From Mobula hypostoma (lineage: Eukaryota), in contig NC_086100.1 of assembly GCF_963921235.1 (NCBI RefSeq), forward strand, positions 48,484,001 to 48,548,000: a DNA stretch of 64,000 nt, in the 5' to 3' direction. A program made the position numbers and the translations under genes. Positions 1-64,000 of the stretch are shown one piece after another. Positions within the stretch are counted from its first letter, which is position 1, and the number at the start of each line of letters is the position of its first letter. The notes beneath the pieces were generated by a model. It was not told the DNA's origin. It made no database searches and saw only the letters and a list, made by a program, of their open reading frames with translations.

Positions 1-865
1 CCATGCTCCTGTCCTGCCATTCAATAAGTTTGCGGCTGTGCTGGCTATAACCACGGCAAGCTTTTCATTCCTTCCTCATCAAAAATATAGAGGGTTATGT
101 AATGACAGCGAGATACTGTATGCTATGTCATAAAAACTCTGGGAATTTTTTAACAGTTTGTAAAATTCCATGATCATATTTCATTGTGAAGATACATTTC
201 AAATATTCATATCAACACTTGTCTAACCAGTCATGTTTATAACTGTAAACTATAATGAGCCAAAGGTTAGGTATTCTTGGCTGCTTATTATACGAGAAAG
301 TGATCTGGATCACCAACCTCACACCAGCAGATAGCGCAGACCCAACAACTGTGACTGTGGCAAAAGGCATTTCTTTTGATCTCTCTCATGCTCTGGGGTT
401 TTGGCCTTTTCCTGTGCCGTAGTGCTCTGTGGCTATGACTCAATGATATATGACCTTGCCAGGGTCTCAGGAACTCTGCCTGGAAGGGTGTTGAAGGTAG
501 AAGCCTTTACCAAATGGTCAGGTTGCATCCTTCTGTACGTTTCGTGTTAATTTTGAATTGCTGGAATCACAGGAGAGAAATTGTAGTTTTGTTCATAAAC
601 TGTCACGATGTGTGCTGTCAACCTTGCAACCCAAGCATAGAGGAAAGACAGATTCGGATGTAGAGACATTGATGTAGATTTCATAAGAATTCTAACAGAA
701 CATCAGCGGCTCAGGCGAGCCACACCATGAAATATAACATTCTCAAATGAAGACCTTGTGATTAGTGCTAACCAGGCAACCGCTACAATAACACAGAGAC
801 CCCAAACCTATCAAAATAAACTTAACAAGTTTAAACAGGAAGCACCAGGAGACCACATTACAAAG

Positions 866-1118
866 TGTTATGCTTTGTGCCTTCAAAATATTAAACTAAT
901 TCAAAGGAAAACATGGGAGTCCAGGAATACAGGTCTAACTTCGAGTTTACTTTTAGCGAGGCATGAACCTATCATGTGGTAGCGTAATGATGTATGTAAT
1001 TCATGTATTTATACATATAACCCGTAATGCATTATTTAAACAAAAACTAATGCTTAATCAACCGGTATATATATTTACAGGATTATTCAAATATTAGTTA
1101 AATATTAAATACACAACA
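866..1118 (-). repeat. 3' LTR of Gypsy element
   Basis: TG..CA termini, adjacent polypurine tract; about 16 mismatches per 100 nt against the other LTR by eye. Confidence 0.9.
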
Positions 1119-1429
1119 GTCCTCCCTTCCTAGCTATAAGCTCAATAGAGAGTGTACCTCAACTATACACAGCAGTATATTATATAACTATCCTATGCAC
1201 ATCCGCAGCATAGTAAATTTTAAGTTGTCCCATTCAGGCCTAAAGATTTAATCGCTGTGGAGGATTTCTTACTCTTGTGGGATAACATCTTTCCTGTTAA
1301 GGGAGATCACTCTGCTTGACAGATGAGGCTTGTGGCTGTGAAACAATCTCAGACTCTGGGACCTCCTCCGTGGCGGTTGTGGGAGTTGACTCTGAGACTG
1401 CAGGAAGTCATTTTGACAGCGGTAGCTGC

Positions 1430-1968
1430 CTTCATTCTTCTAGTTTGTGCATCTTGACCTTGGGAAGGTGCACTTAGTTCATTGGAGTATTCACTAATCC
1501 TCCTATTGCTCCCTTTACGATTAAATCTCTCCTCTTGGTTTCCGTATCCACAACACAATCTGACGAATTCTCTGTTTTCATATTTCCATTCACACCTTTC
1601 TTTTTGCCCTTCCATTCATCCAGCTGGGCTTTGGTCTTTGCATCCACTTTTACAAGCAGCTTTTTGCCTCCCACTTGAAATTCACGCAATAACCTCAGTA
1701 CACACCAAGTAGATTCTGGTTCTTTATCAAAGCCGAATGATTGCAACTTTCCTGAAGCTCCTTGAATTCTCTTTCAGCTTAAAACCAAGCCACATTTCAT
1801 AAGTAATTGCCTGATTAACATGTCAGAATCTTTCTCAGATATGCGGCCCACAAAAACTGTTGTAGTCAGACCACTGTTTTTGTCACTTCCATGCTTCCTC
1901 TGAGCAGCATGGTCCTTCCTTGGTCTGATATGCTTTCCAATCAGAGACACAGAGATTGGCACCAACAC
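1430..1968 (-). pseudogene. rbm25: Processed (intronless) RBM25 fragment covering the RRM and flanks, captured inside the LTR element
   Basis: VLVP..IGKHI.PRKDH..TTTVFVGRISEKDSDMLIRQLLMKCGLVLS*KRIQGASGKLQSFGF-DKEPEST..LRLL..QVGGKKLLVKVDAKTKAQLDEWK..ETKRRD..KGAI../EYSNELSAPSQ matches the RBM25 N-terminal RRM region. Premature TGA at 1774-1776, a small deletion, and a frameshift near 1500. Confidence 0.93.
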
Positions 1969-3092
1969 CTCTTTGTTCTTTGTTTGACAACAACTCATGG
2001 GGTACAACATGGAGAACATTGTGGCATCATCCAGTACCTTTCTTAATTCACTTTCATTTGGTTTCGTTGCAGGGGATGTGGCATGCAAATGGAGGATGGA
2101 TCTCCATTCAAGTTGTAGTTGTTTCAGCCAATCATGCCCCCCACAATGCTGGTCCTCCTGTTTTTACCACATATAATCTCAATTTGGTTTGTTCATTGTT
2201 GTATTTCACTCTCACAAACGCAATTTTATCCAGTATAAGTTCTTAGGTGGATACCTGCAGGCTTCAGCTTAGTGTCTTTGAAATTCTTCTCAAACTCATT
2301 TTGTGGAACAACTGAACCAGTGACTAATTCAATTTTAATTAATTTGCTGTTCACTTCAGCTGTAAGCCATATTGGTTAGTTTTTGCATTGTAAAGCTCAA
2401 GATTACACCGTCCTTTGTCACTCCCATCATAATCAGATTTTTCATCAACAGCATGCAGATTAGTGCTCTCTTTGAAACTTGACTTTCTATCTTTTTAACT
2501 TCTCTGTGCAAACCAATTATTTTTGCCTCCCTGACATGCTCTTGGTATGTGTCCTACTTTGTTGCATTTTCTGCAAGTTTCACCTTTAAATCTACATTGG
2601 TCTGGTGTATGTGAGCCCCTGCCACAACGGTAACACTATTTGTTCAGCCTGGCCCAGTTCTGTTTAGACGTTATAATTTTATACATGCTCAGTTTCTTTC
2701 CTGACTGCAACACAGTTGCACCTCTGTCTGTTGTTTCCATTGAAACAGCGATATCAACTGCTCTTTTAAATATAAATTGTGCTTCAGTTAGGAGCCAATT
2801 GTGAATGCTATCTTGTAAGATTTCACAAACTAAACGATCTCTTAGTGTGTCATTAAGGTCATTGCTGAACTGACAATGTTCAGACAACCTCTTCAATTCA
2901 GCCATGTACGCTGAAATGGACTCCCCTTTTTTTTTAACTCTCCTTAGGTAGCCTAAAGCAGTCTGCAATCAACAATGACCTTGATTCTAAAAGTTCCTGC
3001 ATAACTTTTACAATATTAGCAAGGCTTATTTTGGATGGTTTGGTTGGAGCAATCACACTTCGAAGAAAACTATATGCCTTTAAACCCAATGC

Positions 3093-3631
3093 TGTCTAAG
3101 TGTCTAGGTACCATATCCAATGTGGACGTTGGTGACCATGATTTTCCATATAGGTCTATCCCTTGTTCTTTGGATAGCTTCCATTTCCTCAAAGTGTTGC
3201 CACCTGGCTAGGCTTTTGACGTACATAAGCCGAAGTCTTCCTCTAGGTTTGCTCCCCTCGATCTTTCAGAGAGTATGAGTTTTTCTAGTTCATCTTTCCG
3301 CATGATGTGTCCTAGGAATCTGAGTTGTCTTTCTCTTATTGTTGGTATGAGTGATGGAACTGCTTGGGCTCTTCTGAGAACTTCTTCATTTGATGTGTGT
3401 GTGGTCCATGACATTTTTAACATTCTCCTGTAGAACCATAATTCAGCTGCTTCTAGTCTCTTTTCCATTGCTGGGGAAATGGTCCAGCATTCACTTCCAT
3501 AAGTCAGGATAGAATAAATGTAGCATTGCAGCATTCTGTTTTTAGTGTACGTACTCATCTTTCTGTTAATATGATCTCTTGAAGAAATAGAAGAGGAGAA
3601 AAGCTTATATCATGGTGTAAAACAAACGATC
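3093..3631 (-). mobile_element. 5'-truncated RTE-clade LINE nested in Gypsy gag
   Basis: ORF 3208-3558 has LTYGSECWT..LEAAELWFYRRMLK..W..NEEVL..RQLRFLGH; 11-bp TSD AAACCCAATGC (3082-3092, 3632-3642). Confidence 0.88.
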
Positions 3632-3735
3632 AAACCCAATGCACTTAGCAAAATTGGTTCCTGTTTCTCATTTGCTATTTCATTCAAAATTTGCTGAATT
3701 AGCTCATGATACATATTTTGTGTAATCAAATGTGT

Positions 3736-5680
3736 TAATTCAGAGGAGGACAAAGGGCTTAATTAGGAAGAGGAAAAAAGATTATGAGAGAAAACTGGCA
3801 GGGAACATAAAAACTGACTGTAAAAGCTTTCGTAGATATGTGAAAAGGAAAAGACTGGTAAAGACAAATGTAGGTCCCCTACAGACAGAAACAGGTGAAT
3901 TGATTATGGGGAGCAAGGACATGGCAGACCAATTGAATAATTACTTTGGTTCTGTCTTCACTAAGGAGGACATAAATAATCTTCCAGAAATAGTAGGGGA
4001 CAGAGGGTCCAGTGAGATGGAGGAGCTGAGCGAAATACATGTTAGTAGGGAAGTGGTGTTAGGTAAATTGAAGGGATTAAAGGCAGATAAATCCCCAGGG
4101 CCAGATGGTCTGCATCCCAGAGTGCTTAAGGAAGTAGCCCAAGAAATAATGGATGCATTAGTGATAATTTTTCAAAACTCGTTAGATTCTGGACTAGTTC
4201 CTGAGGATTGGAGGGTGGCTAATGTAACCCCACTTTTTAAAAAAGGAGGGAGAGAGAAACCGGGGAATTATAGACCGGTTAGCCTAACGTCGGTGGTGGG
4301 GAAACTGCTGGAGTCAGTTATCAAGGATGTGATAACAGCACATTTGGAAAGCGGTGAAATCATCGGACAAAGTCAGCATGGATTTGTGAAAGGAAAATCA
4401 TGTCTGACGAATCTCATAGAATTTTTTGAGGATGTAACTAGTAGAGTGGATAGGGGAGAACCAGTGGATGTGGTATATTTGGATTTTCAAAAGGCTTTTG
4501 ACAAAGTCCCACACAGGAGATTAGTGTGCATACTTAAAGCACACAGTATTGGGGGTAAGGTATTGATGTGGATAGAGAATTGGTTAGCAGACAGGAAGCA
4601 AAGAGTGGGAATAAATGGGACCTTTTCAGAATGGCAGGCAGTGACTAGTGGGGTACCGCAAGGCTCAGTGCTGGGACCCCAGTTGTTTACAATATATATT
4701 AATGACTTGGATGAGGGAATTAAATGCAGCATCTCCAAGTTTGCGGATGACACGAAGCTGGGTGGCAGTGTTAGCTGTGAGGAGGATGCTAAGAGGATGC
4801 AGGGTGACTTGGATAGGTTGGGTGAGTGGGCAAATTCATGGCAGATGCAATTTAATGTGGATAAATGTGAAGTTATCCACTTTGGTGGCAAAAATAGGAA
4901 AACAGATTATCTGAATGGTGGCCGATTAGGAAAAGGGGAGGTGCAACGAGACCTGGGTGTCATTATACACCAGTCATTGAAAGTGGGCATGCAGGTACAG
5001 CAGGCGGTGAAAAAGGCGAATGGTATGCTGGCATTTATAGCGAGAGGATTCGAGTACAGGAGTAGGGAGGTACTACTGCAGTTGTACAAGGCCTTGGTGA
5101 GACCACACCTGGAGTATTGTGTGCAGTTTTGGTCCCCTAATCTGAGGAAAGACATCCTTGCCATAGAGGGAGTACAAAGAAGGTTTACCAGATTGATTCC
5201 TGGGATGGCAGGACTTTCATATGAAAAAAGACTGGATGAACTAGGCTTGTACTCGTTGGAATTTAGAAGATTGAGGGGGGATCTGATTGAAACGTATAAA
5301 ATCCTAAAGGGATTGGACAGGCTAGATGCAGGAAGATTGTTCCCGATGTTGGGGAAGTCCAGAACGAGGGGTCACAGTTTGAGGATAAAGGGGAAGCCTT
5401 TTAGGACTGAGATTAGGAAAAACTTCTTCACACAGAGAGTGGTGAATCTGTGGAATTCTCTGCCACAGGAAACAGTTGAGGCCAGTTCATTGGCTATATT
5501 TAAGAGGGAGTTAGATATGGCCCTTGTGGCTACGGGGATCAGGGGGTATGGAGGGAAGGCTGGTGCAGGGTTCTGAGTTGGATGATCAGCCATGATCATA
5601 ATAAATGGCGGTGCAGGCTCGAAGGGCCGAATGGCCTACTCCTGCACCTATTTTCTATGTTTCTATGTTTCTATGTTTCT
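3736..5680 (+). mobile_element. Young 5'-truncated CR1 LINE with uninterrupted 614-aa ORF2 remnant (RT), nested in Gypsy gag
   Basis: ORF 3732-5576 with KSPGPDG, YRPVSLTS, YLDFQKAFD, GVPQGSVLGP and FADD; 3' tail (TTTCTATG)n at 5652-5680. Confidence 0.95.
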
Positions 5681-5960
5681 TCTAACGTAGCCAGCCATCT
5701 CCGTTTCTTTAATGATTATTATCACCTGATACTTATTATTTATAAACCCTTGAATTCACCCTTTCTCTTTATGAACCCATGAATTCTTCCGTTTTGACTT
5801 TTTTTAAAACTTGATCGCATCTTTCCTTCTGAAGAACATGCGCAGTGCTACTTTTCACTTAACCATTCCTCACTGCGCAGTCCTTTTAACTTGAGAGTCT
5901 CACTGTAATTGACGAGTCAGTAGCCGCCTCGGGCTCATTTTAAAAACACCTCATCACCTA

Positions 5961-6232
5961 TGTTATGTTCTATGCCTTCAAAATATTAAACTATTTGAAA
6001 GGAAGACACAGGCGTCCGGAAATGCTGGTCTAACTTCGAATTTACTTTCATCGAGGCATGCACGTATCTCGTGGTAGCATGCACGTATCTTGTGGTAACA
6101 TAATGACTTATGCAACTCCAATGTTTATACCTACAACCTGTAATCAATTAGTTAAATAAGCAAAAATGCTTAATCAACCAATATATCCATTCAGGATTAC
6201 TAAAATATTATTGAAATATTAAATATACAACA
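5961..6232 (-). repeat. 5' LTR of Gypsy element
   Basis: TG..CA termini, adjacent PBS-like sequence, internal ~21-bp tandem duplication (~6056-6098). Confidence 0.9.
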
Positions 6233-6399
6233 CAAAGAGTGAGTCGCTAGAGAAAAAACATAAGAAACTCTATATGATTAATGACTCTCATAAAACAACA
6301 ATTAACCCAATTCAGGTGATCAAAAAATCTCAGAGCCCAGCAGTCTCCGGCTCCCTGCACATGCCCGAAGTGCTCAATAAATAAACACAGAAGAAGGAA

Positions 6400-7305
6400 A
6401 TTTTGTGAACATAGCGTACTCCAAGAAAAGACGAGTAAATAGTTAACCAGTGTGCTAGTTATCTGCTGGATTCTGGATCTGGGAGATGAATCGTTAACAG
6501 AACCTTACATTTCTAACTCATCAGCATAGAGCAGGCTGGATAATCCAGAAGCATCCTTTACTGAGCATCATTAGTAGCCCCATTGCAAGAGATAAAGGTC
6601 TTCTTTCAAAGGAATTCTGGTAATTCATTTTGATCATGGATAATGTGAGTCCATTAGAACTTAAGCAAGGGTTGCTAATGAGAATCAAAAAAAATGTTTA
6701 CTAAGAACAAATCCTGTAGTTCCAACTGATAAGGAAGAATGCAGTATTTCATTGCATCTCTGCTAACTAAGAAGCCTGAGAACTCTACAAATTTATTAAA
6801 AATGCCTGAGCAGATCTTTTTAAACAGTAAATCAGAAGGTCAATTACTAGTTTGCAAAACTTAATGAAGAATCTTCACTGATGTCATTTAACTCACAATT
6901 TGGATAGCAGAGTTCCAATTCTACGTAATGGCCTTAGGGAAAGCCAGGGTGTGTTTCAGCAGAAACAAATGAGTCTTGGGAATGCAAAGGAGCAGTTGCT
7001 ACAGTAGTTGACAGTGGCTGAGATGAGCAATAGAAAGCTGTAGGGCTGGAATCAAGAAGAAAAAGTGAACAGTGCTGTCAAAAAGACAGAGGTAAGCCAT
7101 GCCCTGAAAACGCTAACAGCAATTTCAGAACTGAAAGTTTCAAAGGACAAGACAGAAATGAGAAGCTTTCTCAGACTAGCCCAGTACACGACTGATTTGA
7201 TTCCTGACATCTCAAAACTCTCAGCAAATATGAAAAAGCCAATGAAAAACATCACTGAATACCAGTGTTTACAGTCCCAAGAAAAACTGTCGTTTTACAA
7301 GTAGT
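6400..7305 (+). mobile_element. Highly degenerate older Gypsy pol fragment
   Basis: ORF 7065-7304 TAISELKVSKDKTEMRSFLRLAQY..IPDISKLSANMK resembles the Gypsy RT connection region. Confidence 0.55.
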
Positions 7306-7314
7306 TGCCTGTTA

Positions 7315-8255
7315 AAGATATTCAGTACGGGTCCTGGAAGATCAAGGCCCCAAATCCGACACAAAATTCATGGTCTACAGAGTAGTAGTGATGCCTGTTC
7401 TCTGTCCTCTCTTAACTACACAAGCATCTCAAAGACCTGGAGAAAGATCCCACCAATACAGCCTCACAACATCTCCCAAATCCATCAATTAGCCTCTGTC
7501 AGGCTAACATTCCCCCTATCAAGACACAAATTACTCTGTAAATTCTAAAGATTTTTAAAGATCAGTTTTATTTGTGATACGCACATCAAAACATCAAAAA
7601 CCTACAGTGAGATATGACTGGCACAGTCTGAGGATGTGCTGGGGGCAGCCCACAAGTGTCGCCATGTTTCCAGTGCAAACAAAGCATGTCCACATCTTGC
7701 TAAACTGTACATCTTTGGAACGTGGGAGGAAACCAGAGCACCCGGAGGAAACCCACATGGTCATGGGGAAATGTTTACAACTGAACCCCATTTGCTGGCA
7801 CTGTAAAATGTTACTCTAGCTGCTATGCATCCATACTGCCCATTCTGATGGATAGTAACATCATTCCAATGCCCAACACTAGACTGCAGAAAAGGATGCA
7901 TCACTTGAACTCCATCATAGCTAGGGAGAACTAGGAAAGCATATAATCTTCTCAAGGCCTGCCGGATAAAAGATCTCATTCCCACCAACTCATTAGCATC
8001 CTCAGTACACCTGCTCAAAATGGAGAATTGAGGATACTAGCAAGAATCTCAAGTCTATTCACCAGGTGAAGAGGAAAACAATGGAAGGATGCACCGTTTC
8101 CAAAACTCGCCAGCAGCTCACCCCTTTGACCATCTCCTGCCCCAGCTGTGGCAAATTCTGCAGATCCCACACTAATTTCATTAACCACCTCAGAACCCAA
8201 AGAACTGGAATAGAAGGAAAGTATCTTCAAACCTTTGGGACTGCCTGAAGAGGAA
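7315..8255 (+). mobile_element. Degenerate RTE LINE 3' end, interrupted by a SINE (~7560-7830, minus)
   Basis: KFMVYRVVV motif and terminal CPSCGKFCRSH..INHLR zinc finger; the SINE has the GGAGGAAACCAGAGCACCCGGAGGAAACCCAC V-domain motif. Confidence 0.6.
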
Positions 8256-8634
8256 ACACCTCCTCTAAAGGCCTGAGAACAGCCCAGGTTCATCTCAATG
8301 ACAGTTCCAGTTAATACAGTAACAGCAGCAGAAAGAAGATACACGATTTTGAAAGTCAAGTGTGATGTACCACAGTTCTCTCCACTGCAATCACAGTAGA
8401 AGGTAGTCAGCAACTTTATGCACAAATGTACATAAAGAACGTTATGTAGAACAGCTTCAAAGGTTGTTCTTGAGATCTGAGTTGTGATTTTATTGTGAAA
8501 TACAAATAGCATCAAGGTATATTTACTAAATCTGACTAAGAAGATCAGAGAAAGGTCAATAAAGAGGGGAGGTTACAGATACTTTATCAGCAAGTGGTTC
8601 AGAGATAGCTTGAAAAAAATAACAGGGCAGAAGC

Positions 8635-8930
8635 TGACAGCACATACCACCAGGCTCAAAGGCAGTTTCTATCCCACTGTTTTCAGACTATTGAATGGCT
8701 CCCTAGTATGATAAGATGGACCCTTGACTTACAATGGATCTCATTATGATCTTGCACCTTATTGTCTATGTGTGCTGCACTTTCTCTGTTGCCATTATAC
8801 TTTATTCTGCATTTTGTTATCATTTTTCTTTGTACTACCTCAATGCATTGTATTGATTTGTATGATCAGTATGCAAGACACCATTTTCGTTGTACCTTGG
8901 TACATGAGACAATAATGAACCAATTCCAAT
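8635..8930 (+). mobile_element. Rex1/Babar-like LINE 3' end
   Basis: CACATACCACCAGGCTCAAAG..TTCTATCCC motif shared with other copies, plus typical 3'UTR. Confidence 0.6.
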
Positions 8931-8996
8931 CTAGCAAGATGTTTGTAATCTATCCTCAACTGTGGACCATGCTGTTCCCTCTACATTTGCAAGTGG

Positions 8997-9240
8997 GTGG
9001 CACCGCAGTGCAGCAGTTAGCATAACGCTACTACAGCAACAGCGAACTGAGTTCAATTCCCGCCACTGTCCGTAAGGAGTTACTACATTCTCACCATGAC
9101 CACATGGGTCTCCTTCAGGTGCTCCAGTTTCCTCCATCATTCCAAAGAGTTAGGGGTCAATAGGTTAGTTGGTCACATGGGTGTAATTGGGTAGTATGGG
9201 CTCGTGGGCAGAAGGGCCTGCTGTTGTGCTGCATCCCTAA
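8997..9240 (+). mobile_element. tRNA-derived V-SINE (HE1-like)
   Basis: tRNA-like head with B box GAGTTCAATTCC and V-domain GGTGCTCCAGTTTCCTCC. Confidence 0.7.
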
Positions 9241-10467
9241 GCTGTGTACATACATCTACTGATGCTTCTGGACACATCTTCAGTGATGTTCCTGGAATCA
9301 TCAGGTGTTTCAGGCCTTTCAACATCATACAACCTCCTCCAAGTGACCCAGCCGGGACTGATCAGACCCCAGCTTGTGTCCAGATGGCTAGCTACTTATG
9401 ACTCCATGGCTCCCCTCTTTTGAGCCACAGCCATCTTGAGGCCCTCTCTGCCGCATCGGTGGTACTGCGGATGGCTCTCCTCTTCCTCTCTCCCTCGATG
9501 CCCAAAATGCTGAAGGCTCTAACTAAAGAACGGGCTACGAATCCCCTACAACCAACCTCCACTGGGAGACACCTCGCTCTCCATCCAGCCTGCTGACAGT
9601 TGCTGACCAGTCCTGCGTACTTGGAGAGCTTCCTTTCAAAGGCCTCTTCCAAGCGATCTTCCCATGGGACTGTCAGCTCCAGCAGCACCACTTGCTTAGT
9701 CGACTCAGACACTAGGACAATGTCTGGTCGCAGGGTGGTGGCTGCGATATGGTTGGGGAACTTCAGCTGCCCTTCGAGGTCCACCGACAGCTGCCAGTCC
9801 CTTGCAGAGGTCAGAATGCCTGCAGATGTTCTTTTGGCAGGTATTGGCTGCTCCCCAGCTCTGACAAAAGCAATGGTCTGCTTGGAGGGTCGGTACCGCT
9901 TCGCCCACTCAACTCCTGCGCTGACGGCTTCAGCGATGGTCTTCAGGACCTGATCATGCCTCCACCTGTACCGTCCCTCACCAAGTGCCCTTGCACAGCC
10001 GCTGAGAATGTGGTCCAGGGTTCCTCGCTTGGAGCACAGTGGGCACGCAGATGACTCTGCCTTGCCCCATGTGTGCAGGTTTGATGGGCTTGGAAGCACA
10101 TCGTACACTGCCTGGACGAGAAATTGGATGTGGTGTGGTTCGGCTTTCCAAAGATCAGCCCAGGTCACTTTCCTCTCAACCGCATTCTCCCATCTTGTCC
10201 AAGCTCCCTGTTGCTTCATTCCCACCGCCTTGCAGGCTCTCATCTCCTCCACTACTGCTCTCACCTCCTCCTGAACTAGACAACGCCTTTCCTTCCCTCT
10301 GGTGTCCATTTGGGGAGTTAGGAAGGATCCTAGCCCAGCTCGGCCTTGTGTGACCACTCCCACCAGCCTCCTGTGACGCAGCCTCGCCTCTGCCTCCTGA
10401 ACAGCTTCCTCTGCCCTCCACTTCCTGCCAGAACTTACTTGGATCCCTGCTCTAGCCACCTTCGGGT
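9241..10467 (-). mobile_element. Hero-clade (RLE endonuclease) non-LTR retrotransposon, 5'-truncated
   Basis: 360-aa ORF with CPLC..H..C knuckle, RHD, TTLRPDIVL, ELTVPWE and K..KY (PD-D/ExK endonuclease), followed by a 3'UTR. Confidence 0.9.
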
Positions 10468-10584
10468 AAAACAAATTAATAAATAAGTGTTTATATAATG
10501 ATAGTATTGGACACCAGAATCATGTGGAGAGTCCATTTCTCAAACAATCCAAGAGTTTTGCAGTCTTGAACAGCTACAACTTTT

Positions 10585-11142
10585 CACTCAGTGACCACTT
10601 TATTAGGTTCACCTATATCATCCAATATGTCCAATCAAGTATGTAATCAGCCAATTATGCGTCCATAACTCAATTTATAAAAGCATGCAGACATGGTCAT
10701 GAGGTTCAGTGGTTGTTGAGACCAAACATCAGAATGGAGAAGGAATGTGATCTAAGTGACTTTGACCGTGGAATAATTGTTGGTGCCAGACAGGGTGGTT
10801 TGACTATCTCAGAAACTGCTGATCTCCTGGGATTTTCACAAACAACAGTCTCTAGAGTTTATAGAGAGTGGTGCGTAAAGGCAAAAAACTCCAGTGAGCA
10901 GCAGCTTCGTGGCAAAAATGAGAGAGGCCAGAGGAGACTGGTCAGGCTAGTTCAACCTGACAGGAAGACGACAATAATTCAAACCACCACATGCTACAAC
11001 AGTGCTGTGCAGGAGAGCATCTCTGAAAGCACAACACGTCAAACCTTTAAGTGGATGGGCTACAGCAGCAGAAGACCACGAACATACTCTAGTGGCCACT
11101 TTATTAGATACAGGAGGTAGCTAATAAAGTGTCCACTGACTG
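10585..11142 (+). mobile_element. Tc1/mariner internally deleted derivative
   Basis: TIRs CACTCAGTG(A/G)CCACTTTATTAGGT at 10585 and inverted at 11117-11142; ORF 10713-11120 DLSDFDRGIIVGAR..GLTISETADLLGFS.TTVSRVYREW is a transposase HTH. Confidence 0.85.
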
Positions 11143-11321
11143 TCAATGTGTTGCCCTGTAAATACCAGCTTTGGGGTAAATATCTACTGCGTCTCCCTGG
11201 ATTGATCAATTGGAGATGACTTTTCACTAGAAAAAGATGGGCCTTGAGCTGAATCCAGAAACAACGATACCCAAAAAGGTGCAAGAGGAATTACTCCAGA
11301 ACATAGATGTGGATCACATGG

Positions 11322-12298
11322 TGTTACGTACCCCGTAACTGGGTTGCCAAACCAGCAGAAATGGATCACTCAGTTGGAGTCTGGATTACTAGAACTAAGA
11401 AAGTTTTATTAAAGAAACAAGCAACACAGTAATCAAAAGGATAATAAATGCAACAGTTCTGCAATGATAAACACACATGTGCACAGAATTAAGATAACAG
11501 GATCAACCAAGCTCTATCGTTGTCTAGGGGTAAATGACCAATTTCAAAGTGACACAAAGTCCAGTTCAATTTAGTTCAGTTCGCAGTAATCGTTGCCATG
11601 ACGATGGATAATGTGGGGGGAAGGAGAGAGAGAACAAGAACAAATGATCATTCAAAATGGCTTCCACACACAGACCTGCGATATTGCTCACAAGCAGCTT
11701 TCGGGAGAGTCCTTTGTGATGTCACCTGAGGTCACCGACTGTGACCCCTCCTCCAGATGCGGTCGATACTCTGCAGTGAACCCGGCACCCAAGCAAGGGC
11801 GGACACACACCGGGTTCCCGCTGATCGTACCTTTCCACCCTGTGCGTTTAAGGCTTGGTTCCGCCACCAGCCTTCCAAAACGACTCCCGCCAACTTGCTG
11901 GGGGGCACCGCTTCCAGGGTCTCGTTACCTCGTGGTGTCATGTGTGTCCTGCCTTAGCGAACCTGTCCCTTTTTATCCCCCTGCTGGGGTATCGCCTGTC
12001 CATCACTTCAAACAGTTCAGGGTTCAAAGGGGGAGCCGCTCTAGACAGCTCTCTCTCCCGTCCCTTCATTACACATCTCCAGATTGCCTGTCCATCACTT
12101 CAAACAGTTCAGGGTTCAAAGGGGGAGCTGATCTTGACAATACCCAGACTGATGGCTCCTTCATTAACATCTCCAAATGCTGCTTCATTGTGTGCCTTAT
12201 CTCTCCCTGCCCTGAGGACAGGTGGCAGACCAACTGCTGATGCCACTGGTGCTAGCCCAGGCCAGCAAACATCTTAATTTATGTGTATTCTCGTCAGA
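11322..12298 (-). mobile_element. Solo LTR (~977 bp)
   Basis: Termini TGTTACG..CGTCAGA; 4-bp TSD ATGG (11318-11321, 12299-12302); minus-strand AATAAA near 11405; internal ~43-bp direct repeat (11994-12036, 12086-12128). Confidence 0.8.
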
Positions 12299-13420
12299 AT
12301 GGATAAAGAGGAATTCTGGGTGAGAGGTTGCCTGTCATCCACAAAGATATGGAGAGAATGGTGTCAACATAGTGTCACTAAGGAGGGATGATTGTTAGTG
12401 ACATAGCACTTGAACAATGGCACGTGGTGTTCACACACAGTCTCAAGATTGCTATCTTAAGAGATGTACACCATTACTTCAACCTTTTAAGGATGGAAGA
12501 CTTGAGCATGGCACCAAATGCCATGAAATTTCAAATTTGATTTGTTGAACAAGAGATTTATGAGACAACCAGAGCCAACTGAAACCAGTTCACCTCAAGA
12601 GAAACTTAGAGTTTTCAGAAAGATAGTATTCGCCATTGTGAAATCTGCCCCACACCATAAAGAGAATGCAGTATCTTGGAGAAGCATGCAAATACTCAGG
12701 AGTACCCTTATTAGTGAGTGACAGAAGACCCAGGCTTTGGCTTATTGTTCCACTGGCTTCCCTTCGTATGACTGACACGAAATTGTCCACTGAGCTACTA
12801 CATGGCAGAAGCCAAGCAATAGACTGTATATCCTTCATAAGACCAGGAAAAAGGCAACTACCAGCTGAAAACAGACAAAGTGAGCAGCAAAAACAACTTT
12901 CCCATAGCTTCTTTTAAAAACATAATCTATCCTTTATTGCATCTATTAGAAAGAACAGAAAATTTTACACAAAATACCCAATAATATTTATTCTCATGAA
13001 GCCTGAAGATTTCGTGGAAGATTATTGAAAATCTTGGCAAAATGGTAAAAATATCCAATTTTACATAATTATACCACATCTATAGATTTTCTAATGATTT
13101 TCCACTCACATGACAGAAGTTGGGAGAAACGCTTTTGAATTCCATGTGAAGACCTTAAGAAAGTAATAATGAAAAAGTTCTAGTAGAATGCTTTGACAAA
13201 AGTACATTTTATTTTGCATAATAACAATCCAAGGCGTATTTAAAATATACACCAAAAATTTTGTTTAATATTTGAAAATATAAAAGATTCCCCTATAATA
13301 TAGTTTGCCTCTATGCAAGCACTCCATTTAGGGATAAGGGCATCTCATTTGTTAATCTGATATATTAAGTCAACTACAAAACTAGTGATTTATAATATTT
13401 GGGTAAAATAGGAAAGGTAC

Positions 13421-13531
13421 GTCGCATCCAGAGTTTCTCCAGTTAGCGGACGATTTCCCTCCACGCCTCTCTGACGTAGTGAGGATTCGCGTACCAGGCA
13501 AGTTACAGCAGTGGTTTGCCATTTCCTTCTG
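13421..13531 (-). mobile_element. Short RTE-related 5'UTR/SINE fragment
   Basis: AGAAGGAAATGGCAAACCACT motif typical of RTE/BovB-related ends; flanked by GGTAC direct repeats. Confidence 0.45.
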
Positions 13532-13629
13532 GTACATTGATTAAAATCATTTGTAATTATCATTACAATGTTCCAGAAATTTATAGAAAGTTACAGCATA
13601 AAGAAACAACGCATTATACCTACATCAGG

Positions 13630-14415
13630 TGGTGAGGAAGGTCATTGCAGTAGCATTCGTTTCGAGAGGACTAAAATATAAAAGCAAGGTTGTAATGTTA
13701 ACAACAGGAATTCTGCAGATGCTGGAAATTCAAGCAACACACATCAAAGTTGCTGGTAAACGCAGCAGGCCAGGCGGCATCTATTGGAAGAGATGCTGCC
13801 TGGCCTGCTGCGTTTACCAGCAACTTTGATGTGTGTTGCTTGTAATGTTAAGGCTTTATAAGGCACTGATGAGGCCTCATTTGGAGTACTATGAGCAGTT
13901 TTGGCCCCTTATCCAAGAAAGGGTGTGCTGGAGGGGTTTCAAGAGAGGTTCACAAAAATGATTCTGGGATTGAAAGGCTTATCATATGGGGGGTGCTTGA
14001 TTTCTCTGGGCCTCTACACACTGGAATTCAGGTGAATGAGGGGGGACCTCACTGAAACCTATCGAATGTTGAAAAGCCTCAGTAGAGTGGATATGGTGAT
14101 GATGTTTCCTATAGAGAAGTCCAAGACCAGAGGACATATCCTCAGAATAGAGGGGCATTCATTTAGAACAGAAATTAGGAGAAATTTCTTTAACTAAAGA
14201 GTGGTGACTCTGTGAAATTCATTGCCACATGTGGCTGGGGAGGCAAGTCGTTGGGTATATATAAGATGGAGGTTGATAGGTTCTGGATTAGTCAGGTCAT
14301 GAAGGGATACAGGGAGAAGGCAGGAGATTGGGCTGAGGGGAAAATGGATCTGGCATGATGAAATGGCAGAACAGACTCGATGGGCTAAATGGCCTAATTT
14401 TTCTCCTATATCATT
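13630..14415 (+). mobile_element. Degenerate CR1 3' portion
   Basis: Homologous to 5000-5650 of the young CR1; interrupted by the hairpin element. Confidence 0.85.
13702..13842. mobile_element. Miniature fold-back element made of two Penelope-like termini
   Basis: 52-bp arms (13731-13782, 13791-13842), 8-nt loop, one mismatch; TSD TTGTAATGTTAA on both sides. Confidence 0.85.
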
Positions 14416-16863
14416 TCTTTGGGAAGCTACCCAATCAGTTTCACTCATTTGCTGTTTCCCCAAATCTGGCTCCAAATCCCCATTAAATATCACGAATGAA
14501 ACATTTCCAGCAGACTTTCAGGAATAACATTTTGGATTACAATCAATCCAAAATGATCCAAAATCTGTTTCCCAGACACACAATTTTTTTGCCAATTACC
14601 TTCCAAAGAAAACAAAGCTTCACTTTGATTGTTCAAACACTTCGTATTTCCTCAAGTAATTATTCTTTAAACTGCATTCCTATGTTAGATACTGACAATC
14701 CTCATTTTGAAATCTTCATCTGCATAATAACTTCTATTGATTGAATTCCCATGGACTCTGACTTTTGTTTGGCATGGTTGCTGAGGCCAGGCTACCGCAT
14801 AACAGGCCCCAGAATCATCAAAAGCCAGGGCCTTCTAGCATTACCACTCACCTACACATTAGGAATAATTTACAGTTGATTTAAGGTGTCTGCGAGCTGC
14901 ATTGGGCTGGTCAAGTTAAAGGATTTCCTGGACATGCACATAAATAGTGATTTGCTGACTCTGCCATTACATTTTGTCCATGGAGTCCAATGGCAAGGCC
15001 CAATGTTATTTGTATTAACTGGAAATTGTCTCATGGATCTTATGGCCAGTTGGACTAGGTAGAGGATTCTAAAATTCTATTGATGTGAATGGAAATTCAA
15101 GGTCTGCAGATTAGGATCCAAAGAGGAAGAGATATTGAAGCAGAAACTGTTCGAATTACTTAGCAAAGCAGATAATATCTATAAAGAGGGATGGTTACCA
15201 TTATAGCCAACAGAACTGAAGAAAGGTCATCAGCCTGAAATGTTAATTGTTTCTTTCTCCTCTGCTTGATGTGTTAAGTGTATCCAACATTTTCTGATTG
15301 ATATCATATTTCTAATATCTGTGTTCATTTTACTTTGCAAAAAGGGAAAGTAAGCATTTTTTATTTTAATTTTTGTTTCATGTTTTTAATTATTTCTCAA
15401 TGTTTTAATTAACCTTACTTTTCGTTCTTATTTTTTTCTTATTTACTTCAATTGTTGAAGTTTTTAAATGTGTTTGAACTTCATTGTCCACAGTTCCATT
15501 ATCTTTCACATCTCAATGTCCGAATTATGGGTATGGAGCAGGTTTTGTCCTCAGCATCCGGTTCAGATAAATCAGTGAGTCAGATAAGCTCAGATCATGG
15601 GCTCTGGGATCTAGAGCTGAGCAGCAGATTTTGTTTAAAAGCCTTTGACATTCTGGCAGCCAGAGGGTTGTTTCTGGTTACACTGCCCGGGGACTCCTCA
15701 GTTCAGAGGCAGATCGACGTCGATTGGTCCCACAAAGTACTGGGAGAAGGCGTTGGGGGAGAAGGGTGGTATGGAGGCAGGATTGGTTGGTAAAGTAGGG
15801 TCAGCTCAGCCATTCCTCTACAGTTAGAAAAAAATTACAGATTGTTGGAGACAATGAGCAAAGAGTCCATGCAACACAGGAACGTAAGAAAATAGGAGAA
15901 AGAATAGGACACAAACCCTAGAGCTGGCAGCACCATTCAGAATTATCCTGGCTGATCTACCACAGGTATCAACTTCCTGTGCCATTTTCCCATAGTCATG
16001 AATACCAATCGTTCAAAGTGTACCTACTTCCTCCATAAATACCTTCAGTGATCTTGTCTCCACTTTCTGAGAGAAGACCCTCAAGGTCAATTCCATGGAA
16101 GATACAGAAAATTCACTTCTTCAAAATTAACAAAGCTAATAATTGCTGCGAATCAATTAGCAACAAAGTAGCTCGTAACTACAAACATTTATGATGCCTA
16201 TTCTCATAATCTACAAATGACAACTTTGAATATGCAACCTGCATTTGTAGATTCATTTTTTTATTTGCCATACTTAGCTTAAGTACTAGGAGTTTAACTA
16301 ACCCTTTTTTTTACAATGCATCTCAGCACAGGAATATACCAATTTCTTCAACTGTTTTGATAAGGAATCGCAACTCAAGATGTGCAAATGGAAAACTCAC
16401 TTGTGATAATTTTATTGTAAGAAAACACTGATTAATCATTCTATTCTTCACAATAAGTTACTTGGAAAATGAGAAAATCTTTAATAAACAGATAGTCTAA
16501 ATATCTGGGAGAAGCACATAAGAAAGAGAATAAAATAACTCGTAAACTAACAATAATTTATAATTCATGCAAGTTTTGAACTTGCGAAACCAAATTATGA
16601 GGGTCTGATACAAACTATACTCAAAGCAACACAATTTTAATATTTATATCTGTAGGATCAATTTTAAAAATTAAAAATTTTGGTTATTTAAATCAAAAAT
16701 GCAATTGCAGGTTCCAAACCTGCAGCAGGAAGAATCTCCAGAGAATTCAGCCTGATCAGCAGAGGCAAACAACAGGAATTCTGCAGATGCTGGAAATTCA
16801 AGCAACACACATCAAAGTTGCTGGTGAATGCAGCAGGCCAGGCAGCATCTCCAGGAAGAGGTG

Positions 16864-16901
16864 TAGTCGACGTTTCAGGCCGAGACCCTTCGTCAGGACT
16901 A
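16864..16901 (-). ncRNA. Minimal type I hammerhead ribozyme motif in PLE terminal repeat
   Basis: Minus strand TAGTC-CTGACGA-AGGGTCTCGGCCT-GAAAC-GTC-GACTA: intact core boxes, stem II, 5-bp stem I and palindromic ACGT stem III. Confidence 0.8.
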
Positions 16902-19130
16902 ACTGAAGGAAGAGTGAGTAAGGGATTTGAAAGTTGGAAGGGGAGGGGGAGATCCAAAATGATAGGAGAAGACAGGAAGGGGAGGGATGGAGCCAAGAGC
17001 TGGACAGGTGATAGGCAAAAGGGATATGAGAGCGTCATGGGACAGGAGGTCCGGGAAGAAAGACAAGGGGGGGTGGGAACCAGAGGATGGGCAAGGGGTA
17101 TATTCAGAGGGACAGAGGGAGAAAAAGGAGAGTGAGAGAAAGAATGTGTGTATAAAAAAAAAGTAACAGATTGGGTACGAAGGGGAGGTGGGGCATTAGT
17201 GGAAGTTAGAGAAGTCGATGTTCATGCCATCAGGTTGGAGGCTACCCAGACGGAATATAAGGTGTTGTTCCTCCAGCCTGAGTGTGGCTTCATCTTTACA
17301 GTAGAGGAGGCCGTGGATAGACATGTCAGAATGGGAATGGGATGTGGAATTAAAATGTGTGGCCACTGGGAGATCCTGCTTTCTCTGGCGGACAGAGCGT
17401 AGGTGTTCAGCAAAGCGGTCTCCCAGTCTGTGTCAGGTCTCGCCAATATATAAAAGGTCACATCGGGAGCACCGGACGCAGTATATCACCCCAGCCGACT
17501 CACAGGTGAAGTGTTGCCTCACCTGGAAGAACTGTTTGGGGCCCTGAATGGTGGTAAGGGAGGAAGTGTAAGGGCATGTGTAGCACTTGTTCCGCTTACA
17601 CAGATCAGTGCCAGGAGGGAGATCAGTGGGGAGAGATGGAGGGGACGAATGGACACGGGACTCGCGTAGGGAGCGATCCCTGCGGAATGCAGAGGAGGGG
17701 GGAGGGAAAGATGTGCTTAGTGGTTGGATCCCGTTGGAGGTGTTCCGTGCCTATTCTGGTATCTTTTCCTTCGCTACATCGACGACTGCATTGGCGCTGC
17801 TTCCTGCATGCATGCAGAGCTCGTTGACTTTATTAACTTTGCCTCCAACTTTCACCCTGCCCTCAAGTTTACCTGGTCCATTTCCGACACCTCCCTCCCC
17901 TTTCTAGATCTTTCTGTCTCTGTCTCTGGAGACAGCTTATCCACTGATGTCTACTATAAGCCTACTGACTCTCACAGCTATCTGGACTATTCCTCTTCTC
18001 ACCCTGTCTCTTGCAAAAACGCCATCCCCTTCTCGCAATTCCTCCGTCTCCACTGCATCAGCACTCAGGATGAGGCTTTTCATTCTAGGATGAGGGAGAT
18101 GTCTTCCTTTTTTAAAGAAAGGGGCTTCCCTTCCTCCACTATCAACTCTGCTCTTAAACGCATCTCCCCCATTTCACGTACATCTGCTCTCACTCCATTC
18201 TCCCGCCACCCCACTAGGAATAGGGTTCCCCTGGTCCTCACCTACCACCCCACCAGCCTCCAGGTCCAACATATTATTCTCCGTAACTTCCGCCACCTCC
18301 AACGGGATCCCACCACTAAGCACATCTTTCCCTCCCCCCCCCCGCATTCCGCAGGGATCGCTCCCTACGCAACTCCCTTGTCCATTCGTCCCCCCCATCC
18401 CTCCCCACTGATCTCCCTCCTGGCACTTATCCTTGTAAGCAGAACAAGTGCTACACATGCTCTTATACTTCCTCCCTTACCACCATTCAGGGCCCCAAAC
18501 AGTCCTTCCAGGTGAGGCGACACTTCACCTGTGAGTTGGCTGGTGTGATATACTGCGTCCGGTGCTCCTAATGTGGCCTTTTATATATTGGCGAGACCCG
18601 ACGCAGACTGGGAGACCGCTTTGCTGAACACCTACGCTCTGTCCGCCAGAGAAAGCAGGATCTCCCAGTGGCCACACATTTTAATTCCACATCCCATTCC
18701 CATTCTGACATGTCTATCCACGGCCTCCTCTACTGTAAAGATGAAGCCACACTCAGGTTGGAGGAACAACACCTTATATTCCGTCTGGGTAGCCTCCAAC
18801 CTGATGGCATGAACATCAACTTCTCTAACTTCCGCTAATGCCCCACCTCCCCCTCGTACCCCATCTGTTACTTTTTTTTTATACACACATTCTTTCTCTC
18901 ACTCTCCTTTTTCTCCCTCTGTCCCTCTGAATATACCCCTTGCCCATCCTCTGGGTGCCCCCCCCCGTCTTTCTTCCCGGACCTCCTGTCCCATGATCCT
19001 CTCGTATCCCCTTTTGCCTATCACCTGTCCAGCTCTTGGCTCTATCCCTCCCCCTCCTGTCTTCTCCTATCATTTTGGATCTCCCCCTCCCCCTCCAACT
19101 TTCAAATCCCTTACTCACTCTTCCTTCAGT

Positions 19131-19168
19131 TAGTCCTGACGAAGGGTCTCGGCCTGAAACGTCAACTG
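19131..19168 (+). ncRNA. Minimal hammerhead ribozyme motif (second PLE arm)
   Basis: TAGTC-CTGACGA-AGGGTCTCGGCCT-GAAAC-GTC-AACTG; core intact, stem I with a mismatch. Confidence 0.7.
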
Positions 19169-20349
19169 CACCTCTTCCTGGAGATGCTACCCGGCCTGCT
19201 GCGTTCACCAGCAACTTTTATGTGTGTTGCATCAGGAGGGGATCAGTTCTCTCCACCTGACACAGATCCATGAGCAAACCAACATATTAAGCAGGGTCCA
19301 ATATTACCAAGTGTCTTTAAGTCACGAAGTTGATGGTTTGAACTCTGGTCTATGATCTTTAAGGAAAAATGTGGTCCATAATTTCATCAAGAAACTGTTT
19401 ATCTAGTTTGATCTATATGTGACTCCCAACCAAAGACTATTGATAGAATTGCCTCTTGATATCTTCTGAATTGGCCTGTTACATCATTCAGCTGTACTAA
19501 AACATGAAGGCAAATGACAAGAAAAAAATCTGACAGGCCAATAGATATCAAGCAAGGTACCACCTCCAAAACAGACAGTCAGACCACAAACTCCTTCTGA
19601 TGACATAATTGAGCTACCATTCAATTAATGAAGCATCATCCTGCCATGGATTTTGAACAGAAGCAAACCTTCCAGAAAATGCTCTGTTCCCTAAAGGACG
19701 ATAGTGAGTTTGCAGTGTTCTACAGATGTGGAAGTACATGGCATACTGGAATACATGCTTGCAAAGCAAGGACTTCGAAGTCTCTAACACACCGCAAGTT
19801 AAACAAGGGTAAGCATAGCCTCGGCTGATTACTATTCCTCATAGTCAGTCACCTGATGAAAAATGCTCCTTACAAAATCTCTAAGTGGTGTGGGTGTTGA
19901 ATATTTTCCAGATGAAGCTTTCAAAAGACTAGTATGATACCATATCTGTGACTGAGGTTGTTGAGACTTGAGAGACTTTACAATCAGATTGGACCTGCAG
20001 TAAAAGGCTTGAGTACTAACAAGAGGGGAAAAGGTGCTGGAAAGATGGCACCTGTGACAATGGCAACATCTTACAAAACTACTGGATACTCTTCGTCTTC
20101 TCAATATACTCCTTCTTATTATTCTTCTGAACTGTGATTGACTGCAACCTGTAATTTCCCTTTTATGAATATATTTCTAGGCACTTCTGCGGTCTGCTGG
20201 GTGATTTGGTGTGGAGTGCAGCTTTGGCCGTCACTGGAGGTGTACACTGCATCATCTCCTAATGGAGGAACATGAACCCGTGGTCAGTTCTGTTACTCCG
20301 TGCTGATTAAATGGCTGAGGAAGATTAAAATCGACAAGGCAAAAGCGTT

Positions 20350-20915
20350 AAATGAATGGGCGTTCAGTGCCATTTGCATGCGCTTGTCTGGTCTCCCTTT
20401 TGTTGCTGCTGGCAGAACAAAAGGCAGGAGTCCTGGTTCTCACACTGCAAGGTTCAATTGCTTCAGTGACCTGTGGCTGTGGGCTCACTTTAGGCTGCGG
20501 TTTAGTGTGTAATATCCTCGGCACTGAACACGTGTTACTATTTGCGCGATTTGATCGGGGCACTTCAGCGCAGAACTGGATCTACAGCTGTGACCGGCAG
20601 CCATCGACACCTCGCTGAATTGACTGACTTGGTGGCTGTGTCCACAACCACCGGCTCCTGGATTGGCTTCACTCTCCTTGGCAGCTTGTGGTTGGGGATC
20701 CTGCAGTTTGATGTTTAACGTTCTGTGTGTTACTTGTTCACTTTTTGTTGTTTGCACGATTTGTTGGGTTTTTTTGCACGTTTGATGGTCTTATTGTGTG
20801 GGCTTTTTAAAATGCGTTCTATGATTTTCCTTGTTTTGTGCTACCTACAAGAAGATGAATCTCAAAGTTGTATACTGTATAAATACTTTGGTAATAAATG
20901 TATTTTAAACTTTAA
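20350..20915 (+). mobile_element. Non-autonomous element with Rex1-type 3' tail
   Basis: 3' end AAGATGAATCTCAAAGTTGTATA..AATAAATGTA..AACTTT resembles Rex1-like tails elsewhere in the window. Confidence 0.45.
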
Positions 20916-21029
20916 AAATATATTCAAGCTCAGTCTTGTTAATCTACTACTGCAATTGCATCTGGAGAAGGTAATACTGGTGGGAAGAATTATATAAACT
21001 TACTTGTGGAGACTTTTCTGTGCAAAAAA

Positions 21030-21370
21030 GGAGGGCTGCACAGTGAAACTGTTCATAGAACGACTGCCGCCTAGTTTCAGTGAGCAAGGTTCAACCCTGA
21101 CTTTAGTGCTATCTGTGTGATATTTTCATTTTCTCCCAGTGATTCCATGGCTTTTCTCTGGGTGCTCCTGTTTCCAGCAATATCCAAAAGATGTGCCAAA
21201 CTGGTCAGTTAATTGGCCACTGTAAATTGCTCCTAGTGAGAGGGTACATGATAGTCTCTTACAGACACTGATGGGAATGCAAGGAGAATAAAATGGGATT
21301 AGTGTAAGTGATTAGGTTGATGATCAGGGCTGACTTGATGGCCTGAATGGCCTGTTTTTGTGCTGCATGC
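21030..21370 (+). mobile_element. Degenerate V-SINE
   Basis: GGTTCAACCC B box and GGGTGCTCCTGTTTCC V-domain. Confidence 0.55.
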
Positions 21371-21409
21371 TTCCTTGATTCTACAACCTATTCAGCTCCT
21401 AACCAACTT

Positions 21410-21930
21410 GAAGTTTTTGTCCAGGTATGAACAAATGAGCTGAATTCCAGACTTGGGGTGAGGGAAGCTGCTGTTAAATTAACGCACCATTCGGCAGCAA
21501 GTAGCATTGAGGTCAAAGGAAATCCAGGAGAAACGTTTCCAGCAGCTGGAGCCATGTCCAGCACAAAGGAAGATGTTTGTGTATTGGAAGGCAATCATTT
21601 TAGCTCCGAAATACAGAAGTCCTGCATGTTCCTCAGAGCAGTGAACCTTGCGCTCCCTCATTAATGACTGTCTCCATAGAGAAATAATTATATTTGCTGA
21701 TGAAAGTAAATTATTCATTTGCAACTCCACAAATAAAGAAAAAGCCCAGGCTTTGGACATTACTGACAAGCAGATCAGAGGATGAAATTCAGTTGTAAGG
21801 GAATGGATGCTTTCAAAGCCTTTCCACCATCTACAAGGAATACCAGTAAGGCAGTGAAATACTCTACACTTGTCCAAATAAATTTAGTTCCATCAGCAAT
21901 CAAGTAACTTGATACTGAGGGAAAGACTTC
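21410..21930 (+). mobile_element. Ancient CR1/L2-type RT fragment
   Basis: Degenerate AQRKMFVY..QS..VP..VNL..IND..IFAD(D) RT motifs. Confidence 0.45.
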
Positions 21931-22924
21931 ACCACAATAACATCAGCTGTTCAAAAAAGCAACTCTCAGTTATCCTCTCAGTGAAAGCTACAGAAGAGTG
22001 ATAAAACTGGAACCTGAAGTGTTACCAGTACTAGAACCTTATGTAAAGGAACTGATCACAGAAATCATTAGGTGAGAAGTGAATGTGGATGAAGATGAGT
22101 GACGAGATGCTGCTGAGTTGGAAAAGGGGACAAAAATGAAAGGACCAGAGGAGAAATTAGTGGGAAGAGCATAGGGAAACAAAAACCACCAGAGGGAAAG
22201 TTTACTTAAAATTGGAAAATTTAGTATTTGTGGCATTGGGTTGTATACTATCCACACATTTGGATAATTTAATTACCAATGAACATATCTTTAACATAAC
22301 AGGAGACTAGAGCGTCTAGGAGAAACCCACACAGTCATAGAAAGAATGCACAGACACAACATATACATGGCTAGAGGATAGGACTGAATCAGTTCTATGG
22401 GAGTACCTCTGCCAACTCTGATACTGTGCTACCCTATTGGAAAAAAAGTATCACCGGAAAATTGAGCAAATCGAGCAAAAATCGAAAACCTCTTCTAATT
22501 AACTAATCAATTGATCTAATATTAAATCTACCTCATAACTGAATGTTATAACTGATAATTGTAAAAATCTGACACTAATTCAATAATAAACCTTAACAAG
22601 AGCCATTTCTAAGTGTTTCCACAAGAATGAGGACACTGTCCTATTTTATCATTCTGGAGACCACACATAATCCAAGCTTGAGACTCTAAGAGAAATTAAA
22701 TTTTATCACTTCAATTTTTGTAAAATTCAATTACGATCCAGTTTAGTTTAAACAGGAATTGCAAAAGATTATGAAAAATTAGATCAAATGTTAACAAATA
22801 ATCCTTAATTTAATGCACACATGTTAAGTTTTTTGATGTACTTTATTTTGATGTGATTGCAAATTAAGTGTGCAGTGAAAGCAATATTTTTCTTCCAGCT
22901 CAAATTTCTTGAAGCATGTCCAAC

Positions 22925-23690
22925 CCTATTCAAATTCAAAGTAAATTTATTATCTAAATACATATATGTCACCATATACAACCCTGAGATTCATTTACTT
23001 GTGGGCATTCACAGTAAATACATAATAGAATCAGTGAAAGACCGCACCCAACAGGACGTCCAAACAACCAATGTGCAAAGGACAACAAACTGTATAAATG
23101 CAATAAGAGAAAAATAAATAAACAAACAAACAAGTACATAATAAATAAGCAATACGTATCGAGAACATGAGATGAAGAGTCCTTGAAGGTAAGTCCACCA
23201 GGTTGTGGGAACCACTCAGTGTGGGGCAAGTGAAGTTGGGTGAAATTATTCCCTTTGGTTCAAAATCCTGATAGTTGAGGAGTTCCTGAACCTGCTGGTG
23301 TGAGTCCTGAGGCTCCTGTATCTTCCTCCTGATGGTAGCAGTGAGGAGAGATCATGGCCAGGCTGGTGGGGGTCCTTGATGACGGATGCTGCTTTCCTGT
23401 GACATTGCTCTGTGTAGATGTGCTCAATACTGGCGAGGGCTTTATCCTTCGTGGTTTTGGCCATATCCTCTTCTTTTTATAGGCTTTTCCTTTCAAGGTT
23501 ATTGGTGTTTCCATTCCAGGCTGTGGTGCAACCAGTCGATATACTCGCCACCATACATCTATAGAAGTTCGTCAAAGCTTTAGATGGCATGCTGAATCTT
23601 TGCAAACTTCTAAGAAGGTAGAGGCACTGCTCTGCTTGACCCAGGGCAGATCTCTGAAATGATAACACTAAGGAATTCAAACACCCTCCA
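22925..23690 (-). mobile_element. Rex1/Babar-like LINE 3' portion
   Basis: AEQCLYLLRSL..KALTNFYRC..; KAASVIKDPHQPGH.LLPSGGRYRSL; (TTTGAA)n tail. Confidence 0.8.
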
Positions 23691-23789
23691 CACTCCAATC
23701 TTTCTTTTTGATACTATTAATCCATATGGTTGCTTGTAAAATTATATATGCAATATTTTCTTTAAGATCATACCCTCCATGGAATCTGC

Positions 23790-24160
23790 CTACACATCTT
23801 GCTGCCTCAGTAGAGCATCCAACATAGACCCCAACCATCCCGGATAGTCACTTCTCCTCCCTTCCAGAAGAAGCAAATGCCTGAAAACACATACCCTTGT
23901 ACTCCAAAGCAGCTTTTATCCTGCTGTTATAAGACTATTGATCAGTCCCCTCACATTCATGTCTTTGCAGCTTATTGTCTGCCTGCACCATATTTTCTCT
24001 GTAAGTGTTACACTTAATTCACCATTATGTTGTTGCTTTGCCATTACATGGCAACTATACACTGATGTGATGGAATGATTTGTATAGATGACATGCAAAA
24101 CTAATTTTTTACCGTATCTTAATTCATGTGACAATGATAAAGTAATTCACCAATTTATCA
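23790..24160 (+). mobile_element. Rex1/Babar-like 3' end, degenerate
   Basis: Similar to 27060-27330 and 8635-8930. Confidence 0.55.
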
Positions 24161-24769
24161 AATTAGCAATGTATTCCTGAGGGTACTATTGTTGTTAATA
24201 TTAATTAGCCAAATGTTTTTTTAAATATACCACATGTACCTCCTAAAACCCTCAGGACTTGCTGTAATGCTCTGAAAATAAAAGTCTGTTTCCAATATAT
24301 AGTTGTATGGTACTGCTTCCACTCTTTTTTTGCCATTCATCAATGTGGCTAGTGACATGGGGGAAAGTAAACAACACGACCACGCACAAATAGGTGACTT
24401 CTTCAAAAAGGGGAAAACATCCAGTAGCTTAATGCCTGTATTAATTCTCTGAGCAATGCTCGGGACAAGTCTGTGCATTCCGATGACTAGAATTTCTTGG
24501 ATACTGGAGGCAAATAAAATTGACTGTAGAGTAATGATCTGACTAGTGGAAACCTGCCTATGAAATCAGATCAGACAGATAGGGTGATGTACTCACAAAT
24601 TCAGAGGGTTAAGTGTCATAATGGATGAGTTGAAAATACTGCAGGGACATGTGACATCAATTATTCACACTGAAATAACATGTGCGTCATGCACCAGGCT
24701 TAGGATTTCTTCAGCATCATCTCAGAATCTGGGCCCACATGCAGTGGATTAGCTGGGATAAATGAATAT

Positions 24770-25555
24770 AAGACCAGAAGATATAGCAGCAGAATTAGGC
24801 TATTCAGTCCATTGAGTCTGCGTTTGATTATGGCTGATTTATTTTCCCTCCCAATTCCATTCTCTTGCCTCCTCCTGGTAAACTTTGATATCCTTACTAA
24901 TTTGGAACCTATCAATTGCTTTATATATACCCAATGACTTGGCCTCCACAGCTGTCTGTGGCAACGAACTCCACAGATTCACCACCCTTTGGCTAAAGAA
25001 TTTCCTCCTCACCTCTGCTCCAAGGGGGACATTCCTCTATTCTGATGCTGATCCCTCTGGTCCAAGACGCTAACACTATTGGAAGCATTCTCTCCATCCC
25101 CACTCTGTCTAGGCTTTTCAATATTCAGTATATTTCAATGAGATTCCCCCCCACCTTTCTAAAATCCAGTGAGTACAGGCCCAGGGCCATCGAAAGTTCC
25201 TCATATGTTAACCCTTTCACTCCTAAGGTCATTCTTGTGAACCTCCTCTGGACTCTCTCCAATGCCAGCACATCTTTTCTTAGTTATGTTCAAAACTGCT
25301 CACATACTCTGATCAATGCCTTATAAAGCCTTAGTGTTTCATCCTTGCTTTTATGTTCCATTCTCTTTGAAATGTATGCTAACATTCCATTTGCTTGCTT
25401 TACTACTGGCTCAAAATACAAGTTAACCTTCAGGCAATCCTGCACTAGGACTCCAAGTCAGCTTTGCACCTCCAATTTCTGAACCTACGCCCTGCTTAGA
25501 AAATAGTCTACCTCTTTATTCTTTCTACTAAAGTGCATGACTATACAATTCCTGT
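24770..25555 (-). mobile_element. Degenerate CR1 3' portion
   Basis: Reverse complement of CR1 C-terminal region and 3'UTR. Confidence 0.8.
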
Positions 25556-25599
25556 GCTCTAGTTTTGGATTCCCTTTCCCTGGGGAAACCATTGTGACC

Positions 25600-26250
25600 A
25601 GAGTCAGAATCAGAATCAGATTCAACATCACTAGCATATGTCATGAAATTTGTTTGTCACGAGCCAGCAGTACATTGCAATACATAATAATAATAAACTA
25701 TAAATTACAGTAAGAAATATATATAAATTAAATTTACTAAGCAGTGCAAAATGAGAAAGCAAAAAAAAAAGACAAAATAGTGAGATAGAGTACATGGGTT
25801 CATTGTCCATTCAGAAATCTGGTGGCAGAGGGGAAGAACCTGTTCCTGAAACATTGAGTGTGTGTCTTCAGGTTTCTGTACCTCCTTCTTGGTGGTAGCA
25901 ATAATATCAGGGCATGTCCTGGGTAATGGAGGTCCTTAATGGTTGATGCTGCCTTTTTGAGCATCACCTTTTGAAGGTGTTTTCAATGCTGGGGAGGCTA
26001 GTGCCCATTGGAGGTGGCTGAGTTTACAACTTTCAACTTTTTCCAATCCTGTACAGTGGCCCCTCCATGTCAGACAGCGATGCAACCAGTTAGAATGCTC
26101 TCCACAGTACATCTCTAGAAATTTGCAAGAGTCTTTGGTGACATACCAAATCTCCACAAGCTTTTAATGAAACACAGCCGCTGCTGGGTCTTCTTTGTAA
26201 TTGCATCAATGTTGAGCCCAAGACAGATCTTCAGGGATGTTACACCCACT
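25600..26250 (-). mobile_element. Rex1/Babar-like LINE 3' portion
   Basis: (AGAATC)n tail on the + strand at 25602-25622; NFSRCTVESILTGCI-like coding remnants. Confidence 0.8.
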
Positions 26251-26910
26251 TTATGTGTGCCCTTCGTGATTTTATCAACCTCTGCAGGCTACCACGCAGC
26301 CTCCTTCACTCCCTCTGGCCTCTCCTTATAACTCAAACCTTCCTGTCATGGTAATATGCTGGTATCCTTTCTAATTTAATGACAAAACTATAAATGATAC
26401 TCCAAATGTGGCCTTGTCAATATCTTGCACCAGTATGACATGACATCCCCCTTCTGTGCTCAATACCGTGTCCTATGATGGCAAACATGGGAAATATTTT
26501 CTTCACCACCCTGTCTACCTATCGAAGGACTATATACGTGCACTCACCGCCCCCCCAACCCAAGTTCCCCTGTACTGCAACACTCCCCAAATTCCTAACC
26601 TTGCCATGTTCATCTTACATTCCTCAGGCCACTGGTCCAATTGATCTCAATGTCATCTGAGATCATCTTCATCACTCTCCAACATACTACCAATCTTACT
26701 GTCATTGACAAACTTACTTACCATCCTACCACATACTCATCCAAATTGTTAATGTAGAATTGGATCCAGCATTGTTCTCTGTTGCACACCAGTGGTCTTT
26801 GGTCTCCAGCTGGAGAAACAACCCTCCACTTCCACACTCTGTCTCCTGCTGTCAAATCAATTTTCTATCCAATTAGCAAGCTTGCCCTAAACCCCACGTG
26901 ATCTAATCTT
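26250..26910 (-). mobile_element. Degenerate CR1 RT fragment
   Basis: Reverse-complement CR1 RT motifs (RPHLEY, SKFVND, QCWIQ region). Confidence 0.55.
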
Positions 26911-26929
26911 ATTTTTGAACAAGACCCCA

Positions 26930-27330
26930 ATGTTTACCGATGGACCATAGACAGCATCCAATCCAGATGCAACGTGGCGTGGTATGGGAACCACTCTGCC
27001 CATGACCGCAGAGCGTTGGGAATAAATCTCAGCATGTCATGGAAACCAGCCACCCCTCCACAGACTCTGTCTTCACTTCTTGCTGCCTTAGTAACACAGC
27101 CAGCATTTTCAAAAACCCAACCCAGACATCCTCTCTTCTTCCCCCTTCCATTAGGCAAAAGATAAAAATGCCTGAAAGCACATACCACCAGGCTCAAAGA
27201 CAGCTTCTGTCCTGCTGTTATAAGACTGTTGAATGGTCCCCTAGTATGATAAGATGGAAGCTTGACCTCACAATCATTATTGTCAGCATGCACTGTAACA
27301 CTTCATTCCGCATTCTGTTACTGTTTACCC
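26930..27330 (+). mobile_element. Rex1/Babar-like 3' portion
   Basis: YRWTIDSI..AWYGNHSAHDRRAL..LPLGKR remnants. Confidence 0.7.
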
Positions 27331-28169
27331 TTGTTAAGACCTCTCAGGATCTTTTTATTATCCCTTCTCAATCTTCTACTCTCCAGAGAATACAAGCCTA
27401 GCCGAGTCAAGTCTTTCTTTATAACATAGCCCAGTGCTCCATGTTTTATTCTCACTGATATGTCTAATTCGTTGCCTAATGACCTCACACTCCTGGGGCC
27501 AGAACAATAATTGGCCTGTTTGCCTGATGACAGGCCACAAAATACCAAGATTCACACAGGTGTTGTACAGGTCCTCCACAGCCATCCTCGATCTGTGTTG
27601 GTCAGGAAAGAACCAATTTGTTCTGAAACACTTCCAAGGAAAGAGAAGAAAGAATCTATAATATATATTCAGAACCACATTCAGAATTATAAGATACAAT
27701 AGATTACCACTAGGTACACAAGAGACAGCAGACACTGGAAATCAGGAATAACTCACAAGGGTGCTGGAGGAAATCAGTGGGTTGGGCAGCATCTATGGAG
27801 GCAAATGGACAGTCGATGTTTTAGGTCAAGACCCTATATCAGTACTTGCTACCGTTTGCTAGCAAGTTAGAACAAGTGAGGAATCTATAAACTTCACAGG
27901 CTGGAAATGATTCATAATGCATTAGACATTCTTATAGATCATGGAAACAGAATCTGAAACCCTGATGCACCAAGTCAAATCAAAAACAAGATAACTGAAG
28001 ATGCTGGAAATCTGAAATAAAAATCAGAAAATACTGGAAGTAGTTTAAAGAATGCTGGATGATAATATGAGAATAGGGTTATAAAGAGAGCTTTGGGCAC
28101 ATTAACTTTCATAAGGCAGGGCACCGAGTACAGGAATTGGGATGTTAATTCGAAGTTGCATACAACATG

Positions 28170-28995
28170 TGTCTCCAAACACCCCAAACCCATCCTTAAT
28201 AATGGACTCTAACAGCTTACCAACCACTGAAGTCAGGTCAAGTGGCATATAATTTCCTGTCTTTTGCTTCCCTCCTTTCTTAAAGAGTGGAGTGATATTT
28301 GCAATTTTCAAGTCTTCTGAAATCATTCAAAAAATTAGTCATTCTTGAAAGATCACTGCTAGTGCCTCCACAATCTTTTCAGCTGCCTCTTTCAGAACCC
28401 TGGAGTGTTATCTATCTGGTCCGGGTAACTTATCCACCTTCAGACTCTTCAGCTTCCAAAGCATCTTCTCTGTGACAACAGTGGCTACATTCACTTCTGC
28501 CCCCTGATATTCTCAAATTTCTGGCATACTGCTGGTGTTTTCCACGGTGAAGACTGACACAAAATACTCATTCAGTTCATCTGCCATTTCTTTGTTCCCC
28601 AATACTACCTCTCCAGTGTAATTTTCTAGCAGTTCCGCTATCCACTCTTTATATACCTAAAAAAAAACTTTTGGTAGTCTCTTTCATATTATTGGTTAGT
28701 TTATCATCTTTTTCTCTCCATATTACTTTTTTATAGGTCTTCTGTTGACATTAAAAAGCTTCCCTATCTTCTAGTGTTCCAGTAATCTTTGCTGTATTTT
28801 CTGCTTTCTCTTTGGCTTTTATGCACTCTTCAACTTCTCTTGTTAGCCATGACTGCCTCATCTTCCCTTTAGAATGCATTTTCTTTTTTGGGATGAACCA
28901 ATCCTGAATCTTCCGAATTACTCCCAGAAATTCTAACAATTGCTGCTCTACTTTCATCCCTGTTAGTGTCCCCTTTCGATCAATGTTGACCAATA
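28170..28995 (-). mobile_element. CR1 ORF2 middle fragment
   Basis: ORFs EDLKIANITPLFKKGGKQK.GNY..TSVVGKLLESIIKD and FIPKKK..SWLTREV. Confidence 0.85.
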
Positions 28996-29099
28996 TGGTA
29001 AAATTAAGATCAAAGGACAGGTCTGTAAAGGAAGCTGTCTAATTTTCTTGGCATTCATTTAAGAGGGCAATAAATTGGGCAGGTTCCATTAGAAGATTC

Positions 29100-30448
29100 A
29101 AACAAGGGAAAATCTGCAGATGCTGGAAATCCGAGCAACACGCACAAACTGCTGGAGGAACTCAGCAGGCCAGGCAGCATCTATGGAAAAACAAAGTACC
29201 ATCAACATGGCTACCCCTTTTGGATAAGCTGTCTCTGGAAATAGAGACAGTGAGATCGAAAGAGGGAAGGATGGTGTTGGAAATAGACCAGGTGAATTTG
29301 AAGGCAGGACGGAAGTTGGAGGCAAAGTGAATGAAGTCAACAAGTTCAGCATGGGTGCAGGAAGCAGCACCAATACAGTCGTTGATGTAGCGAAGGAAAA
29401 GCATGGGACGGTCACCAGTGTAGGCTTGGACTGTTCCACGTAGCTGATAAACAGGCAGGCATAGCTGGGACCCATACAAGTGCCCATGGCTACCCCTTTT
29501 GTCCTTAACTACCACCCCACAAGCGTCTGCGTCCAGCACATAATTTTCTGAAACTTCTGCCACCTCCAGTGGGATCCCAGCACCAAGCACACCCTTACCC
29601 CCTCCCCCCCAACTTCCTTCTTTCCACAGGGACTGCTCCCTAGGTGACTCCCTTGTCCATTCATCCCTCCCCACTGATCTCCCTCCTAGCACTTATCCTT
29701 GCAAGTGGAACAAGTGCTACAGCTGCCCCTACACCTCCTCCCTCACTACAACTCAGGGCCCTAAACAGTTCTTCCAAGTGAGGCGACACATCACCTGTGA
29801 GTTTGCTGGGGCCATCTACTGTGTTTGGTGCACCTGGTGTGGCCCCCCGTACGTCGGTGAGACCGGACGTAGATTGGGAGATAGCTTCTCTGAGCACCTA
29901 CATCCATCCACCAGAAGAAGTGGGATCTCCCAGTGGCCACCCATTTTAATAATTCCCATTCTCATTCCAATATGTCCATCCATGGCCTCCACCACTGCCA
30001 TGATGAGACCACACTTAGGTTGAAGGAACACCACCTTAAATTCTGTTTGGGTAGCCTCCAACCTGATGGCATGAACATCAATTTCTCAAACTTCTGGTAA
30101 TGCCCCCCAAACACCTTCTCCATTTCCCATCCCCTTTTTCCCTCTCTCACCTTATCTCCTTGCCTACCTATCGCCTCCGTCAGATGTTCCTCCCCCATTT
30201 TCTTTCTTCCATGGCCTTCTGTCTCTTTCACCAATCTACTTCTCAGCTCTTCATTCCATCCCCTTCCCTCCAGGTTTCACCTATCACCTGGTGTTTCTCT
30301 CACCCCTTCCCCCACCTTTCAAATCTACTCCTCAGCCTTTTTTCTCCAGTCCTGTCAAAAGGTCTCGGCCCAAAATGTCAGCTATACTTTTTCTCCCATA
30401 GATGCTGCCTGCCCTGCTGTGTTCCTCCAGCATTTTGTGTGTGTTGCT
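29100..30448. mobile_element. Penelope-like element, inverted composite (minus terminus + RT fragment, then plus GIY-YIG + terminus)
   Basis: MGTCMGPSYACLF..LRYIND on minus; YCVWC..YVGETGRRLGD on plus; degenerate hammerhead motif near 30350-30385. Confidence 0.85.
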
Positions 30449-30714
30449 CCTTTACAGGTTTGTTTCTGGATATGCCCAATGTTTCAATATTTGCTATTTG
30501 ACCTGCTGTGTCTGGCCAATGGCTCAAGTATAACCTCATGGAGCAACAATAAGATGATTTAGTTACTTCCAACCAAACAGTTTTTAAACAAAGGAACATC
30601 TTAATAGCAGTTCTCACGCACCACACTATCCCAGAAAATCATTAAATTGTAGTATCAATATATGAGAAAACTACAACATTGAGAAAACTGGTCTGACTAT
30701 ATTTTACCTCACAT

Positions 30715-31308
30715 CATTATACAAATGTGCAGTGGAGATTATCCTAACATGCTGCATCACTGTATGGTACAGAAGCTGCACTGCGGTGAACTGAAAGACT
30801 CTACAATGAGTAGTCAAAGCTGCCCAATGCATCAGCAGCACCAACCTACCAGCCATCAAGAAAATATACGTATACAGAAAGGTGCTGAGAAACAGCCAGT
30901 ATCATGAAGGATACCAGCTGCCTGGCTCATAGACTGCTTGCCCCACTCCCATCAGGGAGGAGACTACGTAGCATCCACACCAGGACTACCAGACTGAAAA
31001 GCAACTACTCTCCCAAAGCAGTAATGTTGATCAAAACTTCCATCCACTTACTAAACCCTACCACCTCTTTATCAGTTCCTGTCATCACCTTAGTACAGAC
31101 ACCCCTGTGCTAGCATCACTTTATGGACATAGAATCAATCTATGTATATAAGCTATCTTATGTATTTATATTTATTGTTTTTTTTATTATTGTGTTCTTT
31201 GTTCTACTGAGTTTTATTTTGTGCTGCTTCAGATCCGAAGTAACAATTATTTCATTCTCCTGTACACTTGTGTACTGGAAATGACACTAAACGATCTTGA
31301 ATCTTGAA
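30715..31308 (+). mobile_element. Rex1/Babar-like 3' portion
   Basis: MKDT..AHRL..PLPSGRRLRSIHTRTTRLK; (TCTTGAA)n tail. Confidence 0.8.
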
Positions 31309-32589
31309 AAACTACTTTGCTGGCAACAATTCACATGAAGTTTTGATCCATAAAATTCATGGAATAATCAGAAAATCAACAATTAAGATCCAAATAATAT
31401 TCCACTTAAATATTATGTTCCTCAAGGCCAAAAGTATGTTCTATTAATTTTATTTCCCTACAACATTTAATCTCTATATCTTCACATGAGAAGTCAATAC
31501 TACATTGCAATGTTCCATTTTTAGTTGCAATATTTAGTTGCACTAGCTGATGATATGTTCCAAGCTAATAGACGGTTGAAGATCGCATTTTTTGGCAATC
31601 TGCAAGTATTCTTCCTTCCTTCAATTTTTGGTGTAGGCAGATTAGTAAATTCAATCTGCACTGAAATTCACTATTGAGTTTTTTGGGGGGAGTGATAATA
31701 AGAATTGAAACACAGGTCACTTCACTTGTTTTTCTGGTCAAACAACAATTTTACTCTTACCACTAAAATTATTCAAACTTATCCCCTTGGAGCAATGGGC
31801 AGGGCTGTAACATTAAAATAATATAATTATTAACAGAAAGGTAGGACACAAACATTATTCTGTAATTTTAACATTCTTCCCTCAAGATGGTGCTTGTTAT
31901 AATGTTCTCCTCCAAGACCAATGGACTCCCATGTCTGGCCAAGTCTGAAAGAGAAATGTCTCATATAAAAGAAATCAGTTACCAAGATTCAGGAAAACTA
32001 CAGTTGCTTCAGGGCAGCGTACATTTAGGTTAGTTAATCTGATAGTACGCCGCTCAGTTCAGTATGCTGCTCAATTTAACAATGAGTGCATTAGTTAGTT
32101 ACTTAAGTTCAAATACAAACTTCAGAAATTCCAGGGAAATGTCTCAGAAATAAACATACAGCTATCCATTTGACCAAGTGAAGTGTTAATCATTGTGAAA
32201 AAAAACCTGAAATGTTCGATATAAATCCAAAACAGTCTATATCATAACTCACCTCAAAAACCATAGAGGAAAGCTAAAGTTCTATCACAATAAGAAGTAA
32301 GGTCTCAACAAATGCAGCAATCCCAGTGACATTGGGGAAAGTCTTTCCCACACTGCTCACTTTAGAGGTCAAATCAAAAGACTGAAGTTACCTTGCAAAG
32401 CCACAGGAGCCAAAAAAATACAGTATACTGAAGCTTCCATCCAACAAGTGGAACTATAGACCTGTGGTTAGCCAACACTGGTCGACTTACGGATTTGTTG
32501 TGTCTCCTTTCTGTCAGGATGTTAGGCAACCTTTGATATTTTGAAACTATTTGCTGTGGAACTCTGAGGACCATTATAAATTTGGCTCT

Positions 32590-33952
32590 TGTTGCCCAAG
32601 AAGAGATGGGTGAGCTGCCTCAACAACTATCACCCAGTGACAGTCACATCTGCTGTGATGAAATGCTCTGAGAGGTTGGTCATGGCTAGAATCAACTCCT
32701 GCCTAAGCAAGAACTTGAACCTGCTGCAATTTACCTGTTGCCATAATAAGTCCACAGCGGATACAAACTCACCGGCTTGCCACTCAACCTTGGGTCACCT
32801 GGACAACAGTAATACCTATGTCAGTTTGCTGTTTGCTGATTACAGCTTAGAGTTTAACACAATCATACACTCAGTTCTAATCAACAAGCTCCAAAACTTG
32901 GGCCTCTGTGTCTCCCCCTGCAACTGAATGCTTGACTTCTTCAGCGGGACACCGCAATCTATGTAGATTGGAAATAACATCTCCTCCTCGCTGGCAATAA
33001 ACACTAGTGCACCTCAAGGATGTGCACTTAGCCCACTGCTCTACTCTCTCTACACCTACAACTGTGTGGCTAGGCACAGCTCAAATGCCATCTATAAATT
33101 TGCCAATGGCACAACTATTGTTGGCACAATTTCAGATGGTGACGAGGAGGCATACAGGAGCAAAATAGATCAGCTGGTTAAGTGGTGTCACAACAACCAC
33201 CTTGCACTCAACATCAGTAAAACAAAGGAATTGCTTGTGGACTTCATGAACGGGAAGTTGAGGAAACACCAACCAGTCCTCGTTGAGGGATCCGTAGTGG
33301 AAAGGGTGAGCAATTTCAAGCTCCTAGGTGTCAACATTTCTTAAGGTCTATCCTGGGCCCAACAGATTGATGCAATTACAAAGAAGATGTGACAGAAGTT
33401 ATATTTCATTAGGAGTTTGAGAAGACTTGGTATGTTCCAAAGAAACTCAAAAATTTCTATAGATGTACCATGGAGAACACCCTAACTGGTCACATCACCA
33501 TCTGGTATGGAGGGCCCATTGCACAGGATTGGGAAAAAAACTGCAGAAAGCTGCAAAATCAGCCGGCTCCATCATGGGTGCTAGCCTGCCCAGCACTGAA
33601 GACACCTTCAAAAGGCCTCAAAAAGACAGCATCCATCATTAAGGATAAACATCACCCAGCACATGTTCTCCTATCATTACTATTATCAAGAAGGAGGTAC
33701 AGGAGCCTGAAAACACAGATTCAACATTTCAGGAACAGCTCTTTCCCCTCCACTATCAGATTTCTGAATGGACAAATCTATAAACGCTACCCCACTATTT
33801 TTTCCTGTCTTTTTGCACTACTAATATTTTTATATATAAGGTGATTACTGTAATTTATAGTTTTGTTTTATTATTATGTATTGCAATGCCGTGCTGCCAT
33901 AAAACAACAAATTTCACAATAGAGCCCAGTGATATTAAACCTGATTCCAATT
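32590..33952 (+). mobile_element. Rex1/Babar-like LINE, RT to 3' end, degenerate
   Basis: NNYHPVTVTSAVMKC.ERLV, LLFADYS..FNTI, PQGCALSPLL, KFANGTT, LALNISKTKELLVDF. Confidence 0.88.
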
Positions 33953-34497
33953 CTATCTGCCAGAAAACCTCAGGGATTTTCAGAAATCCATTTACTGTAT
34001 ATCACATGGATTAGATAACAAAAGCTCATTCACCATAATTGTTCTTAAGGTAACGTGCAAAAATTCAATTCAGTAAGCTGATGGTCCTTTTTGATACAGT
34101 TAGCAGGTACAAAATCCTTGTAAATTATTGAGGGGTTTGATTTCACTGAAAAAATGGAAGCAAGCAAAACAAAATAAAAATGTCTACAAGTTCTGATAAT
34201 GTCACTGAAATTCCCAGAGATTAACCAATGTCCCAACAAGCCTTCAGATTCCCTTAAATTCAAAAAAAAACGCTTAGTTTTTATAGCAATATAATGGGCG
34301 TTCATGAATTTTTCTTGTTAACCTTAAGAAATTAATCCAGCAAGCTTCACTCCTATCTGGGTTGACAAGAATTTATTAACAATACAGTATATAATTTTCT
34401 CCCTTTTAGAAGTTTAGAAAATAGCTCTCATATTCCAAAATATCGTAGCAGATATAATAAAAAGTTTACTGAGTAAATGCAGAAAATATATTGAAGT

Positions 34498-34570
34498 AAC
34501 CTGCTGAGTTCCTCCAGCATTTTGTTTGTGTTGCTCGGATTTCCAGCGTCTGCAGATTTTCTCTCATTTG
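34498..34570 (+). mobile_element. Penelope-like terminal fragment
   Basis: CCTGCTGAGTTCCTCCAGCATTTTG..CTGCAGATTTTCTC terminus. Confidence 0.65.
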
Positions 34571-34689
34571 TAAATATATTAAAGTAATAGCCAATAGCCT
34601 TACTGAGTCATAGTCAGAGAGAGCACAGAAATGGGGTCCTTGATCCAACACTTCAATATTAATATATTTGCCCACATCAATTTGGTACC

Positions 34690-35440
34690 TTTCAATTTGA
34701 AAAGTCTAGCTCAATTACTCTTAAATGTTATGATCGTATCCGATCCACACCTCCTTTGGTAGCCAGTTCCAGAGATCAATTCCTTTTGTAAAATCTCTCC
34801 CCTTAAATCTCCTTTAAAATTCCTTCTCTCACCTTAAACCAATGTCTTCCTGTTTTGCTACCTCTATAATGGGAAAAAAGGTTTTGGTTTCCTACCTACC
34901 TATGCCCCTTATAATTTTGGATACTTCCATCAGGTCATTGGGACCATGTCAAATGCCTTACTAGGATTTATAGACCATATCTACAACCCTGTCTACATCA
35001 CTATTTTTGTTACCGCTTCTAAAAATTCAAACTAATGAAACAAGATTTCTCCTGCCAAATTATGGTGATTATCCCAAATGTACATAAATCCTATCCCTTA
35101 GAATTTCTTCCAATAATTTCCCTACCTCTAATGTAAGGTTCACTGGTCTGTGGTTGCCTGGTTTATCCCAGCTGTCCTTCTTAAATAAACATCATTAGCT
35201 AACTTCCAATATTCCAGAGTCCAGTTGTGGCAATTGAAGACAAAAACATCATTGTCAGAGCCCAAGCTACTTCCTCCCTTGCTTCCAATGGCTTCCTGAG
35301 GCAGATGTCATCTGATCCTAGGGATTTATCAGCCTTTAAGCACCTACTCTTTCTTAAAATTGACATGCTCCACTCTATCAATGTATTTTTCCCTGAATGC
35401 AGTATCTTCCACATCTCTAAGCACCACTTTTCTCTTTAGA
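34690..35440 (-). mobile_element. Degenerate CR1 fragments
   Basis: LKADKSLGSD..EAREEV..ALT..F..S..TG motif in ORF 35199-35414. Confidence 0.65.
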
Positions 35441-35754
35441 GTTGCTGGATCTGTGGCACGGAGCTGGATTAAGCCCCAGGTAGACGTCTCCATTCCAACT
35501 ACCATTTGAGAGCTAATGTAAGCGTGAGTCCGTTTTCCATTATCTGCTTTCTCTTTAAGCACAAAATTTTTTTTTTTGGTACATTCACAAGAAAGCCATC
35601 AAATCCATGAGGTTTTGAATATTTTATCAAACATTTTAAAAACTTCTTATCCTTCTGTTTCCTCTGATTAAAGTTAAAACAGTAGCTTTGAACTCAGTTG
35701 TTCATTGGCATTCCCTCCAAGTAAAAATTGCTTTGTATTAACTAACAATAAGAA

Positions 35755-38670
35755 CAAAGCCCTCCCCACCATTGCACACATTTACACGGAGCACTGCCAT
35801 AAGAAAACAGCATCAATCACCAAGAATTCCCACCATCCAGGCCATGCTCTGTTCTCACAACTGTCATCAGGCAGGAGGTACAGGAGCCTTAGGTCCCACA
35901 CCACCAGGCTCAGGAACAATTATCCTACAGTCATCAGGTTCCTGAACCACCCTAAATAACTACACTCACCACAACTTTGAAATGATTCTGCAACCTACAG
36001 AAATCACTTTCAAGTCTTCTGCAACTCATGTTCTCAGTATTACTTATTTTTTATTTGCATAATTTGTCCGGCTCAGTCGTGTCCTCGCAGACCAACATAC
36101 TGAGGATCTGCAAGTCCTTCTATGCCAGTCTGTATGATGAAAAGGCCACAGAATCCACAGCCTCCTGCAACTTCCTGTCGTCTATCACGCAGGTCTTAGA
36201 CGACGGCAAGCAGGAGAGTCTGGATCAGCCACTGACCCTAGATGAGCTGACAGGCTCCATCCGTTCCTTTGAGTCAAGTAAGACTCCCGGAAGCGACGGC
36301 TTACCGGCTGAGTTGTACTCGGCTCTGTGGAACTGGATGGGCCCTGACCTGCTGGAAGTGTACAACGCTATGCTTCTGGCCAGCAGCATGTCAGAGTCCA
36401 TGAGGAAGGGCATCATCACCCTCATCTACAAGCAGAAGGGGGAAAGGGAGGACATTAGAAATTGGAGCCCATCTCTCTCCTGAATGTGGACTACAAGATC
36501 CTGTCCAAGGCTATCGCCAACAGGGTCAAGTCTGCTCTAGGACAGGTGATCCACCCGGACAAAACCTGTGCTGTACCGGGCAGGAAGACCTCAGACAGCC
36601 TCGCGCTGCTGAGGGTCACCATGGCCTATGTGCAGGACAGGGGGGTGGACGCCTGCCTGGTCAACTTGGACCAGGAGAAAGCCTTCAACGGGATATTGCA
36701 CACGTACATGGCGGACGTGCTCTCCAAAATGGGATTTGGGGAAGGAATCCAGAATTGGATTAGACTGCTCTACACGGACATCCGTAGTGCAGTCCAGGTC
36801 AACGGGTGGGAAACAGATAGCTTTCCCATCAGGTCCGGAGTCAGGCAGGGCTGTCCCCTCTCCCCTGTCTTGTTTGTTGACCGCATAGATCCCTTTGCGG
36901 AAGCCATCAGGAGGGATGAGGGCATAAGAGGGGTGACGCTGCCAGGCAGTGGAGGGACCCAAATGAAAACCTTCCTGTACATGGACGACGTCACCGTCTT
37001 CTGCTCTGATCCAAGATCAGTTCGCAGGTTGATTGACATCTGCAAACAGTTCGAGCTAGCGTCAGGGGCCAGGATCAACCGCACGAAGAACGAAGCCATG
37101 CTTTTCGGCAACTGGCCCGACCGATCCAGTGTCTCCTTCACCATCAGGTCTGACCACATGAAGGTGTTGGGGATCTGGTTCGGAGGGGCCGAGGCGTGCA
37201 ACAAGAACTGGCAGGAGCGGACTGCCAAGGTGAAACAGAAACTGGGACTGTAGGGAGGAGGCTCCCTGTTGATGATGGGCAAGAACCTGATCATCAGGTG
37301 TGAGGTGCTCTCAGGGCTGCTGTACTTGGCGCAAGTGTGGCCTGTCCCCCACTCCTACAGCTCGGAAATCACCCGAGCTGTCTTCAGATTCGTCTGGGGA
37401 TCCAAGATGGAGCGGGTGAGACGGATTGTCATGCACAAGTCCCTGGACAATGGGGGCAAGAACGTCCCCAATATCGCCCTCAGACTGATGGCCAGCTTCG
37501 TGTGTGGCTGCATCAAGTTGTGTGTAGAACCAGGGTATGTGGGCACCAAGTACCACTATCTGCCCAGGTTCTACCTGTCGCCCTGGTTACGAAGGATGGG
37601 TCTGGCTCCACTCCCGCGCAACCCCCCAGTCAGCTGGTCATTGCCGCCATACCCGTCCTTCGTAGAAGAGTTCTTCCAGGAGAACGCCTTTGACCACAGG
37701 GCCATCAGGCAGTGGTCAGCACATAATGTCCTGCAGGCACTGCAGGAGAAGGATGTGATGGACATAGTGGCGTGGTTCCCTGAGCAGACAGTCCAGTTCA
37801 TCTGGCAAAATGCCTCATCGCCAGATCTCACCAACAGGAACCAGGACCTTGCCTGGCTGGCAGTGAGAGGGGCCCTCCCAGTCAGATACCTCCTGTACGC
37901 CCGGAATGTCGTCTCCGCACCCCACTGCCCACGGAAGGACTGCAGCGAGGAGGAGTCTGTGACCCACCTCTTTGCACACTGTCAGTTCGCAGAGAGGGTG
38001 TGGAGGAGGATGGACGGGCTAGTGTCACATTTCATCCCCAGCAGCTGCGTAACAGAGGACTCTCTGATCTACGGGCTGTTCCCAGGGACACACACAGAGC
38101 CCAACATCCGGTGCTGCTGGCAGATCATCAACTCGGTGAAGGATGCTCTTTGGTCAGCCTGAAACTTGATGATCTACCAGCACATGGAGATGTCCGCGGC
38201 AGAATGCTGCCGACTGGCACATTCTCAGCTGCAGGAGTACGCACTGAGGGACGCACTGAAACTTGGTGCAGCCACCGCAAGGGCCTGGTGGGGAAGGACC
38301 ACGGTATAGGTTTCTTCGCCCGCGGGAGTGGGAGGGGTCGGGTGGCGGGTAGTATACCCCTCAACAATGATGTGGTAAGGTGAACAACTGGAGTGCCACG
38401 TGGGTGGCCATAAGTATGGATATGTACAGCCTATGATGGAAACATATGTAAAGGATGGAAAGTTATTGAGTGGTTTATTGTATATAATTTTATTTTTGAA
38501 TAAAGTTTATTTTGAAATAAAAAAAATTGTCCTCTTTTGCACATTGTTTGTCAATACTTATGCATAGTTTTTTCCATAAATTCTATTGTATTTCATTATT
38601 TTCCTGTAAATGCCTGCAAGAAAATAAATCTCAATGTATATATGGTAACATATATGCACTTTGATAATAG
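35755..38670 (+). mobile_element. Rex1-like 3' end (35755-36063, 38527-38670) split by a Tx1 insertion
   Basis: KKTASITKNSHHPGHALFSQLSSGRRYRSL; the 3'UTR resumes after the Tx1 poly(A). Confidence 0.7.
36070..38526 (+). mobile_element. Tx1/L1-clade LINE, 5'-truncated ORF2 (RT + zinc finger), disrupted
   Basis: KTPGSDGLPAE, PISLLNVDYKIL, LDQEKAF, GVRQGCPLSP, YMDD, CPR..C..ESVTHLF..C; AATAAA + poly(A) at 38499-38526; TSD TTGTCC (36064-36069, 38527-38532). Confidence 0.92.
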
Positions 38671-39584
38671 TCTTATAGCCACGTAAGAGGTGCTTATATT
38701 AAAAAAAATCAGGAGTGCCAATTCTGGTTTAACATACCACTGAAGATTTGTTCAGATTACAAATCCTCATTTGCACAATTTATATTATTTGTATTTCCCA
38801 CTACTACTAATCTTCATCTCCACCCCACATGATATTTGCAAATTAAAGAATATAATTGAAATGATTTTAAGGGGAATAGCATTTAAGTCATCCTGTTATC
38901 TTTCTACAATTTCAAGTCCAAGAAAAATGCTTGAGTATAATACTGCAATAATATTCACAGGAGTATTTTTAATGAACATTTTTGTTAAATTTTGTTACTT
39001 ATTCCAAAATTCTAAAACAAACTCAAGGCAAGTTCAATTCCCTAACACCCCACACTACCACGAAACCCAGCTGCAGAAAGGGGAGGCTCAAAACTCAGAT
39101 GAGGCTCAATCTTCAGACAGCAACATTAAAGCAACCACATTCCCATAAAATACCTAATGCAATTGTTCATAACAGAACAGCATGAATTCTCCTTCCCTCC
39201 CCAGTTGTTTAGTACCTATCTTCCACAGAATGCTCAAAAATACCCTCAAGCTCATCATCTCCACATCAAGCATCACTTCAACAGTAAACCTAGTATGCAT
39301 CTCACATCCCAAACAGTACAACTCTCTGCTTCCCCCATCCACCCTACCAATTCTCCGGTCTCCCCACCTACATTTTGAGGTGATCTAGTGCAGCCAATTG
39401 GCACTTACCAATATACCAACTGGCACTTGTTTTTAGCATGTGGAAGAAAACCAGAATAGTAAGCACAAAGGTCAATAGGGAGCATGGGGTGGGGAGGAGG
39501 GGAGTCAATGGGTCATAGATTCAAGGTAATTGAGTAACTGGTACTTAAAAGGGCATTGAAGTTTTTTTCCAATCATACACTGTA

Positions 39585-41343
39585 ATCTAGAGACAAAGAT
39601 CAAGGAGGTTGATGTTTTCCTGTACCAGAAAACCAGATATGATTTGCGGAGGGCTATTTCAAGGGTGAAAGGACAATTTTGAATGAGGGTGGAGGCAACA
39701 TCGGATGCACGGTGACTCTGGCAGGCCCTGCAAGACATTACTTCGTACAAAGCAAAACCCAATAGCATGAATGGCAGCAATGCTTCACTACCAGATGAAC
39801 TCAATGCCTTCTATGCCCGCTTTGAAAGAGAGAACAGAATTACGGCTGTGAAGATCCCTGCTGCATCTGATGACCCTGTGATCTCTGTCTTAGAGGCCGA
39901 TGTTAGACTGTCTTTAAAGAAAGTGAACCCTCGCAAGGCAGAAGGTCCAGATGGATTACCCGCTGTGGCTCTGAAAACCTGTGCCAACCAACTGGCGGGA
40001 GTATTCAAGGACATTTTCAACCTCTCACTGCTACGGCAGAAGTCCCCACTTACTTCAAAAAGGCAACAATTATACCAGTGCCTAAGAAGAATAATGTGGG
40101 CTGCCTTAATGTTTATTGCCTGGTAGCACTACAGTGATGAAATGCTTTGAGAGGTTGGTCATGACTAGACTCAACTCCTGCCTCATCAAGGACCTGGACC
40201 CGTTGCAATTTGCCTGTCCTAACAGTAGGTCAACGGCAGACGTAATCTCAATGGCTCTCCACATGGCTTTAGACCACCTGGACAACATAAACACCGATGT
40301 CAGGATGCTGTTCATCAACTATAGCTATTTAATGTCATATTCTCCTCGTTGACTATCAACACTGGCGCACCTCAGGGGTGTGTGCTTAGCCCACTGCTCT
40401 ACTATCTACAAAGTATATACAAATGACTGTGTGGCTAAGCATAGCTCAGATTTGCTGACAATACAACCATTGTTGGTAGAATCTCAGGTGGTGACGAGAG
40501 GGCGTACAGGAGCGATATATGCCAACTAGTGGAATGGTGCTGCAGCAACAACCTGGCACTCAACATCTGTAAGACGAAAGAGCTGATTGTGGACTTCAGG
40601 AAGGGTAAAACAAAGGAACACATACCAATCCTCACAGAGGGAGCAGAAGTGGAGAGAGTGACCAATTTCAAGTTCCTGGGTGTCAAGATCTCTGAGGATC
40701 TAACCTGGTCCCAACATATCGATGTAGTTACAAAGAAGGCAAGACAGTGGCTATACGTTATTAGGAATTTGAAGTGATTTGGCATGTCAACAAATACACT
40801 CAAAAATAGATGCACTGTGGAGAGCATTCTGACAGGCTGCATCACTGTCTGTTATGGGGGGGAGGGGGGGCTACTGCACAGGACCGAAAGAAGCTGCAGA
40901 GGGTTGTAAATTTAGTCAGCTCCATCTTGATTACTAGCCTACGAAGTACCCAGGACATCTTCAAGGAGCAGTGTCTCAGAAAGGCAGCGTCCATTATTAA
41001 GGACCTCCAGGACCCAGGGCATGCCCCTTTCTCACTGTTACCATCAGGTAGGAGGTACAGAAGCCTGAAGGCTCACACTCAGCAATTCAGGAACAGCCTT
41101 TTCCCCTCTGTTATCCAATTCTAAATGGACATTGAACCCTTGGACACTACCTCACTTTTTTTTAAATAAACAGTGTTCCTGTTTCTTGCACGTTTTTTAA
41201 AATCTATTCAATATACGTATACTGTAATTGATTTACTTTATTATTTTTCTCTGTTCTAGAGTATGTATTGCATTGAACTGCTGCTACTAAGTTAACAAAT
41301 TTCTCTTCATAAACCTGATAATAAACCTGATTCTGATTCTGAC
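39585..41343 (+). mobile_element. Rex1/Babar-like LINE, ORF2 3' half with internal deletions
   Basis: [58 protein letters not shown]; tail AATAAACCTGATTCTGATTCTGA. Confidence 0.9.
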
Positions 41344-42254
41344 TAAGCAACTTTTTTCGACCAAATATGCTCATTTGATGTCATTAGTTTCTATAATTCT
41401 AAATTAAGTTTTCCTCCCTCCATCCCTATATACAGTAGCTTTCTGCTCTCAGTTGCTATAATCCCTTTACCCCTTCTCATTTTTTGCTTTCTCCCAAGTT
41501 TATTGACTCTTCCTTCCTCTTTCTCAAGTGCTTCCGTATCCTGTTCCCAATTTCTATGCTCCGCCAACTTAATTATTCTATCCTCACTCCCATTTTCAGG
41601 TTGGCTTGCTATTTGTGTTTTCTCCATGCCTCTCTCAGGTTATCTTCCTCTACAACAAGCATGTTTTGTTTTGCTCTCCTTTCCTCCATCCCCAGGGTGT
41701 TCAGCCCTCTCAGAATTTTTGTTGTTTGCTTTCCTTTTCTCTCCTGTTTTTTCCTCCCTAGCTGCTTAGTGTTGATAGACACATCAGATGATTTTCAGCA
41801 TTGCCACTGCTATTATTCCCACCATCAGCAATGAATGCTTGTGAATTGCAGAGCAACAGTGGGGATCCAAGCAAGCCACGACAGCCACAGCAGAGCAGAG
41901 TACGTACGCGAACTACATGCATGTGTGTTGCAGCAGAGACCCTTGCTCCTGGAAGGTTAGGGAATCCCACTAAACCTCCAGAGCAGTACAGCAGCCCAGA
42001 ACGCTGTGCCAACCTATATAAACTTACTCCATGATCAATCTAACTTCTCCCTCTCACGCAGCCATAACTTCCCATTTTTCTTTCATCTATGTGCCTATCT
42101 AAATGTGTCAGCCACAACCACCACACCTGGCAGTGCATTCCAGCCACATCACTCTCTACGTAAAAATCGTATCTCTAACGTCTCCCGTAAACTTACTCCA
42201 CGAACCTTAAAACCTTAAAGGTAGCTATTGCCGCCTTGGGAAAAAGGCACTGAC

Positions 42255-42970
42255 TGTCCTTGCAAGAATGCTGCTGACTGGCACACTCCAGGCTGCAAGA
42301 GTGCATGCTGTAAAATGCACTGAAAACTGCTGCACCACTCTAAGGGCTCAGTGGGGAAATACCACAGAACAGGGTTCTTCTCCTACTGGAGCGGGAGGGA
42401 TAAGAAGCCCCCCAATTATTCTAGTCTTTAGTATTACATCCCAGAGTGCCACGAGTGGCAACAACGCTATTAATGTGCATGAATGTACTAGAACTGAGGG
42501 GAAATGTTTGACCATATATGTAAAGAATGAAAAGGCATTGAACAGTTTATAATACTTTTATAATGAATGGTTTATTATGTTTAAAAAAACAAGCGTATTG
42601 AAACTTGTTGGTTTATCAGCACATCAAGGTGTCTGTGGAAGAATACTGCTGGCTGGCACATTCCAGGTTGCAGGAGCATATGCTGAGGGATTCACTGAAG
42701 CACTGAACGAGCTCAGTTGGGGGAGGACCAGGACAATGGGGGTCTTCCCCTGCTGGAGAGCAAGGGACCAGGTGGTGGTGGGGGGGGGGGAGAACCCCTC
42801 AGTTATTGTAGTAGTTATGATACCATCCCATGAGTGTCAGGAATGCTATCAATGTGTATGAATGTAATAGAACAGTGAACAGTAGGGAAATCATTCGCCA
42901 CACATGTAAAGAATGAAAAGGCATTGAATGGCTTATTAGTGTAAATACTTTTATGAATATTTATTTTGTT
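42255..42970 (+). repeat. Two tandem degenerate Tx1 3'-end fragments (~42255-42575, ~42630-42970)
   Basis: Both begin GAAT(G/A)CTGCTG.CTGGCACA..CCAGG.TGCA.GAG, like 38202-38240, and share GTAAAGAATGAAAAGGCATTGAA. Confidence 0.7.
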
Positions 42971-42984
42971 TCATTAGAAAAATA

Positions 42985-43585
42985 CACCTCTATCAAGTCA
43001 CTTCTCATGCTCTGTCATAATACTTTGTGTACTCTAAATAGTTTTGTGGAGCTGCAACATTACATCACGACCAATGAACTCAAACCCCTAATGAAGGCCT
43101 AAATATATCTTCTTAATTACCTTATCAACTTGCGCTGTAACTTTGAGAGGTCTGTGGACTTGAACCCAAGATCTCTCTGTCACTCCACACTGCTAGGAAT
43201 CCTACTATTACCTATGTAGGCTGCCTTCAGGTCTGAGCTTGCAAAGTATATCACTTCAAACTTTTCTGGATTGAATTCCATCGCCGCTTCTCCACCCAAA
43301 TCTGCACCCTATGTCCCACCACAACCTTCTACACTATCTACACCACCACCAGCCTTTGTGTCATCTGCAAACCCATTAACCTACCTTCCACTTCTTCAAA
43401 TCATTCATAAAAATCACGAAGAGCAGGGTCCAAATACAGGTCCCTGCAGAACACCACAAGTCACTGGCCTCAAGGCAGAACATGCTCATCTACTATCACT
43501 CGATGCCTTGCATGGGTAAACCAATACCAAATCCACACAGCCAAGTTTCCGTGACCCTATGCCTCATGACTTTGTGGATGAATCT
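42985..43585 (-). mobile_element. Degenerate CR1 RT fragment
   Basis: Reverse complement of QGPVFGPCSS..KFADDTKAGG region. Confidence 0.6.
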
Positions 43586-44994
43586 GTAAACTGCAAGCTA
43601 CATACTCTCATCAGGAATAGTTTTTGAAATTGTTGAAAATTTTATTGAGCATTTATGAAAATGACCTGGGGAATCTCTAAGTAACTTAATAAGCTCATTA
43701 CCTTCATCAAGATACACTAATGCTATGTTAAATGTTGACGTGTTTTCTCTGTAAGTCATAACTACAGAATAAGCAGTCAATGATAATTTAGAAGAACTTC
43801 TCCTCCAAATGCCTAGAGTTTGTGAAATTCTACACCCCAGAGAAGATGGAGTCACTAAGTATATTCATACTTTGGTAATCTTGGAATCAAAGTTTATGGT
43901 AACTGGCAAAAAGCATCAAGAGTAAAATCAGATCAAGGCTGATTAAAATTGATGGTGGAGCAGGGCTGAACGGCCATGTGACCAACCCGGCCTCTATTTC
44001 TTATGCTTTAGAAAGATATTCTTAGGTAGTTACTCTTCCCTAACTACTCTGCAGGGCATGGTTGTTTTTACAATGATACAATCTTTAATTAGGCCTGGAA
44101 TTGTTCCCTTTAAAGTTACAAATATGTGGCATCATCAACTGCACTTATTTTTCTCCGGCTGAGTAATAATTTTATGGGGAAAGTAAAGTAATTTATTCCC
44201 ATTTCAAAGAACTAATGTCAAGTAAGAAAAAAAATCCCAAGCTAAACACTACCTGAGGGATTTCTTAAGAATATTGATATTCTGATCAAAAATACATTGC
44301 ACAATTACTCGGACTTGATAGATCAAAACCTTGCTGTAGGATGATTAGGAATCTGAGAGGTTTGGCCCTCTCATTCAAAATAACAAAAGCAATTACTACT
44401 CATTGCTCTGGAAATCTTACAGCCTTATACACTTATATGGTGATGCAGACTGAAATTAGGAAGGAAGTAAACCAGACTTAATCATGAGAATTATAGATAA
44501 AATCTCACTGGCTAAAAGAACAAGGATCACATTCTTATTTTATCACCACGTGTAGGAATAAGAGCAGTAAGGGCTAGATTGTAATTAGTTTTGATCTGTG
44601 CAAAATGTTATTCAGCATAACACTATATTTAATATTCTTAGTGATAGCTTCTCTTAACTAATTATCCTATGGAGTTTTTTTTTCCGATACAATCTTTGAT
44701 AGGCCTGGAATCGTTCCTTTAGAGCTACAAATATGTGGCATCATCAATTGCACTTGCTGTAAAGACAAAACTTTAAATGCAACATCTACGATTCTATCAG
44801 GATTAATTTACAAAACCTACAAAATATGTAGTTATATGTAAAGTGCAATTGAAGTTTTTTTTTAACTTGAGGGAATAGCTGTCAAATTCAAAATAGCTCA
44901 TTGTATTAAATTTCTTACCGTGACTATCTAAAACTATGACTGCAAATTGTATTAACTTCTTACAATCAATCCAGGAATGATTAGGTGGATTAGT

Positions 44995-45400
44995 TGGCAT
45001 ATGCTATGAGGCTGGACAAACTTGGGATGGCTTCTCTGAAGTGGCACAGGCTGAAGGGAGACCTGACAGAAGTTGACAGCTGATATCTTTGCCCAGCGTT
45101 AAAATGTCTAAGTTCACAGATGGTGTGTGGGGCATAGATTTTTTTTATACAGAGAAACAGTGGATGCCTGGAATGTGTTACCTCATGGTGGTAGTGAAGG
45201 TGAACATGATGGAGGCATGTAAGAGGCTCTTAAGAGATGTACATTAACGTGCAGAGAGTGGAGTGATATGATGAATGTGTACAGAGAATATCCATTCCCT
45301 CCACTGTCTAGGCAGAAGTGATCAGTTCAGTTAGGCATTTAATTACTAGTTTAATTGGTTCAGCATATTGTGGGCATAAGGGTCTGATTTATGTTCTAAA
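44995..45400 (+). mobile_element. Degenerate CR1 3' end
   Basis: GGCTGAAGGGAGACCTGACAGAAGT and GCCTGGAATG..GGTGGTAG motifs. Confidence 0.55.
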
Positions 45401-45849
45401 TCCCTGACTTCTGGGGAAAAAAAATTTAACCAACAATTCAGATAAATTTGCTCTTGCTGGTGATATGTCATGAATGATTATTAAAAACGTTTTGACCATT
45501 TCAGTAAATTTGAAACTCATTTTACTATATTCATTGTCTCAATTGAAAATTGTGCATTTGAGCCTAATCATCTGACGAGTACAGGATTACTTAATTGATC
45601 CAAGTTGCATTTTTGTCATTTGCACTAAATACATGTATGCACAGGCGCAATGAAAAGCTTACGTGCAGCAATATCTAGATTCCATTTTTAAAATGTTACA
45701 CCTTTGCTAGTATATTACCAGCTAAAATTAAAATCAAATGCTTTTCTAATGCAAAGATACTGTACGTTGGCAAGTAAAAGACTAATACCAATAGGTCTCC
45801 AATCAATGGACTTCTGTTCATATTTAATTCCCAGGGTTAGTCAGTGGCT

Positions 45850-46050
45850 GTTTTATACATCAGGACTCTGGTATCAAACCTACAAACAATATAGCTGACC
45901 CTATAGAGCCCAATGAGTGCTATTAGGGACTCGATACTGGGCATTCTGACCCCGGGTGAGGATTCTGACATTATTTCATATCCTTCCACTTCCACTGAAT
46001 TTTGATGTCTTGCAATCGTGGTGGAATCTCTCCAGTTCGTCAAGATATCT
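45850..46050 (-). mobile_element. Ancient RTE fragment
   Basis: RYLDELERFHHDC and MPSIESLI motifs of the RTE C-terminal region. Confidence 0.45.
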
Positions 46051-46364
46051 GCTGCAAGCAACCCAAAATTCAAACATCTTTAACAGAAAGGGATCATTAG
46101 TGTCCACTAGGGTATGTGTTGCTAGCTAATGGGTTTGAGATCTTGATCTTCACAATTTTTCTCACTCAGCCCAAGACTGTGCCGAGTTGTTAAAGTTCAA
46201 AGAAAATTTATTATCAAAGTATCTATATGATCACCATATGCTACTTTAAGGCTCATTTTTGCAGGCACTTACAGGAAAATAAAAAGGTGAAATAGAATTT
46301 GTGAAAAACTATGCTTAACAAAGACTGACAAACATCCAATATGTAAAAGACAAATCATGCATTT

Positions 46365-47650
46365 GAACATAAGAAACAGGAGCAGGAGTAGGCCATCCAG
46401 CCCATCGAGCCTGCCCCACCATTCAATAAGATCATGGCTGATCTGTCCGTAAACTCAGCTCCATCTACCTGCCTTTTCCTCATAACCCTTAATTCCTTTA
46501 CTATCTAAAAACCTACCTGTTTCTTAAATATATTTAGTGAGGAAGCCTCAACTGCTTCCCTGGGCAGAGAATTCCTCAGATTCACCACTCTCTGGGAAAA
46601 AATTTCTCACCTCCGTCCTAAATCTTCTCCCCTGAACCTTGAGGCAATGTCCACTAGTTCTAGTCTCACCTACCAATGGAAACAACTTCCCTACTTCTCT
46701 TATCTATCCCTTTCAAAATTTTGTATGTTTCTATAAGATCCCCTCTCATTCTTCTGAACTCCAGACAGTATAGTCCCAGGCAACTCAATCTCTCCTCATA
46801 GGTTAACCCCTTCATCCCTGGAATCAACCTGGTGAACCTCCTCTGCACTGCCTCCAAAGCCAGTACATCTTTCCCCAAGTATGGAGACCAGAACTGCACA
46901 CAGTACTCCAGGTGTGGCCTCAGCAGTACCCTGAAAGATGCAGCATGACCCCCCCCCCCCCACCATTCTTGAATTTAATCCCTCTAGCAATGAAGGCCAA
47001 CATTCCGTTTGCCTTCTTAATACCCTGTTGTACCTGCAAGCCAACTTTTTGTCATTCATGTACAAGCACTCCCAAGTCCCTCTGCACAACAGCATGCTGC
47101 AATCTTTCACCATTTAAATAATAATCTGCTCTTCTATTATCCCTTCCAAAGTGGATGATCTCGCAATTACCAACATTGTATTCCATCTGCCAGACCTTGG
47201 CCCACTCACTTAACCTATCTATATCCCTCTGCAGACTCTCCACATGCTCTGTACAATTTGCTTTTCCACTCAGTTTAGTGTCATCAGCAAATTTTACTAT
47301 GCTACACTCAGTCCCCTCTTCCAAATCATCAATGTAAATGGTAAACAGCTGCGGGCCTTGAACCAACCCCTGCGGCACCCAACTCACCACTGACTGCTGA
47401 CTGGAGAAACACCCATTTATACTAACTCTCTGCCTCCTATCGGTTAACCAATCCACTATCCATGCCAATACATTTCCCCCTACTCCATGCATCCATACCT
47501 TAATTATAAGTCTCATGCCACACCTTATCACACGCCTTCTGGAAATCCAAGTATACGACATCCACCTGTTCCCCTCTATCCACTGCACTCATTATGTCCT
47601 CAAAGAACTCCACTAAGTTTGTCAGACAGGACCGGTCCTTTCTGAATCCA
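46365..47650 (-). mobile_element. CR1 LINE RT-to-3' end, nested in a Rex1-like element (46190-46361, 47650-48150)
   Basis: ORFs with VPQGLVQGPQLF..KFADDTKL and QFWSPYL.KDVLALEAVQRRFTRLIPG; CATGCA repeated at both junctions. Confidence 0.9.
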
Positions 47651-48150
47651 TGCAAATAATAAATTTTTTTTTAAAAATACCAAGATGTATTATTCTTGAA
47701 AGTGAGTCTATGTGGTGGAGTCAGCTCAGCATTCAGGTGAATGAAGTTATCCACTCTGGTTCAGGGGCCTGATGGTCATAGGGCATCCCGAACCTGGTGG
47801 TGTGGGACCCGAGGCTCCTTGGACCCCCTGTCCCTGATGTAGGTAGTGAGAAGAAAGCACAGCCTGGATGATGGCAATCTGCGATGAGAAATGCTGTTTT
47901 CTTGTGGCAGCACTCCTTGCAAATGTGCTCAACACTGGGGAGTGCTTTGCCCATGACGGACCGAGCTGTACCCCCTATTTTTGTAGGCTTTTCTGTTCCT
48001 GGGTATTGGTATTTCCATACCAGGCTGTGATGAGGATACTCTTCACCATGCAGCTATAAAAATCTGTCAAAGCTTTAGAAGACATGCCAAATCTACAACA
48101 TCAAAGAAAGTAGAGGCGCTGCCATGTCTTCTTTGTGATGGCACTTACAA
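47650..48150 (-). mobile_element. Rex1/Babar-like 3' portion
   Basis: GKALPSVEHI..CCHKKTA..HHPG..FSLP.SG. Confidence 0.75.
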
Positions 48151-48479
48151 TATCCTTGATGAGATTGATGGACATTGTCTGCCATTTGCTGAGACACAGC
48201 TAGAAATAAGAAAATTATCCCATACTTGGTACTCTGTCACAGGAAGAGATTCGAGTTACTGAAGGAAGCAAAGAAATTAAGGATGTTCTCAAATCCTGCT
48301 TGCTTAAAGTTCTACTTTTCCAGATTCCGAAGAATCCAGGCCATTACCAAGCCCTCCCTGAAAACTCCATAGAGGACACAGAGCACAAGAGGTGCCTCCT
48401 TCACAAACCAACCAATCACCTACCTCAGCAACCAACATCACCAACCCCCCCACCCCCACCCCCACCCCAACCCGCAACA

Positions 48480-48642
48480 CCTGAACAATTAACCTACTCA
48501 TCAGATCTTTGGACTGCGGGAAGAAACCACAACACCCAGAGGAAACCCATTCGCAATCGGGAAGAATGTACACATGCCAGAATTGAACTCCAACACCCCG
48601 AGCTGTAATATCATCGCACTAACCACTAAGCAACTGTGACAC
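48480..48642 (-). mobile_element. V-SINE, degenerate
   Basis: GGAAGAAACCACAACACCCAGAGGAAACCCA and ATTGAACTC (B box, reverse complement). Confidence 0.6.
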
Positions 48643-49629
48643 CCTTACAGTTAGTACAAACTAATGTTGCACTTTGATTTGATGATTAAGACTTCAATAG
48701 ATGTATGGATACTGCTGGATTTAACATGCTGAATGTTATTCAGGTTTGAACAATTTCAAATGGCATCACTGGGTTAAGATGGTGGGATAAGAAAGACAGT
48801 AGCAAAACAAATGGACCATGGCTACTTCCAGTAACATTCCAGTGATTGCTTCACTGAACACCATGTTCAAACACCTGCATTATTAAGCAGTCAGGTTAAA
48901 AATGTATGTTTATGCATTTCTGACACAAGGAGCCACATTCATTTCTGTGGAATTAAATTTTTCAAGCTGGGGAGCTCTAATTTGTAAATAAAATATATAA
49001 TGTTGCCAGAAGAAAGGTATACCAACGAGCTGTTCAAGCTATTCAGGAAAAATGTTTCTGCATTTGCCTTCCTTGGCTAGAAAATAGTGATTTGAAAGGT
49101 TCTAAAATAACTCTTAGATTTGTGTATAGTACGTGGTCGTTCATTTCCATTATTGCTATCAGTGAATACCATTGCTTATTTATATATAGTATGGCCAAAA
49201 TACAAAATGCATGTAAGTCAAACAAGGCGCAGTTGTGACAATGAAACTAGAAATATTACTTCAGCTTATCTGAATACCACAAAGTACTTCAAGAACATAC
49301 TGTGGAAGGTTTTATATCCTCATTAGGAGAAAGAGAAGCTTGAAATTAATCTCTCATCCAAAGAATACCACATCTGGAGCAAAAATCAAGCTTTCGTCAT
49401 TGGAGTGACTTGAACCCATAACCCACGACTCAGAGGTGACAATGTTACATGGAATACAGGTGAAAATGAACTTTTTTTTATTTTAAAAATTGCCCTACAG
49501 TAAGTGAAATAATTGATTTAAAAACTACATACTACAATCCTGAACAATTACACTGAATTCCTAACCGTATTTCTACTTGTAAACCACATATAATAAGAAA
49601 TATTCCAGTAAAACATTAATAAATGCAAT

Positions 49630-50672
49630 CTCTCTGCACCACACACAAAATGCTGAGGAACTTAGCAGGCCAGGCAGCATCTATGGAGAAGTAAACTGTT
49701 GACATTTCAGGCCGAGACCCTTCCAACAGGGCTGGAAAAAAAAGATGAAAATTAGAGCAAAAGGTAGGGGGGAGAGGGAGGAAGTACAACAAGGTGGTAG
49801 GTGATAGTGAAACCAGGAGAGGGGAGGGGTGAGGTAAAGGGCTGGGAAGTTGATTAGTTAAAGAGATAAAGGGCTGAAGAAGTGGGAATCTGATAGGTGG
49901 GTTGAAGACCATGAAAGAAAGGGAAGGGCTATCCAGACAGAATACCAGGTGCTGCTCCTCCAACCCAAGTGTGGCTTCATCATGGTAGTAGAAGTGGCCA
50001 TGGACTGACAGGAAGTAGAATTGAAATGAGTAGCAACCAGATCCTGCTTTTTCTGGCTGACAGAGCATAGATGCTCAGCGAAGCAGCCTCCCAATCTACG
50101 TGAGTCTAACCAATGTACAGGAGGCCACACTGGGAGCACTGGGTACAGCAGATAACCCCCACACACACAGCTGGAAGTACAGTTTGGGGCCCTGAATGTT
50201 AGTGAGGGAGAAGGTGCAGGGTCCGGTGTGGCACTTGTTCCACTTGCAAGGGGGAAGATCATTGCGGAGGGATGAGTGGACAAGGGTGCAATCCCTGCGG
50301 AAAGCGGAAGTTGTGGAGGACGGGGGGGGGGGTTTGTTTGGTGGTGGGAGAATGGGGTGAGGGTAAATGTGTGTGAAATGAGGGTTGTGGGTGAGGGTGA
50401 GGGCAGCATTGGTGGTGGAGGAAGGAAAGCTCTTTTCATTGAAGGAGGACAAGTCATTCACTGTGGAGTAAAAAGCCTCATCCTGAGAGCAGATGCAGTG
50501 GAGATGGAGAAACTGAGAGAAGGGGATGACATTTTTTACAAGTGACATGGTGGGAGGAGATATAGTCCAGGTAGCTGTGAGAATCAGTGGGTTTATAAAA
50601 GATAGCAGTAGCTAAACTGTCTCCAGAGATAGAGACAGAGAGAGATCGAGAAAGGAAGAGAGGTGTCAGAAA
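49630..50672 (-). mobile_element. Penelope-like element fragment
   Basis: IFYKPTDSHSYLDY.SSH..KNVIPFSQFL, GIY-YIG remnant, terminus with degenerate hammerhead motif near 49697-49735. Confidence 0.85.
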
Positions 50673-50688
50673 AGCATCCTCTCTGTAC

Positions 50689-50721
50689 CATAAACAACAG
50701 GAATTCTGTAGATGTGTGTTG
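50689..50721. mobile_element. Collapsed Penelope fold-back footprint
   Basis: AAACAACAGGAATTCTGTAGATG joined to TGTGTTG; TSD CTCTCTGTAC (50679-50688, 50722-50731). Confidence 0.7.
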
Positions 50722-51744
50722 CTCTCTGTACTGTGCCTCTCATGAGAGATGCACAAACTATACTCTAATGTGATTACCAACAAACTGGAACTTGGAAGTA
50801 CCAGATTTCAAGTCACTTTAAAAACGAAAATTTGGTAATCAAATACATTCAAAAAACTGCTCATTCAAAAATATAATACTAACCTCCCTCAAAGTTATTT
50901 TATACCAAAGTGACCAATTAGAAATTACAAATGAAATTAATTTATCCAGAAAATATGACATCCCACCAACAAGCGAGAGAAGAGTATTAATTAACTTTGT
51001 GATATTCTTAATATGTTTGAATGAGAATTTAAGATGATGCACTTTCGCCTGAATTTGTAAGTACATCTTAAATTCCTCAAATACATTACTTTAAACACTA
51101 CAGGTCCAATTTATATACTTCAGAAACTAGTTACAGTACAAAATTCCAGCTTGTTACAGATCTCCTCCATTGCAAACTAATAGAATAAAACTTTACATTC
51201 ATATAGCATAATCCATTATCGCATTTCTTCATTAAATTTGCCAATCAAAATTCACTTGGAATTTACAAGTGCTAAAAAAAAAGTGACTATACAAGCTATC
51301 CTGTGAATTTCAGAGGTAGTTACTGGCCAATGTACAGAAGGATTGAAAGCAATTTGCAATCTTGTGCTACATTGAACTTTCTCAAGTCTCTGGAGTGGGT
51401 CAGAACAATTTGTTCTACACCAACAGCAAGTATTTTGTTAAATTAAAAGGTAGACATTCATTGAAAATTGTCATGTACATCCACGCGTGAGAATGTCTTT
51501 TCATAAACACGTGAAATTTGTTTACAAATTTAACATGGAACAATTTAGCAACTTCTCTTTTAGAACAGGGGTTGATTTAAATTTAAAAAATCTTAACACA
51601 AAAATACTTCATATTTACCATATTCTTTAACATTGTGAATTTAAACAGAATAACCTTTTCCAAGTGCAAGATAAATCTTTGAAAATGCATCGACTTTACA
51701 AATAAAAATGGACTTCACAGCTGATTTTTCTTTCTTTTATGTTG

Positions 51745-51950
51745 CAGGCCAGAGCAGCATAATGATTTAGCAATTAGTACCTCACAGCTCAATGCTCCCA
51801 AGTTCAATCCCAACCTCAGGTGCTGAAATTCGCAGGTTGTTCCCATGGCCAAGTAATTTTTCTCTAGATAATCCAGCATCTTCCCACATCCCAAATATAC
51901 GTAGATTGGTTTATTATTTAGTGGTCAATTAACCTAAGTGTAACCAGGTG
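51745..51950 (+). mobile_element. Degenerate V-SINE
   Basis: CCTCACAGCTC..AAGTTCAATCC..TTCCCACATCCCAAA pattern. Confidence 0.5.
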
Positions 51951-52984
51951 GCAGGAAAAGCAAGACTAGTTTAGAGGTAACTTAAGAGAATATAATGCAG
52001 GGCAGTGAGGGAGTAAGACCAAGAGAACAAAGGTGCAAGCACCAACACAACGCACAGAATGCTTCTGCATGTCCTAAAAAAAAGAAAAATTAGTATTTAA
52101 AAACACCAATGAAATCACATTCATAGGTTTGGATTTTTTTTTAAAATAGGAAGAGGTAAAAGAGGGAGAGAAAAACTCAATTACCACTCTGCAAAGGGAC
52201 ATTACAGACTGGCATATGTTCATAGTTCTCAGTAATTTTTAAGCTGAATAGCTTAAATTAGCTGAAAATTGAGAAACAGAGAAATGTTGATAAATGTAGT
52301 AAAGCTTTAAGAGAAAACGTCCGTGCTAGCACCAAATTAAAATCTATAGCAAGTTGGTCAAAAACTGTAGCCTAAAAACTAGCAGCTTTCAAGCTGGTTA
52401 TTTCAAACAATATTTTTCAACTAGGAATTATATAAGCACCCAATATTTGTTTGTTAACAGAATTATAGTAAATTAAAAAGGATTATATTATTTCATTCTA
52501 CTACTTAAGTTTTTCTTCATTTCACTGTTGCAAGACAATACACTAAAATTAAACATCTCTAAAGCCAAGTACAAGTAATAAATCTCGACAGACTACATAG
52601 TTCTAAACTAACATTACATTTTAAAAGTACATAGCTTGGATTCTTCTGCTTTCCATAACACAGAATAAAGACATTACTTACCACTTTAATAAACTTTATA
52701 AATGCAGACAACTTATCAAATTATGTTGTGTATATATGAATTTAACTACTTGAAAATAGTCAACATCTGTTTTCAATTTATGTCTACCATCACTTTATTT
52801 GAGCATTAATGGCTGTATTTACTTAACATTTCATCTCAGAATAATTGACTTCAGTGATGAAGATGGCTGCCACTGAATGCAGCACTCTGATAAGAGTTCA
52901 TTGGCTTTCAGTTTCACTAGTGCGAGAGGAGCATTAAATTTTAAGGTGTTATAGAAGATAAAAAATCTCAAGGAGGCAATTCAT

Positions 52985-53520
52985 CAGAAAAACTCAGCAA
53001 AATAAAATTCCGGTTTATTGGACAACAAACTTGTTTCACACATACAACAGGCCACAATGGACAGTATTTCAGACAAAAAAACCTTGATCTTTGGCCTTTC
53101 CACCTCATACAAACCAACTACTTATCGTACAGCTAAAGTACATACACAGTTATTGGAATGATCAAATTAATTTTGTGTTTTTATTTATTTTTACAGGTTA
53201 CCTTTATGATAATGTGGCCAAGACATGGTCAAACCACCAGTAAAGTCTGTTTTACAGAAGAACTTCAAAGCCCTGTTTGGTCACCAGAGATCAATGTTTA
53301 AATTGGCTGACCTCTAACCATATGTACAAAAATATAAAATGTAAATAAAAATACAAACAAATTCTCCTTTAGGATTTTAAGAAAGAAGTAGGGCAATGAA
53401 GTCTTAGTAATTTTATTTTAAAAATTCTGCTGTTGACTTGCACTGGTGTACACTCTACTTAGTGATGATGACCAAGTTTTTCCAACAGAAAAAAAGGGGA
53501 ACGTGGAAGAAAGTACAGTT
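52985..53520 (-). other. ptma: ptma 3'UTR
   Basis: AU-rich sequence after the stop, with a Pumilio element TGTACATA (53321-53328), a miR-1/206 seed match CATTCCA (53154-53160) and a terminal AATAAA. The 3' end position is approximate. Confidence 0.8.
53014..53019 (-). terminator. ptma polyadenylation signal AATAAA
   Basis: TTTATT on the + strand, in context GTCCAATAAACCGGAATTTTATTTTGCTGAG (minus), similar to the human PTMA mRNA end as recalled. Confidence 0.8.
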
Positions 53521-53562
53521 TTATTCATCATCTGTTTTCTGCTTCTTCTTTGCAACATCATC
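53521..53562 (-). CDS. ptma: ptma coding exon 5 (DDVAKKKQKTDDE*)
   Basis: Acceptor CCCCATAG|GAT; C-terminal NLS KKKQK; TAA at 53523-53521. Confidence 0.95.
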   Translation of the reverse strand, partial: DDVAKKKQKTDDE

Positions 53563-56500
53563 CTATGGGGAGTTGAAAAACATTAAATAATGATTGTTGC
53601 CTTCATTGACATAATTACAATTTAATTACAAAAGTGATTTTTTAACCATTATCGATACGTAGTAAATAATAACAAAATTTTATAATTTTGCCATTAGTTC
53701 CAGAACTTTTGAATAGAAAAGTCTATTTAAAATTTTAACTTAGTACATACCCAAGTCAGTATCACATTTCTGGGTTCTTTTACAGATATCCAAAACAGTA
53801 AAATTATTTACTACTTTGGTTTCTGTAGAAACACAACTGAAAAGGTAGACGATAAACGAAACCACGAATTTCAATTGCGCACCCTGCTCAATAAAACAAG
53901 CAGGCATATCAGATCTACCTACCTCCTCATCTTCAGCCACTCGTTTCTCTGCAGCACCCTCACATTCATCTTCATCACCTTCTTCATCTAGGAGAAAAAT
54001 TATCCATGATTTCAATAATAGATGGAAAGAAGTTTCACCCCACCCCCATGATCATAACAGACTATTACCCATTTTCATTCAGGTGAGACAAGTACATGAC
54101 AAACTCTCATTAGGTCAGCAGAACAGCTCAAACACATCATAGTTGTATGTCATGTTGATAATATTTCCAACTTCAGAAAAACTAAAACAAGTCAATAATC
54201 ATAACGTTGCCTAATGCAAGATCACAGGTCATTCAAGGCACTACACCGTGGAGAATTTAGAAACATCTGTGTCATTCCCCGGATGGCCAGTAGTGTCACT
54301 GTAAAAGTAACAACATGGAAACAAAGACTGAGCATGTGCACATCAGTTGATACAAAGGACTCAAATGCTACAGTTAAATTTCCTATTATATAATCAGTTC
54401 ATAAAATGTGGGAAGTAAACTGGAAATATGCTTTAAAGAAAGCAGTCTTAACAGAAAGGAAGAACAAGTACAGCTCAAAACACTCCAGGCATCTCAAACT
54501 AAATTAACACAAAAGTCAACTAGTTGTTTTATTTTACCCATATGGTTTGAAGATTGCCTATGCTAATTCTCTACATCCAGAAACGTTATTAGTCAGAAAG
54601 TTACCTTCTTCATCCTCTTCCTCTTCATCATCTTCCCCAACATCTTCACTTTCTTCATCTTCTACCTCATCTGCATTCTCTTCAACCTCTTGTTCTCCAT
54701 TTTCTTCATTCTCCTAAAAAAAAAGAAAAACCGACACTGAAATAATTCACCACGATTGACTACGGCAGAAAACTCGACAGCAAACTAGTTTAGCAACTTA
54801 CGGCATTTCCGTTAGCTGGTGCGTCACCTTTGCCATTCTCCGGCTCCACTTCTTGAGTTTTCTTCAGATCCTTTAAAAGAAAAAGATAAAATTCAACAAT
54901 GCGCAACGGCGTAGCTAAGAAAGTACTTTCCTAACTTTTATGTTCATCACTTTCCGCCTTTCACTTTGATGTTTGCAAAAAATAAATATTCAGCCAATTG
55001 GGAATTTCTGAAAAAAACTCGCCCACCTAAGTGCCCTAGCAAACGGACGTCAAATTGCACCTTCCCCGCCTGCCTGCGTGCATTGGCTGCTCTGGCAGTC
55101 GGCGCCGCCCAGCCCACTGGTATCGCGATCTGTCTCCGCCCGTCCCGCTTAAATCTGGATGATCGAAAACCACGGGGCATATTGGGAATGGTAGTTCTCT
55201 GCGTGGCGCTGCCTTAATGTTTCGTATCCCCACAGGGGCAAACCGGACTACAAACTCGCAGCGTGCTCAGCACGCACCACCTACACGCGCAAATCGCCAG
55301 AAATAGCACACACATCCACCTTTCTCTCAACGCTTCTTCTCCGCCATCACAAACAGCCTCACCTCGAGAGTCTAAATCGCAACTCGCTCAAGCGCAACAG
55401 ATCTACAAATCACTCAGTCTTTCATGCATGCGGAGTTACATTGTGGACCGACGGTTTGCAGTACGTAGTTTGTACATCAGACATGAAAGCATTATAAAGT
55501 AAATCGCAATAATCCGTCCGAACAAAGAGATTACCCCACGCAATAAAAATATGAATTCGAAAATAAATTTCATATACAATTTTAACTTCACAAGGACAAC
55601 TTCTAAAATCAATCTCTCCCCAATACTTCGTTCTGCGACTTGTAAATATGTCATCACCCTACACTGCATCTCGATCTGATCGATCCTCGTCCAATTTATT
55701 AAATTGTTTCCTAATCTTTATCTCCTAATCCGTTTATAGCTGTCATTATCCCCAAGGCCACCTTTTTCACGATCCGACATTCTCTCGCCCTTTTCCTTTC
55801 TCCCCGAAGGATCAATCGTAGGATCAAAATCAATCGTCCTCCATTTAAGAAACTGGTATACAATCTACTCAATAGCGCAAAATTTTACAGGATCCAAATA
55901 TAAAGACAGCTAAGATCAGTCACCTTCTAAACTGGTCGATCTTTTACAGATCACAAGAAAGCGCGATGTAACCGGTTTCAGAGGCGGAAGTAAAGCTCCG
56001 GCTTTCACACTTCAAACCGACTATTTTCATCACACAAATGTCATGCAGAAAGAATGCAAACCCCCCCCCCAAAAAAAAATTACTTCGAAACACTAAACTC
56101 GTTACGAATCGTGCGACTAAATCCTGCCCCCAAACCCAGTTCAGCAGAATAAACCTGCGCAGAGGTGGGATATATTTTTTTAATTATCAATTTTAAAATA
56201 TCAAGGCTCAGGAAACTCCTGAACCAAGCCATTTTCATCAATCACCTTTCAAAAATGGATATTTGATCGACATTTGAGGAAAAGCGGGAGGGACCTGAAC
56301 GCGATCGATGTATTTGCTCAGCCTATCGCAAAAACTACGAGAAACGTTAAAAAGTCAACAATTCTCATCCGATCTTACGTAAACGTTATCTGAAGTCACT
56401 ATTGAGGCAAATCAGATAACGAGGGTAGTTTTCAACCAACCTTACCCCCAATCACTCCACCCCCTCCTTCCCCGTGTTTTGCTGCCGTACATTAATGCTG

Positions 56501-57438
56501 ATCTAACCCCTAATGAAGTCGGGAGAAGCGATACCGAAACCGGGCGGTGCGCTCTCTACCCACCTCCAAACACAACAATGCACAACTTCAACGGTGGTGC
56601 CAGCACCTGCACTTCTTCAAACGTGGGGAGTACTGCCAGTGGCGGGAAATAAGGTCATTTAACAGAAATATATACACAAACATGGTAACCCGCATGTGAA
56701 GTACGCGCTCCGTGCCTAGCCGCAGACTCTCGAACTGCGTGACCCTTTGATGTTGCTACAATTCAACTGTATCCGAATAGATACAGCCAGACTCACGCAG
56801 TAACTATCGGTCCGAAGAAAATCCTCTTCTGCTTTAAAAAAAAGGCGCGATCGCCTTTTGTAGTATGATTTATTACCAAATTCACAAAGCGAGAGGGAAC
56901 GCGGGTCGACCCTCGCAACGCAACTCGATTAAAGGAACAATAAAGATCGGCATCCAAATCAAAGTGAACCAATGTCCGTCAACAGCAGCTCGGGAAACTT
57001 GACTTTCACGATTTAACATCCACACTGACCCTCCAGCTGCTTTTCCATTCCGAGAGAAATGCAGAACTTTCTGTACAACACCTTTCCGCCCTTCAAAACG
57101 GAAAGCGGAGCTTTAATGGATTTCTCATTGAAACAGGGTTCAGTTAACTAAACGCCAACTTTCGCAAGTATCTGACACTTTGCAACTCAACCTTTTTTTA
57201 AAATAAAGTCTTCCATTTAGATTTTTGTTTGAAGTGGATCTCAGATTCTCAAGCCTGCCGTCTTTATCACAAAGAACCCGTGCTTATTCCTTTCAAAATG
57301 TAACAAGCCGTTTGTTGTATTTTGCTGCTTTTTAAGATCATTCCACCGAACTGAATGGATTTTTGTCGAAACAAAACACGAGCACACTGTTACCTTCGGG
57401 GATCGTTCGACACTCTTTTCTACTGTGCTTTCTGACAT
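53521..57438 (-). CDS. ptma: Prothymosin alpha, complete 5-exon CDS: join(57394-57438, 54802-54870, 54605-54713, 53923-53987, 53521-53562), 109 aa
   Basis: Spliced translation MSESTVEKSVERSPKDLKKTQEVEPENGKGDAPANGNAENEENGEQEVEENADEVEDEESEDVGEDDEEEEDEEDEEGDEDECEGAAEKRVAEDEEDDVAKKKQKTDDE*. All four introns are GT-AG with consistent phases (0,0,1,0). Has the DLK, APANGNA, NEENGE, acidic core, KR and KKQK hallmarks of vertebrate PTMA. Confidence 0.96.
53923..53987 (-). CDS. ptma: ptma coding exon 4 ((D)EEGDEDECEGAAEKRVAEDEE)
   Basis: Acceptor TTTTCTCCTAG|AT; donor GAG|GTAGGT; 65 nt; visible inside ORF 53740-54015. Confidence 0.95.
54605..54713 (-). CDS. ptma: ptma coding exon 3 (ENEENGEQ... acidic tract)
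   Basis: Acceptor polyT-TAG|GAG; donor AAG|GTAAC; 109 nt, phase 1 end. Confidence 0.96.
54802..54870 (-). CDS. ptma: ptma coding exon 2 (DLKKTQEVEPENGKGDAPANGNA)
   Basis: Acceptor TTTTAAAG|GAT; donor GCC|GTAAGT; 69 nt. Confidence 0.96.
57394..57438 (-). CDS. ptma: ptma coding exon 1 (MSESTVEKSVERSPK)
   Basis: ATG at 57438-57436 in GGCATCATG context; donor AAG|GTAACA at 57393. Confidence 0.93.
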
Positions 57439-57584
57439 GATGCCGGTGGCGAAGACGCGTTTAAAAGTGGGGGGAAAGAGAGAGAAGAGTTTAAAAGCGG
57501 AGTCTGTAGTAATGCACGAACTGCGCGACTGCGAGCTGCTGCAAGGCGCTACTGCTGTTACCGCCGCCGCTGGAACTTGCAAAC

Positions 57585-58135
57585 AATGCAAATATGGCTC
57601 ACACACAGAATGAGGGGCTCGCTGCCGCGACTCGCGCATTTACACGGCCATCGCGTCACGGCTCCCGGTTTAAAGTCACGTGATTCACACGCCGCCCCGC
57701 CATTGGGCGAGCGCCCAGAGGCCGGAATCCTGATTGGTCAATTATACGGTCGCAGACAAATCCGATTCTAAAGCTACATTTCTATTGTTCATTAAGGAAA
57801 TGACTCAGTATGCAAAATATAAGAGCAAATAGAACTACAGAATCAATTTCAACGCTTCTTTGTTTGGATTCGCAAGGATGGTATTGTTCTTATACGCCTC
57901 CAGATGGGTGTCGGCACGTTGTGATTGGTGGGTTAGCCGGAGTAGGCGTGGTTTATTGTAACTCCGCCTTCTTCGTGGTCATTGGTGGAATTATGTTATT
58001 ACTTATTAACAAAAACGCCTATTTGACGTCAGTGCTTTATGATTGGTGAGGGTTATTGTCCATCAGTGTGAGTTATGAGCTCTGGCAGGCTGGTGGTGGT
58101 GATTCGCAACATACGGACGGTGTTGTAGTTCTTCA
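57585..58135 (-). promoter_or_regulatory. ptma proximal promoter
   Basis: Inr-like CTCATTC (~57607-57613) with a YY1-type GCCATATT just downstream (57591-57598). E-box GTCACGTGA (core 57677-57682), GC box (~57694-57701), five co-oriented CCAAT boxes (57702, 57733, 57924, 57981, 58042) and CRE TGACGTCA (58024-58031). Confidence 0.75.
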
Positions 58136-58704
58136 AGGGATTGCTGCCCTGCTTTTACCTTCAGCGGTCGTAGGTTGACTACAAGGGTCCCATGAAAACA
58201 CGCTGCTGAAAGTAGTACTGTTATCTACTAGTCTCCGCCGTAGCGAGGTTTTATCTTCATGGAACATGAATATTGATCCTAGAAATACATGGGTAATACA
58301 TCCAAAGGTCACAATCCTGATTGGCCCCATAATTCCAAGTAGGAAATGCAGATCACAATTATGCTTGTTCTACTGATGCTTGCTAATGTGTGGCCCTGAC
58401 GATGCAAGTATTTATTGTCTGTCCTCAATGGCCCTTGAAGGGCTGTTGATGAGCCACTAAATTGGCTAATCGCAGTCTCTGTGGTGCAAATGGACCTGAG
58501 ATATTGCAGAGGAAGGAAATTTCAGAATTTTGACCAGGTGATATTAAGAGGACAGTATTGTATTTCCATGTTTATGACTTGCAGGGTCCAGTTGTAGATA
58601 TTGCTCCTATATGCAAGTTGCTCCAGTACATTTTGTCATTTTAAAATACTGAATATGAAGGCAATGATAAGATGGAATACTTTGACCGGCTAGTGATGCG
58701 GCAA

Positions 58705-59012
58705 CATACAAAATGCTGGAGGAGTTCAGCAGGTCAGGCAGCATCTATGGAAGTCAACCTTTCTGGCCGAGACCCTTCACCAGGACTGGGATGCATGCAA
58801 CCAGGAAGTTGGATGGTATTTTGTCATGCTTCTAATAGGTGTTTTGAATTGTAATATTGCTTAGTGGAGTCAGGTTAGTGTTTTGCCACAAAATATCAGA
58901 AGACTTTGACTTGTGAAGTCACAAGATGCAGTCTTTAGATCTAAGATATTGAGAATTCCTTTGCTCCCACAGATGTTCTCAACCTGCTGAGTTCCTCCAG
59001 CATATTGTTTGT
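58705..59012. mobile_element. Penelope-derived termini in inverted orientation
   Basis: Minus terminus with degenerate hammerhead motif (58705-58790) and plus terminus CCTGCTGAGTTCCTCCAGC (~58965-59012). Confidence 0.6.
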
Positions 59013-59904
59013 TATATTTGGGGGAAGGTCACTAAAACTTTCATTAGCCCCCTGGCAGAAATTTACAGGGAGAAAATTAGAGTCTTGTTACAACAACAAT
59101 AATCTTCCTTTTTGTACCCTTTTGGTGTCTAGGAGTGTTATTTTCACATCACCTTTTGGTGTGAAAGAAAATTACAAATGCAATAATCTTTGCCTTTGCT
59201 CTCTTGTGGGAATTAAATAACTGAGAATGTTCATAGTGATACATCCATTAATTTTTCAACTGTCCAAGGCCATTTACTGACTGGATGTGGCAGATGTTCG
59301 GTGCTTCAATTTTAATCTTTGGTGAGAGATAGCTTAGATCTTTCTTTCTAGAGCATGCTGTGCTTGCAAACATCTGGTCTTGTTGCTTTATCTAGTTTTG
59401 GATGTATTTTAATGTGTATTTCTTGGCATGATCTTAATGAGGCCATGTTTTACCTCTGATTTGATTGATGGTAATAGTAATGGCCAAGATGTTGAATATA
59501 TTTGTCAAATTCATTGTTGCTTCTGGTGGACAACAGCACATCAGATGCCTTGTTATAAGTTGCAAGGTATTCTGCCTCTACTGCATTCAGTGGAAAATGA
59601 CAGAATTTCCTCATTATGACTGCCTTGAACCAGAACCATCATGCCAAATACATCTACAATGAGGAATGCTGCAGATCCAATATTGCAACTGATCCATCAG
59701 CACCTGCCCATCATTGATCCATACATGGACAAAAGAAATAAATTCCAAAGGCGCACTGAGTGCGTGCCCCCCGAGGTAGGATTTGACAAGTATAATGTCA
59801 AGGAGCTTACTGACTCAAGGGAAAATTTTCTCACTAGCTTGAATCACATTTGACACTTACCAAGACTGTTCATTACAACCATATTGTATAACTAGAACTT
59901 CAGC

Positions 59905-60818
59905 TGTTTTATACTTTATACTTTATTGTCGCCAAACAATTGGTACTAGAACATACAATCATCACAGCGATATTTGATGCTGCGCTTCCCACTCCCTGGA
60001 TTACAAATACTAAATATTAAAAATAGTAAAAATTAGTAAATATTAAAAATTTAAATTATAAATCATAAATAGAAAATAGAAAAATGGAAAGTAAGGTAGT
60101 GCAAAAAACCGAGAGGCAGGTCCGGATATTTGGAGGGTACAGCCCAGATCCGGATCAGGATCCGTTCAGCAGTCTTCTCACAGTTGGAAAGAAGCTGTTC
60201 CCAAATCTGGCCGTACGAGTCTTCAAGCTCCTGAACCTTCTCCCGGAGGGAAGAGGGATGAAAAGTGTGTTGGCTGGGTGGGTCGTGTCCTTGATTATCC
60301 TGGCAGCACTGCTCCAACAGCGTGCGGTGTAAAGTGAGTCCACAGATGGAAGATTGGTTTGTGTGATATGCTGCGCCGTGTTCACGATCTTCTACAGCTT
60401 CTTTCGGTCTTGGACAGGACAACTTCCATACCAGGTTGTGATGCACCCTAGAAGAATGCTTTCTACGGTGCATTTATAAAAGGTTTTAGGGGACAGGCCA
60501 AATTTCTTTAGTTTTCTCAGGAAGTAAAGGCGCTGGTGGGCCTCCTTGGCAGTGAACTCTGCTTGCTTGGACTGAGTCAGGTCATTTGTGATACTGACCC
60601 CAAGGAACTTAAAGCTTTTCACCTGTTCCACTTGCACACCACCGATGTAAATTGGGTTGTGCGGTCCGCTACTCCTTCTGAAGTCAACAACCAATTCCTT
60701 CAACTTGCTGACGTTGAGGGATAGTTTATTGTCTTCGCACCATACCACCAGGTTCTTAATTTCCTCTCTGTACTCAAACTCATCATTACCCGAGATACGG
60801 CCTACAATTGTTGTGTCA
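59905..60818 (-). mobile_element. Rex1/Babar-like LINE 3' portion
   Basis: WCEDNKLSLNVSKLKELVVDFRR..FKFLGV..AHQRLYFLRKL..LPSGRRFRSL; (AAAGTAT)n tail. Confidence 0.88.
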
Positions 60819-61099
60819 ATTTACTGATGACTTTCCAAACAAGTTAGCTTATAATTTAATCAGCTTAAATTCCATTCATAATTTTTCAAAATGTATGTGA
60901 CTGGGCAACAGCTGATGTACAGTATATTGTGTTTATTATTTCTCACCTAAGTTCCAGGCAATGACCACATGTTGCATGGGAGCCCCTGATTTGTGGCAGT
61001 ATTGCCATAAACGGGACCTCAGTATTTTAGTCAGTGGGAGTGTCTTTGTGATAGTGTGGTCTGTGCAACAATTATTGAGTTGATTCATCTGGTTTTATT

Positions 61100-64000
61100 A
61101 TCATATGTTTAGTGGCAAAATCTGCAAGAACAATCGTGGCTTAAAGATCCACCAAGCGAGGATGAAGTGTTTGGCGGGAGCAGGAGCAGCACAACGCGCA
61201 GGTGTCCAACCTGGTGAGACGAAAGAGGGGCCAAGTCCGGAGTCACCCCATAGTGCCCGGAACCGCCAAGTGTTGCAAACTAATCCCTCTAACATCAAGT
61301 CTGACAGGAGGAGGATCCAGTGGCCTGCAGCTAACATGACTTCACTGTGGAAGCAGTTTGATGAAGGTGTTAACCAAATTCTGGAGGCAACGGCGAAGGG
61401 AGGGGTCGATAGGAAGCTGCAAGCCATGACAACAATTATTGTTAGTATCGCAGCTGAACGGTTCGGAGAAGAGGAGAAGGAAGGCTCCAAAACATCTTAC
61501 TCGAAGAACCAAAGAGCATTGAGGATCCACAACATCAGGCAGGAGATGAAAGCGCTGAAGTCCCAATACAAGGAGGCAGGAGAAGAGGAGTGCATTGGCT
61601 TGGCCCAGCTGATGTGTATACTACGAAAGAGGATCAGGGTCCTCCGCTGGGCAGAGTGGCAGCGGAGGTGGCGTCGGGAAAGGGCTGGAAAACGTGCTGC
61701 CTTTATCACCAACCCCTTCAAGTTCACCAAGGAGTTGCTGGGGGAAGCACAGTGGGAAACTGGTCTGTTCGCAGGAAGAGATAGACCAACATCTGAAGAA
61801 GATATATAATGATCCTGAAAGACAGCAGGAGTTGGGAGAGTGCGACATCCTAATAGACCCACCTGAACTGGATGTGCAGTTCGACATGTCAGAGCTGCAA
61901 CTAAAGGAAGTCAGAGAGGTCGTCCGCAAAGCAAGGGCAAGCTTGGCTCCAGGACCAAGCAACACCTCGTACAAAGTGTACAAGAACTGCCCCAAACTCC
62001 TGCTGCATCTGTGGAAGATCCTGAGAACCTTTTGGAGAAGGGGGAAGATCCCAGAACAGTGGAGAGTGGCTGAAGGGGTGTGGATCCCGAAGGAGGAAAA
62101 TGCCACCCAGATAGATCAGTTTCACATCATCTCCCTGCTGTGTGTCGAGGCGAAGATCTCCTTCAGTTCTGTTTCTAACCGGCTGTGCACCTACTTAGCA
62201 AAGAACACCTATATTGATACATCAGTCCAGAAGGGTGGCATTTCAGGGATGCCGGGCTGTCTGGAGCACATCGGTGTGGTGACACAGCTCATCAGGGAGG
62301 CCAGAGAGAACAAGGGCAACCTGTCAGTGTTGTGGCTCGACCTGGCAAATGCATATGGCTCCATTCCGCACAAGCTGGCGCAGCTCACACTGGCCAAATA
62401 TCACGTCCCCAGCAGAATCAGAGACCTTATCGCTGATTATTACAGCAACTTCAGGGTGGGGGTCTCTTCAGGAACAATTACATCAACCTGGCACAAGGTG
62501 GAGGTCGGCATCATCACAGGGTGCACTATCTCAGTGACACTGTTCTCCCTAGCCATGAACATGCTCACTAAGTCAGCTGAACCAGAGTGCAGAGGGCCCA
62601 GAATGAATTCCGCTCAACGGCAACCACCTATCAGGGCATTCATGGATGACCTCACAGTCACCACAGAATCAGTCCCAGGCTGCCGGGGGATTCTGCAAGG
62701 GCTTGAAAATCTGGTGGAGTGGGCCCGGATGCGTTTCAAACCTGCCAAATCAAGATCGATGGTGCTGAGGAAAGGGATGGTGGAGAACAAGTTCCAGTTC
62801 AGCATCGCAGGCACAGCCATCCCAACCATCACAGAAAAGCCGGTAAAGAGCTAGGCAAAGTGTTTGACAGCTCTTTAAGGGACACAACATCCAGTCATGC
62901 AACCTGCACCAAGTTGGATGGCTGGCTGAAATCTGTGGACAAGTCTGGCCTACCTGGGAAGTTTAAAGCCTGGGTGTATCATCATGGCATTCTTCCCAGA
63001 ATCCTGTGGCCCCTCCTCGTCTATGCAGTTCCGATCTCGACAGTCGAAACCTTAGAGAGGAGGGTTAGCAACTACCTCAGAAGATGGCTGGGGCTGCCAA
63101 AAGGGTCTGAGCAGCACCACACCCTATGGACACCACAACAAACTACAACTGCCTTTCAAATCCTTGGAGGAAGAATTCAAGGTAACAAGAGCCAGAGAAG
63201 TGCTACAGTATAGGGACTCAAGTGACCCGAAGGTGGCTACAGCAGGGATCCAAGTGAGGACTGGCAGGAAGTGGAGGGCAGAGGAAGCTGTTCAGGAAGC
63301 AGAGGCGAGGCTGCGTCACAGGAGGCTGGTGGGAGTGGTCACACGAGGCTGAGCTGGGCTAGGATCCTTTCCAACTCCCCAAATGGACACCAGAGGGAAG
63401 GAAAGGCGTCGTCTAGTTCAGGAGGAGGTGAGAGCAGTAGTGGAGGAGATGAGAGCTTGCAAGGCGGTGGGAATGAAGCAACACGGAGCTTGGACAAAAT
63501 GGGAGAATGCAGTTGAGAGGAAAGTGACCTGGGCTGATCTTTGGAAACCAGAACCACACCACATCCAATTTCTCATCCAGGCAGTGTATGATGTGCTTCC
63601 AAGCCCATCAAACCTGCACACATGGAGCAAGGCAGAGTCATCTGCATGCCCACTGTGCTCCAAGCGAGGAACCCTGGAGCACATCCTCAGCGGCTGTGCA
63701 AGGGCACTTGGTGAGGGACGGTACAGATGGAGGCATGATCAGGTCCTGAAGACCATCACTGAAGCCATCAGCGCAGGAGTTGAGTGGGCGAAGCGGTCCC
63801 GACCCTCCAAGCAGACCATTGCCTTTGTCAGAGCTGGGGAGCAGCCAATACCTGCCAAAAGAATATCTGCAGGCATCCTGACCTCTGCAAGGGACTGGCA
63901 GCTGTTGGTGGACCTCGAATGGCAGCTGACGTTCCCCAACCATCTCCTAGCCACCACCCTGCGACCAGACATTGTCCATATATCTGAGTCTACTAAGCAA
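61100..64000 (+). mobile_element. Hero-clade non-LTR retrotransposon, long frameshifted copy running off the window end
   Basis: N-terminal GKICKN.RGLKIHQARMKC zinc finger; APGP, WLDLANAYGSIPH, GIITGCTIS and FMDD RT motifs; CPLC knuckle, RHD and LRPD; several frameshifts and stops; close match to 9700-10467. Confidence 0.92.

What the first reader, a model, noticed from the sequence alone, without database searches (positions are those of the whole stretch)
866..6232. Gypsy LTR element whose pol core is replaced by a spliced RBM25 RRM segment, in frame with gag-protease
Seen in sequence: intact LTR architecture (TG..CA, TSD CAAAG, PBS-like site, PPT), gag with two zinc knuckles, and a protease remnant. 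The post-protease linker HATSPATKPNESELRKVLDDAT reads without a frameshift (ORF 2088->1774) through a short spacer into RBM25 VLVP..VFVG.ISEK..KCGLVLS. After ~540 nt the sequence returns to the integrase C-tail near 1430, around an AGAAGAA/AAGG purine patch. No RT, RNaseH or integrase core remains. Established: template switching onto co-packaged mRNA explains retroviral gag-onc capture and LTR-mediated retroposition. Inference: the ancestor encoded a Gag-PR-RRM fusion and was mobilised in trans, possibly a whole family spreading a splicing-factor RRM. This copy is dead (stop codon, frameshift, visibly diverged LTRs).
Basis: partly seen in the sequence, partly recalled or inferred. Interest (0 to 1): 0.85.

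Follow-up and report, generated by a model that had tools for sequence, protein, structure and literature searches.

The report
Jumping-gene family carrying spliced RBM25
This is one dead copy of a jumping-gene family in which the copying enzymes are replaced by an intron-free piece of the host splicing-factor gene RBM25; the swap likely happened once, by a reverse-transcription slip, and the hybrid then spread to at least 570 and likely 1,300-1,900 places, a known kind of accident on an unusually large scale, with no sign that the cargo kept a function.

Summary
Confirmed, with corrections. Window 866-6232 (minus strand) is a decayed Gypsy-type LTR element whose RT, RNase H and integrase core (about 2.5 kb in relatives) are replaced by spliced host rbm25. 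The host gene was located (G000:C1, 99.79-99.84 Mb). The window copy spans four exon junctions. Both switch points carry microhomology: 7 nt in exon 3 and 9-10 nt in exon 10; shorter forms, including this copy, arose by later internal deletions. The chimeric junction occurs at 570 sites against 1,246 pol-type sites; recapture estimates give 1,300-1,900 copies. Column counts indicate that the founder read gag-protease-RBM25 in one open frame. Copies decayed neutrally (omega-like 0.95-1.05), form a star tree, and none examined looks domesticated. Runs coded as two or three other organisms hold junction-spanning contigs. The mechanism is known (Tan et al. 2016); the scale is far above the cases I read. 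The scan noted this family before on other pieces of the same genome.

The parts
6233..6237 (.). target-site duplication (CAAAG on +), 5'-LTR side
   Evidence: single CAAAG at the empty site in 4 of 5 related repeats
5961..6232 (-). 5' LTR, 272 bp, TG..CA
5949..5960 (-). degenerate primer-binding-site-like sequence
   Evidence: position and likeness to the TGG-starting sites of other copies; tRNA not tested
5681..5698 (-). gag start (ATG at 5698, MAGY...)
   Evidence: matches the ATG column 416 codons upstream of the junction in uninterrupted copies
3741..5680 (+). nested LINE, later insertion into gag; 616-aa frame 3726-5576 with an RT domain (the label CR1-like is recalled)
   Evidence: (RVT_1 E 3e-34); ends approximate
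3633..3740 (-). gag fragment between the two nested LINEs
   Evidence: ends approximate
3093..3632 (-). second nested LINE fragment, 133-aa frame 3609-3208 (the label RTE-like is recalled)
   Evidence: absent at this place from the 5 copies aligned
2400..3092 (-). gag remnant with two CCHC zinc knuckles (2635-2594, 2575-2534)
   Evidence: translation
2027..2399 (-). aspartic protease remnant and protease-RT linker
   Evidence: the homologous stretch of relative L093 matches gag-asp_proteas at E 9e-5, below the curated cut-off
2020..2026 (-). 5' switch point: 7-nt microhomology TGCCACA shared by the Gypsy linker and rbm25 exon 3
2017..2026 (-). last 10 nt of rbm25 exon 3 (my numbering; exon 2 holds the start codon)
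1969..2016 (-). 48-nt frame-preserving rbm25 cassette exon (75% identical to host)
1798..1968 (-). rbm25 exon 4 (85%); RRM begins about 1857
1740..1797 (-). rbm25 exon 5 (90%); in-frame stop at 1776-1774 in this copy
1585..1739 (-). rbm25 exon 6 (87%, 6-nt deletion); RRM ends about 1657
1431..1584 (-). rbm25 exon 7, partial (83%, 4-nt frameshifting deletion)
1132..1430 (-). integrase C-terminal tail and 3' untranslated part of the Gypsy element
   Evidence: matches the post-integrase tail of pol-bearing relatives
1120..1131 (-). polypurine tract
   Evidence: read directly
866..1118 (-). 3' LTR, 253 bp, TG..CA
861..865 (.). target-site duplication (CAAAG on +), 3'-LTR side

Best explanation
This is a decayed copy of a large non-autonomous Gypsy-type family in which spliced rbm25 mRNA (end of exon 3 to start of exon 10) stands in place of RT, RNase H and the integrase core, likely put there once by two microhomology-guided template switches and likely copied afterwards by the enzymes of pol-bearing relatives. 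Shown: intron loss, replacement of pol, shared junctions, microhomology at both ends, copy number, neutral decay. Inferred: an rbm25 mRNA carrying the cassette exon was co-packaged in a particle; reverse transcriptase jumped from the Gypsy RNA to the mRNA in exon 10 and back in exon 3; the product kept both LTRs, PBS and PPT, so it integrated and was transcribed and packaged again. Further jumps between purine-rich repeats of exons 7-10 likely made the shorter forms. The founder likely read gag-protease-RBM25 in one frame, ending out of frame in the integrase tail, but the RBM25 part was likely a passenger: being short and packageable is enough to explain the spread.
For: Host gene and exon map. 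Host match starts at mRNA positions 149-173 (the exon 3 end) in 66 of 70 copies examined, and 69 of 70 have Gypsy sequence upstream. Pol-type relatives share the first 7 nt of the junction and then diverge (280 hits). The 3' microhomology of 9-10 nt is in exon 10. Chance of 7 or more shared nt at a random junction is about 7e-4, of 9 or more about 3-6e-5. Relatives with the same LTR carry PR-RT-RH-IN in Gypsy order. Junction 22-mer: 570 hits, reversed control 0; exon-5 21-mer: 571 hits including the host exon, control 0; estimates 1,330, 1,596 and 1,900. TSDs differ between copies; 5 of 12 with both ends aligned match at 4 or 5 of 5 bases. Open founder frame: 0 of 199 host codon columns have a stop or gap as commonest state; 1 of 416 gag-protease columns does, at a CpG-decay hotspot, against 46 and 36 in the other two frames over 447 columns. 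Neutral decay: omega-like 1.04-1.05 in the host part (60 copies) and 0.95 in gag-protease (38 copies).
Against: A single origin is not shown by the tree: capture copies need 3 label changes in the gag-protease tree (shuffled mean 11; supported branches force only 1). TSDs are unrecognisable in 4 of 12 copies and weak in 3 more. Stop codons are somewhat fewer than the neutral expectation (133 against 162-163 in the host part; 225 against 267 in gag-protease; the same deficit, 62 against 82, in non-capture relatives). The open frame was tested only through exon 7, not exons 8-10. All 20 pol-type relatives fetched are decayed; no intact helper was seen. A star tree leaves too few founder-lineage changes to test selection during the active phase.
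Confidence: 0.88

Rival explanations
1. The Gag-protease-RBM25 fusion protein, or the host-like RNA, gave the element an advantage (better self-packaging through the RRM, or escape from silencing), and this drove the amplification.
For: In-frame 5' junction with the complete RRM kept. The common deletions remove the exon 7-10 repeats and spare the RRM; 30 of 50 are multiples of three after a one-base offset correction. One capture reached 570 junction hits against 1,246 pol-type hits. Plant 'camouflage' ideas exist (PMC13317346, passages).
Against: Neutral decay. The 3 high-frequency non-CpG variants in the host part are all nonsynonymous. At 11 codon columns the family's commonest residue departs from a residue shared by the host and Heptranchias; most such base differences are CpG decay or split about evenly among copies. 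In-frame deletions are expected from codon-periodic purine repeats and from shared descent (11 copies share one deletion). Plain internal-deletion derivatives are also common among pol-type relatives.
Confidence: 0.12
2. A Gypsy element sitting in an rbm25 intron was joined to downstream exons by read-through and splicing, and only the 3' end was resolved by a template switch (the classic route recalled for retroviral oncogene capture).
For: The host match appears at first sight to begin exactly at the first base of the cassette exon. LTRs of this family lie 36-66 kb upstream of the first coding exon.
Against: The bases before the cassette exon match the end of exon 3, not the Gypsy linker, so the exon 3-cassette junction was already spliced, and the switch lies inside exon 3 at a 7-nt microhomology.
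Confidence: 0.04
3. A LINE-made rbm25 processed pseudogene inserted into an existing Gypsy element, and the locus was then multiplied by segmental duplication.
For: The genome is rich in LINEs, two of which sit in this copy. A few copies are near-identical with shared flanks (L012/L020, 1%; three on C76, about 2%).
Against: No poly(A) or inner TSD; about 2.5 kb of pol is replaced; the segment is an internal, 3'-truncated part of the mRNA; copies lie on many contigs with different TSDs and are about 20% apart.
Confidence: 0.02
4. One or more copies were domesticated as a host retrogene.
For: Junction-spanning contigs occur in two runs guessed to be RNA. 15 of the 150 best protein matches have no stop inside the match.
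Against: The best match is 80% identical with a stop, with no outlier. The 15 stop-free copies have a neutral synonymous share (0.22-0.31) and at most 63 open codons upstream of the junction. No database protein joins the two parts among 52 hits.
Confidence: 0.05

Closest known systems
LTR-mediated retrocopies of animals (Tan et al. 2016, Genome Res, PMC5131818; 12 passages and the Drosophila results section read)
   Same: Internal ORFs replaced by a partial spliced mRNA, microsimilarity at the switch points (median 6 bp there; 7 and 9-10 here), no poly(A), both LTRs kept, sense orientation, often in frame, further rounds as a non-autonomous element.
   Different: [quoted passage not shown] Here one capture reached at least 570 and likely 1,300-1,900 old copies, with a series of internal deletions, and appears in related organisms.
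Crocodilian ERV captures of KIT-ligand (CrocERV29) and nectin3 (CrocERV31) (PMC4299795; 12 passages read)
   Same: Host mRNA carried by a multi-copy LTR lineage in a vertebrate and shared between species.
   Different: Nine and six copies, full ORFs reported under purifying selection, placed between pol and env or replacing env in retroviruses. Here a Gypsy-type element, pol replaced, fused to gag-protease, neutral decay, about a hundredfold more copies.
Maize Bs1 (as reviewed in PMC13317346; passages read) and human HERV-K/FAM8A1 (as cited in PMC5131818)
   Same: LTR element carrying captured host gene segments; microsimilarity at the fusion points for FAM8A1.
   Different: Bs1 holds pieces of three genes in a plant; FAM8A1 is described as a single untranscribed pseudogene case. 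Primary papers not read.
gag-onc fusions of acutely transforming retroviruses (recalled, no call)
   Same: Host coding exons fused in frame to gag at the cost of pol; dependence on a helper.
   Different: No env seen, the cargo is not a known oncogene, and no benefit to the element is shown.

Membership tests
Ty3/Gypsy LTR retrotransposon (non-autonomous derivative) | Two LTRs with TG..CA ends and a short TSD | tested here: met
Ty3/Gypsy LTR retrotransposon (non-autonomous derivative) | Polypurine tract before the 3' LTR | tested here: met
   1120-1131
Ty3/Gypsy LTR retrotransposon (non-autonomous derivative) | PBS complementary to a tRNA 3' end | tested here: inconclusive
   TGG-starting motif in other copies, degenerate here; no tRNA comparison was run
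Ty3/Gypsy LTR retrotransposon (non-autonomous derivative) | Domain order protease-RT-RNase H-integrase in the parent family | tested here: met
   relatives with the same LTR, for example L093, L084, L100
Ty3/Gypsy LTR retrotransposon (non-autonomous derivative) | RT phylogeny places the parent among Gypsy rather than Bel/Pao or retroviruses | not tested
   no reference RT set was aligned; the Gypsy label rests on domain order and recalled motifs
LTR-mediated retrocopy (Tan et al. 2016) | Loss of parental introns | tested here: met
   4 junctions in the window copy, 7 in L026
LTR-mediated retrocopy (Tan et al. 2016) | Retrocopy replaces part of the internal ORFs | tested here: met
   about 2.5 kb of pol in L093 against 1.07 kb of mRNA
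LTR-mediated retrocopy (Tan et al. 2016) | Microsimilarity at both switch points | tested here: met
   7 nt and 9-10 nt
LTR-mediated retrocopy (Tan et al. 2016) | No poly(A) tail or TSD of its own | tested here: met
   junction sequences
LTR-mediated retrocopy (Tan et al. 2016) | Further rounds of retroposition of the chimera | tested here: met
   570 junction hits, dispersed, distinct TSDs
Functional captured gene or domesticated retrogene (CrocERV KIT-ligand type) | Purifying selection on the captured ORF | tested here: not met
   omega-like 1.04-1.05 over 60 copies; neutral synonymous share in the 15 stop-free best copies
Functional captured gene or domesticated retrogene (CrocERV KIT-ligand type) | Intact fused ORF in present-day copies | tested here: not met
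   0 of 60 without stop or frameshift in the host part; none of 17 further copies open back to gag; only a part of all copies was examined
Functional captured gene or domesticated retrogene (CrocERV KIT-ligand type) | Transcription | tested here: inconclusive
   junction-spanning contigs in two runs only guessed to be RNA
LINE-mediated processed pseudogene | 3' end of the mRNA with poly(A) and flanking TSD | tested here: not met
   segment ends in exon 10 at a microhomology

The most novel reading that the evidence does not exclude
The founder's in-frame Gag-protease-RBM25 fusion was expressed and useful to the element: the host RRM or host-like exons improved packaging or shielded the RNA from silencing, letting one capture grow to about a third of all junction-bearing copies of its family and seed over a thousand sense copies of a splicing-factor mRNA that could feed small-RNA pressure on rbm25. 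With the SUDS3 and EIF4ENIF1 captures noted by earlier agents in this genome, this would make one Gypsy lineage a recurrent vector of host gene-regulator mRNAs in cartilaginous fishes.
Probability: 0.12. Interest if true: 0.8.

Novelty: new variant of a known kind. Interest (0 to 1): 0.5.

Why it matters
It is a clean, fully resolved vertebrate case of LTR-mediated mRNA capture: parent gene, helper family, both switch points and the later deletion series can all be read. Its scale, over a thousand copies from one capture, is about a hundredfold above the animal cases I read. It shows that retrocopy counts per gene in cartilaginous fishes can reflect transposon amplification of a single capture rather than many LINE-driven events, which bears on surveys that tie retrocopy abundance to non-LTR elements (bioRxiv 10.64898/2026.06.26.734816, passages read). 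The copies also preserve an old record of an rbm25 isoform with a 48-nt cassette exon. No new function is shown.

Tried and rejected
Pfam scan of 9 window frames found only the nested LINE RT; the split RRM halves and the decayed gag scored nothing. The solved-structure search gave 1 irrelevant hit. The PWI family search returned three loci that did not match RBM25; a search with the RBM25 C-terminus found the gene. The gag protein search found nothing among 112 candidates. A search of 1.84 billion representatives with the chimeric frame gave 52 hits, all on the RBM25 side; 8 were inspected and none carried Gypsy sequence. No run was on record as RNA, so expression is not decided; summed contig depth is not a copy number and is used only as a rough hint. 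Automatic TSD calling misplaced ends; one search used only the 12 copies with both termini aligned. Deletion lengths are one base too long (offset error, corrected in the text); 50 of 69 copies had both anchors. Dating: LTR-LTR K2P median 0.228 (16 copies, 0.148-0.291; window 0.229). The pedigree rate of 7e-10 per generation (PMC10587355, passages) gives about 1.6e8 generations, which is implausible, so no age in years is given. A splice-based 5' junction was considered and rejected. A domesticated copy was looked for among the best protein matches and not found. Literature: 'RBM25'+'retrocopies' 0 papers; 'RBM25'+'gypsy' 1 unrelated paper; 'RBM25'/'retrotransposon'/'shark' none of the 20 listed of 673 mention RBM25; RBM25 absent from the main text of two preprints. 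Their supplements could not be seen and may list RBM25 among retrocopy parents. Repeat libraries such as Repbase or Dfam were not searchable.


Full report
Observation. The element lies on the minus strand at 866-6232. The LTRs are 5961-6232 (272 bp) and 866-1118 (253 bp), both TG..CA, with 202 of 251 aligned bases identical. CAAAG flanks both ends. The target is itself a repeat (872 candidates, 40 scored), and 4 of the 5 other copies fetched carry one CAAAG at the empty site, so the duplication is real. A purine tract lies at 1120-1131 and a degenerate PBS-like site at 5949-5960. The gag ATG is at 5698. Two later LINE insertions interrupt gag: about 3741-5680 on the plus strand, with a 616-aa RT frame (RVT_1, E 3e-34), and about 3093-3632. 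Without them the element is about 2.85 kb. Two CCHC knuckles and a protease remnant follow. The frame 2163->1774 runs from the protease linker into RBM25 without a shift.

The cargo. The frame 1773->1474 hits RBM25 (233 hits of 338 candidates; best E 4.6e-36, 79% to a Heptranchias perlo protein), so the host is likely a cartilaginous fish. The host gene lies at G000:C1 about 99.79-99.84 Mb. The window copy holds the last 10 nt of exon 3 (2026-2017), a 48-nt cassette exon (2016-1969), exons 4, 5 and 6, and most of exon 7 (to 1431), at 75-90% identity, with four introns missing (exon numbers are mine). The cassette exon has canonical splice sites and keeps the frame. It is also present in two annotated Heptranchias isoforms and in an unnamed Logan protein that joins exon 3, the cassette and exon 4. 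The RRM (on the Heptranchias protein) maps to about 1857-1657.

The family. A DNA search with 1240-2400 gave 7,919 candidates; all 40 scored, the window included, span the gag-protease/rbm25 junction. A 21-mer from exon 5 matches 571 places with up to one mismatch, one of them the host exon; the reversed control matches 0. All 40 of the listed exact hits that I fetched are family copies. The chimeric junction 22-mer matches 570 places and the pol-type version 1,246; neither pattern cross-matches the other group (0 of 68 and 0 of 20). Recapture gives 1,900 (12 of 40), 1,596 (10 of 28) and 1,330 (12 of 28) copies, with intervals from about 900 to 3,400. Of 12 copies with both termini aligned, 5 have TSDs matching at 4 or 5 of 5 bases, 3 are weak and 4 unrecognisable; the recognisable ones all differ. 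The pol-type count includes many internally deleted derivatives.

Switch points. Pol-type relatives share TGCCACA with the end of rbm25 exon 3 and then continue into RT; capture copies continue into the exon 3 end and the cassette exon. The host match starts at this point in 66 of 70 copies. The junction keeps the frame. At the other end the longest copies (L026 spans exon 3 to exon 10) return to the integrase tail at GAGAAGAAA, 9-10 nt shared between exon 10 and the Gypsy tail, out of frame with integrase. Random junctions reach 7 or more shared nt with probability about 7e-4 and 9 or more with about 3-6e-5. Of 50 copies measured, 28 have lost nearly all of exons 8-10, 11 of them by the same 450-nt deletion, and 21 keep 53-425 nt. 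The window copy lost slightly more. About 2.5 kb of pol (L093) was replaced by 1.07 kb of mRNA. Relatives with the same LTR carry protease, RT, RNase H and integrase in Gypsy order; all 20 fetched are decayed.

Reading frame and selection. Counting column by column over 60 copies, none of 199 host codon columns has a stop or a gap as its commonest state, and no insertion is shared by more than 4 copies. Over 38 copies, one of the 416 gag-protease columns between the ATG and the junction has a stop as commonest state (16 of 34 copies), and it behaves as a CpG-decay hotspot; the other two frames have 46 and 36 such columns. The founder therefore likely encoded one Gag-protease-RBM25 frame of roughly 830 residues (about 680 in the commonest short form); exons 8-10 and the tail were not tested this way. 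After insertion, copies decayed neutrally: omega-like 1.04-1.05 in the host part and 0.95 in gag-protease. Stops are somewhat under-represented in all three sets. The apparent dN/dS of 0.15 between family and host mostly reflects synonymous change in the host gene since capture; this is inferred from the 22 synonymous differences, 19 of them shared by 80% or more of copies, while only 3 of 12 nonsynonymous differences are near-fixed and 6 are CpG decay. The tree is star-like (terminal branches sum 6.5, internal 0.37), so selection during the active phase cannot be tested with this sample. A single origin is allowed but not shown by the gag-protease tree (3 label changes, shuffled mean 11); the shared junctions carry that claim. 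No copy looks domesticated: 0 of 60 are intact in the host part; the best protein match is 80% with a stop; the 15 stop-free matches among 150 have neutral synonymous shares and at most 63 open codons upstream of the junction. No database protein joins both parts (52 hits).

Age and spread. LTR pairs differ by a median K2P of 0.228 (16 copies). I give no age in years, because the only rate I read (PMC10587355, passages) yields an implausible figure. Among the 32 pieces listed of about 88,000, contigs bridging the 5' junction occur in runs coded as organisms C and H (probably DNA, kind not on record) and A and B (guessed RNA). This suggests the family predates their split; transcription is not established.

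Mechanism. Shown: intron loss, pol replacement, shared junctions with microhomology, dispersed copies, neutral decay. Inferred: co-packaging of the mRNA, two template switches during reverse transcription, mobilisation in trans, later deletions by jumps between purine repeats. Rivals: a useful fusion (0.12), a domesticated copy (0.05), a splice-based 5' junction (0.04), a LINE retrocopy with segmental duplication (0.02).

Comparison and novelty. It meets every tested feature of the LTR-mediated retrocopies of Tan et al. 2016 (PMC5131818; passages and one results section), including further rounds as a non-autonomous element. It differs in scale and age. Crocodilian ERV captures have nine and six copies and purifying selection (PMC4299795; passages). 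I found no paper describing this family; supplements of the preprints and repeat libraries could not be checked. The scan's own notes describe the same family at least four times on other pieces of this genome, and SUDS3 and EIF4ENIF1 capture families as well; those notes are not independent support, and I did not test the other families. Verdict: real, a known mechanism at unusual scale, no function shown. Interest 0.5.

Noticed in passing
window 3726-5576 (+): The nested LINE keeps a 616-aa stop-free frame with an RT domain, so it is much younger than the element it interrupts.
   Followed up: partly
G000:C1:99832586-99832633 (L040): A 48-nt frame-preserving cassette exon of rbm25; its last 14 codons are identical in protein to Heptranchias isoforms, and I did not see it in the five bony-vertebrate RBM25 proteins viewed. 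Some isoforms add four residues through an upstream acceptor.
   Followed up: partly
window 501-865 and 6233-6380: The element sits inside another, unidentified interspersed repeat (872 candidates, about 80% identity).
   Followed up: partly
L122 (G000:C2:71645850-71650650): One copy carries two host segments in tandem, a short form followed by a second junction and exon 9-10 pieces, as from recombination between two element RNAs.
   Followed up: no
L158-L160 (G000:C76, 4.50-5.08 Mb); L012 and L020 (C91): Near-identical copies with shared flanks (about 2% and 1% apart): segmental duplications within the family. Differences among the C76 copies are mostly nonsynonymous.
   Followed up: partly
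G000:C1:99876650-99876890 and 99906403-99906635: Two LTRs of this family lie 36-66 kb upstream of the first coding exon of rbm25.
   Followed up: no
L082-L101: Many pol-type relatives carry large internal deletions of their own (for example L088, L091, L094, L096, L098, L101), so non-autonomous derivatives are common in this family.
   Followed up: partly
window 9392-10519, 17721-18515, 36459-38162, 61084-62854: Other long frames that look like non-LTR or Penelope-type retroelement fragments (labels recalled; not scanned).
   Followed up: no
literature: A 2026 preprint lists MIPOL1, SUDS3, SDF2L1, SLU7 and ZNF276 as top retrocopy parents in cartilaginous fishes; some may be amplified LTR captures like this one.
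   Followed up: no
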